From the IMG/VR virus record IMGVR_UViG_3300028591_000125: DNA of 47,977 nucleotides. One strand, 5' to 3'. Within the stretch, counting starts at the first letter, position 1. The number at the start of each line of letters is the position of its first letter. The translations under genes and the position numbers were made by a program. Below are positions 1 to 47,977 of this stretch, in pieces. The notes under the pieces are model-generated. The model had not been told where the DNA came from and ran no database searches. It saw only the letters and a program-made list of their open reading frames with translations. Origin of the DNA: a virus. Taxonomy: Duplodnaviria; Heunggongvirae; Uroviricota; Caudoviricetes.

Positions 1-504
1 ATTACTGACCCATGTTATATATCTAAAGATAAAGATTGGGGAAGAGGAGAGATATTTGATTGGGAAAATTGTCGTATTAATTCACCTATTTTCACTAACT
101 ACCTTTGGCTTGATGGTATGCCTGAGGTTGTTTCTGATGTTGTACAGGTGAGAAGGAGTTTGAATGAGGTAGGCCTTATTAATCTTTTAAACGATCATGT
201 CCAGGCTTTAAAAAACTATGGAGAAGCTTTAGAAGAAGATTTTGATAAAGCTGAAAGTGATCTTAGATGTATTGAAGATAAGGTTATGACAATTGGATCT
301 TTTACTACTGATGCAGGATGTATTGGAGTATTTCTATTGAATGAAGTACTTAAATATAATCCTGGTTTTGAAACTGAACTCTGTAATAAAAAATGTTATA
401 CAATTATTAATGACTTTACCGGGAGAATTATAGTACATGATGATATTGAAGGTGAAAGCCAACATATACTAGGTCTCGGTAATAAAACTTTTTATTCAAT
501 ATAA
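1..504 (+). CDS. 5'-truncated phage hypothetical protein (DPCY...DAGCIGV family)
   Basis: The frame of the 118..504 ORF is open back to base 1 (ITDPCYISKDKDWGRGDIFDWENC...), so the real start lies upstream of the window. It carries DPCY and FTTDAGCIGVF motifs. Confidence 0.7.
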   Translation: MTDPCYISKDKDWGRGEIFDWENCRINSPIFTNYLWLDGMPEVVSDVVQVRRSLNEVGLINLLNDHVQALKNYGEALEEDFDKAESDLRCIEDKVMTIGSFTTDAGCIGVFLLNEVLKYNPGFETELCNKKCYTIINDFTGRIIVHDDIEGESQHILGLGNKTFYSI

Positions 505-552
505 TAATCAAAATGAATAACGGATTTGATTATTATAGTATTGTAAGAAAAT

Positions 553-999
553 ATGACTGATAAAGTAGTAAAAATATTAAACAAATCAAACAATCCTAAT
601 CCTGAATACGCTCATGAAACTGATTCAGGTGTGGATATTAGAGCGTTCCTTGATAAACCTCTTGTGCTAGAACCTGGGGAAAGATATGCTGTTCCAACAG
701 GAATTTATGTAGAATTGCCTGAGAATTTTGAAATTCAAGTTCGTCCTAGATCCGGCTTAGCACTAAAGAAAGGAATTACTGTACTTAATTCTCCGGGTAC
801 TATAGATCAAACTTATAGAGGAGAAATTAAAGTTATTCTGATCAATCTCGATAAGAATAGACAAATTATAGAACCTGGTGAAAGAATAGCTCAACTCGTT
901 TTTGCTACTGTAGAAAAGATTAAATTTGAAAATGTTGATGAAATCTCTGAAGATACTGATAGAGGTACTACAGGATTTGGAGATTCAGGAAGATTTTAA
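553..999 (+). CDS. dut: Trimeric dUTP diphosphatase
   Basis: All five dUTPase motifs are present: SGVDI, RPRSG, GTIDQTYRGEI, RIAQL, RGTTGFGDSG. Confidence 0.97.
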   Translation: MTDKVVKILNKSNNPNPEYAHETDSGVDIRAFLDKPLVLEPGERYAVPTGIYVELPENFEIQVRPRSGLALKKGITVLNSPGTIDQTYRGEIKVILINLDKNRQIIEPGERIAQLVFATVEKIKFENVDEISEDTDRGTTGFGDSGRF

Positions 1000-1007
1000 A
1001 TTAAAAT

Positions 1008-1364
1008 ATGGAAACAAAAGAATCGTATATTAGTGTAATTAATTCGTCTGATGAAGTTTGGGAAGGATCTTTAAAAGCTATCTCTGAGGATGGTGAACTT
1101 CTTCTCGCTTATAAAAATACAAACGTTGATTTAGAAATTACTGATAAAGAAATTTTGTATCAGGTTATAGTTAAGAGACTCTATAATGAGGATAGTAAAA
1201 GAAGATATACAATTTTCCTTACTACTTCGGAAAAATCTTATGTTCTTAGTAGAGTCCCCATCGATTATGTGAAAAATGAATTAATTACTGATCTTGAAAA
1301 TCTTGAGGTTAGTGAGAAAATATTAGCAAATTTTTGTCAAATAGTTAAGGATATAGAAGAATGA
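1008..1364 (+). CDS. Acidic hypothetical protein, translationally coupled to the actin-like ATPase
   Basis: 118-aa ORF with an ATGA overlap with the next gene; no recognised motif. Confidence 0.75.
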   Translation: METKESYISVINSSDEVWEGSLKAISEDGELLLAYKNTNVDLEITDKEILYQVIVKRLYNEDSKRRYTIFLTTSEKSYVLSRVPIDYVKNELITDLENLEVSEKILANFCQIVKDIEE

Positions 1365-2365
1365 GATTATTAGCTATAGATTTAGGTTACTCTAGCGTTA
1401 AGGTGGCTTATTATAACGACGCTGGAGCTTTACAATTAGAAAAATTTATTAGTGCAGTTGCGAAAATAGATGATCCTATGGAAATCGACGATGATATTAT
1501 GTTTAAATTAGGCGTCGATACTTATGTCCTCGGTGAAAGCGCTCTTAAAGTATCTAGATCATCATTACTCCCTTTGGAAACTTTTGATGATATGAAAGCA
1601 GCTTACCCCGTCTGGATTTCTTATTTACTTAAACGTTATGGAGGCTCTGATAGTTTCGATAAGGTTGTGATTGGTCTTTCTCTGGCTTTCTCTAATAGAA
1701 CAGATGAACTACTAGAACACCTTTATCAAACTCTTATGATACCTATAGAAACTGATTACTTTATGTGTCTTCCTCAAGGTCTCTCCTGTAAACTCGCCTA
1801 TTCAAATTACGGCCTTAATATACGGTCAGAATCTCATAGCTCAACCAAATTAATGAACTATATTGTGGTTGATGGAGGATTTTTGACCGTTGATATGTGT
1901 GCCGTAGTTGCTTCAGGCAGTTCTTCAGGGAGCGCTATAGGAATTCCAAACACAGGAGTAATTAATATAGCTTATGACGTTGTAGATTACCTGTTTAGAG
2001 AATATCAGTTTAAGGTTTCTGTAAAAGAAGCTCAACAAATTATAGACTCAAACGGAATTTTTACAAGAAGAGCTAGAAAATACGATATCTCAGGCCCTCT
2101 TAAAGACTTCACTAAAAAATATCTTAGTAATGTCTTAGGTCTACTCGAAGAAAAATACTCTGAATTTCTTGATGTTATTGATGGTGTTGTTATTCTTGGT
2201 GGCTTGGCTTATATATTCCAACGCTACCTTGATGACCCTGATGTAGTAGCTGAAATAGAAAAACACTTCGACGTCTCATTCCTATCTTTCCCTCCTGACC
2301 TTAGCGAATATTATAACAGCTATTCATATTTAAAGGCAGCTGAGAAACTTTTAAATAATAACTAA
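1361..2365 (+). CDS. Actin-like ATPase (ParM/StbA/Alp type)
   Basis: Phosphate-1 LLAIDLGYSSVKV, phosphate-2 IVVDGGFLTVD and adenosine VVILGGLAY motifs; 334 aa. Confidence 0.85.
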   Translation: MRLLAIDLGYSSVKVAYYNDAGALQLEKFISAVAKIDDPMEIDDDIMFKLGVDTYVLGESALKVSRSSLLPLETFDDMKAAYPVWISYLLKRYGGSDSFDKVVIGLSLAFSNRTDELLEHLYQTLMIPIETDYFMCLPQGLSCKLAYSNYGLNIRSESHSSTKLMNYIVVDGGFLTVDMCAVVASGSSSGSAIGIPNTGVINIAYDVVDYLFREYQFKVSVKEAQQIIDSNGIFTRRARKYDISGPLKDFTKKYLSNVLGLLEEKYSEFLDVIDGVVILGGLAYIFQRYLDDPDVVAEIEKHFDVSFLSFPPDLSEYYNSYSYLKAAEKLLNNN

Positions 2366-2369
2366 AGAT

Positions 2370-3065
2370 ATGAGTGAATTTTATGGACAAGCTTGGATCT
2401 CTGGAGATAGCTTGGTTCAGGAAATAATTACTTTCAATAGTTCTACTAGAGATACTACAACTACAACTAAAGTAATTGTGGCTAATATTTGGGACTGTCT
2501 GTTGGATGCAGGTCAGGAAGAAAATAGTATTCCATCTTCAACAACTCCAGCTACCGATGATTATCCCGATCCTGAACATAATAAATACTATGTCGTTTTC
2601 TCCGACGGTCTAAGTAAACAAAAGCCGTTCTTCTTCTGGAAAGTAAAACAAACACCTATAGAAGAAGGAGCTAGCCCTATTTGGATTACTTTTGCATGCC
2701 CTGAACCAAAACCAGGACTATTTATCCCTCCTTATGATCTTGAGACTGAATATACTGAATATCAAGATGAATCGGGAAAAACTTATAACAGCACCTATCC
2801 TTATCCTAATTACTGGATTAAAAAACTAAAAGCCGCTTCTGATAATTACCAAAACTCAAGTATAATTCAAAGAGGTACCGTAGTTTTTGATGGATGCAGT
2901 TATATTGGTCCTAGAACTCCTGGAACAAACACCACAGATCCAGAAACAGGTATTATTACTACAGATGATCCAAATATTTATTCCGATCCTAATGCAAAAG
3001 TGGATCCCTATACTTTTGAAAATGATGACTTGGGAGATATTACTAACCTCCTAAGACTGTTTTAA
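2370..3065 (+). CDS. Hypothetical protein, Pro/Thr/Asp-rich
   Basis: 231-aa ORF starting 4 nt after the ATPase stop and followed by a terminator. Confidence 0.75.
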   Translation: MSEFYGQAWISGDSLVQEIITFNSSTRDTTTTTKVIVANIWDCLLDAGQEENSIPSSTTPATDDYPDPEHNKYYVVFSDGLSKQKPFFFWKVKQTPIEEGASPIWITFACPEPKPGLFIPPYDLETEYTEYQDESGKTYNSTYPYPNYWIKKLKAASDNYQNSSIIQRGTVVFDGCSYIGPRTPGTNTTDPETGIITTDDPNIYSDPNAKVDPYTFENDDLGDITNLLRLF

Positions 3066-3071
3066 AATAAT

Positions 3072-3102
3072 CCTCCTGGTTTTTACTGGGAGGTTTTATT
3101 TT
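3072..3102 (+). terminator. Intrinsic terminator
   Basis: Stem cctcctgg/ctgggagg followed by ttttatttt. Confidence 0.75.
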
Positions 3103-3112
3103 CCTTATATAT
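3103..3112 (+). promoter_or_regulatory. CCTTATATAT motif, putative phage promoter element
   Basis: Lies 2 nt before the ATG at 3115; the motif recurs at 8 other unit-start positions. Confidence 0.6.
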
Positions 3113-3114
3113 AT

Positions 3115-3504
3115 ATGAACTTAGAAGAAAAATTAAAGAAATTACCAGGAAGCATAGAATATAAGATTACTAACTATGCTAATAATGAATTTGATGCTGA
3201 AAACGATGGAATTTGGTCCTTTAATATGGGGGAGTATTTTCTAGATATTACAAAAAATAAGAATAATCAGTTTGTTGTATCTTATAATTACTACAATCCA
3301 TATGAAGGTGGTATTGAAACATCTTTACCAGCTAAACCAGATGATGTAATTAAAGAAGATGTAGAATCAGATTTTGGACCCACTAACTTTTGGGCCATAT
3401 CTAATTCTTATGTATTTGATCAAGACTTAGCTACAGGAGATACACTAGAAGAAGCTGTTGATAAAGTTCTTAATTGGCTTAATAAAAATGGACTTATCGA
3501 TTAA
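3115..3504 (+). CDS. Acidic hypothetical protein
   Basis: 129-aa ORF preceded by the CCTTATATAT motif. Confidence 0.75.
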   Translation: MNLEEKLKKLPGSIEYKITNYANNEFDAENDGIWSFNMGEYFLDITKNKNNQFVVSYNYYNPYEGGIETSLPAKPDDVIKEDVESDFGPTNFWAISNSYVFDQDLATGDTLEEAVDKVLNWLNKNGLID

Positions 3505-3523
3505 AAAAAATAGATAGATTGGA

Positions 3524-3817
3524 TTACTCCTTTCTATCTTTTATTTCGTATTTGTATAATAACTCAACACTAGTAGTCATATATATACTACTAAGATGTC
3601 TGTATAAAAAATCATCCCAATCTGTAATTTCTCCTTTTAAGTTAAGACTTCTCTTTACACTACAAATTTCATATACATAATAAGAGCCCTTTAATATATT
3701 CTTAGAGAGCTTCTTTTTTATTAAAACAATTGGATGTCGATGATATAATACTCTAAATTCTTCTAGGATAGCTAAAACACTAATCTCTTTATTTATCCTA
3801 TATAAATATACTACCAT
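3524..3817 (-). CDS. Small basic paralogue-family protein (KKLSK motif)
   Basis: IVLIKKKLSKNIL; preceded by the motif variant CCTTATTAAT. Confidence 0.7.
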   Translation of the reverse strand: MVVYLYRINKEISVLAILEEFRVLYHRHPIVLIKKKLSKNILKGSYYVYEICSVKRSLNLKGEITDWDDFLYRHLSSIYMTTSVELLYKYEIKDRKE

Positions 3818-3820
3818 ACT

Positions 3821-3850
3821 ATTAATAAGGCCTTGAAACCCTTATATATG
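3821..3850. promoter_or_regulatory. Divergent pair of CCTTAT(A/T)(T/A)AT motifs
   Basis: attaataagg (3821-3830, minus orientation) and ccttatatatg (3840-3850, plus orientation). Confidence 0.55.
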
Positions 3851-3888
3851 AAGTTAACTTACTTCATGAGTTCAATATTGATTTTGTT

Positions 3889-3922
3889 AAAAGGAGTATC
3901 ATAATTGTGCTCCTTTTATTTT
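3889..3922 (+). terminator. Intrinsic terminator
   Basis: aaaaggag...ctcctttt stem followed by a T-rich tail. Confidence 0.65.
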
Positions 3923-3932
3923 CCTCTCAATT

Positions 3933-3943
3933 CCTTATATATG
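3933..3943 (+). promoter_or_regulatory. CCTTATATAT motif
   Basis: ttccttatatatg immediately after the 3889 terminator. Confidence 0.55.
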
Positions 3944-3978
3944 TTAGATCTTCATTTATTTAGTTTTGTGAAGGATTA

Positions 3979-4007
3979 GGTGCCTCTTGTAGGTGCCTTT
4001 TCTTTTT
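3979..4007 (+). terminator. Intrinsic terminator
   Basis: ggtgcct-cttgt-aggtgcc stem (two G-U pairs) followed by ttttcttttt. Confidence 0.6.
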
Positions 4008-4027
4008 GCAAAATAAAAAAGAAGATA

Positions 4028-4330
4028 TTAAATCTTCTCTAACCCTATAACCTCTATATTAAAACTAGCAGTTTTAAGATAACCTAAACCTATAAAATGA
4101 CTCAATGTATTTTTTACAATTATATCTTCTGTATTCTTATAGGACTTATTAAGATATTTTGCAGTCTCTTGCCCTAAAACAAAACTACAACAAGGTATCG
4201 TGTTTATAATCTTTTTACTTATTTTTTTATGCCTTAACTTAAAAACTTTCACCCTCCATTTTATAAGATTAAAACAGATTAAAAAACAACACTTATTTAT
4301 ACTATCCTTTACTAGATATCTAAACTTCAT
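4028..4330 (-). CDS. Small basic paralogue-family protein
   Basis: LRHKKISKKII motif; C-terminus IEVIGLEKI; overlaps the upstream gene. Confidence 0.75.
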   Translation of the reverse strand: MKFRYLVKDSINKCCFLICFNLIKWRVKVFKLRHKKISKKIINTIPCCSFVLGQETAKYLNKSYKNTEDIIVKNTLSHFIGLGYLKTASFNIEVIGLEKI

Positions 4331-4646
4331 GAAAACTGAGAATTTCTATATTAGGGTTAGGGTTATTATCGTAGTAAGTATTCTCAAGTATATCTATATA
4401 ATAACATATCATATTTTTTAGATTCAAAGGATTATCGCTGTAACCGTGCCTTGTCTTTAAAAGAAAAGAATTAAAATAATCGGACGACCTATACTGTACA
4501 AATATTCGTTTAATAACCCTATCACTTATTTTTTTATGATGCTTTAATTTAATAACCTTTACAATCCGAGACACAAAATAAAATTCAATTACATAACAAG
4601 ATCTATACCTAAAATTCCTAACTAAATACCTAATACTTTTCTTCAA
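4320..4646 (-). CDS. Small basic paralogue-family protein
   Basis: LKHHKKISDRVI motif; C-terminus IEILSFHEV. Confidence 0.75.
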   Translation of the reverse strand: MKKSIRYLVRNFRYRSCYVIEFYFVSRIVKVIKLKHHKKISDRVIKRIFVQYRSSDYFNSFLLKTRHGYSDNPLNLKNMICYYIDILENTYYDNNPNPNIEILSFHEV

Positions 4647-4947
4647 TTTTTAAGATCTCTACTTCAGAATGTGGTAAATTATACATCGGCCGTAACTCTA
4701 TAAGATCTATATAATACCGTAACGCCTCCCCTAACTTACTATGACTACAATATCTAGGAAGCGTAAGATATTTATGTCGGGATTCAAGTATAAATATAGG
4801 ACGAATAGAATAGTTCCTGATAAAATTAATACTTACCTTCTTGTGTATTAGTTTCACCGTCTTTATATATTTACTACTCTCATCTATATAAATCGCATAA
4901 AACCTAAAACCTTCTCTGACTATATATAACCACTCTCTCATAAACAT
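4630..4947 (-). CDS. Small basic paralogue-family protein, first gene of the leftward array
   Basis: LIHKKVSINFI motif. The CCTTATATATG motif (4945-4955, minus) overlaps the annotated start, so the true start may be the ATG at 4941. Confidence 0.75.
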   Translation of the reverse strand: MFMREWLYIVREGFRFYAIYIDESSKYIKTVKLIHKKVSINFIRNYSIRPIFILESRHKYLTLPRYCSHSKLGEALRYYIDLIELRPMYNLPHSEVEILKIEEKY

Positions 4948-5007
4948 ATATAAGGAAATTAAAAAAACACTTAGGAGCTTCCCAGAGTAATAGATGCTTT
5001 GTAGATA

Positions 5008-5370
5008 TAAGACTAGAAACGGATTTTAAATAAATATGGACCGAGTGAAACGAGGGACATTTTTAGGTAAATTGAAAGGAAGTCTTAGAAAGTGAGTGGA
5101 ATTCTGTGAGCGAAGCGAATAGAATGAAGCGAACCTCAAAGCAGAAAAAAGAGTGAAATGTAGTGAAGACGGAATGAAATGAAGTCGAAACGAAATGGAA
5201 CGTTGAGGTTTTCTGAGCAAAGCGAAGTAAAACCGAATAGAATGGGAATAGAAATGAAGTGCAGTGAAGTCGTAACGAAGTGAAGACGAAACGGAACGAA
5301 ATGATAAAATGAACTGAAAGAAATGAAGTGAAGACGTAATGAAATGAAGTCGAATTGAATGAAACGATAA
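5008..5370 (+). repeat. Purine-rich degenerate pentamer (YGAAR-like) region; copy A of a long imperfect inverted repeat
   Basis: taagactagaaacggattttaaa...gaaatgaagtcgaa aligns with the reverse complement of 47623-47977; units such as GAAAT, GAAGT and GAAAC recur with ~5-nt spacing. Confidence 0.9.
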
Positions 5371-5400
5371 TTAAAGAGAAAGAAAAAGGAGAGTAGTTTA

Positions 5401-5484
5401 GGGCGGGAAATTTTAAACCGAGAGAATTAGGCTTTACATCATCATCCCCCAAGCCTTAAGAATAGGTTTAATATATTTCCGCCC
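5401..5484. other. Extended imperfect palindrome (hairpin or cruciform)
   Basis: Nested arms gggcgg(g)aaat/atttccgccc, ttaaacc/ggtttaa and aggctt/aagcct. Confidence 0.55.
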
Positions 5485-5494
5485 ATTCTCTAAG

Positions 5495-5505
5495 CCTAAT
5501 ATATG
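5495..5505 (+). promoter_or_regulatory. CCTAATATAT variant of the promoter motif
   Basis: 3 nt upstream of the ATG at 5508, the first gene of the rightward array. Confidence 0.55.
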
Positions 5506-5507
5506 AG

Positions 5508-5759
5508 ATGGTTTATTTGATTTATTTTAGGAGTGGATTAATATTGTGTCAGTATTCTAGGGGGTTGTGGATAGAATTACGGCCGGCTAGGAGAATAAGA
5601 ATTTACAAGAAACTAGGGAAAAGAATGATAGAGAAGATGGCCGATGTGAAATTATATCCGTCTCAATTAAACGAGGAGAAGATTTTAGGTACATTAGTGA
5701 CGTGTTGTGGGTATAAGAGAGAAGATATAATAAGAGTTTTAGGAGTTCAATTAAGATGA
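5508..5759 (+). CDS. Small basic paralogue-family protein
   Basis: RIYKKLGKRMI motif; ATGA-coupled to the next gene. Confidence 0.75.
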   Translation: MVYLIYFRSGLILCQYSRGLWIELRPARRIRIYKKLGKRMIEKMADVKLYPSQLNEEKILGTLVTCCGYKREDIIRVLGVQLR

Positions 5760-6007
5760 AAATATACCTGATTTATGCCAGAAATAGATTAGAGATAGTC
5801 ATAGTTATAGACAAGGAAAAGAATATAATTAAGGATTTCTCTTTTTACACTAAGATCCGGAAGAAGATTAGTAGAAATTTTATAATGAAGGTATCTAAGA
5901 ATTTTAAAACATATACCACAGAAACGATAATAACGGCCGAGAGTATTAAGGAGTTGTTATGGGGGTGTGGAGTTAAGGCTAAGACATTTCGTATAATAGA
6001 GTTATGA
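5756..6007 (+). CDS. Small basic paralogue-family protein
   Basis: KIRKKISRNFI motif. Confidence 0.75.
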   Translation: MKIYLIYARNRLEIVIVIDKEKNIIKDFSFYTKIRKKISRNFIMKVSKNFKTYTTETIITAESIKELLWGCGVKAKTFRIIEL

Positions 6008-6285
6008 GAGTTATTATTGTTCATGCCATAATACTGACTACTGAGGAGAGGCAGATTAGGTGTATTTGGAGTAATAATGCAGGTTTGGGTTATTATTTAT
6101 CTCCATTACTTAGAAAAAAATTAACTAGGAAATATGTAAAGGCTGAGCTTTCTTCTTATATTAAGAAAAAGAGCTGGGGATGTGATTTAAAAATAGACTC
6201 AGAGCTTTACGAAAAAATAAAAAGGGATATGTATGGTTTGTATAGATCAGTGAGTATAACTTCAGTTTACGAATTAGAGTTATGA
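6004..6285 (+). CDS. Small basic paralogue-family protein
   Basis: LLRKKLTRKYV motif. Confidence 0.75.
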   Translation: MRVIIVHAIILTTEERQIRCIWSNNAGLGYYLSPLLRKKLTRKYVKAELSSYIKKKSWGCDLKIDSELYEKIKRDMYGLYRSVSITSVYELEL

Positions 6286-6569
6286 GAGTTATTATTATTC
6301 ACATACTTTGTTCAGATGGGAAAGTAAGAGTTTACTTTATGTATCGTTTTTCAGGTTCTAGCAGTAGTAGTAGTATATATTGTTATAATACATTACCGAC
6401 TATACGAAAAAGAATAACCAAGAAAATAATGAGGAATTTTATTATAGTTAATGAGAAGTATAATGTAGATCTTGAAATAGGTGAGAAGCTTTATAAGAAT
6501 GTTTTCGATTCATTTTTAGGAGACTATAAAGCGGAGAGGATTTTTTATATATATGACTTAGTTTTATGA
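6282..6569 (+). CDS. Small basic paralogue-family protein
   Basis: TIRKRITKKIM motif; N-terminus MRVIIIH is nearly identical to that of the previous gene. Confidence 0.75.
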   Translation: MRVIIIHILCSDGKVRVYFMYRFSGSSSSSSIYCYNTLPTIRKRITKKIMRNFIIVNEKYNVDLEIGEKLYKNVFDSFLGDYKAERIFYIYDLVL

Positions 6570-6844
6570 GGAGGGTTGTAATTATAAAGGTCCAAGTTAT
6601 TAATACCTTCTTTACTCTTTGTATTTTTGGGGACTTACAGACGAAACAATATTTATGTTCGATGAATAGTATAAGTAACAATATTTACAAAAGACTGGGA
6701 AAGAGAAGTATAATATCTCGTATAGAAAAAGTAAATAAATATAATAAAGAGTTAGAAAAAATTAATTGTAAAAATAGTATAAAAGAGATAAAAAACTTTC
6801 TTAGTGGATATAAAATACTAAACATATATGAACAATATATCTAA
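6566..6844 (+). CDS. Small basic paralogue-family protein
   Basis: NIYKRLGKRSI motif. Confidence 0.75.
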   Translation: MRRVVIIKVQVINTFFTLCIFGDLQTKQYLCSMNSISNNIYKRLGKRSIISRIEKVNKYNKELEKINCKNSIKEIKNFLSGYKILNIYEQYI

Positions 6845-7129
6845 AAAAGTAAGAGTAGTTATTGTTTTTGCTGAAAAAGAGAGTGCTTATATTGTTATAT
6901 GTATTTATGGTGAAGTGAGGGAATATTATTATGCTTTGTTTTCACGTTTTAATAAATTCATAATACATAAAAAACCAGGAAGAAGGAGTATAAAAAATTA
7001 TTACTGAAAAAAGTTAGTCCAGAAAACTTACAGCACGCTAATTGTCCAAATAGTCTTGAATATATAAAATACTTTTTCAAGAGGAAGAAGGAGATGAATA
7101 TATTAAGGATTTATGAAAAAGAAGTATAA
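6828..7129 (+). pseudogene. Frameshifted paralogue-family gene missed by the ORF track
   Basis: ATG at 6828 reads MNNISKKVRVVIVF...IIHKKPGRRSIKNYY to TGA at 7005-7007. The -1 frame from the A6 run near 6992-6997 continues KKLLLKKVSPENLQHANCPNSLEYIKYFFKRKKEMNILRIYEKEV to TAA at 7127-7129, which matches the C-terminus of 6566..6844. Confidence 0.7.
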
Positions 7130-7448
7130 GTTTTTCATAATATATACGGGTAGAGAAGTAATAAAGTTCTCGATAAATAGAAGCACTGAGTATTCTGGGT
7201 TTGTTATCATAAGTGGGGCTGCTGTAACTAGGGAAGTTTATGTTAAACCAAGGAAGAAAGTAAATGTATTTTGTTTATTAAAACAAGGACTACTAGGTGA
7301 CTATGGTTCATTAGACATTTTACTTCATGCATTATACCGTGTCGAGTATAATGATATTCCGGAGATAACAAGAGAAGAAGCTTTAGAAAAATTTAAGAGT
7401 CTATATTTAAAGAGAGAAGCTTATTATATATATGGACGTAATAAATGA
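7113..7448 (+). CDS. Small basic protein, probable paralogue-family member
   Basis: VKPRKKVNVF motif variant; overlaps its neighbours. Confidence 0.7.
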   Translation: MKKKYKFFIIYTGREVIKFSINRSTEYSGFVIISGAAVTREVYVKPRKKVNVFCLLKQGLLGDYGSLDILLHALYRVEYNDIPEITREEALEKFKSLYLKREAYYIYGRNK

Positions 7449-7672
7449 TAGAGTTTTATATAGTTGAAAATTTTTATGGTTTTAGATTAATTGCAAACGA
7501 TAATACTAAGAAGAAAACTTTATTATATCTTGAGATTAAAAACAAAAATAAAAAGTTTTCAAGGTATATGCTAAATAAGCTTTTAATGGAATCAGATGGG
7601 TGTTGTGACCTTGCTTATATGAGACCAGGATTTATGAATAAAATAAGAACTTGGAAAATAAAAAGGAGATAA
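7445..7672 (+). CDS. Small basic paralogue-family protein
   Basis: KNKKFSRYML motif. Confidence 0.7.
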   Translation: MIEFYIVENFYGFRLIANDNTKKKTLLYLEIKNKNKKFSRYMLNKLLMESDGCCDLAYMRPGFMNKIRTWKIKRR

Positions 7673-7687
7673 AACTCCTTTATTTTT
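7661..7687. terminator. Bidirectional intrinsic terminator
   Basis: aaaaggag-ataaaa-ctccttta with a T tract, between convergent genes. Confidence 0.65.
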
Positions 7688-7983
7688 TATTCATCTAATA
7701 TTTCTATAGAATAAATCAGTTCTTGATCGCTATTAAAAAACTCTAATGCTCCGAAATTGCTATTAACGGTAAGTAATATAGCTTTAGAATCTCCAGCCAC
7801 AGTAAAAGATATGTCACCAGGATCATAACGTACATCAAGTGTGGGAGGATAATCAAACATAATTCCCTCTTCAAAACACCAGAATATTTTTAATCCATAT
7901 TTATCAAGAAACTTATCAATCTCATCTAAATTAACTTTACTAGGATCTATAAAAATATCCCTACAAATCTTTTTAGTAAGCAT
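7687..7983 (-). CDS. Acidic hypothetical protein
   Basis: 98 aa; CCTTATATAT lies 3 nt upstream on the minus strand. Confidence 0.75.
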   Translation of the reverse strand: MLTKKICRDIFIDPSKVNLDEIDKFLDKYGLKIFWCFEEGIMFDYPPTLDVRYDPGDISFTVAGDSKAILLTVNSNFGALEFFNSDQELIYSIEILDE

Positions 7984-7985
7984 AA

Positions 7986-8021
7986 CATATATAAGGATTA
8001 CAACTAGAGACCTTATATATA
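7986..8021. promoter_or_regulatory. Divergent pair of CCTTATATAT motifs
   Basis: catatataagg (7986-7996) and ccttatatata (8011-8021), each just ahead of an ATG. Confidence 0.65.
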
Positions 8022-8022
8022 G

Positions 8023-8235
8023 ATGATAGAAGTTAGGAAATATTGGTCATGGAGTAGAGCTTATTTAATATCTGTGTTTTATGAGGATGGTGAAATACGA
8101 ACTTGTTACTGGGACTCACATAAAAAGATAAGTAAGAAGTTTGCCAAGTCTCTTTTAAATATAGATAAAAATAAAAATATATCTATAGTAACATTAGGAA
8201 ATTTTAGAAACGTAATATTCAAGTATAAAATATAA
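8023..8235 (+). CDS. Small basic paralogue-family protein (stand-alone unit)
   Basis: DSHKKISKKFA motif; has its own upstream motif and downstream terminator. Confidence 0.7.
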   Translation: MIEVRKYWSWSRAYLISVFYEDGEIRTCYWDSHKKISKKFAKSLLNIDKNKNISIVTLGNFRNVIFKYKI

Positions 8236-8268
8236 AAGGGAAGTAAATTAATACTCCCCTTATTTTTT
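8235..8268. terminator. Bidirectional intrinsic terminator
   Basis: aaggg(a)agta...tactcccctt flanked by A and T tracts, between convergent genes. Confidence 0.6.
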
Positions 8269-8713
8269 ATAACATCACAAACAAAAATGAAATTCTAGTC
8301 TGATCTGCAAATATAAAAGTAAGTCTGTGTGTTTTATCCATCTTAAAAACGAAGTCAAGTTCAGTTTCTGGAGCCTGTTCAATTTCATCAAGTATAATAG
8401 TTTGAAGAAAATTAGGTTCCACGGCTTTAGAATCACCACTAAACTCTATTTCATCTTCAGGGTTAAATAGTACTTCTTCACCATCATATTCTTCTCCGTT
8501 TAAAAGTATAGAAACATTTAAATACTTTGCTACTTCAGGATCAATTGTGGGATCTTGACTGGTTATAACAGGATCACCAAAAACTAGAGCATAATCATCT
8601 TGGTTACATGAATACTTAGTTTTTTGTGAAGCTTGATACTGAGCACTCCCTGGATAAGATTCATAGAGATCAGTATTATAAGCCTCATTGTTGTAAAAAA
8701 TTATATCTTCCAT
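8267..8713 (-). CDS. Acidic hypothetical protein, similar to the C-terminus of 9683..10465
   Basis: MDKTHRLTFIFADQTRISFLF resembles TNRDHRISIMWEPGKVVESFLF. Confidence 0.7.
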   Translation of the reverse strand: MEDIIFYNNEAYNTDLYESYPGSAQYQASQKTKYSCNQDDYALVFGDPVITSQDPTIDPEVAKYLNVSILLNGEEYDGEEVLFNPEDEIEFSGDSKAVEPNFLQTIILDEIEQAPETELDFVFKMDKTHRLTFIFADQTRISFLFVML

Positions 8714-8717
8714 AACA

Positions 8718-9614
8718 TTATTTATCAGTTATATATTCTGGATGATCTGCTACCCAGTTAGTAGGACAATTTACTCTTCGTCTGAAATATGCAGTACCTA
8801 GATTATGGAAATAACCATCTTCTGCAACATTATCTAACCAAGAATCTAAACATCCCTTAGCAGAGTTATCATTAGCATAAATAGTAATCTCATTTAATAA
8901 AGTACAACCCTGAAACATATATTCATAACATTGACCAACTAAAGTAGTAGCGGGTAATTGTGGTGCTTCAGTTAATGCTGTACAAGCAGAGAACATAGCT
9001 TGATAACAATCATTAGCTAATGTAGTTGCCGGTAATTGAGGAGCTTCTGTTAATGATGTACAACCAGCAAACATAAAGGAATAACATTCTTCAGTTAGTG
9101 TAGTAGCAGGTAATATTAAATCCTTTGCAGAAACTAAGGAAGGTGCATCTTCGAATAAGTGACCGAAAGTATACTCGCTTCCTTCCGGAAAACTGGTCTT
9201 ATCTTCAAAGTTATCACTATATAACAATGACATAATATTACCACCTACATTAAAGTCTTTATTAGAATTGATAGTCCAGTAATTCCAAGAAGTCTGTACT
9301 GCACGTAAGTATGTTTTATCGGTTACTTCAAAACTATACGTATCATTATCTAATTCTAATGGTACCCATGTTTCACCGTCCTCTGATATTTCTATACTAG
9401 TAAAAGCCGCACCTGAACTTTTATTATTTGTGATTGTAAATGTTGCTGACTCGTTACTAATATTCTCTATGTAGAAATAGGTATGCTTATCTACTGGAGG
9501 TTCTGGATTACTATATTCTTCCGGTCCTATTTGAGTAGATCCCGATTTATTAGAATTCCTTACTAAATTTCCATTATAGGGCAGTAAATCAAAGTAATTT
9601 TCTATATTTTTCAT
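8718..9614 (-). CDS. Leucine-rich repeat protein (LPATTL repeats, BspA-like Bacteroidota type)
   Basis: Three 24-aa repeats of LPATTLxxxCYxxMFxxCTxLxEAPQ. Confidence 0.8.
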   Translation of the reverse strand: MKNIENYFDLLPYNGNLVRNSNKSGSTQIGPEEYSNPEPPVDKHTYFYIENISNESATFTITNNKSSGAAFTSIEISEDGETWVPLELDNDTYSFEVTDKTYLRAVQTSWNYWTINSNKDFNVGGNIMSLLYSDNFEDKTSFPEGSEYTFGHLFEDAPSLVSAKDLILPATTLTEECYSFMFAGCTSLTEAPQLPATTLANDCYQAMFSACTALTEAPQLPATTLVGQCYEYMFQGCTLLNEITIYANDNSAKGCLDSWLDNVAEDGYFHNLGTAYFRRRVNCPTNWVADHPEYITDK

Positions 9615-9635
9615 ATTATTTTAATTTAGTTATTT

Positions 9636-9668
9636 AAAAAGGGAGACTACTTAATTTCATCTCCCTTA
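9636..9668 (-). terminator. Intrinsic terminator
   Basis: gggaga...tctccc stem with a T tract on the minus strand. Confidence 0.55.
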
Positions 9669-9682
9669 TTATTTTATTCTTC

Positions 9683-10465
9683 TTATCTATTTACAGTGAA
9701 AAGGAATGACTCAACGACTTTACCAGGTTCCCACATAATAGAAATTCTGTGATCTCTGTTTGTGTAGAAGGTTATAGGCCCATCTAATACCTCAAGAGCA
9801 TATTCCTTACCGTCTATAGTTACGAGAGGTTGGAAGTATCTAGTTTTGGGGAATCTGCTTGCTAGATCTTTACTTACATTAATCTGAACTTTATATTTAT
9901 TAGGACCATATACATCACCCTCTCCTGGCTCTATAAATTCACAGGTTGAGGCGGTATTTACTTGACCGGGATCTGCATATTCATAGTAAGTGTAAACAGT
10001 TTCTGTAGTTTCAGTAGTAGTATTTATCTTAACAACACTACCGTCTTCTGGAAGTGGGTCGTGGCTTTGTACGGTAGTTTGCCAGTTTTCGTCATCAGTA
10101 TATTCAGCAAGAATTGTTCCTTCATAAGTTTCTCCAAGTGTCTCCCAGTTACTTCCATCATATTGAAAATACTCTGTGGTGATAGTAGTAACAGTTTCTT
10201 CAGTTTCTAGACGAAAGATATCACCGACTTCCCAATCTTCTTTACCATTAAGGTGCTCTTCATCTGACATAGGAGGAAGGCTAGTATCAGTATCTGTAGG
10301 TTCTTTTTCAGGTTCATCAGTAAGTTTAACAAAATCAAAATAATCATGCATTCCAGGGTAGAAGCTTTCATTTTTAATAAAATCAGTGTAAGCGCTTACT
10401 AACATTTCATCATCATGGCGTTGATATGTAATAAATACAACACCTTTTTCATTATTATTACTCAT
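9683..10465 (-). CDS. Acidic Thr-rich hypothetical protein, possibly virion-associated
   Basis: 260 aa with an internal repeat (ETEETVTTITTEYFQY / TTTETTETVYTYYEY). Confidence 0.75.
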   Translation of the reverse strand: MSNNNEKGVVFITYQRHDDEMLVSAYTDFIKNESFYPGMHDYFDFVKLTDEPEKEPTDTDTSLPPMSDEEHLNGKEDWEVGDIFRLETEETVTTITTEYFQYDGSNWETLGETYEGTILAEYTDDENWQTTVQSHDPLPEDGSVVKINTTTETTETVYTYYEYADPGQVNTASTCEFIEPGEGDVYGPNKYKVQINVSKDLASRFPKTRYFQPLVTIDGKEYALEVLDGPITFYTNRDHRISIMWEPGKVVESFLFTVNR

Positions 10466-10477
10466 ATTTTTTTTTGG

Positions 10478-11179
10478 TTATTTTGTTTTGGACATAATAA
10501 GTCCATTAATTCTAGATAGATAATTACCGCCATGAGGACTTAGTATATATTCTATCTTTTTCACATCAACTACCCTGCTTTCGTCAACCCATTCGAAAAT
10601 TAACATTCCTATAGGTTGATCTACTCCGGGGATACTAACAAAGACCTGTTTTACAGATCCATCATTTCCATTAAATAGTTCAAAAGCTCCTGGGAATTTA
10701 TAACAGAACATAGAATCTTCTGAAGAAACTATGTCGTGTTTTAATTCCTCATATAAATTTGTTATAGCTCCTGTATTTATATCCTTATATAAACCTTCAG
10801 GAACCATAGACACATTATAACTTGAAGCTTGTAAAACCATATCAGCATATTTAAACGGTATGCCAACTAAATTTTCTTTACTGTTGTGATATTCAAAATA
10901 AAGCACTCGATCTGCTCTAGTATGTGCTCTTATTTCATTTAGTATAGGTTGAAGACATTGCAGGAGTTCATCTCTTTGTTTCATTTTTTCATTATGTTCT
11001 TCAGTATTTATTTCCTGCACTAATTCTATACATTCTTTTATTACTGTTTTAAAGTTTACTATACCTATAACGAGTAATACTAAGAAAACATACTTAACTA
11101 TTTTGTTGAATCCTATTTTTTGATCTATCCTAACGAGAAAATCTGATATTTCTTTTAGTTTATTCAGAAATTGCTCCAT
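10478..11179 (-). CDS. Putative T4 gpT-type holin (single TM helix plus GAF-like soluble domain)
   Basis: One hydrophobic segment YVFLVLLVIGIVNF, a coiled region, then ADRVLYFEYHNS...GIPF; sits at the end of the tail operon. Confidence 0.55.
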   Translation of the reverse strand: MEQFLNKLKEISDFLVRIDQKIGFNKIVKYVFLVLLVIGIVNFKTVIKECIELVQEINTEEHNEKMKQRDELLQCLQPILNEIRAHTRADRVLYFEYHNSKENLVGIPFKYADMVLQASSYNVSMVPEGLYKDINTGAITNLYEELKHDIVSSEDSMFCYKFPGAFELFNGNDGSVKQVFVSIPGVDQPIGMLIFEWVDESRVVDVKKIEYILSPHGGNYLSRINGLIMSKTK

Positions 11180-14100
11180 TCTGTATATAAAATCTAAAGT
11201 TAAAATCTATATCTTCGTATCTCAGTATCATTACAACACGAATCATAGAATCTGAATTTCCCAAGTTTCTTATTCTTATTACTCTTTGATCTACATTGTT
11301 ATTATTAGTTGCAAATTTTAAGTCTATAAATTCTGGAGTGGTTATAGTAGGTCTGAAGTCTGTAATATTAGAGTTTCTCAAATCTACTTCACTTACTATT
11401 TTTCCATTAACACCATATACACCCTTACTTAATTTAATAGGAACGTCAAGTAAGTCTGTTATTCTATATACCGTATTTTGATCAGTTCCTATGATATAAT
11501 CAGAAACACAAGAAGAAGCCCAAGTGTAAGTATAAGTTTCGCCTTCTCCTCTTTGTATCAGTCCTATAATATTATCGGCCGTATTTATGTTGTTAATGTT
11601 ATCTCTTCTAAAATTACCATAAAAAACATTGGAAAGCTCATTAAAATTCTGTACTCTTATTGTATTCATCTCAAAAGGATCATCAAAATTACTCGTAGAT
11701 CTCAGTAAACCTAATTGAAAACTTGTATATTCTTGATAACCGCGCAAAGATTCACACACACAAATTATATCACCGTCATTATAATCGTCGGGATTTGGGT
11801 AACTATCGACGTAAGTTTCGGTGTATCTTAGTGTGTAATTATTTAGCGCGACCCAATTTCCGTTTCTTTTCTGATAAATTCCACTTATATCTCCCACCGT
11901 TAAGTCTGTAAATTTTTCTCCCTCTTGTCTACCTATTTTAATTCTAAATCCATCTAGGAAGTAGTTGAATTTATTAGGTTTCAATTTCATTCTAACATCA
12001 TAAGACATAACTCCATCTGCTTGTTGTTGTCCTTGTGGTGTTATTCGGGTAGATTCAATTTCAACTCCTTCACATTTTATATTAGACTCACCGAAATTAA
12101 GAATATCAGTACTAAGGCGGAAACTAAGTGTATTGGTTTTTATATCTCCTTGTGCATTAAAATATAACTTCCTTGTATCTATATTAACCTTTCCATGATA
12201 AACCGGCTGAACAAATTTTACTATTACACTACTCTCATATCCATCTTCTATATTCGTAAATGTAAAACTAGCTGTCCTCGGTGAATTGGTTTGATTAGGT
12301 AGGAAATTAATCTGAAAATTATTAGTTCCTATAGTCGGGTTTGCTCCATGTGTAAAAGAGAAAAACCCAGGAACATTATTATAAGAAGGAGTAATTTGAG
12401 AACCAGAATCACCATAATTAAGACGGCTATTTATAGAAAACAAACCTATCATGAATCTAAAAGTATCACCATCTTCAGGAACTAGTATCTCAATTGCAGG
12501 ATTTGGACCTATATAAACTTTAGGCTCTTCATTCTCCTCATCTCCAAAATTATGTACTATCGCTTTTGTAATCCTCTTCTGTCTTAATCTTACCTGATCA
12601 CCAGAAAGTACAAGTCTAGAAGTATAATCAGAAAAATCATAAAAATACCAATTATCTACCATATCTCCAATTCCAAATCCATTTCCCGCTTGATCTCCTT
12701 TTAATATTAATTGCCCAGATATACCAGACCTCATTAATATAGAAGAAGAGTTAGGGAAATTATTTGGAGCTAGTAATTCAGGTATTTCTTCTGTCTTATA
12801 AATAAAATACTGAGAAGATCCTGTTTCTGTAATAACCTCTATATATAAGTCAGAACCATTAAAAGTAGAATAAATTGTAGACCCGCTTGACCTTAAAAAA
12901 TTATATCCACTACAATAAACTCCATTAACAACTAACTTCTCTGCACCTACTCTAGATACAAGAAAATGAAAACAAGTCCAAGTATTAGAAGTAGTATCAT
13001 GTTTATAGTAAGTTGTATAGTCACCATTAGATATCTTCTTTTTTCTTTGATCTGGTTCTGGATCACTAGGAAGTCTATATTTACCGTCTGAGTCTGGATT
13101 TAGTTCTGTATAACTACTTAAATCCTCAGAACTACCTAAAGAATTATCTACATTAATTATATTTTGTCCAGCCCCTAGTAAATCAAAACCCCTTCTATAA
13201 ATTTGTCCACTATATTCACAGTATTCAAATAATGGAGTTTGAGTTGGATTGAAATAACCATTATTATACTCAGTTTCAGTCACATGATGTATTGAAACAC
13301 CTCCAGGTAGTTTATCAATTTTGTAATATCTATAGTAAAGAGGAAGTAAGTAATCGTCTATACTATAACCCAGATCTCTTTGTTTGACCCAGGAAGTAGA
13401 TTCTTCACTAGGTTCATTTCCTAGGTTTTCATCTTCATTACTAGACCATACCGCCCAGGAAGTTTCTCCTTCATAGATAACTAGGTTTCCGGTATTATAA
13501 GTTAAGTTACGATTCCAAAGATCTATAGCTGAAAAGTGAAGAACATTGATACCCATTCCTCTAGTAGTATCTATTAAATTTTGTCCAACCTTAACTAATG
13601 AACCGAGGGGAGCAAAATCATTAGCCTCCACAAAAGCACTAGATCTATTATACTCAGTTAATCCTAGTGTATGTGTTATCAGTTCTGCAGAGTTTCGTGT
13701 TAATGTAGTTAGACCATCTTGTACCTGTATGTAAGTGTAGGTGTTATCATTTATAGTTTCCGGAATGCAATAGTAATAGTCATCTCCTAATTTATAAAGA
13801 TGATTTTTTATAGCAATCTCGGCCGGTAAAGAATAAACTACATCACATCCTGTACTAACCACTTCCCATCCTGTTTCTACTGAGGGCGGTTCAGAGTCAA
13901 GAGAAGAACTAACTAATAACTTCCAAACTTTATCATCATACAAAGCTAAAGACCCAACTCCAGTAAATCCAAGACCTCTCCACTCAACAGGATATTTTGT
14001 AGTTGGACCGTGAGTAGTAGAATCAATCCTATATAACGGTTCTGCTTTAAGTAAAAATTCTCCGGCCGTTAATAGTCTCTTATAATTATTCCAGGTCGAT

Positions 14101-15500
14101 ATATAACAAGGAATAATATCTGAGTTTTCTAATCCTAATGCTACTCTATACTGTCTCCTCGTTTCTAGTAATTCAGTTATCGTGTTTTCTATATTATCCT
14201 CTGTCGCTTGGTTGGTATTCGTTACATTTACTAGGATCGAATAAGAACTTCCATTTTTATTTACAACCCTTAATCTCTTTCCTAATCCAGCCTCATAAGA
14301 ATCTAAGTAATAAAGAGAATCACCAAAACTATTACTAAACGTTTCTGCTACTGTTCCTGGTGTTTCTATAAGACTCGATAATAACTGATTTTGTACGGCC
14401 GAATTAAGAAACGCATTAAACCCTACTGGACTTAGATAGTTTTTTAAATTCGAATAACTACTATACTCAGATAAAAGGTAAGGTCTATAATTCTCCGGCC
14501 GTCTATTCTTTACTACCATTGAAATAGTTTGATCAGCTAGTATATTATTTATTACCGTACACTCCACTTCATTACTTATAACTGGAATAAATGAACCTAT
14601 ATTACTGTCTATATGGTACCTGAAAACTCTAGTCTCTCCGGCAAATTCTATATCTTCACTACTATAATCTTCAAGGTAAACATCATATTGCCCCCTCTGC
14701 TTTATTAGAATCGCTTTTTCGTCGGTACCAAAAACTTCATCTATCTCCTCCTGCGTGTAATAATATCTATAATCGGCCGGAATAAGAGGTGAATAAGCAA
14801 AATTGAAATCTAAGTAATATGCCCAAATATCTTCATTAACTGAACCTGAAGCAACTAGTATTTCAGGATATCCATCAGCCGGCCGTATAAGATATCCAGT
14901 TCCAGCCTCCCCAGAATCAGAAATAGTAAAAGACCCAATTCCATAAACATTCTGAAGAGCATTAAAACCAGAATCCGAAAACATTACCTTGACTACTTTG
15001 TGAGCTGGTATATAAGAACGTATATATAATGTCCCTAAATCTATACTCCTAAGCTCTTCATTCCGCCTAGTACAATTTAAACTGATCTTCCTCTTAAACC
15101 CATCTTCAGTAATCCAAAGTTCAGATAAAGCATAATAAACATTGCCTAAAGAATGTTCACCCGCCTCTAAAAGTATATTATCAAAATACAAATCAAAAGG
15201 CTGAGTCGATATTATATTTACAGTTTGAGTAGTAGAAGAATTAATATCAAAAGAACCGTATATATCTAAAAATACTGTACTTCTATCCCCCTCAACTTGT
15301 ATCTTGGGAATTTCAGGCTTAGAAAAAACAGGATAATATATAAAATTTTCCTTTTTCTCAGATAAATACCTAAAATCCCTTCTATTAAGACTCGTAGAAA
15401 CCCCAGATATATTAATACTATAAGACTCATTAATATACTCAAAATCAGAATTAGTGGCGTTTTTACAAGTTACATTTCCTATATATTTTTCCTGTTTCAT
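11160..15500 (-). CDS. Large tail-associated protein with CBM5/12-like and BACON-like segments
   Basis: 1446 aa; WNRNLTYNTGNLVIY...EPSEESTSW module; INFLPNQTNSPRTASFTF is BACON-like. Confidence 0.65.
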   Translation of the reverse strand: MKQEKYIGNVTCKNATNSDFEYINESYSINISGVSTSLNRRDFRYLSEKKENFIYYPVFSKPEIPKIQVEGDRSTVFLDIYGSFDINSSTTQTVNIISTQPFDLYFDNILLEAGEHSLGNVYYALSELWITEDGFKRKISLNCTRRNEELRSIDLGTLYIRSYIPAHKVVKVMFSDSGFNALQNVYGIGSFTISDSGEAGTGYLIRPADGYPEILVASGSVNEDIWAYYLDFNFAYSPLIPADYRYYYTQEEIDEVFGTDEKAILIKQRGQYDVYLEDYSSEDIEFAGETRVFRYHIDSNIGSFIPVISNEVECTVINNILADQTISMVVKNRRPENYRPYLLSEYSSYSNLKNYLSPVGFNAFLNSAVQNQLLSSLIETPGTVAETFSNSFGDSLYYLDSYEAGLGKRLRVVNKNGSSYSILVNVTNTNQATEDNIENTITELLETRRQYRVALGLENSDIIPCYISTWNNYKRLLTAGEFLLKAEPLYRIDSTTHGPTTKYPVEWRGLGFTGVGSLALYDDKVWKLLVSSSLDSEPPSVETGWEVVSTGCDVVYSLPAEIAIKNHLYKLGDDYYYCIPETINDNTYTYIQVQDGLTTLTRNSAELITHTLGLTEYNRSSAFVEANDFAPLGSLVKVGQNLIDTTRGMGINVLHFSAIDLWNRNLTYNTGNLVIYEGETSWAVWSSNEDENLGNEPSEESTSWVKQRDLGYSIDDYLLPLYYRYYKIDKLPGGVSIHHVTETEYNNGYFNPTQTPLFEYCEYSGQIYRRGFDLLGAGQNIINVDNSLGSSEDLSSYTELNPDSDGKYRLPSDPEPDQRKKKISNGDYTTYYKHDTTSNTWTCFHFLVSRVGAEKLVVNGVYCSGYNFLRSSGSTIYSTFNGSDLYIEVITETGSSQYFIYKTEEIPELLAPNNFPNSSSILMRSGISGQLILKGDQAGNGFGIGDMVDNWYFYDFSDYTSRLVLSGDQVRLRQKRITKAIVHNFGDEENEEPKVYIGPNPAIEILVPEDGDTFRFMIGLFSINSRLNYGDSGSQITPSYNNVPGFFSFTHGANPTIGTNNFQINFLPNQTNSPRTASFTFTNIEDGYESSVIVKFVQPVYHGKVNIDTRKLYFNAQGDIKTNTLSFRLSTDILNFGESNIKCEGVEIESTRITPQGQQQADGVMSYDVRMKLKPNKFNYFLDGFRIKIGRQEGEKFTDLTVGDISGIYQKRNGNWVALNNYTLRYTETYVDSYPNPDDYNDGDIICVCESLRGYQEYTSFQLGLLRSTSNFDDPFEMNTIRVQNFNELSNVFYGNFRRDNINNINTADNIIGLIQRGEGETYTYTWASSCVSDYIIGTDQNTVYRITDLLDVPIKLSKGVYGVNGKIVSEVDLRNSNITDFRPTITTPEFIDLKFATNNNNVDQRVIRIRNLGNSDSMIRVVMILRYEDIDFNFRFYIQNGAISE

Positions 15501-15506
15501 ATAAAT

Positions 15507-17057
15507 TTACTGTATAAAATATTCACACTCAACTTCAAGATTAGGTAAAGATGATTGCGTGATTTCTAATGTATTATCCCCTGCTTCAACTTGTAATGAT
15601 TGGTCTGTAACAGATTCAGTTGTTGGGGTTGCAAGAGGATAAACAATAATTACTGGTGTTCCGTTAGCGTACTGCGTTGCGAGGAATGTTGCCCACGCTG
15701 CCGCATCTGCATAGTCGCTCATAGTTGGATAACAACCCAAACGGATATTTAATCCACCTACATAGATACGTGTAGAATTGGAATTAATCGCAGGAACGAC
15801 TGAACCTTTCACTCCTTTAAGATGAGTGCAAAATATCGCTACATCTGCGCTTGTGTCCACATCGGATATTAAATTATCTACATAGAATACTACACCGTTG
15901 CTCGACTTAACCCAACTTTCACTTCCATCCAACACCTTTATTCCGATTTTCCGGTTCACCACACCGCTTAGTATCTCTTGTGTGTCTGTATAACCAGGTA
16001 ATGATAGGAGGTCTTGACATGTTGCGGTATTATCTAGTTGAAGCTTGTAAGTATTTAATGTAGCTGTGTTAATATAATGAAATCGTATATATCTAGTAGT
16101 TGAATCTGTTGTAAATGTATACTCTGTTCCAGTAACTGCATCTCTCCTAGATATAAATATTTTATCTACATCATAGCTTGCCAATCGAAAATAATATGTA
16201 AGCTGACCAACATCCCCTCCTAAAATATCACCACTAATTTTGTAAGTTTGATTTGGAAGAATAGGTATATATGATTCACAAAAATTAACTCCGTTATTTG
16301 ATACTAATTCTCCATTTTCTGTAATCGCTTTATTAGGTACAATAGTAAGTGAGGTAAAATCAACTAAATTCTCACTACTTATCTTAATTGTTTCAGTATT
16401 TCCTTCTGTATAAATTTCCCCATAAGAGCGATAAGTAGTGGCAGATGTTCCTAATTCAAACTGCTGCGAATTTTTTTGAGACATATCAAAACTATATCTC
16501 ATATAATATATATTAGTTGGTATTGTAACGGATAACTCATAATCATCTGTTAAGTTATTATAAACATCTTGACTTATTATTTCTTTACTAGAATTGAAAA
16601 AATTCACTCTTAGATTGAGGGTTATATTCGTGTATCCAGATAATACATAAACATTTTCTGGTACTACTGGTATATAATCTGATAAGGATAGGATATCATT
16701 AGAGGTGTATTGAAGACTAGCATTGTAATAATATCCATCAGTACAAGTATATTTATTAAACAAATTCCCACTAACTTTAAGAACTCCATTATTACACACT
16801 ATATCAACTGGGTGTTCTGGTGTAGGCGTTCCGTTTTGCTCGCACTTACCATAAGCCTTGACATATTGGAGGGAGTTTTGTTCTGCGTTATCTAGTGTTT
16901 TTGGAGTTATATTAAAATCTATCACTTTTCTTTTTGGTATGCTCTGTATCGCCCCAGCCATTTCACTAGGGAGGTATGTATCAGAAACACCTAACTTGGA
17001 TCTTATTGCATCCGCTATATCCGTTAAGTTTGTATCGTCTATAAATGCTTTACTCAT
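15507..17057 (-). CDS. Putative receptor-binding/tail fibre protein
   Basis: N-terminal adaptor TNLTDIADAIRSKLG...LPSEM; two CBM-like repeats (SDYIPVVP / ESYIPILP); C-terminal LATQYANGTPVIIVYP. Confidence 0.7.
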   Translation of the reverse strand: MSKAFIDDTNLTDIADAIRSKLGVSDTYLPSEMAGAIQSIPKRKVIDFNITPKTLDNAEQNSLQYVKAYGKCEQNGTPTPEHPVDIVCNNGVLKVSGNLFNKYTCTDGYYYNASLQYTSNDILSLSDYIPVVPENVYVLSGYTNITLNLRVNFFNSSKEIISQDVYNNLTDDYELSVTIPTNIYYMRYSFDMSQKNSQQFELGTSATTYRSYGEIYTEGNTETIKISSENLVDFTSLTIVPNKAITENGELVSNNGVNFCESYIPILPNQTYKISGDILGGDVGQLTYYFRLASYDVDKIFISRRDAVTGTEYTFTTDSTTRYIRFHYINTATLNTYKLQLDNTATCQDLLSLPGYTDTQEILSGVVNRKIGIKVLDGSESWVKSSNGVVFYVDNLISDVDTSADVAIFCTHLKGVKGSVVPAINSNSTRIYVGGLNIRLGCYPTMSDYADAAAWATFLATQYANGTPVIIVYPLATPTTESVTDQSLQVEAGDNTLEITQSSLPNLEVECEYFIQ

Positions 17058-17059
17058 AT

Positions 17060-18721
17060 TTAACTCTCCTTATTATATGTCGTTGTTATTATAGGTGCAA
17101 CAGAAATTGGTGTGCTCGTATTTTGTGGTAATATATTCTCTGTTCCTCCCGATTCTACTTTATACCGGCCGTTTAACTTATTTCCATATCTATCTCTAAG
17201 GTCGGTGTAGGTGATGGGTGTAATTGGATATACAATAGTCACTGGAGTACCAGCTGCATACTGTGCTGCAAGATATGCCTTGAAATTTTCAACATTAGCA
17301 TATCGGTCATCCTTGATATGCAGATAGTAGGATTGGTTCCACCCAAATTGTCCATTGGTTAGAATACTGCTTACACCAGCTCTTGTTGGACACATCTCGT
17401 AATGAGAACACTTTCCGATGCTATCTCCACTCATATTGGCTACATTGGATGGGGTGCGACTTGGTATTCTGTAAACTCCAGGATAGGTGCTAACAGCCTC
17501 CCAAGCTTCACCGCCACTAATCTCATAATATCCACACATCACCGTAGCCATACCATTTACCAAGTCAATCTCATCATGAACACTATCAGTTAACCAATTC
17601 ATTCCATTGGGGAATATAGTCTCTCTCACATTGGTAGTCGTGTTCACTCCTGTAATTGTGGTTACGTCTATATTCGCACTGTCCGACTGATAAGCCTCAT
17701 AAGTGCCGTTCTTCGCTGGGTCAAAAAAGTTGATGCAGATGTCGTGATTGTAGGTTGTGCCGTATCCTGGAGTAAGCGTAAATCTAATGTACATTGCACC
17801 ACTAACAGGTTTAATAGGACTTGCATTGTATGTCCATGATAAGAAATTTTTATTCGCATCATAGAAAAACACTCGTTCTAATGCTCTAGATGGCCTTTTC
17901 ATATAATAGTCTTGTTCAAAAATAGCAATATAATTTTTTGAACGCAATTTGTTTACAGAAACAACATTCCTTCCGTTATTTTCAGATATACTTCCAATTT
18001 CCACCTCCTCATCCCACTGATTAAACCCAATACTTTTCAAACTTTCCATCTTACAACTAATCAACTCACCAGCGTTATAGTCATAATAACTCGCACTGCC
18101 AATGTTCTGTGCCATCCATGCTTCAAACTCTGCTACTGTACTTGGTTCGTTGCCTGCACCGAAGATAGCGGTTAAATCAATAAGCTGGTATTGCATAACT
18201 ACACCAGTCATATTGATTCCTGCCTTTATATTTATTCTTGGATATATAGAATTACCTGTACCTGTTATAATCCTACTTTCACCAGTATAGTCTGTATACC
18301 AAAATGTGGAAGAAAACTTAGCTATTTGTACAAAAAAAGTAGTATCTGAACCCGTAAAATGTGTAAGGGATAAAATTATATATTTGTGACCAGCAATTGT
18401 ATTATATCTATAAGTATTAATATTCCAAGAAACTATAGAATCAGCATCAAATGTTCCATTGAATATAAATTTATTTTCATTTGCAAGAACTGTTAATAGT
18501 TCGTATGACGCTATATTAGTTCTTAATAACTGATTCCACTTCACCGTATTCCCCTCAATCTTCTCTATGTTAGCATAGCCACTTGCTGCGTTGGTGGGGA
18601 CAGTTCTAGATATGAACTTGGCGGTCACTCTAATCAATTCTTTTAGCTTGTAGATTATATATTTTACTGGTCTACTTATATTTTCAACCACATATTCTTG
18701 TATTGCTGTAAAATCGCTCAT
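17060..18721 (-). CDS. Putative receptor-binding/tail fibre protein
   Basis: IEKIEGNTVKWNQL N-terminal region; C-terminal LAAQYAAGTPVTIVYP shared with 15507..17057. Confidence 0.7.
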   Translation of the reverse strand: MSDFTAIQEYVVENISRPVKYIIYKLKELIRVTAKFISRTVPTNAASGYANIEKIEGNTVKWNQLLRTNIASYELLTVLANENKFIFNGTFDADSIVSWNINTYRYNTIAGHKYIILSLTHFTGSDTTFFVQIAKFSSTFWYTDYTGESRIITGTGNSIYPRINIKAGINMTGVVMQYQLIDLTAIFGAGNEPSTVAEFEAWMAQNIGSASYYDYNAGELISCKMESLKSIGFNQWDEEVEIGSISENNGRNVVSVNKLRSKNYIAIFEQDYYMKRPSRALERVFFYDANKNFLSWTYNASPIKPVSGAMYIRFTLTPGYGTTYNHDICINFFDPAKNGTYEAYQSDSANIDVTTITGVNTTTNVRETIFPNGMNWLTDSVHDEIDLVNGMATVMCGYYEISGGEAWEAVSTYPGVYRIPSRTPSNVANMSGDSIGKCSHYEMCPTRAGVSSILTNGQFGWNQSYYLHIKDDRYANVENFKAYLAAQYAAGTPVTIVYPITPITYTDLRDRYGNKLNGRYKVESGGTENILPQNTSTPISVAPIITTTYNKES

Positions 18722-18724
18722 AAT

Positions 18725-18877
18725 TTAATTTATTTGTTGTGTGGTTTCAGGACAATTAAACTGTTTGCTATTAGGATCAGATGGTATATTTAAAAAAGCT
18801 AAAGTACCATCATCATTTTCCTTATTTTCAATTTCAATAATAGGAGATTCATTTTCAATATTATTTTCTTCTATCAT
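18725..18877 (-). pseudogene. 50-aa ORF, probable truncated DGR-associated accessory gene
   Basis: MIEENNIENESPIIEIENKENDDGTLAFLNIPSDPNSKQFNCPETTQQIN. From memory, DDG[ST]LAFLNI...FNCPETTQQ resembles the N-terminus of a ~100-aa conserved hypothetical found beside Bacteroidetes-type DGR RTs; not verified. Confidence 0.45.
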
Positions 18878-18917
18878 ATATTTATTAATTTTTTGTCCAG
18901 CGTGGGACGTGGTTACG

Positions 18918-19100
18918 TTACGATGGAAAGTAGCAAAGGCGGGAACCGCAGACCGAAATCGTAGTCGAGAACTCGTTATACGCAGTCGCACAACCGAGAC
19001 CCGCAGACGCGCTGTTGCTAGCGTAGCCACCCCAAGCAAGCACATGGGTACCACTGAGGTTTGTATAGAAGTAGTCACACAGATAGGTCGTTGCACTTGT
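18918..19100 (-). other. DGR-type variable region (VR) at the 3' end of a C-type-lectin target gene
   Basis: GC-rich; fixed GCG/TCG/ACG/GGT codons alternate with NNY codons derivable from AAC/AAT; ends GGT TCC CGC CTT TGC. Confidence 0.7.
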
Positions 19101-20288
19101 TCCAGTTCCTCCTGCTTGGTCTGGTACTACCTCTCCATCATTTCCAAATAGATGACGCTTAGCATAGACACTTGAAGATATTGCTAAGGTACCTTTCAAC
19201 TCATAATCACTATTTTTAGAGGAGGCCCAACTTGTATGTTTAGATATAGGACAGGTATAAAAGTTTGGTGTACTATTTTCATATACCATCATCGCACCGT
19301 CACTCCATTTCCACACATGACCAAAGGGATTTTCAATTCCTCTATAGCTTGGAACATTAAAAGTAGGTGGTGTATATCCTCCTCCTGCCGTTGGAGTTAC
19401 TGATACTGTTCCTGTTTTATTTCCCAATGAATTAGTAGCTCCACAAGGTATAAGTGGATTTCTTTCATTATAATTAGTCCAATTTGTATTGTCCCAGGTT
19501 GTTACTCCGTTTCCTAATCCTCCTTGTTTATATCCCTCTCCAGTTAAGCTAGAGTTATATCCAAGTTGAGAATTGAAAGTAGCATATTCAACACAGAAAA
19601 GCCAGTATATTATTTTATGTACTTCACAAGCATACATCTCCCAACCAGTTCCCCTATTTCTAGCATAGGTTCTAAAGGTTGTAGTATTAATTCCTGTTAC
19701 TGGCATACCTAGAAGTGATCTATAAGTACCATCCCAAGAGTCACTGTTATTACCTCCTCTATATTGTGTATCTGTATTAACCACAGAAGATAGTTTTAAA
19801 TTTGTTCTATCTAATGCAGCCTCATAAGCAGAAACATATAACTTAGGGATTTCTTTATAGCCTGATTGTGGAAGTAGTGATAACCAAACTTGTCTCAATG
19901 TTCCGTCAGTTACAAATTTTATATAAAATTTAGGAATTTCAACCATAACCTGACCACTTGCACCACTTAAATCTGCTGCTGTTCCATCCTCTAGTAATGA
20001 ACTATTATTACAGGATAGATAAGTTACTTGTCCAGAATCAGAAACTAAGCATCTTCTCATTAATGATTGAACTGGTAAAATTGTATGCATTGCTTTATTT
20101 CCTATACGAGTAAGTGTGGGGGAGGAGTTTGTAGTATCCCATTCAACTCCATAACATAACTCACTACCTATGTTCATTATGTTTTGAGGCATTTGAGAAG
20201 GTAGATAAGTATTAGATTCCCCCAACTTAAAACGTATGGCATTAGCAATATTAGTTAAAGTACTTTCTTGTATAAATGCTTTGCCCAT
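18918..20288 (-). CDS. Tail receptor-binding protein with C-terminal C-type lectin fold (Bacteroidetes-phage DGR target family)
   Basis: GQVMVEIPKFY, YRGIENPFGHVWKWSDG and WGGYASNSASAGLG...GSRLCYF motifs; N-terminal adaptor shared with 15507..17057. Confidence 0.8.
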   Translation of the reverse strand: MGKAFIQESTLTNIANAIRFKLGESNTYLPSQMPQNIMNIGSELCYGVEWDTTNSSPTLTRIGNKAMHTILPVQSLMRRCLVSDSGQVTYLSCNNSSLLEDGTAADLSGASGQVMVEIPKFYIKFVTDGTLRQVWLSLLPQSGYKEIPKLYVSAYEAALDRTNLKLSSVVNTDTQYRGGNNSDSWDGTYRSLLGMPVTGINTTTFRTYARNRGTGWEMYACEVHKIIYWLFCVEYATFNSQLGYNSSLTGEGYKQGGLGNGVTTWDNTNWTNYNERNPLIPCGATNSLGNKTGTVSVTPTAGGGYTPPTFNVPSYRGIENPFGHVWKWSDGAMMVYENSTPNFYTCPISKHTSWASSKNSDYELKGTLAISSSVYAKRHLFGNDGEVVPDQAGGTGTSATTYLCDYFYTNLSGTHVLAWGGYASNSASAGLGCATAYNEFSTTISVCGSRLCYFPS

Positions 20289-20305
20289 AATATAATTTTA
20301 AAATT

Positions 20306-23300
20306 TTAATAAGGTACGTTTTCGGCATTGACTATAGTAACTAGTTCATATTCTCCATTTGCATTCACTGATAAAAGCTTCCCTTCATCTTGTGTAGTTG
20401 GTTCTGGTACTCTATTTACTATATCAACTATTTTACCGGACCATGAATTGTTTCTGTAGGATATATATACATTAACACCCATAGCAGCAGTACCAAAAGT
20501 CAAGCTTCCTACGTAGTTCATATAAATATCGCCACTAGGATCAACTCCATCACCAAATTTACATATAACTGTTTTTCCTGAACCGACCAAAGTTTCTATT
20601 TCAGCCGGAGTATTAGTAGAAGAAGTTACTGTTAATGTCATTGTGCTTAAATCCGAAGTACCAATCATTGAAACTATAACTATCTCATTATTTTCTCCCT
20701 GTACTTCTTCAACGTGGTATATAACATCCTCACTTAATAATCCTCCTTGTTCTAGTGTTTCAAATTCAGCTCTTGTTCCGAACCAGTGTCTAGCATCATG
20801 AGCCGCTCTATTAGTAGCAGGGGACATGACTTTTTCAGTTTCAGTTCCATCTATAGCTTCAGCGGTGGATGCAAATTCAAGTGCACCAGAGGAGGTATCA
20901 AACAACCAATTCCAATAGTTACCGTCATACACATAACAAGCAATACAACCTGCCTTTCCTGCTTTATCAAGATTATCAGTTGTAATTACCGTTCCCTTGT
21001 ATTTTATCGGTTTGTGAGAAGCGCTTGCTGTATTATCAAACTCTATAAGAAATTCTGGATTTTGTGCTGTATTTGTATTAGTGAAATAAACATATACAAC
21101 CTTACCTATATATTCTTTTGACATTAATCTTTCACTCGTTATTCCATTAGGACATAGAAATTTATAAGTGTCTGAGCTTTGATTATTGTTTGTAAAGTAG
21201 ACAAAGTTAGTATCAATGTAATTTCTTCTATCTAATAAAATAAGAATATTAGCATCATAGTAAAGAGTTAGTACATCGTTATTATTAGTATAGCAAGTAT
21301 TTAATGAATTAGAACTTCCATCTGGTCTTGGTGTACTTATATTTCTATACTCACCATTAATATAGAGGGTAATAATCTGACCTCTTTGCATTGCACTGAC
21401 ATCCGTAATTCGTACAGATAACATAGCTTTGTCATAAGGAACGGATTCAACAAGGGTTATTACATTTCTAACATTAGTAACATCCCAAGTAATAGTTGCT
21501 TCACTATATACGGTAGGAAGTGGTAAATCTCCTAAATCGTTATAACTACCACTGAACGCTACTTCTTGAAGTTGTTTCTTCATAGCGAGCACACCCCAGT
21601 CGGCTTTCTTATAGTCACCAGTCAAATCGTGTGCTAAATAATCGTTACCATTAGTAGAAACACTCCAAGGCTGATAACACACGGCACCACTGTTCCAACC
21701 ACTTGTGCCCCATCCGAACAAATCAACCCAACCGTCGTAATCCTCTGCTATGTTAACATTATAACCTGCTATAACATCGTAAGCGTTCTCGGCAAAACGC
21801 CACACCTTGTTCTTACAATGGAACTGTAAGTTCGACTTGGCAAAATCTCCCTTTGTGCTTGCTGAGAAAGAGAACGCCCCACTGTCATTATTTGACTTGA
21901 CAAGACGTACACTTTGTCCCATATATTTTCCCTCAGCGGCTAAGCTCATACTGCCATCGTAAAAATGCAAACTACGACCAACAATGCTTGAAACTTGCGA
22001 ACTAGTCCAATAGTTAGCTTTGGAATTCGTATCTTGCGGAGTAACACTATTGACCCTTCTACCTCCGACGGGGAGAAAGACACAACCGTTATTTTCAAGA
22101 GCGGTCCATTGATCTGTTGTAAGAGAGTTTCCGTTAAAAGCCGCTCCACTTACGTTAACATTGTTTATAGTGATACCGCTTGGAAGTGTGAAAACGTCCG
22201 GAAACAATATCAGACCGTTTCTGTCACCTACTTTCGCTTTGGCATATCTTGCATTAACAATACTATCACCAATAGTGGAGGCTGTACGAGTGTTAAGAAT
22301 ATAGTTCAGCTCGTCGTAGGTAGGTGTTCTCCAATCTCCAGGAAACAGTCCATTATTTAAATCTTCTACGTTATCTTGTAAAGCTTCTATATCTTCTTCT
22401 ACAGTACTTTCTTCTACTTGTCCAACGTGTCCTTCTGATGTTACGCTTATTTTATAGAGTTTTTTGCTTTTTGCTGTTATATTTCTATTTGCATCTGTAG
22501 CATGATTATAAGCAGTTTGTCCATAGTCTCCATAAAAAGCTGTAGTATGTGTAGTTCCTAAGACTAATGATTTGCTTATTTCCACATAAACACTACCACT
22601 CCATCTATACGTTTTATCATCACTAAGGTCAATATAAATTTTTCCCTCAGCCTGATCCTCGTCTACTAATGTTGTATGCTCTTGGTCTGTATAGAAGTGA
22701 TTATTGTAGAGATATCCTTCTATAACATCATCTACATAGCTTGGTAATTGAGAACTAGGTACTTGTCCATTTGCATCAAGACCAGCTACACCATTAGGAA
22801 CACCTACAGGAAGTTCGTCTGTGTGTATTTTTCTACTTATCCAAATACCCCAGTCTGATCTATCGTAATTTCCAGTTAGTGATTCGTTTAGATAGTCTGT
22901 ACTGGTAACTGAACTACTCCAAGGCTGATAACAAGTTGCCCCATTATTCCATCCTGAAGTACCATATCCAAACAAATCTATCCAGCCTGAATAATTTTCT
23001 CTGATATGGCTATTTTCAAGTCCTATACATTGCCAAGCTTCAGGTGCAAATCTCCAATCATCTGTATCTGCTTTGTATTGTAGATTTCCTTTAGTTATTC
23101 CTACACTTTTATTTAGGGCTATACTAAAACCAGACTTAGATTCATTTACAAGACGAACTGCATAACCGTAATCTGGTCCAAAAGCTCCACCACTACTAAC
23201 CATAGTGGAATTAATTATAACACCACTAATTACGTTATCTAAGTGTTTAGTAGAGCTCCAATAAAAACCAGAGATATTTATGTTAGTTGTTTCGTATTCT

Positions 23301-23947
23301 AATCTACTGCCAGAACAAGGAAGAAATACAACCCCTGAATTTTCTAGTATTTCCCATTCTTCTAGGGTATATGTATTATCTTCAAAAGCTGCGTTCCCTG
23401 TATTTATGTTTGTTATAGAAATTTCGGAAGGTTTGGTATAGTAGTCTGGAAATATAATAAGACCATTTACATCATTAACCTTAGCTTTGACGTATCTTGC
23501 ATTACTTGTTCCCTCTACAGTACTTGCCCCTCTAGTTTCAAGCAAATAGGCCCATTCATCTTGTGTTAGAGTACGATAAGAATTACGGCCTGATATAAAA
23601 GGTATTTCTTTATAATTAGGTGTTTCTAAGGTTATATGATTCCACTGATTTGCAGCATAATAGAATAATCCTAAACAACCTGCGGGAAGAGTAAAACTAG
23701 TTCCTTCTTCTTCACCAAACCCACTATAAACTTGATCGACATTAGAGGGAAGAGCTATATATACTTGTTTACTATCAGGAGTTATTTCTATAGGACCTGC
23801 GGTAGAGGCTACTCCCATAAAATTAGCGTTGCCTCCTAGAGTATATAAACACTCTTGAAAAACTTCTCTTAATTTTATGGGATCTATTTCACCTCTTCCA
23901 TTAACATAAATCCTATCATAAATATAATTTAAGATATTATTGTACAT
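20306..23947 (-). CDS. Tail fibre protein with two permuted lectin-like (DUF1566/FISUMP-like) domains
   Basis: Two copies of xRTxTxDE...VFLPxxGxR...YW[ST]S...VRLV followed by GNLQ...W[IV]DLFGxGTSGW...DWG; central GVAGLDANGQVPSSQLPSYVDDV phage-fibre module. Confidence 0.8.
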   Translation of the reverse strand: MYNNILNYIYDRIYVNGRGEIDPIKLREVFQECLYTLGGNANFMGVASTAGPIEITPDSKQVYIALPSNVDQVYSGFGEEEGTSFTLPAGCLGLFYYAANQWNHITLETPNYKEIPFISGRNSYRTLTQDEWAYLLETRGASTVEGTSNARYVKAKVNDVNGLIIFPDYYTKPSEISITNINTGNAAFEDNTYTLEEWEILENSGVVFLPCSGSRLEYETTNINISGFYWSSTKHLDNVISGVIINSTMVSSGGAFGPDYGYAVRLVNESKSGFSIALNKSVGITKGNLQYKADTDDWRFAPEAWQCIGLENSHIRENYSGWIDLFGYGTSGWNNGATCYQPWSSSVTSTDYLNESLTGNYDRSDWGIWISRKIHTDELPVGVPNGVAGLDANGQVPSSQLPSYVDDVIEGYLYNNHFYTDQEHTTLVDEDQAEGKIYIDLSDDKTYRWSGSVYVEISKSLVLGTTHTTAFYGDYGQTAYNHATDANRNITAKSKKLYKISVTSEGHVGQVEESTVEEDIEALQDNVEDLNNGLFPGDWRTPTYDELNYILNTRTASTIGDSIVNARYAKAKVGDRNGLILFPDVFTLPSGITINNVNVSGAAFNGNSLTTDQWTALENNGCVFLPVGGRRVNSVTPQDTNSKANYWTSSQVSSIVGRSLHFYDGSMSLAAEGKYMGQSVRLVKSNNDSGAFSFSASTKGDFAKSNLQFHCKNKVWRFAENAYDVIAGYNVNIAEDYDGWVDLFGWGTSGWNSGAVCYQPWSVSTNGNDYLAHDLTGDYKKADWGVLAMKKQLQEVAFSGSYNDLGDLPLPTVYSEATITWDVTNVRNVITLVESVPYDKAMLSVRITDVSAMQRGQIITLYINGEYRNISTPRPDGSSNSLNTCYTNNNDVLTLYYDANILILLDRRNYIDTNFVYFTNNNQSSDTYKFLCPNGITSERLMSKEYIGKVVYVYFTNTNTAQNPEFLIEFDNTASASHKPIKYKGTVITTDNLDKAGKAGCIACYVYDGNYWNWLFDTSSGALEFASTAEAIDGTETEKVMSPATNRAAHDARHWFGTRAEFETLEQGGLLSEDVIYHVEEVQGENNEIVIVSMIGTSDLSTMTLTVTSSTNTPAEIETLVGSGKTVICKFGDGVDPSGDIYMNYVGSLTFGTAAMGVNVYISYRNNSWSGKIVDIVNRVPEPTTQDEGKLLSVNANGEYELVTIVNAENVPY

Positions 23948-23966
23948 ATATAGTTTTATTTAAATT

Positions 23967-26900
23967 TTATGAGAAATCAGTGCTAAAATCATCAGAGAAA
24001 TCTCTTCCGGTTACAACTTCTTCCTCAGGATATGGTTCAAGCTGTATTCCGGACTCTCCAGTTGGTGTAATTTGTCCACCAGGTCGTGTAGTATATAAAG
24101 GCTTTCCACGAACCATTAATACAGTTTCTTTATAAAGATCAGTATCTTCTCTTTCAGTATCTAATGTAAATATATCATTAAGATTAATTCTAAATCTATC
24201 TACTGAATATGGAATTATGTTATTAGAAAATTCATTAGTCTTTCTTCTGAAAAATTTAGTTTGTCCCTCGTCTTCACTATCAAAAAACAAATATCTATTA
24301 GGCCTTATATTATTAAATGCATAAAGTCTATCACCCTCTGCTACATAAACAGCAATATTCTCACTATTAACTCTGACAACAACACTATGATCAGGGTGTT
24401 CAGGTATACTAGATGAGTTAGGTAAGTTTGTTATATTTATAGAAGTGGACTCATCAAATTCTTCTAGTTCCCATCCAGCCGTATATAAATAATAATCTCC
24501 AGAATGCCACCACCAATTAAGAGTAAGTCTATTATTACTTGACTCACCTGAATATTGATTATTCTCACTAGTTACTGCAATTATATCACCAGGGACTAAG
24601 GTATCTGATATTTTAATTGACGTTTCCCTAAGTGGATATTGAGTTCCAGTAAGGATTTTATTTGTATTTAAAATATCCCTGAGCTTAATTGATCCTGGGG
24701 TTGAATTAGTTATATATTTACCACTGATTAACTTTCCAACATGGCCCATCATAATAGTATCTACCTGAGTACCACCATTAAAATAATCAACAGCTACTTC
24801 ATCATTCGGTAAGTTATATCTATTTGTAATTGTAGATTCAATTCCAGCGTCATTCGGTACTTGTGGAGAAAGTTTCTTTATATATTTAAAATTCAAACAA
24901 GTATATGGACATAGTTTTTTAAATTCATAATCCCTAGTATAATACATAGAGAGCCCATCACGTTGATTATTACTATCATAAACAAATTGAATTGTTTTTT
25001 GACAGTTCATAGAAACATAAAACATAGCATTTCCATAAAAAATTATGTTTCCATTATTAGTGGTATACCATCTACTCCAAACTGGTGCGTATACATCAGA
25101 TTGTCCACTTAGTCTATATAAATTAGCTCCAGTTGGCAGTAATCCCGTTTCAACGGCTAATTCATATGTATTCCCCCAAAAACTATTGTAGTTGGAGCAT
25201 ACAACCTTTCCTTGGGCAACAAGACTTTGAATATCTGGTAGACTAGTTACTTCAACTATTGGAAGTTGGTTTATACTACTATTTGTGATTACTTGTTTTA
25301 TACGATACTTAAATATAGTATACATATCATCAAATGAAGCACTATATGTATTATTCCTAATTTGATTTGTACCCCAAAGTAGTTGATATAAACTATATCT
25401 TTCTATTGGATCTTGATATTCTTCATTCCAATCTATATCTGAGTCTTTTAATTTTGATAATGAAGTTTCATAATTAGTTTTAAAGTATAGATTAACACTA
25501 TTAGTAGTTAAGGAAACTATGGTATTCTTTTGAATAATCGTTTGATTGTTTAAAGTGGACATTGGAATTATTCTAGTGTTTTTATCTATATTTTTATTCA
25601 GTTTAACCACAATATTCCTAGATTCATCATTAAGCTTATAGTATGTACTAATAAAGTGTTCTGTTGTATTAGTATATCTATCCACCGTATCTAGTGTAGG
25701 TAGTTCTGGATAATTTATAAACGAAAACATATCTAATATAGAAGAATAACTAAGTGTATTCCAAAAATCCTCTAAAATATCATAATCAGTAGTAGTTTCA
25801 TCTATCCCCGTCTCTAATCTTGAGTTATGGTGTATTGGAGCTGTGATTTTTACTGACTCTCTAATATCTAATTTTGGTATTAATACAGAATATCTAGTTA
25901 ATAATTCAAACTCTAAAGAACCTAAATTATAGTCCGCACTTACATTATTTAAATTTATTCCCGTAGCTTTTTCTAATTCACTTTTACTATCTACCGTAAT
26001 CCAAGAACTATCTCTATTTACAATTAGATATCTAGAAGATGATGAATTGTTTCCGAGAATTGGTCGTCCTCCTATTATTGAACTTGAATCTTCTCTACGA
26101 AGTTCTGTATTCATGGGTTGTTCAAAAACATTATAATTCGAAACATTAATTGTACTTCTCTTAAATCTTATTGAAAATCCATTCCTATATTCTTGAGGAT
26201 TTCGTATTATTCTTTCTATCAGTGTTTGTCCAGGAGTTAAGTGTTCTAGAATTTCATCAACACTATTTAATCCAGTTACATTTACATTTGTTAAAGCTAC
26301 CAAGTTCATATAATTAAATATATAGTCCTTTCCTTCAAAATTATAAACCACATATCTAAAGTTTCCTGGTATGTCTGTTTCTGTTTGTGGACTATTACCT
26401 CCCAAACCATACCACCAAACATTACTTCCTGGTGTTTGATTTATGTTTTCTAAATAATCATGTGAACTATCAAATATAAATGAATATCTTGCTATATAAT
26501 ACTGATCGTTATATTTTATTATATCTCCAGCATGATAAAATACACTTGAATCCCACTCTTCTATTATTCTAGATATAAATGTTTCTAGTTGTTGTATGCT
26601 TGAAATTCGTTTAATTTCATACCAACTGTTTCCTACTTGATAACCGAAGGAAGTCGTTTGTGTGCTTCCTAGATAGATATACTTATAGCTATTTAATGGA
26701 GTTTCTTCTGAATCTACTATATCATTAGTAAGATCAAGGTGGGCAATATCTGTTTTATTTGCTATATTATAATCTCCACCTTCTCCATATATATAATAAG
26801 CATCATCTAGTTCTTCCCAGTATGCTCTTTTTTCTTTATACCCTACTTGTTTTACCCAATCATTTTCTGAGTAATCTTCTACACTATCTTTTATCAACCA

Positions 26901-29288
26901 TTCACCGTTACTATAAGGAGTGCTATCTTCTCTGAGCTTATACAGTCCTGAGTTTGTAGAGTCTATTATAGTTGTTATGGTTTTTGATTGTGTTCTTTGT
27001 TCTATTCCGGCCGTTTCTGTAAATGGCTCTCTGAAATAGATATTAATGTTTGGGTAGTAGTCATTAGTTACAGTTAAAGTATTATAATTAGCCTCTTGAA
27101 CTTTTAGATAGTATATAAATGGTTCTCTAGTTGCAAATCTCTGGTCATTATAAGAAGGAGAATTAACTGAGACACCATAAACACCATCTATATTATCTTC
27201 ACTTACTATATTACATTTAGTTTCATTGTTTGGGAGTTGTATATTAAACATGCAATTAGTTACTATGCTTATCTTATACAAACCTAATCCGTGTATAGTA
27301 ATTGATTCAGTTGTGTTTGCTATTATATCCTGGCCTTGTTTTAATATTTGAAGAGAAGCGAAAGTAACTGCAGCCATAATTCTCCAGTTCCTAACATCGA
27401 TCTCACCCATATTATTTGTGTTTTCGACTCTAGCCACCCTCAATTCGCCAAGATTCATAGTTTGGGCTGTTTCTGGTTCTCCTAGATATTTTATTTGTAG
27501 TGTATTTTCATTTCCAGTATAAGAAGAATCACCTAAAGTACCTAAGAGACCTATTATATCTGAGCTTCCTGGGTATTCAATCCAGTTAGTGTCGTTTGGA
27601 TGTCTATAATTTATTCCATCTCTACTATCTATAATTACCCACTTATTAAAATCTCCTATAGTTTCTTGAGTGCTTGTTGAATTGCTGTCTACTATATGGG
27701 TTGTTTTAAAATTACTGCCTACCAAATAAACAGTATCCATATCATTTCCAGCATCGTCTACAAACTTAACGCCGTCTCCTATATTAGCTTTTTGTACCAT
27801 CCAGAAAGGCAAACCAAATATATCTTGAGTTTCTGGATTTGTGAAAACTACTTTAGACCAGTAAGGATTTCCATTTTCTTTTATTGGTCTGTACATAGGA
27901 TCTTGGTTCTCTAATTTTGTTTTCATAATTAAAGGAACCGTAATCATATCCTGTGCTGAAATTGCGTTATCTAGATCAAGAAAAACATCAAAATAAGTTG
28001 TTACCAGTTCTTCATCCTCATATTCCAAACTAATCTGTAAGTCTCTAAGGTTGTCTACTATAAGAGTGTCGATTAATATACTAGTTCTTTTTTCATCTCC
28101 GGCCGTTTTTTCAAAGAGGAATACTGGTAATTCTCCTAATTCTGGATCTGTGTCTGAATATGGTGTATCTGAATTTACATCATTATCATCATCAGTCGGC
28201 CACCATATTCCAACATTATTACCACGAGCCAGTTTTATTTTGTTTTCAGAGTGTAAAGCTATTGGAGTTTGTCTTAGGATATCATAGTAGTAAATTATTC
28301 CTTCAAACAATCCAACTGCTTTATGATCATCTGTGCTTTCCGGATTTTGGTCTTCTAGGTATGATATGACTCTTCCGTAATTATCTATAGTAAAAACATT
28401 AGCGGCCTCATTAACTTCAATACCAAAATCATTCTGTCCCCCTAAGTATTTTAATTCAAACCCAGGGATATCAGTTATAGATACTGTTCCTGAATTTGTT
28501 TTATAAATATGTGGACCTGAAACTCTATATTCAATAAAATCCACTAAGCCATTTATAGGAACAATACCGGCCGTGAATGATATCTTTTTTACATTGGGAG
28601 TAAAGGTTTTATAAAGTCCTAAGCAATCCAATCTTAAATTACTATAGACTCGGAAGGTATAATTCTCACTAATTAATTTTCCATATTCATCAAGTATAGG
28701 AAGATCTGTAGTAGTTTCATCATCACAAACCTTTATTCTCCAGTAATTAAAGTAGGTCTCTTTAGAAACTTCACTATCTTCATTCCCAGTTATAAATATG
28801 CTTTTTCCAGGATAACGCCCAAAAGTTTCAAGCGTTTTAGTATCTCGTGTAGTTCCTTTTATAATCAGAGCTCCTACATATTCATCTGAGAACTGTATAT
28901 CAATTAAGTTTTTTCCAGTACATAATCCAAGGTCTGAATCACCTTCGGAGGGAACTATTTCTATATACTCATCTGCAAAATCTCCGGTAAGTTCTATTCT
29001 TATGTATTTTTGAAGAGTATAATCAGTATTCCCAACTATATAATCTTTAGTTTTGTCTGGATTATCTGGAAGTACTATGCTAAGTTTTAATAGGTGGTTT
29101 TTATTTTCCCATATACCTTCCCATCTTGCTCCATAATCGTGTACAAGCTTATTATTTATACTTATGTCAGGATTATAAAGGTCAAGTCTAGTTCCACCTT
29201 CTTCTACTAGGGTGCACTTAGTTATAGTAATTGTTCCATCAATTCTTTTTAGTCGCTCTGATACAGTCGACCTACAATTTATTTTCAT
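23967..29288 (-). CDS. Very large tail/baseplate-associated structural protein
   Basis: 1773 aa within the structural operon; one CBM5/12-like module (WDSSVFYHAGDIIKYNDQYY); C-terminal DFSDDFSTDFS. Confidence 0.65.
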   Translation of the reverse strand: MKINCRSTVSERLKRIDGTITITKCTLVEEGGTRLDLYNPDISINNKLVHDYGARWEGIWENKNHLLKLSIVLPDNPDKTKDYIVGNTDYTLQKYIRIELTGDFADEYIEIVPSEGDSDLGLCTGKNLIDIQFSDEYVGALIIKGTTRDTKTLETFGRYPGKSIFITGNEDSEVSKETYFNYWRIKVCDDETTTDLPILDEYGKLISENYTFRVYSNLRLDCLGLYKTFTPNVKKISFTAGIVPINGLVDFIEYRVSGPHIYKTNSGTVSITDIPGFELKYLGGQNDFGIEVNEAANVFTIDNYGRVISYLEDQNPESTDDHKAVGLFEGIIYYYDILRQTPIALHSENKIKLARGNNVGIWWPTDDDNDVNSDTPYSDTDPELGELPVFLFEKTAGDEKRTSILIDTLIVDNLRDLQISLEYEDEELVTTYFDVFLDLDNAISAQDMITVPLIMKTKLENQDPMYRPIKENGNPYWSKVVFTNPETQDIFGLPFWMVQKANIGDGVKFVDDAGNDMDTVYLVGSNFKTTHIVDSNSTSTQETIGDFNKWVIIDSRDGINYRHPNDTNWIEYPGSSDIIGLLGTLGDSSYTGNENTLQIKYLGEPETAQTMNLGELRVARVENTNNMGEIDVRNWRIMAAVTFASLQILKQGQDIIANTTESITIHGLGLYKISIVTNCMFNIQLPNNETKCNIVSEDNIDGVYGVSVNSPSYNDQRFATREPFIYYLKVQEANYNTLTVTNDYYPNINIYFREPFTETAGIEQRTQSKTITTIIDSTNSGLYKLREDSTPYSNGEWLIKDSVEDYSENDWVKQVGYKEKRAYWEELDDAYYIYGEGGDYNIANKTDIAHLDLTNDIVDSEETPLNSYKYIYLGSTQTTSFGYQVGNSWYEIKRISSIQQLETFISRIIEEWDSSVFYHAGDIIKYNDQYYIARYSFIFDSSHDYLENINQTPGSNVWWYGLGGNSPQTETDIPGNFRYVVYNFEGKDYIFNYMNLVALTNVNVTGLNSVDEILEHLTPGQTLIERIIRNPQEYRNGFSIRFKRSTINVSNYNVFEQPMNTELRREDSSSIIGGRPILGNNSSSSRYLIVNRDSSWITVDSKSELEKATGINLNNVSADYNLGSLEFELLTRYSVLIPKLDIRESVKITAPIHHNSRLETGIDETTTDYDILEDFWNTLSYSSILDMFSFINYPELPTLDTVDRYTNTTEHFISTYYKLNDESRNIVVKLNKNIDKNTRIIPMSTLNNQTIIQKNTIVSLTTNSVNLYFKTNYETSLSKLKDSDIDWNEEYQDPIERYSLYQLLWGTNQIRNNTYSASFDDMYTIFKYRIKQVITNSSINQLPIVEVTSLPDIQSLVAQGKVVCSNYNSFWGNTYELAVETGLLPTGANLYRLSGQSDVYAPVWSRWYTTNNGNIIFYGNAMFYVSMNCQKTIQFVYDSNNQRDGLSMYYTRDYEFKKLCPYTCLNFKYIKKLSPQVPNDAGIESTITNRYNLPNDEVAVDYFNGGTQVDTIMMGHVGKLISGKYITNSTPGSIKLRDILNTNKILTGTQYPLRETSIKISDTLVPGDIIAVTSENNQYSGESSNNRLTLNWWWHSGDYYLYTAGWELEEFDESTSINITNLPNSSSIPEHPDHSVVVRVNSENIAVYVAEGDRLYAFNNIRPNRYLFFDSEDEGQTKFFRRKTNEFSNNIIPYSVDRFRINLNDIFTLDTEREDTDLYKETVLMVRGKPLYTTRPGGQITPTGESGIQLEPYPEEEVVTGRDFSDDFSTDFS

Positions 29289-30919
29289 ATATATTCTAAG
29301 TATTTCTTATTATTAGTCAGGTAGAATAAAATACCTCCACAACAACCTATTATGTTTGGTATTACTGTTTCACCTGTATTATAATAATTTCTTCTGAATC
29401 GGTTTAGTATAGTTTCATGGACCGGAATTTCTTTAGAGATTTTAACTATTTTTTCAGTTTTATAGTAATTCTTATATACACTATCTAAATGTAAATCTCT
29501 GGTAGAACAAATATATACTCCTAAATCTGAATCATACACAGAAGAGTTATTAAATTCTTGTTCTTTAGCTTTTTCTGTATAATACTCTCCTTGATCTAAT
29601 TGATAAAGAAGGTAGTAATTATAATCTGGATAATTAATTAGAAGAACTTTATCATTAACTATTATCAGATTATTATATTCTTCCTCAGTTAATCTAAAAC
29701 TACAGAAAGAATTTAAAAGTATAAAGCTGTCCTTATCACTATACCCATACTTAAATACAAACCAAGGACCTATTTTACGAATGAATAAGTAGTTTCCGTA
29801 AAATGATAAAAGGGTCGAAGGTTTCATATAAATATTAGCAAACTCAGGATAATCAGTGTACATACTCCAGATACTAGTAATCCGTTCTTCGTTTCTGTTA
29901 GGTTTTTTATATATCTGACTTCTTCTATCAAACGGATCTATAATACTGTTTCTTGCTACTATATAATCGTCCTCATCTAAATGCTCACTATCTCTTATTC
30001 CATATACATCTCCATTTGTTAAGACTATGTATTTACCAGCGAAATAATCAATATCTGCATCTCCAAATCTAAAAGGTAAAGAAGCAGTATCAGATGGAGT
30101 ATAATAGATTGGTCGGTTAAATAAGTTTCTGGCTGTTAATGAAATGATACAATATTCACCTACCCACTCACTTCCTACCTTCTCTGATTTCCAAGTATAA
30201 AAAGCAAGATCATCCCCAAAATAGCCGAACTGATATTTAGTAAAGCCACGTTCATAGGGATCTGCTTCTATATTCCTTGTTATATCTAGTTTGCTAAATT
30301 CTACTATATCGTTTTTTTGACGAACCAGAGAATTAATAAGATAATCAGTTCTAGTATTATCTTCACCGCCAAAAGCAGTTAAATGAGAAGTATATCTAGA
30401 AATTGGAATTATATCTTTAGCATCTTCTTTTATGGTATTAGAAGAAGTGAAATTCCATAAGTTATCTCCAGTTTCGTCAGTAAGTTTGTCTGAAATTCTA
30501 AGTTCTTTTAAACTAGATTCTACTATAATTTCAGTACCATATTCTAAAGTTGTTTGTAAGGATATTTTTAATTTAATGTCTCTATCTTTTCCTTGAACTC
30601 TAACAAACTTAGTAAATCCTATAGGCTGTCCATTTGAATTAGATAAGTAGATTATGACATTAAAACCAGTATGAGTAGTTTCATCATGTCTATATGTAAA
30701 AGCTCCATCACTTTTTGTTAGTACTTCTCCAATTTCATTATTACTTCTTATAAAAGTATACACCTCTCCTAAGTTATAGATGTTAGGCTCACTATAGGCA
30801 CTATTACTATTAAATATCCCATCATTGTAAACAAATATTCTGTTACAATCATTTATAGGCTTCACAGTTCCTATTACTGAAGTCCTATAACCTAGTTCAG
30901 TGTTTCTAGACGTTGCCAT
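29285..30919 (-). CDS. Structural-operon hypothetical protein
   Basis: 544 aa, overlapping both neighbours. Confidence 0.7.
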   Translation of the reverse strand: MATSRNTELGYRTSVIGTVKPINDCNRIFVYNDGIFNSNSAYSEPNIYNLGEVYTFIRSNNEIGEVLTKSDGAFTYRHDETTHTGFNVIIYLSNSNGQPIGFTKFVRVQGKDRDIKLKISLQTTLEYGTEIIVESSLKELRISDKLTDETGDNLWNFTSSNTIKEDAKDIIPISRYTSHLTAFGGEDNTRTDYLINSLVRQKNDIVEFSKLDITRNIEADPYERGFTKYQFGYFGDDLAFYTWKSEKVGSEWVGEYCIISLTARNLFNRPIYYTPSDTASLPFRFGDADIDYFAGKYIVLTNGDVYGIRDSEHLDEDDYIVARNSIIDPFDRRSQIYKKPNRNEERITSIWSMYTDYPEFANIYMKPSTLLSFYGNYLFIRKIGPWFVFKYGYSDKDSFILLNSFCSFRLTEEEYNNLIIVNDKVLLINYPDYNYYLLYQLDQGEYYTEKAKEQEFNNSSVYDSDLGVYICSTRDLHLDSVYKNYYKTEKIVKISKEIPVHETILNRFRRNYYNTGETVIPNIIGCCGGILFYLTNNKKYLEYI

Positions 30920-31730
30920 AAGTTATCATGCATCTACTTATTATACATTCATCAATCTCAGAATTCATAGGATTAACTCGAATAGTTTTATCTATGTATT
31001 CTACTTGAATCTCGTCGTTTAATTCTGTTATATAGTTTTCTATTACTAATTCGTTATTCTCATTATATTGAAAAGCAGGAAAAACTAGATCTCGCACATA
31101 AATATGACCCTCTCGTGAATATTCAATAGTTAAATCGAATACTCCTGAAATACCTGGCTTTGAATTACAATAAACTATACTAGCTATATTCAAAACATTA
31201 GTATAAGTATCAGATCCGAGATGTATTAGATCTAGTTCTACAAGGTCCTCAATTAAGTTGATGGAATTCATAGAAGAACTATAAAAATTTATTTCACTAT
31301 TATTGTTCATGGTTTCTCCGAATAATGTATTATACTCGTTTTGAATATCTTGGAGTACTGTGTTTGGATCTGAGTTTGGGTCTTTAACTAAAAAACTACC
31401 CTGACTCACATCACTAGTCTGTATTTCTGGAATTGTATTATCCCTAATTAGATTCTTACTTAAATTATACCAAAGTTGTTCAGAAAGCGAGGATGAGGGA
31501 CCAGACCCATCCCTTTTTATGAATTTGGTCCCTATTAAATCATATCCTCTATTTTTTAATTTTAATTCCAACTCTGAACAATGTATAGGACGAAACCTTG
31601 AAGAACCCTCAGAAACACTTATAGATTCATTACCGTCATTGTAAGATAATATTGGATTTTCTAAACCATCTATATGTAACAGTTCAGAATTTTCCTCATT
31701 ACCAGGAGAAATTAAAGTTATGTTTTTCAT
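30906..31730 (-). CDS. Structural-operon hypothetical protein
   Basis: 274 aa with coupled overlaps. Confidence 0.7.
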   Translation of the reverse strand: MKNITLISPGNEENSELLHIDGLENPILSYNDGNESISVSEGSSRFRPIHCSELELKLKNRGYDLIGTKFIKRDGSGPSSSLSEQLWYNLSKNLIRDNTIPEIQTSDVSQGSFLVKDPNSDPNTVLQDIQNEYNTLFGETMNNNSEINFYSSSMNSINLIEDLVELDLIHLGSDTYTNVLNIASIVYCNSKPGISGVFDLTIEYSREGHIYVRDLVFPAFQYNENNELVIENYITELNDEIQVEYIDKTIRVNPMNSEIDECIISRCMITYGNV

Positions 31731-34700
31731 ATCTTATATCTATAATAAATATTCTTTATTATATAACTAGGATCATTTAAAGTTAAAATTCTGGTCGAGT
31801 CTTCTAATTCACCCAACCCAGCTTCAACAGTTAAAGTTAGTCCACTTGTTATATAATAGGTTCCGGTTTCATTAAGATCTAATGTAAGAGTGTAAGTTCT
31901 CTTAATTGGATCATTATTCCCAGATATATAATTGTCAGTTTGAACTAATATTGTTGCTACACAAGAAGTCCTAAAATCACTAGAGTCTGTATTCAAAGCT
32001 AAGAAATAATCATAGGTATTATTAATTCCAACTTTTGTTATAACTCTAAGCATGGTAGATGGATTACATTGAGTTTGTAAGGTTACTCTACTTGGTAATC
32101 TAGTGAAAGTATGATACAAAGGATCATCATAAAACATCCAGTAGTTTGAACCCTCTTCAGGAAGCTCACCAAGATTATCATTTATACATCTCCACATTCT
32201 TTGAATATACCTACCAGATTCAGGCTCTTCAGTAAATATAACAAGATCACCTATTTTATATGAATAATCCTCATCATACATAATTCCTTTTGCTTCCCCA
32301 AGAGAGTTAGTATAGTAATTAGTATGAAGTAAATTATATAAAGCTTCTTCCTCACTAATATAACCATCATTCGGTCTCCAAGTAGGCGGTTTCCAAGTTT
32401 CCGTATTTCCTTGTAGTATTTTTAATTTACCAGAATCATTTAGAACTATTTCAAACCAACCTGGATTTTGATAGACATACCACCAATAAGAACCAATCTG
32501 CTTATAAACTTTACCTAAGCTAAAAGCATCAGGAAGTTCATTAGGATCATCTATTTCTAAAGACAAGGGACTATATCCACCATTACTTATATCTGAGAAA
32601 TTATTAGTACATAACCAAAAATTTCCATTTAAATAGTAATGTTCTTGTTCCTCGGTGTATATATTATCTATTATCTTACAAACAACTCTAATAGGTAGTG
32701 TGGGCAATCCTTCTATTAATTCACTAGCATTTATAGTTTCAATGTACTCTAATATACTATGCTTAACGGTTTCATCATCTCCAGACAATCTATTAAGTAA
32801 GAGTTGAAGTAAAGATCCAGTTCCTGAGATCCATCCATTATTAACTACATCAGGATCATCTATAACTTGAGAATTATTAGTGTATCCTAATCTAAAGTCG
32901 GTGTCTGTGGAAATAGATGAATCAAAAGAAGTGTTGTAATACCACCTATATACTAAAAACGGAGTATAAAAACGCGTTAATAAATTTATAGGACCATTAC
33001 TGACTGTTACCTGAGAAGTGAGTTTCCTAATGAATTTTATATCATCTTCTAAATCACTATCATTAACAGAGCTTTCAACGCCACCTTCTATTTTCTTGTA
33101 TAAATCATCTTCTTCGTTTACAATCACATAAGAAATTCCCTGAAGAATTAATGAACCGAGAACTAAACTTTTATACTCGCTTGAAACGGTTAAAATACGA
33201 TCAATTAAAAGTATCTGGTCTACATCATCTACATAATTAGAATAACTATAACCTAGAAGTTTTAATAATTGCTTTCTTCTACGGTCTTCTATTTCTTCAA
33301 TAGGATTAGTTTTTAATACACGCTCAAATACCCCGGTTCTATTTAAATTCTCATTCAAATAAAAACCATTTCCATCGCTCACTAATCTCTTAAAGTGATT
33401 TCTATAGTATCCAAAGAGATCTGTAATGTCATCTACTAATAATGGATATTCATAACTTCCTTGCGGTATACGCTCGGGATAAAGATTCATAGATCCAATA
33501 AAATGATTAGTCCAAATATAAAATACATCCCGCTCTTTATAAATATCTCCAGGCTTTTGAACTCTTTGGTCTACTTTTTCCCAAGATAAAGCACATAAAC
33601 TAGGCTCTTCTGGAGATGTCTGTGTTTCTGTACACCTCCATATATTATTGTTATAATATACCTTATCTCCTAGAGCATATATTCCATTCCATGGGTATAT
33701 TTTTTCATTTATAAATCGACTTTGATCAATTAAATCAGAATGAATAGGACTTACTGAAAATCTTACCCAATTAAAGTCAGGGTTTAATTGATTAAAATAT
33801 ACAACACTATTTAATCTCTCATAATTATTATATCCAGTAGTATCATCTAGTTTATATAATTTATATATTATAGAACTACTTATCTCAGAAACTTGTAATG
33901 TAGTTAATCCAACGTTTCTTCTATCAAGATTTGTATATGTATCCTGATTTAAGATAGACGTTATTTCATCAGAGCTTAAACTAACTTGATTAATAGTACT
34001 AGATAGGTTTCCGGCTGTCCAAGACCAATACGTAGCTTCGTTAATCGAATCCTCTTTTCTTGGTGTTTTATATCCTAATCTAAATAAAACTTTCTCATTT
34101 TCTATTAAATCACTAGAATTATATTCAGTACTACTTCTAAGAGCACTTATTATATTTCCACCTAAACTATAATCATCAAGACCTGAACCATTTATTTTAT
34201 CTAAAACCTCTTTATAAGTATCGTAATAACTTAAGTTAATAGAATTTTCTGATCTGTTTAAGATAATACTAAATGTGCTTCTTAAAAAATTCTCTAAGTT
34301 TCTATCACTAGGTTCTAAAGTTCTTTCGTCATAGCAACTCATTAAATATATTTTCTCATTTATTAGATCAAAATAAGCATAATAAGCACTATATTCATCC
34401 ATACAAGAATATATAATAGCAAAGAAACCTCTTACACCATTCGAATTATTTATTATTCTATCTGAAGAAATATCTATTGTAGTAAAATCATTAAACTTAG
34501 GAGATATCTTAGCTTTATCCCCTAATGCTGGATTGCTTATATCATCAATACTTGTAATTATTTGAGTTTCTCCATAAGTTACTCCAGGATTTCTATAATC
34601 AAAAACATGATCTTGCCAAGTAGTTCCATCATATCTGTAGTATTTACAAATCAATGAATCAAGTTTTACTCTTTCTCCATTATGTGGATCATCAATAGAT

Positions 34701-37264
34701 ACAGTAAGGTCCCAACTAAGGGGTTCCATAAACGTTTCTCTAGTTGAATACTTAAGTTTTCCTCCTTCCATTAATTCTCTATCAAGACTATATTTTGAAT
34801 AATAATTATCATAGTCATTATTACTATTTTGTAATGAGGTTGGTCCATATACTAGTGTATTCCATATAGAATTCTTATGACTAAATGGTCTCGTAAAATG
34901 ATCCACTATATCAAAATCTACTACATTATTTATATAGTCGTATCCAAGATTCTCCCAATAAGCAGTATCAGTCGGAATATTATTAGTCGTAGTCCTTAGT
35001 GCTCTAAATGCTTTATCATTATAAATAACTACATCTCCTACGTTATATGTTTTAGAGGAGTTGTACCTATCTTCATTTTTACGATAGAAAGCTTTAAAAG
35101 GACATTCACCAAATAATTCAGTAATGCTAATCCAATGTGGTGAGTTTACATAATCCTCAGTTGAAGAAGGGCGGCTAGAATCTATGGCAATGTATCTTTT
35201 TCTTGTGTCTCTATCTATTATAATATCTCCAAAATTATATGGTATACCGCTATTAATTGAGTGACTTGTCCAATCTACTGCTCCAGAACCAGCACCCTCA
35301 ATAAAATATCCACCACCTCCATCTCGAATAAGATCATTAAATTTATTAAAAATAGGAAGATTGATAGCAGATTTTATAAGTATTCTAGTTCTTCCTGTGC
35401 AATATAACATAGGAGCTGGAATATGGAATCTGGGATCATTTGAGGCTAAACCAACATATCCACCTATCTCTTTAATATAGTCAAAATTAAGAGGATTTGT
35501 AGGGTCGCATCCTAAGTTGTTGTTATTATAAACTAGATCTTCATAGTAAATATCAGTAACTAAGTCTTCAACATTAGTGGTTTCAAATAATGTTCCTCCG
35601 TATTTCGTATCATAATTATCTACCCACTTTGCTATACTTAAGAATCCAGTATTTTCATCTTTTATAATAACGGTCAAAGGAAAATCTGGTGAAACTTCTA
35701 AGAGATCATTATATTTACTACTCTCTACATAAAAGATATCTGAAAGCTTTTGTGAGTTTGTTAATCCAAATGCAGTTCTCAATTCATTTACATTTTGAGC
35801 AGTTAACCAGTTTGAAGATCCATTTATACTATACTTATAAACGTAATCATTTGAAAAACCTACTTTAACTATTAGATTTACACCAAGAGCTTCAGGATTT
35901 ATAGCACTTAGTTGGGAATCTGAAGAAAACAAAGTACAAGCATCTAGAATATTTGTTATACCTAAAGCTTCTAATACTTGGTCTTCGTCACTGTTTATAT
36001 ATTCCCAGCTTTTATGCATCCTAACATTATCTCCGGCTACTAGGGTTATAATAGTTTGATCTCCTTGCTGGTCTAGGTTTGTAACTTCTCTATTACAAAA
36101 AGTTCCCGTTAATTGTTCCCTTGTTGCTTCTAATTCTCTTACTTTCAGATCATAGTAGTTTTTTATTCTATTCAACTGCCTAACTAAATTATAACTAGTT
36201 GAATTATCTATCTTCCAATCTTCTATGTCTGTGTATTCGTAAGAGCCTTTAAATGATTTCCAGTAAGCTTCTCCACCTTCATCATACGGACTAATACCTG
36301 AAGGAACTGAATTTTTAGCAATCCACGTAACTTCTCTATTACTGTTTTGCTCTCTTATTTTTATTATATCCCCTATTTCATAAGTCTGCGTTGAACTATA
36401 CTCCTGATCATTTCTTTTTGAACCTAAAGAATATCTATAACAAACACAACCTAAGTCTGGATCTATAATTTCTTGAATTCTTACCGTGTTATTATTAGAA
36501 ACACCTTTATCTAAGTATGTGTATTGTTTAAGTAAGACTGTATTTGAAACCGGTGTATCATTACTTTGTAGATCAGGTAAAAGAGATCTATCAATAGTAA
36601 ACATACCATTATTCAAGTCGGGGGATCTCATTATGGAATCTAAGATGTTCCCTGTATCTGTATTTAAAAGAGTTCCACCTATTGAATATTCAGGCACTTG
36701 ATTCCCCTCTTCATCTACATTAGCGTAAACATGATCAGTTACAATACCATTCTCAGACATCCCAAAGAATAGATTTTGTAATACCTGATTTAAAACATTC
36801 CCAGATATATACTTGTCTTCATTGTACGGGAGATAAGCATATTCCTGTGTTTCTTCTATTCTATATATCCTATCTTCTATACTAGTATTTTCATCATTCA
36901 GTATATCATCAGGATTAGGTAAACTGTCTCTATTACTTATTACTGTTATGTCCCTATTAAGCTGATTTATGTTTAGCCTCTCTAGTATCTCGTTTAGGTT
37001 CGAACTAAATTGCCAAACATACACATCATTTATATAGTCATAGTATTCCTGTGCTGTGGATATTTTATCTCCTGGGTATACTTTGAAATTTACAGTATCA
37101 TATTTCGGATCTCTACCTGAAACTGTGAAATTTATAGTATTGGTCGGTTTTATCGCCGTACATATATAAATACAATCTCCGGAAACTACAAAATCACCTT
37201 TTTCATATTCAACTGTAGGAGAATATAAAAATAATCCTTGTATACTTTTATTGTTGAGTCTCAT
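31727..37264 (-). CDS. Very large tail protein with multiple CBM5/12 (ChtBD3)-like repeats
   Basis: 1845 aa; repeats such as YEKGDFVVSGDCIY, YEIGDIIK, YNVGDVVIYNDKAF...PTDTAYW, YALGDKVYYNNNIW and YKIGDLVIF...PEEGSNYW. Confidence 0.7.
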   Translation of the reverse strand: MRLNNKSIQGLFLYSPTVEYEKGDFVVSGDCIYICTAIKPTNTINFTVSGRDPKYDTVNFKVYPGDKISTAQEYYDYINDVYVWQFSSNLNEILERLNINQLNRDITVISNRDSLPNPDDILNDENTSIEDRIYRIEETQEYAYLPYNEDKYISGNVLNQVLQNLFFGMSENGIVTDHVYANVDEEGNQVPEYSIGGTLLNTDTGNILDSIMRSPDLNNGMFTIDRSLLPDLQSNDTPVSNTVLLKQYTYLDKGVSNNNTVRIQEIIDPDLGCVCYRYSLGSKRNDQEYSSTQTYEIGDIIKIREQNSNREVTWIAKNSVPSGISPYDEGGEAYWKSFKGSYEYTDIEDWKIDNSTSYNLVRQLNRIKNYYDLKVRELEATREQLTGTFCNREVTNLDQQGDQTIITLVAGDNVRMHKSWEYINSDEDQVLEALGITNILDACTLFSSDSQLSAINPEALGVNLIVKVGFSNDYVYKYSINGSSNWLTAQNVNELRTAFGLTNSQKLSDIFYVESSKYNDLLEVSPDFPLTVIIKDENTGFLSIAKWVDNYDTKYGGTLFETTNVEDLVTDIYYEDLVYNNNNLGCDPTNPLNFDYIKEIGGYVGLASNDPRFHIPAPMLYCTGRTRILIKSAINLPIFNKFNDLIRDGGGGYFIEGAGSGAVDWTSHSINSGIPYNFGDIIIDRDTRKRYIAIDSSRPSSTEDYVNSPHWISITELFGECPFKAFYRKNEDRYNSSKTYNVGDVVIYNDKAFRALRTTTNNIPTDTAYWENLGYDYINNVVDFDIVDHFTRPFSHKNSIWNTLVYGPTSLQNSNNDYDNYYSKYSLDRELMEGGKLKYSTRETFMEPLSWDLTVSIDDPHNGERVKLDSLICKYYRYDGTTWQDHVFDYRNPGVTYGETQIITSIDDISNPALGDKAKISPKFNDFTTIDISSDRIINNSNGVRGFFAIIYSCMDEYSAYYAYFDLINEKIYLMSCYDERTLEPSDRNLENFLRSTFSIILNRSENSINLSYYDTYKEVLDKINGSGLDDYSLGGNIISALRSSTEYNSSDLIENEKVLFRLGYKTPRKEDSINEATYWSWTAGNLSSTINQVSLSSDEITSILNQDTYTNLDRRNVGLTTLQVSEISSSIIYKLYKLDDTTGYNNYERLNSVVYFNQLNPDFNWVRFSVSPIHSDLIDQSRFINEKIYPWNGIYALGDKVYYNNNIWRCTETQTSPEEPSLCALSWEKVDQRVQKPGDIYKERDVFYIWTNHFIGSMNLYPERIPQGSYEYPLLVDDITDLFGYYRNHFKRLVSDGNGFYLNENLNRTGVFERVLKTNPIEEIEDRRRKQLLKLLGYSYSNYVDDVDQILLIDRILTVSSEYKSLVLGSLILQGISYVIVNEEDDLYKKIEGGVESSVNDSDLEDDIKFIRKLTSQVTVSNGPINLLTRFYTPFLVYRWYYNTSFDSSISTDTDFRLGYTNNSQVIDDPDVVNNGWISGTGSLLQLLLNRLSGDDETVKHSILEYIETINASELIEGLPTLPIRVVCKIIDNIYTEEQEHYYLNGNFWLCTNNFSDISNGGYSPLSLEIDDPNELPDAFSLGKVYKQIGSYWWYVYQNPGWFEIVLNDSGKLKILQGNTETWKPPTWRPNDGYISEEEALYNLLHTNYYTNSLGEAKGIMYDEDYSYKIGDLVIFTEEPESGRYIQRMWRCINDNLGELPEEGSNYWMFYDDPLYHTFTRLPSRVTLQTQCNPSTMLRVITKVGINNTYDYFLALNTDSSDFRTSCVATILVQTDNYISGNNDPIKRTYTLTLDLNETGTYYITSGLTLTVEAGLGELEDSTRILTLNDPSYIIKNIYYRYKI

Positions 37265-40200
37265 ATTCTATATCTATTATTATTTCTTTTTGTATGTCCG
37301 TAAATTCTAGTTCGTAATAAACTTGATCACCAAAAGAGTAATGATGATTTAGTTTTCTGGCTATGCATGTAGAATAATATCCATTTTCAGTTTGTTCCAT
37401 AGTATTTTTTGATTCTGTTTCTTCTCCTAAGTTAGAAGGCATCACAATACTATCATAAGCTAAGTGTGGATCCTCAATATTAGCATCTTCTACACTAGGA
37501 TACATATAAACTTTGATATTCTGATTTTCCATTTCTTCTCTTGGATAGAATCTGAAATAACCCGTATCACCAAAACTATACTCTATCATATTATCTTCAA
37601 GCTCAAATTCTTCTAATCCTATAACACAATTTATTCTTAAAGCTACTTTCTCTATATAAAAAGTATAAGTAACCTCTGAGAAATTTACATTGTCTTGAGC
37701 TATACCATCTTCAATATCTAAGAAACCAGTTACAGTCTCCCCATATTCATTCTTCCTAGTATAACCAACTTTACTTAGTCTGCATTTCTCTAATGAATCT
37801 CCATATAAATCCTGTATCTTCATCTTTAAGGTATTATCTCTTAAAGCAGGTATTACAGATGAACTTATATTTCCTTCTGAATCGACTGGTAAAATACTAT
37901 AATTATCACTGTTATAAGAACCGGATATATAAATAGTCTCTCCATACTTCTCTATTCTTCCTGTATATGCTTCTGGTCTCAACGAATCACTAAACATAAC
38001 AAGTATCTTCATTAGTAAATTACGCCCTATAAAGTTAAAGATTAGCTTCCTTGATCTCTCTAACTCTTCCCATGCACCACTTCTTACTACTACTACATTA
38101 TCGTCATATATATCATAAAATCCCTCACTTAAAGGATTACCATATTCACTAGAACATGGATTTTCTGTATCTAATGCCCAACCTAAATAAGGCCTTATAT
38201 TAAACGCTATACTCCTTACATTTCTTCCTATTACTACATTATTACCTCCAGGAATTATACTACCCGAATTACTTGGATTGGCTAAAATACTTATCCTGGT
38301 TGTATGAAAATTATCTGCGGAAGAAACAGGTATCCATTGCTTACTATAATCAGGCTGGTTCCCTATATTATCTTTACATAAACTCTCCCAAACCTGTGAA
38401 TTATATAAAACACGCTCACCTAAATTATAAATACAGAAAGGAGAATAAATAGGATAGACTTCTTCCCAATACTCTGAATCTTCTCTCGGTTCTGAATCTA
38501 TCTGATAATACGAATACCAGGTTCCATCTTTATAAGTATATGCATTACCGTCTTCTGTTTCATAATAATAACTTTCATCTATTTCTGAAGGTAAGTATCC
38601 TAGTTTAGTTGCATATACTCCCCAGTCAGCGTTCTCGTATTCATCTAAGAGGTTTTGATTTATGTAAGTAGTTGGGTCTGAATTATTAGAGTATGGTTGA
38701 TAAGATAAACACTCACTATCCCATCCTGAAGTACCATATCCAAATAAATCTATCCAACCATTATAAGAAGGAGAGGCGTTAACATTATCTTCTCCTATGT
38801 AAGAATATTGAGTTGGTGCAAACCTCCAAGTACTATTTAAACAGTGGTATTGTAAATTTCCTTTAGCAATTAAACATTTTCTTCCTTGTCCTATACTAAA
38901 TAATCCATCCTCATTATTATCTGAAACCGGACGAACACAAAAACCACTACTTTTCTCTCCTATGTGATTCTGAAAACTCGAGAATAAACAAAATACAAAA
39001 GAACTTCCTTGATTATTATTTGTAGTAGTCCAATAACAAGCACTATCACCAACATCCATAACTCTTTGTCCATATCTTTTCCATCCGGCTGCAGGTAAAA
39101 ATATACAACCAAGATTTTCAAATATGCTAAATTGGGATTCATCTAAACTAAATAATTCTGCTCTCTCACCTGGATTATTTATAAGTGGCGGTTCTATTAT
39201 AAATCCGGCAGGCTCTTCAAATACATCTGGAAGAATCATAACGCCCTTTACATCATTTACAGTACAATTAAAAAATCTCGCATTGTCAACTCCTTCTACT
39301 GTACTTGCCTCTCTTTGTTGTAATAGATAAACTAGTTCGTCATATTCTAGTGTTCTCCATCCCTTTCTTACCACTTCTATATCATCAAAACTAGGAGAAA
39401 CACCACCAAGATCTAAACTTTCCCAATCTATGTCTTGAGAATAGGCCGGAATTAATTCAGCCGTTTTCCAAGTCTTTCCTTTATATCTGACTTTATCTCC
39501 TGGCTGATAAGTTTGGTCGGCCTGGTAATAAGACAAACCAAATTTCCTCAGTTTTTTTGTTAAGATTGGGTGCGTGTCTATTTTTTCCGTGCTTAAGATA
39601 GTGTTTGATCTGTCGTCTAGTAGTATTTTTCCTTTTTCTGATACAACTCCCATACTATCTTTTGTTCCATAGTATTCGTCGTTTCTAAGGGTATATTCGT
39701 TTTTATTTCTGAACGGCATTACTTTATCCCTTACCACAAGACCATAAGATATATTAATTGTTTCTCCTATATTGTTTTCAGTTAATATAATCCATACTAC
39801 TTTACTACACTCACTATCTATTTCGTCTAAGGATTTTACATATACTTTCTGACTAACCTCTTCTACGTTTTCTTCAGGTTTTGTGTTTTCTATGTAATTC
39901 CCCGCTTCTGTTTGTTCCCATTCAAATTCAGGACCAAAGTATATCGATAAGCTAGGTTTTTTCTCTAAGTCTTGATCATATAAAACTCGGTAATCATAAT
40001 CTTCTACTCTATCATCAACAATCACCGAATCATATAACTCTACTTTTCTTATATCTCCAGGCACATTTAAAAGATATAGTGTTTTGTCTCCTATCTGTGT
40101 CGATCCAAAAAAACTATTTCTGAATTCTATAAAACTAGTATCTTCATTCTCGCTTTTTGAATCAGTCGGGAATAATACGTTTTCTAGGGCACTTAACGAC

Positions 40201-41345
40201 TCTGAATTATAACAAGCACATTCATCATCCTCCCTCCAATTCGTTTCCCCTCCTGATATTACTTTATAGGACCTTTCATCTAGTCTCTGTATCTTCAAGT
40301 CTCTGTTAAACGGGTACTTTGAAACTAAGAAACTAAAATCATATTCCGCAAAATTATCAAGAACTGTAGAACCTGGAATATTTACTAAGTTTTCCTGTGA
40401 GCCATGATACTTTATTTCATTGCTCTTATAATTCCCACTTTGATCATCTGTATCTGTCCAGTCTAAATAAATCCTGGTAAATATGAGAGAATTTAAGTAA
40501 GCATAATACCTGTCATTATCAATCCCGTAGTATTTGTTCTGGTTCTTGAATTTGGCATATAAGTAATCGTAGACATCAAAAACTAGTCGAGATTCTGAAA
40601 AACTAGAATAAATATAGTACTCGTTTTCTTCTGTTTTGTAATAAAGATAAGAAGGAAATACAAAACTACCCATATCTAAAGGCAACCAATAAAAATAACT
40701 ACCTCCTTCTTTTTCTATTCTCTCTATTTTAAAACTAGAACCCGAATAATCGTATCTGTAATTCTCTTTTATGTATACTTCCCAATTATTCGATCCCTCG
40801 GCCGGCTCTGAATCATTATCTTCATTACCTATTTTCTTCCATATAGCCCCATTATGATAAACTAGTGTACCCTCTGAATAATATACGTCATCATCCCAGG
40901 TTTCTATTAATTCTATGGGCGACTCTATGAAATTCTCTAAGCTTATTATTGGTGTAGGCGGATTTAAACTCTCTGACTCTATAAAAGCATAAAGGTCTGA
41001 TACTGTGTTCGTCTCTATTCTCCCTCCACATTTTAAATCCCTGCCTACTATTCTTGGATCTCTTAAATATACAATCTCCCGCCCTGTATTACTAACTTCT
41101 ATACCATACTCTAAACCCCTCCATGTCGAAGTAAAACTAATCTCACTATCTATACCCTCTATTTGCTCTAGTTCGTATGGGTTTCCTAGGTCTGTCTGCA
41201 TCTCTACCGACTCACCTTTATCATAGTCGACGGGAATCTCAGCTGTATATGACCACGAAGGAAGAAATTTACTATCTTGACCCTTCGGAAAATAAACAGC
41301 TGTACTTATCGTCGAAAGATCTGTGCTATTAATTACTAACTTCAT
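37248..41345 (-). CDS. Large tail/baseplate protein with CBM5/12-like repeats and one permuted lectin-like domain
   Basis: 1365 aa; WDDDVYYSEGTLVYHNGAIW, YQPGDKVRYKGKTW and YNLGERVLYNSQVW; WRTLEYDEL...GNLQY...WIDLFGYGTSGW. Confidence 0.7.
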   Translation of the reverse strand: MKLVINSTDLSTISTAVYFPKGQDSKFLPSWSYTAEIPVDYDKGESVEMQTDLGNPYELEQIEGIDSEISFTSTWRGLEYGIEVSNTGREIVYLRDPRIVGRDLKCGGRIETNTVSDLYAFIESESLNPPTPIISLENFIESPIELIETWDDDVYYSEGTLVYHNGAIWKKIGNEDNDSEPAEGSNNWEVYIKENYRYDYSGSSFKIERIEKEGGSYFYWLPLDMGSFVFPSYLYYKTEENEYYIYSSFSESRLVFDVYDYLYAKFKNQNKYYGIDNDRYYAYLNSLIFTRIYLDWTDTDDQSGNYKSNEIKYHGSQENLVNIPGSTVLDNFAEYDFSFLVSKYPFNRDLKIQRLDERSYKVISGGETNWREDDECACYNSESLSALENVLFPTDSKSENEDTSFIEFRNSFFGSTQIGDKTLYLLNVPGDIRKVELYDSVIVDDRVEDYDYRVLYDQDLEKKPSLSIYFGPEFEWEQTEAGNYIENTKPEENVEEVSQKVYVKSLDEIDSECSKVVWIILTENNIGETINISYGLVVRDKVMPFRNKNEYTLRNDEYYGTKDSMGVVSEKGKILLDDRSNTILSTEKIDTHPILTKKLRKFGLSYYQADQTYQPGDKVRYKGKTWKTAELIPAYSQDIDWESLDLGGVSPSFDDIEVVRKGWRTLEYDELVYLLQQREASTVEGVDNARFFNCTVNDVKGVMILPDVFEEPAGFIIEPPLINNPGERAELFSLDESQFSIFENLGCIFLPAAGWKRYGQRVMDVGDSACYWTTTNNNQGSSFVFCLFSSFQNHIGEKSSGFCVRPVSDNNEDGLFSIGQGRKCLIAKGNLQYHCLNSTWRFAPTQYSYIGEDNVNASPSYNGWIDLFGYGTSGWDSECLSYQPYSNNSDPTTYINQNLLDEYENADWGVYATKLGYLPSEIDESYYYETEDGNAYTYKDGTWYSYYQIDSEPREDSEYWEEVYPIYSPFCIYNLGERVLYNSQVWESLCKDNIGNQPDYSKQWIPVSSADNFHTTRISILANPSNSGSIIPGGNNVVIGRNVRSIAFNIRPYLGWALDTENPCSSEYGNPLSEGFYDIYDDNVVVVRSGAWEELERSRKLIFNFIGRNLLMKILVMFSDSLRPEAYTGRIEKYGETIYISGSYNSDNYSILPVDSEGNISSSVIPALRDNTLKMKIQDLYGDSLEKCRLSKVGYTRKNEYGETVTGFLDIEDGIAQDNVNFSEVTYTFYIEKVALRINCVIGLEEFELEDNMIEYSFGDTGYFRFYPREEMENQNIKVYMYPSVEDANIEDPHLAYDSIVMPSNLGEETESKNTMEQTENGYYSTCIARKLNHHYSFGDQVYYELEFTDIQKEIIIDIEYETQQ

Positions 41346-41910
41346 TTATATCTTCCTCCTCTATATTAAATTTCTTGTAACATACTAATCCGGCTACTAT
41401 AAAATTGGCTATCTCATCTTTTATCTCCATCTCTATCTCTATGTTCGTCTTTATATCCTCAAACACAAGAAGAGCATCAAAGAATTTAATTAGTGAAGTA
41501 TAAAATAACTCCCCATCTGTAACAACCAAATTATTAAACCGAACTTCTATATGCCTACCATCATAACGTCCATATCTACCCGGCTCTAACTCTATTAAAT
41601 GTAAAAAATCATCTAAGAACTCATGCATATAATCAAATACTTTCCTAGTCCCCTTTACACAATAGAAAAGATGGGTTATGTAGTTTACGATGTTTATATA
41701 TGTCTCTTCACTTATATTCCCGCTACTTAAGTTGTCAGATAAACACATATTAACAAAATACTTTACGGGATCTCTCTTTAATGACTCCCGATATGCACTA
41801 AAACTCGATTCATTTCCCCCTTTGTATAAATTAGCAAAAATTTCATACATACTGGATAATTGAGATAATACGGGTATATCTCTTAAGTACTGTGGAATAT
41901 ATATTTTCAT
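41329..41910 (-). CDS. Putative baseplate wedge/tail protein I-like subunit
   Basis: Follows the gp6-like gene; HLFYCVKGTRKVFDYM resembles the KGT motif of gp7/gpI-type proteins. Confidence 0.5.
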   Translation of the reverse strand: MKIYIPQYLRDIPVLSQLSSMYEIFANLYKGGNESSFSAYRESLKRDPVKYFVNMCLSDNLSSGNISEETYINIVNYITHLFYCVKGTRKVFDYMHEFLDDFLHLIELEPGRYGRYDGRHIEVRFNNLVVTDGELFYTSLIKFFDALLVFEDIKTNIEIEMEIKDEIANFIVAGLVCYKKFNIEEEDINEVSN

Positions 41911-43379
41911 GATTTTGTCGTAACTGTTGTATTTATGTCGTAATCAATGTCAAAATATACACCCTCTAAATTAACATTATCAAGAGTAGAAATTAATTCA
42001 CCACTCTGAGGATTTATATACGTGACATCTAATTTACTTACCTCTTTTACTTCTGATATCTTCGAAATTAATGACCTTATCGTATTAATCTCACCCCTTA
42101 TATCGATGTCAAACTTATTTCCATACGTCGATATTATATTCACAACATCTAAGGCTATGGTATCAGAATTTTTATATAGTTCAAGGTCTATATTAAATAA
42201 CGCCCTTATCTTCGTTCCCTTTATAGGCCATATCTTCTTCGTTACATAATAAGCTCCCCTAGTATTTCTGAACTCATTTATCTCATCTTCAGTAAGCTCA
42301 TTATTCTCTTCTTGGGGTATGTAATAAATAATAATATCATACTCTTCAGGCGTACTAAAATCAAACTTATAACTGGTCGCTAATACCTTTTCTGGATACT
42401 CCTCCCGCAATAACTCCCCTATATCTGAATTTGACCTTATTATAGTATTTACAAACCTATCTCTGTATGCTTTGTAATGTATCGTGTTTAAGTCATCCGA
42501 TTTCGTCTCATTTAAAAACACAACACCAGGAATAAACTCATCTATTCCATTCCACTTATTATCTTCAAACTCTACTAACTCGGATCCCCTTATATTTATC
42601 TTCTTTAACTCGGACGTATTATAACTGGACATCTGAGAATATTTGAAATAAGTGGCATTAATTACAGTACTAGGATCCATCTTCCCTGTATAAAGCCTAG
42701 ATCCAAATGAAGGTAAGGTAAGATCAAATAAAGCACCATCTAGAACATGCTTTGCAAACTCTCTGGTAACTTCTATAGCTTCCATATTGTTGTTCTTGGA
42801 CGCATACATATCATTACTTAGGTTATTCTCTGTACAATCAACATAATAAAGATTGTCATTGTCTAAAGTCCACGTCATAGATATAGTACCAGGAGCTAAG
42901 AGACCTATTACAGTCAATTCCTCATCATCAGCAGGATTAACAACTTTACTACCATAATGATAATCGTAGTCATTTGATCCTAGGTTTAATGATACTACAC
43001 CCTCCCCCGTACTCTCTGTTAAAATTTTTCCAGATCCAGGCTCAACCCAACCAAGATAGTAAATCCTGAAATTATTACTACTTACTATCTCATCAAAAGG
43101 CTGAAAATTAAAATACTTCTGGGGACGTATGTTTATTAATACTCGAGGACATTGACCCCTATAAACTGAATACATCTCATTAACACATAATTGAATCTTT
43201 GAATTAATTAAAGATGCACGTTCGAGAGACGATTCCTGAGAGTAAACTATATTCTCATTCTCCTCTATATAAGACGCATAACTTAAAAGCTGGATTATCA
43301 TTTCTACACTATCTCCCTGCAAATTTAAGTTCGTCGCTATCTCTCTGTATATGTTTTTATAATCTTGTAACGTTCTCAT
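41907..43379 (-). CDS. Putative baseplate wedge protein (T4 gp6/baseplate J-like)
   Basis: N-terminus LQGDSVEMIIQLLSYASY...SSLERA; 490 aa; follows the gp25-like gene. Confidence 0.6.
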   Translation of the reverse strand: MRTLQDYKNIYREIATNLNLQGDSVEMIIQLLSYASYIEENENIVYSQESSLERASLINSKIQLCVNEMYSVYRGQCPRVLINIRPQKYFNFQPFDEIVSSNNFRIYYLGWVEPGSGKILTESTGEGVVSLNLGSNDYDYHYGSKVVNPADDEELTVIGLLAPGTISMTWTLDNDNLYYVDCTENNLSNDMYASKNNNMEAIEVTREFAKHVLDGALFDLTLPSFGSRLYTGKMDPSTVINATYFKYSQMSSYNTSELKKINIRGSELVEFEDNKWNGIDEFIPGVVFLNETKSDDLNTIHYKAYRDRFVNTIIRSNSDIGELLREEYPEKVLATSYKFDFSTPEEYDIIIYYIPQEENNELTEDEINEFRNTRGAYYVTKKIWPIKGTKIRALFNIDLELYKNSDTIALDVVNIISTYGNKFDIDIRGEINTIRSLISKISEVKEVSKLDVTYINPQSGELISTLDNVNLEGVYFDIDYDINTTVTTKS

Positions 43380-43717
43380 TCGTCATATAAATTAATTTCT
43401 ATAGTATCAGTCGCTCTATTATTGACCGTTATTACTACTTTCGCTAGTGTCTCATCTATTATTTCTATGGAGTCTAAACTAATATTTACACCTCCATTAT
43501 ACCTCTCATTTAACTTCTGTACTAGCTCCGATAACTTACTAGATACAAAACTGGGTATATCTGCTTTCCTAGTGTCTCCTAAGTTAAAATCAAAACCTAA
43601 CTTGGAAATCCCTGGTATGTCTCCTGGATAAATCTTTAAGTACAATTTAAACTCATCTATTATGTACTCCTCAAATTTATCAGTAGCTTTCCCAGATGAT
43701 AATAAATATTTTAACAT
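43376..43717 (-). CDS. Putative gp25-like baseplate wedge subunit
   Basis: 113 aa; YPGDIPGISKLGFDF matches the gp25-family PGE..P.FG pattern; gene order fits. Confidence 0.55.
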   Translation of the reverse strand: MLKYLLSSGKATDKFEEYIIDEFKLYLKIYPGDIPGISKLGFDFNLGDTRKADIPSFVSSKLSELVQKLNERYNGGVNISLDSIEIIDETLAKVVITVNNRATDTIEINLYDE

Positions 43718-43783
43718 CTCTCTCTTATGTATTAAACGAAAAAGAAAGTTTGAAATTATATAAAAATCTCAAACTCTCCCTCT

Positions 43784-44809
43784 CTATATTATTTTCTTTT
43801 CTAGTATTTCATATCCTTTATCTCTTTTTCCAGTATCTATATTTCTTATATCAACAGTTTTAATAGTGAAATATTCTCCTAAGTCTACTGCTTTGGGTGT
43901 TTTCTTATAACCTACCTTTTCATATAGGGCTTTTAATCTCTTTTTGGCTAAGTTTTTTGATACTCTTTCGCCAATCTTAAACTCATTTTGTATCTCTTTT
44001 CCTATATCTATTCCTTGATTCCCTATTATCCCTTCATATTCTTTCTTCATATCAGTGGAATTAAAACTAAGGGCTTTCATTTTTTCTGGTCCTAAAACAG
44101 TACAGAAATTAATAAAGTAGGAAGGAAGATACATTAGACTGGCTTTTATAGTATCTAAGCCTAAGGAACAAAGACTTTCATATCTTTCTTTAAGTTTTTG
44201 TTTACTTAATATTTCTTTAGTCGCTTCTAATATATTATCTTCTATACTAAAATCAATTATTAACCCATACTCTTTTTCAATATACTCTTCTAGGTTTTTG
44301 TTATAGTTATTATATAGAGACTTTGAAATAGATTTAAATAACTCATCGTCTATAATTTCAAATTTCCCTAGTGTTTTTAAATGATTTTTGGATATTATTT
44401 TATTGGTTAAGTAGTTTACCTTTATACTAACCTCTATATTTGATTTTAATTTACCAATCTCCCTTATTTCTCTTCTAGAATAATACGGTTTAACTATTAT
44501 TTCTTGTAATGACTCTTTTGTTTTATGTGTTTCAAAAAAGTCTAATATTCTCTGATCATACTTAAACCACTCTTTTCCAAAACCTACTTCTCTTAGGTCT
44601 TTGAAATAGATATGTAAGTTTCTCTCATCTATTAGATCTCCACCCTCAATTAAATATAATACTTTTGATGATGGGTTTTCTGTAATGTAACAATCAAATC
44701 TACTTTTTCTAGATTCCTCTCCTGTATATCCAATCTTTAAAATTGATTTATATCCTTTACTTATATCGTCTTTATCTACAAAACTTGGACTTAATATTAA
44801 ATATATCAT
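43784..44809 (-). CDS. GIY-YIG superfamily (T5orf172/MUG113-like) nuclease with a C-terminal domain shared with the adjacent helicase
   Basis: IYLI...LKIGYT...R...TENP...ERNLH..F...GKEWF motifs. Confidence 0.75.
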   Translation of the reverse strand: MIYLILSPSFVDKDDISKGYKSILKIGYTGEESRKSRFDCYITENPSSKVLYLIEGGDLIDERNLHIYFKDLREVGFGKEWFKYDQRILDFFETHKTKESLQEIIVKPYYSRREIREIGKLKSNIEVSIKVNYLTNKIISKNHLKTLGKFEIIDDELFKSISKSLYNNYNKNLEEYIEKEYGLIIDFSIEDNILEATKEILSKQKLKERYESLCSLGLDTIKASLMYLPSYFINFCTVLGPEKMKALSFNSTDMKKEYEGIIGNQGIDIGKEIQNEFKIGERVSKNLAKKRLKALYEKVGYKKTPKAVDLGEYFTIKTVDIRNIDTGKRDKGYEILEKKII

Positions 44810-44814
44810 ACGTA

Positions 44815-46836
44815 TTATTCTTTTTTAGATACAATTAAATAACCTGCATCTCGTTTCCCGGTTTCTTCATTATTTATTCTACATGTATTTAATATAAAAT
44901 AATCACTTAAATCGACAGCTTTTGGAGTCTTTTTATATCCAACCTCAGAATATAATGTTCCTAATTTATTCTTTATATATGTTTTTGTATATTTTTCTCC
45001 AATTCTAAACGATTCATATATTTTTGATCCTATATCTATATTCTGATTACCTATTATTCCTTCGTACTCCTTTCTCATATCTGTTGCATTAAATCCTAGT
45101 GCTTTCATTCTTGTGGGACCTAGAACAACATAATAATTAGTGAAAGATTCTGGTAATTGAGGTAGGCATAATTTAACTGTTTCTGGATCAAGTGAGCAAA
45201 GATATCTATACCTATCTGATAGCTTCTGAATACCGTAAATAGTATCTAAGACAGCATTAACATCAAAAACCTCATGTCCGGCTTCAGCTAGGGAATTGAA
45301 TACAGAAAATCTATCTTTATAATCGGTTTGCTGGATTTCAAAAGCTCTCATCTCGGCTATCATCACAAGCTTATTAAAGATAGGAACTAAGTCGGATCCG
45401 GCATGCTCATCTACAGCTACAAAATTTCCTTTGTATTTTTCCATATGAGCTATTTTTTGATATGCTTCAGCTAAATTGTGCTTATCTGAACTATCTACTG
45501 TATTATATGCATTTAATAAACTTTCCGTCTTTTTCTTTTTTATTTCTAAGTAATTATTAAAATCTTCTTCTGATAATTCCTTAGTATTAAGCTTATAGTA
45601 AAGTTCTGCTCTGTTCTTCCAGGGGTTTTCATTTAATCTCTGTCGGCCGAGTATCTGTGGTAGGTCTAGAGTAATATCCACAGAAAGACAGTCAATATTA
45701 GCATCAGAGAATATAAAAGATCTGGCACTTGTAGAGTAAAAGTCAGCCCCCAAATAAACGGTTCTGGTACATAGAGTGAACATCTTATGAGTCTCTCCTT
45801 GTTTCGGAACTTTACCTATATATTTTTGAGACCTTGGAAGCGTCTTGTCTACCGTTCTGAATGCATCTCTTATCTTCTTTTCATTCCTTTCATCATCAGA
45901 ACACAAGATATTCACTTCCTCGGGCTTTAATTCACACTTCTTTATTATCTCTGTTATGTTTTTTATCGAGTTGACATAAATAACGGCTTCTTTACTGTAA
46001 ACTATCTCAAATAATCCATCATCTCCTTTTCTCGTAATCTTCTCAAAATCTCCAGACCTATATTCCTCTACTATTCTCCTAACCTCTTCTACAATTCCTC
46101 TTGTACATAATTTGGTCTTGAGGTAGGGAGTAACAACACGACTTGGATCTTCTGTAGACCAATCAAGTTCATAATAAGGTAGATCTTTAAATTCGTCTAG
46201 TTCTTCAAGATATTTGTCCATCATAGGAGTGGCAGAAAGATAAACTACATTCTTGACTTTCTGAAGATTATTTAAGAAGGTGTTTTCGGTGTCTGACTTG
46301 AATCGTGCATCTGTAAACATCGACTGGAATTCATCCACCACAACAGTAAACGTATCTAGAATAGTTTCCCCTAAGGCTTCTCTAATTCGCCTAAAAGAAT
46401 CATAAGTTACTAGATATTTACACGGAAGTCCTTTAATAGCACACATTGTTCTATGATGTATTATCTTTTGTCTGACTTCCTCTGAATATAACTTGGATTT
46501 CGTTATCTCTTCTTCTGTTTCTACCTTCGTTTTTACTAAGGATTTATCATCTTTTGAAATATCTTTATCAAAAGGTTGAAAAGTTGAATATTCATCTCTA
46601 AGGTAAAGGACATTCTCCTCCGATGAATGTTGATCTGATTTGTTTTCTAGGAGTACCTTTCTTGGGGAACAAATTATAACAGGTTTATCATTAGTAATAC
46701 AGTATTCAGTATATCCACAACCAGTTATAGTCTTGTTCATAATATAATGAATTCCTTCTGGTAATTGATCTTCAAGTTCTTTCCATTCACTAATGAATCT
46801 AATTCCTTTTGGTACAATAATAACTTCTTTTTTCAT
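44815..46836 (-). CDS. Superfamily 2 helicase-like protein with a degenerate Walker A motif
   Basis: Motif I TGCGYT, II VVDEFQ, III LSATP, IV AVIYVNS, V TRTVYLGADF, VI QILGRQR. Confidence 0.8.
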   Translation of the reverse strand: MKKEVIIVPKGIRFISEWKELEDQLPEGIHYIMNKTITGCGYTEYCITNDKPVIICSPRKVLLENKSDQHSSEENVLYLRDEYSTFQPFDKDISKDDKSLVKTKVETEEEITKSKLYSEEVRQKIIHHRTMCAIKGLPCKYLVTYDSFRRIREALGETILDTFTVVVDEFQSMFTDARFKSDTENTFLNNLQKVKNVVYLSATPMMDKYLEELDEFKDLPYYELDWSTEDPSRVVTPYLKTKLCTRGIVEEVRRIVEEYRSGDFEKITRKGDDGLFEIVYSKEAVIYVNSIKNITEIIKKCELKPEEVNILCSDDERNEKKIRDAFRTVDKTLPRSQKYIGKVPKQGETHKMFTLCTRTVYLGADFYSTSARSFIFSDANIDCLSVDITLDLPQILGRQRLNENPWKNRAELYYKLNTKELSEEDFNNYLEIKKKKTESLLNAYNTVDSSDKHNLAEAYQKIAHMEKYKGNFVAVDEHAGSDLVPIFNKLVMIAEMRAFEIQQTDYKDRFSVFNSLAEAGHEVFDVNAVLDTIYGIQKLSDRYRYLCSLDPETVKLCLPQLPESFTNYYVVLGPTRMKALGFNATDMRKEYEGIIGNQNIDIGSKIYESFRIGEKYTKTYIKNKLGTLYSEVGYKKTPKAVDLSDYFILNTCRINNEETGKRDAGYLIVSKKE

Positions 46837-46919
46837 AATCCACTTCTTTTTAAAAATTAATCAGCTTTAATGCTGAATCCACTTAAAACAAAGGAGAAAA
46901 TGCATAGCATTTCCTCTCA

Positions 46920-46930
46920 CATATATAAGG
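46920..46930 (-). promoter_or_regulatory. CCTTATATAT motif upstream of the helicase gene
   Basis: catatataagg, about 85 nt upstream of the helicase ATG. Confidence 0.55.
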
Positions 46931-47049
46931 AATTCATCGCAATTTTTCAAAAAAAAGTGGTCGCTGTCATTTTTTGGGCAAAACTTTGGAGCACCCTTCT
47001 ATAAGGGAAATTTCCTTTAAAAAGATGACGGAAATATATTTAATAATAT

Positions 47050-47137
47050 CTCCACCGTAGGTGGAGCCTCTTTTAATAAAATCCTCTTAGTAAAATCCGT
47101 AAGGATGATTGATGGTTGGACCGCAGGTACAATCATC
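47050..47137. other. Two GNA-triloop hairpins
   Basis: ctccac-cGTAg-gtggag (47050-47066) and gatggttgg-ac-cGCAg-gt-acaatcatc (47111-47137). Confidence 0.55.
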
Positions 47138-47164
47138 GAATCTCTAAATAAATCTTTCTTTTAA

Positions 47165-47977
47165 AAAACCCCTCACTTCGCTCCGTTTCACTCCGCTTCG
47201 TTCGGCAAAATAGAATAAAAGATGAATAGAAAGATAAGAGGTAAATATAATAAATCGCTCCACTTCGTTCCGCTCCGTTTAAATTAATTCTTTTTCTTTT
47301 TTTATTTAAATGCGACCGAGCCGAAGGCGAGGGAGTTCTTTTCTTTTATCACTTCATTCGCTTGCGCTCATTTCGTTCTTTCTTTATTTAAAACCACCTC
47401 ATTCGCTTCGCTCATTTCGTTTAAATCCTTCGCTCGCTTTGCTCGCTCCGTTATTATATATTATCTTTCTATTCTTCATCTTTAGTTATCGTTTCATTCA
47501 ATTCATCCTTCACTTCACTGCGTTTCGTTCAGTCTTCTTTCATTACACTTCAGATCTCGTTACGTTTTCATTCCGCTTCGCTACATTTCAAACTCCACTT
47601 CAATCACTTCAATTCATTCCGTTTCGACTTCATTTCATTCCGTCTTCACTACATTTCTTTCAGTACCTTTATCATTTCGTTCCGTTTCGTCTTCACTTCG
47701 TTACGACTTCACTACACTTCATTTCTATTCCCATTCTATTCGGTTTTACTTCGCTTTGCTCAGAAAACCTCAACGTTACGCTTTCATTCCATTACGTTTC
47801 GCTTACGCTACACTTCATTTCATTCAGCTTCACTTCTATTCTTTGCTTTGAGGTTCGTTTCATTCTATTCGCTTCGCTCACAGAATTCCACTCACTTTCT
47901 AAGACTTCCTTTCAATTTTCTAAAAATGTCCCTCGTTTCACTCGGTCCATATAATTTAAAATCCGTTTCTAGTCTTA
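47165..47977 (-). repeat. Pyrimidine-rich (+ strand) degenerate pentamer region containing inverted-repeat copy B
   Basis: Units cttca, tttcg and ttcgc recur with ~5-nt spacing; 47623-47977 is the reverse-complement counterpart of 5008-5354; the window ends inside the repeat. Confidence 0.9.

Follow-up and report, generated by a model that had tools for sequence, protein, structure and literature searches.

Several described viral systems provide points of comparison for the locus considered here. In T4-type phages, terminator–promoter modules termed PeSL (promoter-early stem-loop) regions punctuate a plastic region of small open reading frames (ORFs), and include cassettes without any gene. 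In four rudiviruses, AcrID1 homologues occur as clustered duplicates whose identities fall to approximately 7%, and a virus-specific promoter sequence common to the copies stands ahead of them (PMC11065993). SPO1's host-takeover module comprises 26 small genes arranged in several operons (PMC6873191).

The locus described here lies in a 47,977-nucleotide stretch of DNA (hereafter, the window) from a large, uncultivated phage whose host is probably a member of the Bacteroidota, and we conclude with near certainty that it carries a single gene family in 13 copies. Like the AcrID1 clusters of the Rudiviridae (SIRV1/2/3), it combines a small viral protein family with many clustered, extremely diverged copies and a shared promoter sequence; no relation of sequence or fold was found between the two, and the proteins here, unlike AcrID1, are strongly basic and mostly co-transcribed in coupled operons instead of being encoded by single genes. 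With the SPO1 module, it shares the layout of a few-kilobase block of small genes, grouped into a number of short operons under strong promoters of phage type and placed beside other modules (PMC6873191). AcrID1 belongs to archaeal viruses, sits at genome termini, includes a member demonstrated to act against CRISPR, and is proven to be expressed early, and for the SPO1 module the timing and several targets are known, whereas the present gene array is known from sequence alone. The 13 genes also differ from the SPO1 module in having one architecture and one motif; no report known to us describes the SPO1 genes as a single family. As in PeSL regions, gene-less cassettes are present (at 3840–3998), but there are only about five candidate promoters for 14 genes, with most copies joined by ATGA overlaps, and because the set is syntenic in relatives, the cassettes here are not being shuffled as those of PeSL regions are.

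The family members form two divergent runs, at 3524–4947 on the minus strand and 5508–8235 on the plus strand. All 13 ORFs were recovered where the initial annotation had placed them; of the size range that it gave (70–111 aa), the upper limit stands and the lower does not, since the truncated copy p10 has only 59 aa. On the minus strand, p1 (3524–3817; 97 aa, motif KKKLSKN) is a separate transcription unit, while p4 (4630–4947), p3 (4320–4646, with a TTG start), and p2 (4028–4330) form, in that order, an operon (4028–4947) with internal overlaps of 17 and 11 nt and make up a well-supported sub-family whose motif is HKK[IV]S. The real start of p4 is probably the ATG at 4941, and its orthologue P0009 begins at M3 of p4. 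On the plus strand, eight coupled paralogues make up an operon at 5508–7672: p5 (5508–5759), p6 (5756–6007), p7 (6004–6285), p8 (6282–6569), p9 (6566–6844), p10 (6828–7007), p11 (7113–7448), and p12 (7445–7672). Twelve copies are intact; the exception, p10, carries a frameshift that puts its C-terminal half at 6971–7126 in the −1 frame. The last copy, p13 (8023–8235, plus strand; 70 aa, motif HKKISKK), is separated from this operon by p14 (7687–7983, minus strand), an acidic ORF of 98 aa (pI 4.2, net charge −10) that falls outside the family, lacks the KK motif, and has no match in a Pfam search. Genes overlap by ATGA at five junctions and by 11–17 nt at four, which bears out the proposed translational coupling, and the runs do radiate outward, diverging from a 540-nt repeat-filled gap at 4956–5494. 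We note in passing that the array adjoins a tail/structural module.

The initial annotation held that the runs are headed by a common sequence motif in an early region of the genome. Exact copies of CCTTATATAT, a candidate promoter, are indeed found ahead of the p4 operon (4946–4955, minus strand, 4 nt ahead of p4's conserved ATG) and of p13 (8011–8020, plus strand), but p1 and p5 have only one- or two-mismatch variants, namely CCTTATTAAT at 3821–3830 (minus strand) and CCTAATATAT at 5495–5504 (plus strand, 3 nt ahead of the p5 ATG). Within the array, an exact CCTTATATAT also heads the unrelated p14 (7987–7996, minus strand), back to back with the p13 promoter. A bidirectional hairpin terminator at 7662–7681 closes both the p5–p12 operon and the convergent p14, and a further terminator hairpin follows p13 (8236–8261, plus strand). 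Between p1 and p2 are two gene-less cassettes (3840–3918 and 3933–3998, plus strand), each consisting of CCTTATATAT and then a terminator; as read from the sequence, only 18- and 12-codon frames begin at the motif. The same CCTTATATAT occurs far away, at 46921–46930 on the minus strand, where it heads a long minus-strand run of structural/tail genes, and for this reason early timing is unsupported.

The ORF-free gap between the divergent runs (4956–5494) contains degenerate YGAAR pentamer/16-nt repeats at approximately 5030–5400 and an imperfect palindrome at approximately 5400–5500. Positions 5008–5363 are an inverted copy (86.8% identity) of a second pentamer-repeat module at 47613–47977 (minus strand), which reaches the contig end and lies upstream of the CCTTATATAT that heads the structural run. 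The nGAAn arrays make up a 360-bp inverted pair, 42 kb apart, with the right-arm copies and the entire tail module between them. A gene for an ALP/ParM-like protein (an actin-like ATPase) is located 3 kb away.

Could the shared motif be a product of AT bias, as the initial annotation had allowed? In that case the ORFs would not be one family but unrelated or non-coding AT-rich frames, with a Lys/Ile-rich motif generated by composition. In 11 of the 13, the protein has a single K[KR][ILVF][STG] motif, located at residues 34–43, and the looser K[KR]h[STGN] is present in all of them, one each, at residues 34–48 (the variants listed earlier for the individual proteins are all correct). Shuffled controls that preserved composition (n = 5000) placed the motif within the same residue range in at most 3 of the 13 members (mean 0.29), and proteins elsewhere in the window contain 0.44 such motifs per 1000 aa. 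The 13 proteins are basic (pI 9.3–10.0, net charge +5 to +13), with a K+R content of 18.9% versus 8.8% in the remaining proteins of the window, which are acidic. Together, the motif statistics and the contrast between basic copies and acidic surroundings indicate that the motif is no AT-bias artefact, a possibility that the profile tests reject as well.

In leave-one-out profile searches, 8 of the 13 members rank first among 690 sequences (p1 ranks 3–4), and with a member's whole own cluster excluded, 8 of 12 are still found in the top 8 of 886; these aggregate ranks are far from chance. The two halves of the broken p10, both untrained, were the sole extra matches among 299 six-frame ORFs. By BLASTP, two clusters are directly connected: p2-p3-p4 (p2–p3, 4e-8; p3–p4, 3e-10) and p7-p8-p9-p10 (p7–p8, 2e-8; p8–p9, 1e-3; p9–p10, 5e-6). 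Weak profile ranks, motif position, and common architecture alone link the remaining copies, and the length and order of secondary-structure elements are common to members. On the other side of the ledger, hhalign between sub-clusters gives probabilities of at most 13%, a range similar to that of the acidic control p14; p11, p3, p7, and p9 rank poorly once their own clusters are excluded; and p11, which no sequence profile recovered, is the weakest member, joined by the loose motif and architecture only. The single-family assignment is based on the evidence in aggregate; taken one at a time, the pairwise links from one sub-cluster to another fall short of significance. Given motif, charge, and profile ranks, together with orthologues that are conserved as protein with in-frame indels, a composition artefact is in effect refuted, and we consider it scarcely credible.

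One-to-one orthologues of 11 of the 13 copies, at 63–84% identity and in the same order, were found on fragments of related phages: P0027 for p1 (63%); P0009 (the orthologue of p4; 73%), P0006 (66%), and P0028 (79%) for the p4-p3-p2 operon; P0013 (82%) and P0021 (71%) for p13; and further ones for p5, p7, p8, p9, p11, and p12. Of the related contigs, one carries p1–p5, one p7–p9, and one p11–p13, and the indels are restricted to middle loops. Among themselves, the paralogues are only approximately 15–30% identical. It follows that the copy set is old and stable and not the gene accordion that had been proposed; a recent expansion of that kind predicts near-identical copies and copy-number variation, in contrast to the low identity between paralogues and the conserved order of orthologues seen here. 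Similarity is highest between neighbouring copies, and a 27-nt repeat recurs at gene junctions (5997–6023 versus 6275–6301, 96% identical). The 13 genes probably arose long ago through tandem duplications that took place locally on either side of the repeat-filled intergenic region, with purifying selection having kept each copy since. A profile search of 1.84 billion proteins returned matches in this phage lineage only, and the family appears to be restricted to this phage and its close relatives.

Searches against known families agree with the view that this is one previously unrecognized family, in which a basic patch stays fixed while the sequence around it is very divergent. Among the 13 proteins, no Pfam family was matched by more than one member (best E-value 0.003, with scattered unrelated families), matches in PHROGs were all to different families (best E-value 0.017), no PADLOC model matched (PADLOC covers defence, not anti-defence, proteins), and a profile search of PDB sequences gave a best E-value of 0.08. 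An AlphaFold2 model of p4, confident although a single prediction built from 18 sequences (pLDDT 86.4, pTM 0.80), has the element order βββ-α-β-αα-β, with a three-strand meander (residues 5–12, 15–22, and 27–33) followed by a helix at 40–45, and places motif residues 36–39 (Lys-Lys, Ser) at the predicted strand-to-helix junction; a low-confidence model of p8 has the same order. The p4 model has no meaningful neighbour in the PDB (best Z 4.0) and nothing significant in BFVD, which makes the family a candidate new fold. The winged-helix domain of the OmpR/ToxR type, a family that binds direct repeats, is likewise approximately 100 aa long and has an N-terminal sheet, a helix, a short strand, two helices, and a C-terminal strand; ToxR (7nmb_A, Z 3.5, 74 residues aligned, rmsd 3.5), 8b4b_W (Z 3.4), TcpP (9gdr_H, Z 3.2), and CadC (5ju7_A, Z 3.1) appear among the VIA-align matches of the p4 model, all in the tool's noise range, with ToxR, TcpP, and CadC recurring over 68–74 residues. 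However, Z is only 3.1–3.5 with rmsd 3.3–4.9 Å, the conserved motif is not at the recognition-helix position, and Trans_reg_C (PF00486) is absent from hmmscan of all 13 at E up to 5; the resemblance may serve as a lead, not as membership. A ribbon-helix-helix fold (ParR, Arc, CopG type) is disfavoured by the three-strand meander predicted for the p4 and p8 N-termini and the lack of any such Pfam hit.

Our best guess, held with slightly less than even confidence, is that the Lys-Lys-x-Ser cap is a phosphate site and that the genes encode diversified phosphate- or nucleic-acid-binding accessory proteins. Each gene encodes a basic protein of small size with a predicted alpha/beta fold, in which three strands at the N-terminus lead into a short helix and a short strand, followed by a pair of helices and a last strand at the C-terminus. 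Beyond the hydrophobic core, the sole polar feature common to all is Lys-[Lys/Arg]-h-[Ser/Thr/Gly/Asn], in the loop predicted to cap the first helix; through it, the proteins would bind DNA, RNA, or a ligand resembling a nucleotide. Each paralogue would owe a target of its own to its diverged surface, and three coupled transcription units (p1; p4-p3-p2; p5 to p12) plus p13 would produce them in fixed ratios. The positive charge, a K+R content twice that of other proteins in the window, the position of Lys-Lys and Ser in the p4 model, and the large DNA repeat array flanked by the genes all speak for such binding. Against it count the lack of any known nucleic-acid-binding domain similar by sequence or fold among our searches, the weak hhalign links, and the Gly or Asn found at the Ser/Thr position in four members; moreover, 13 different protein targets would account just as easily for 13 specificities.

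That last point is the core of a rather unlikely alternative, in which the paralogues are host-takeover or anti-defence effectors, each binding a different host protein such as a defence or housekeeping factor, and Lys-Lys-x-Ser is a structural or docking feature. The proteins are small, lineage-restricted, and very divergent, their region is plastic with its own compact promoters and two empty promoter–terminator cassettes, and the AcrID1 homologues (PMC11065993) and the SPO1 module (PMC6873191) offer precedents. An arms race, however, would give rapid turnover, whereas the copies are stable between related phages; the promoter motif also heads a structural operon; and PADLOC is silent, within its limits. 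Among well-known anti-defence proteins, many mimic DNA and are acidic, whereas the copies here are strongly basic.

The remaining readings tie the proteins to neighbouring features, and we find them all improbable. Small, basic, translationally coupled products that adjoin the tail/structural module and share its promoter motif might be virion-packaged internal or DNA-condensing proteins, with a role like that of T4 internal proteins and made in stoichiometry with structural genes; yet the sequences show no evident cleavable targeting signal, their conserved N-terminus being a predicted core beta-strand, and such proteins are, to our knowledge, not known as 13 paralogues. A specific sub-case of nucleic-acid binding, of similarly low or marginally lower probability, would have them read the nGAAn arrays, either as centromere/origin adaptors for the ParM/ALP ATPase or at operators for the promoters downstream of both arrays. 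The divergence of the runs from one array, the second inverted array upstream of the structural-operon promoter, the ALP/ParM-like gene, and the recurring ToxR, TcpP, and CadC matches fit this idea, but one adaptor would suffice where 13 are present, the N-terminus is not predicted to be ribbon-helix-helix, Z below 4 is noise, and Pfam gives no Trans_reg_C or ParR-type hit. As improbable as the virion role is a new nucleic-acid-binding fold whose paralogues assemble in fixed ratios on the nGAAn arrays into a complex that controls replication, segregation (with the actin-like ATPase), transcription of the flanking operons, or segment inversion.

The locus offers a compact and well-defined target: a conserved three-residue patch, 13 natural variants, and an adjoining candidate DNA ligand, together with a confident p4 model lacking a structural neighbour and so a candidate new fold for structure determination. 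Small genes without annotation abound in the large phages that infect Bacteroidota of the gut and rumen, and here approximately 4 kb, or roughly 4% of a 112-kb contig, is spent on 13 maintained copies of one protein design. So large and stable an investment implies a function for which many specificities are required simultaneously.

The window covers 48 kb at the 3′ end of a contig of 111,977 bases, which derives from an uncultivated phage whose G+C content is about 31%. Upstream of the paralogue arrays, on the plus strand, lie a dUTPase (553-999) and an actin-like ALP/ParM-type ATPase (1361-2365); downstream, on the minus strand, a tail and fibre module (8.2 to 47 kb) includes CBM5/12 and Lcl_C-type domains as well as a tail protein. 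Because the nearest relatives of that tail protein (35-40% identity) belong to crAss-like and other Bacteroidota phages, the host is probably a member of the Bacteroidota. A direct DNA repeat farther along (43787-44099 versus 44813-45127; 70% identity over 318 nt) indicates that the 3′ (C-terminal) coding ends of two adjacent minus-strand genes, of 341 and 673 aa, are paralogous.

All 13 small basic ORFs (p1 to p13, 59-111 aa) were found where the initial annotation had placed them, in two divergent arms. On the left arm (minus strand), p1 (3524-3817) stands alone, and p4 (4630-4947), p3 (4320-4646), and p2 (4028-4330) make up an operon in which neighbouring genes overlap by 17 and 11 nt. The right arm (plus strand) is a single run from p5 to p12 (p5, 5508-5759; p6, 5756-6007; p7, 6004-6285; p8, 6282-6569; p9, 6566-6844; p10, 6828-7007; p11, 7113-7448; p12, 7445-7672), whose junctions include five ATGA overlaps, with the remaining overlaps spanning 14-17 nt; a bidirectional terminator (7662-7681) closes the run. 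Past it come p14, an acidic minus-strand ORF outside the family (7687-7983), and then p13 (8023-8235, plus strand), which has its own promoter motif and terminator. Set within a basic array, p14 (7687-7996 including its promoter motif) encodes 98 aa with a pI of 4.2 and a net charge of -10, and has no Pfam match; its promoter motif and that of p13 stand back to back, 14 nt apart.

The feature by which the 13 proteins were recognized exceeds what composition would produce. Of the 13 proteins, 11 each contain a single K[KR][ILVF][STG] motif, at residues 34-43, and a slightly looser pattern, K[KR]h[STGN], is present in all 13 at residues 34-48. Across 5000 composition-preserving shuffles, the motif fell within that residue range in at most 3 of 13 proteins (mean 0.29), and its frequency in the window's other proteins is 0.44 per 1000 residues. 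In addition, the family is basic (net charge +5 to +13; K+R 18.9%) whereas the remaining proteins of the window are acidic (K+R 8.8%, D+E 14.0%). These observations exclude the possibility, allowed for in the initial annotation, that the motif is a lysine-rich artefact of an AT-biased genome.

Whether the 13 proteins form one family is a harder matter at the level of individual pairs. BLASTP yields two firm clusters, p2-p3-p4 (4e-8, 3e-10) and p7-p8-p9-p10 (2e-8, 1e-3, 5e-6), with weak individual links from cluster to cluster and to the singletons. Iterative HMMER searches from single seeds did not cross the gap between clusters, recovering only p2-p4 and p7-p8, and hhalign gave probabilities of 13% or less between sub-clusters, so that the unity of the family depends on aggregate tests. 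With leave-one-out profiles, 8 of the 13 rank first, and three more second to fourth, in a set of 690 sequences comprising six-frame ORFs plus shuffles. When whole clusters were left out, with orthologues included in the training set, 8 of 12 ranked within the top 8 of 886. The highest-scoring decoy in one such test was p14 (14.9 bits), a score that we suspect reflects its C-terminal strand "IYSIEIL". A profile built from all members but p10, run against the 299 six-frame ORFs of the window, raised just two extra ORFs above noise, and both were halves of p10, on which it had not been trained. The common family put forward in the initial annotation is thus strongly borne out in aggregate, with p11 missed: sequence profiles never retrieved it (ranks 435 and 250), and what links it to the others is its location within the operon, an RKKVN where the motif is expected, and a length and order of elements that agree with theirs in the alignment; on these grounds it is a probable member.

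The two halves of p10 merit separate description. Its 59-aa ORF ends soon past the motif, at a stop at 7007, and the missing half lies in the -1 frame at 6971-7126 ("...NCPNSLEYIKYF...ILRIYEKEV"), where it aligns with the C-terminus of p9. The frames join at A AAA AAT (6992-6998), in the register that a classical -1 slippery heptamer requires, and an AAGGAG lies just upstream (6983-6988). Judged from its sequence, the split p10 (6828-7126) could be a pseudogene, a sequencing or homopolymer error, or a case of programmed -1 frameshifting.

Relatives of the family come from closely similar phages. When 1.84 billion representative proteins were searched with a profile, ten matches reached E ≤0.001, all of them the phage's own proteins or orthologues, and no further protein of the same contig was among the matches of the profile searches. 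Once the additional orthologues supplied by word-based searches are counted, all but two of the 13 paralogues (11) are matched 1:1 by an orthologue, with identities of 63-84%; neither type of search has so far found one for p6 or p10. Gene order is kept on the short contigs that bear them: one of 7318 nt carries orthologues of p1-p5, one of 1041 nt those of p7, p8, and p9, one of 1621 nt those of p7 and p8, and one of 2901 nt those of p11, p12, and p13. A further p13 orthologue lies on a contig of 2928 nt. Since there are three distinct orthologues of p7, at least three relatives must be represented. Differences between orthologues, in-frame indels among them, are concentrated in the middle loops; the motif is retained, as are the strands at the N-terminus and the one at the C-terminus, a pattern that marks these as real genes subject to constraint. 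No match to the family was found in PHROGs, Pfam, PADLOC, or PDB sequences. DNA of related phages was found neither by blastn against 50,697 phage records nor in IMG/VR scans that used two DNA patterns, the p4 pair, the ParM-like protein, and a neighbour of 298 aa; one metagenome-scan match (L001) was spurious, being an alternative frame in a cellular contig.

The orthologues also bear on the origin of the copies. They place the divergence of the paralogues well before the separation of these phages, a timing that, together with the 1:1 correspondence and conserved order, contradicts the "gene accordion" proposed in the initial annotation. Local tandem duplication is nonetheless the likely origin, because the most similar copies are neighbours. 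Further ground for this origin comes from the p6/p7 (5997-6023) and p7/p8 (6275-6301) junctions, which have a 27-nt stretch in common (TAGAGTTATGAGAGTTATTATT.TTCA; 96% identity) despite the high divergence of the genes on either side and an identity of only 27% between the p7 and p8 proteins. The shared stretch might serve as a signal for coupling or reinitiation, or be a site of recombination or gene conversion.

A fold comparison by AlphaFold and Foldseek, as the initial annotation had suggested, gave a confident AlphaFold2 model of p4 from an 18-sequence alignment (pLDDT 86.4, pTM 0.80) and no credible neighbour in the PDB or BFVD. The predicted elements are strands at 5-12, 15-22, and 27-33, a helix at 40-45, a strand at 51-53, helices at 56-62 and 69-84, and a strand at 96-104; three invariant residues (Lys36, Lys/Arg37, and Ser39) lie in the loop capping the first helix. 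The model of p8 is poor (pLDDT 56) and unfit for fold searches, and shows the same order of elements. With the p4 model, Foldseek against the PDB reached at best E 0.38, to MHC-platform and Mago-like sheets, and against BFVD E 0.05. The ESM Atlas held no usable match for p4 or p7 (best feature score 0.75; TM about 0.5 or less apart from very short alignments). VIA-align against 48,161 PDB cluster representatives gave a best Z of 4.0, with none at 5 or above; models lacking a clear match usually still score Z 7-8, which makes that of p4 unusually isolated and the family a candidate for a new fold. The sole family recurring among the weak matches was the ToxR/TcpP/CadC winged helix (Z 3.1-3.5), whose linear element order resembles that of the p4 model, a predicted likeness that we treat as a lead only. 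By eye, a basic helix coming after N-terminal strands of the form "hYhIY ... DG ... Y" had suggested a degenerate GIY-YIG nuclease; we rejected this idea given the lack of a Pfam match, the absence of the conserved Gly/Arg/Glu/Asn set from the alignment, and a predicted βββ-α-β-αα-β order incompatible with β-β-α-β-α. The predicted topology likewise led us to reject an RHH/ParR adaptor.

Turning to control elements, CCTTATATAT or a variant with 1-2 mismatches sits 2-4 nt ahead of the start codons of p1, p4, p5, p13, and p14; for p4, the real start is probably 4 nt past the motif, as its orthologue begins at the third codon of p4. The same motif is also found ahead of the structural run on the minus strand, at 46930, and being common to both it lends no support to the "early" expression that the initial annotation had assumed for the arrays. 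In front of that run (46838-46930, minus strand), the motif does not abut the start codon; after it comes an approximately 85-nt leader containing a possible hairpin (AGGAAATGC...GCATTTTCT). Two gene-less cassettes running from CCTTATATAT to a terminator (3840-3918 and 3933-3998, plus strand) lie between the minus-strand p1 and p2, and their only motif-started frames are of 18 and 12 codons. Rfam has no match within 3000-8800.

The 540-nt gap between the arms (4956-5494) contains no ORFs and is full of degenerate YGAAR pentamers and 16-nt repeats. Positions 5008-5363 recur in inverted orientation at 47977-47613 (86.8% identity over 378 columns), giving an inverted repeat of about 360 bp with copies 42 kb apart, so that p5-p13 and the entire tail module are bracketed by it. 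The contig terminates within the second copy (47613-47977), and the repeat probably explains this assembly break. In each copy the purine-rich strand heads toward a downstream CCTTATATAT-type motif (5495, plus strand; 46930, minus strand), and the module may be one of shared upstream control or origin-like. An imperfect palindrome at 5400-5502 (GGGCGGGAAAT...ATTTCCGCCC, arms of about 30 nt), directly upstream of and overlapping the p5 promoter variant, may be an operator or terminator.

Besides the hydrophobic core, the sole feature conserved in all copies is the Lys-Lys-x-Ser cap, and phosphate is commonly held by such an arrangement, a lysine pair with a helix-capping serine after it. Because this cap is combined with strong positive charge and an adjoining DNA repeat array, we tentatively prefer a reading, at somewhat short of even chances, in which the paralogues would bind nucleic acid or a phosphate ligand through surfaces specific to each paralogue. 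As the main rival, rather unlikely in our estimation, they would instead be a set of effectors directed at proteins or defences of the host. Precedents for this are the SPO1 host-takeover module (PMC6873191) and, in rudiviruses, the AcrID1 clusters (PMC11065993), but the basic charge of the proteins and the stability of their copy set both speak somewhat against it. Whichever reading holds, the 13 small basic paralogues are a genuine, newly recognized family restricted to this phage lineage: clustered, diverged accessory-gene families of large phages are already known as a kind, and what is new is the family itself and its copy number.
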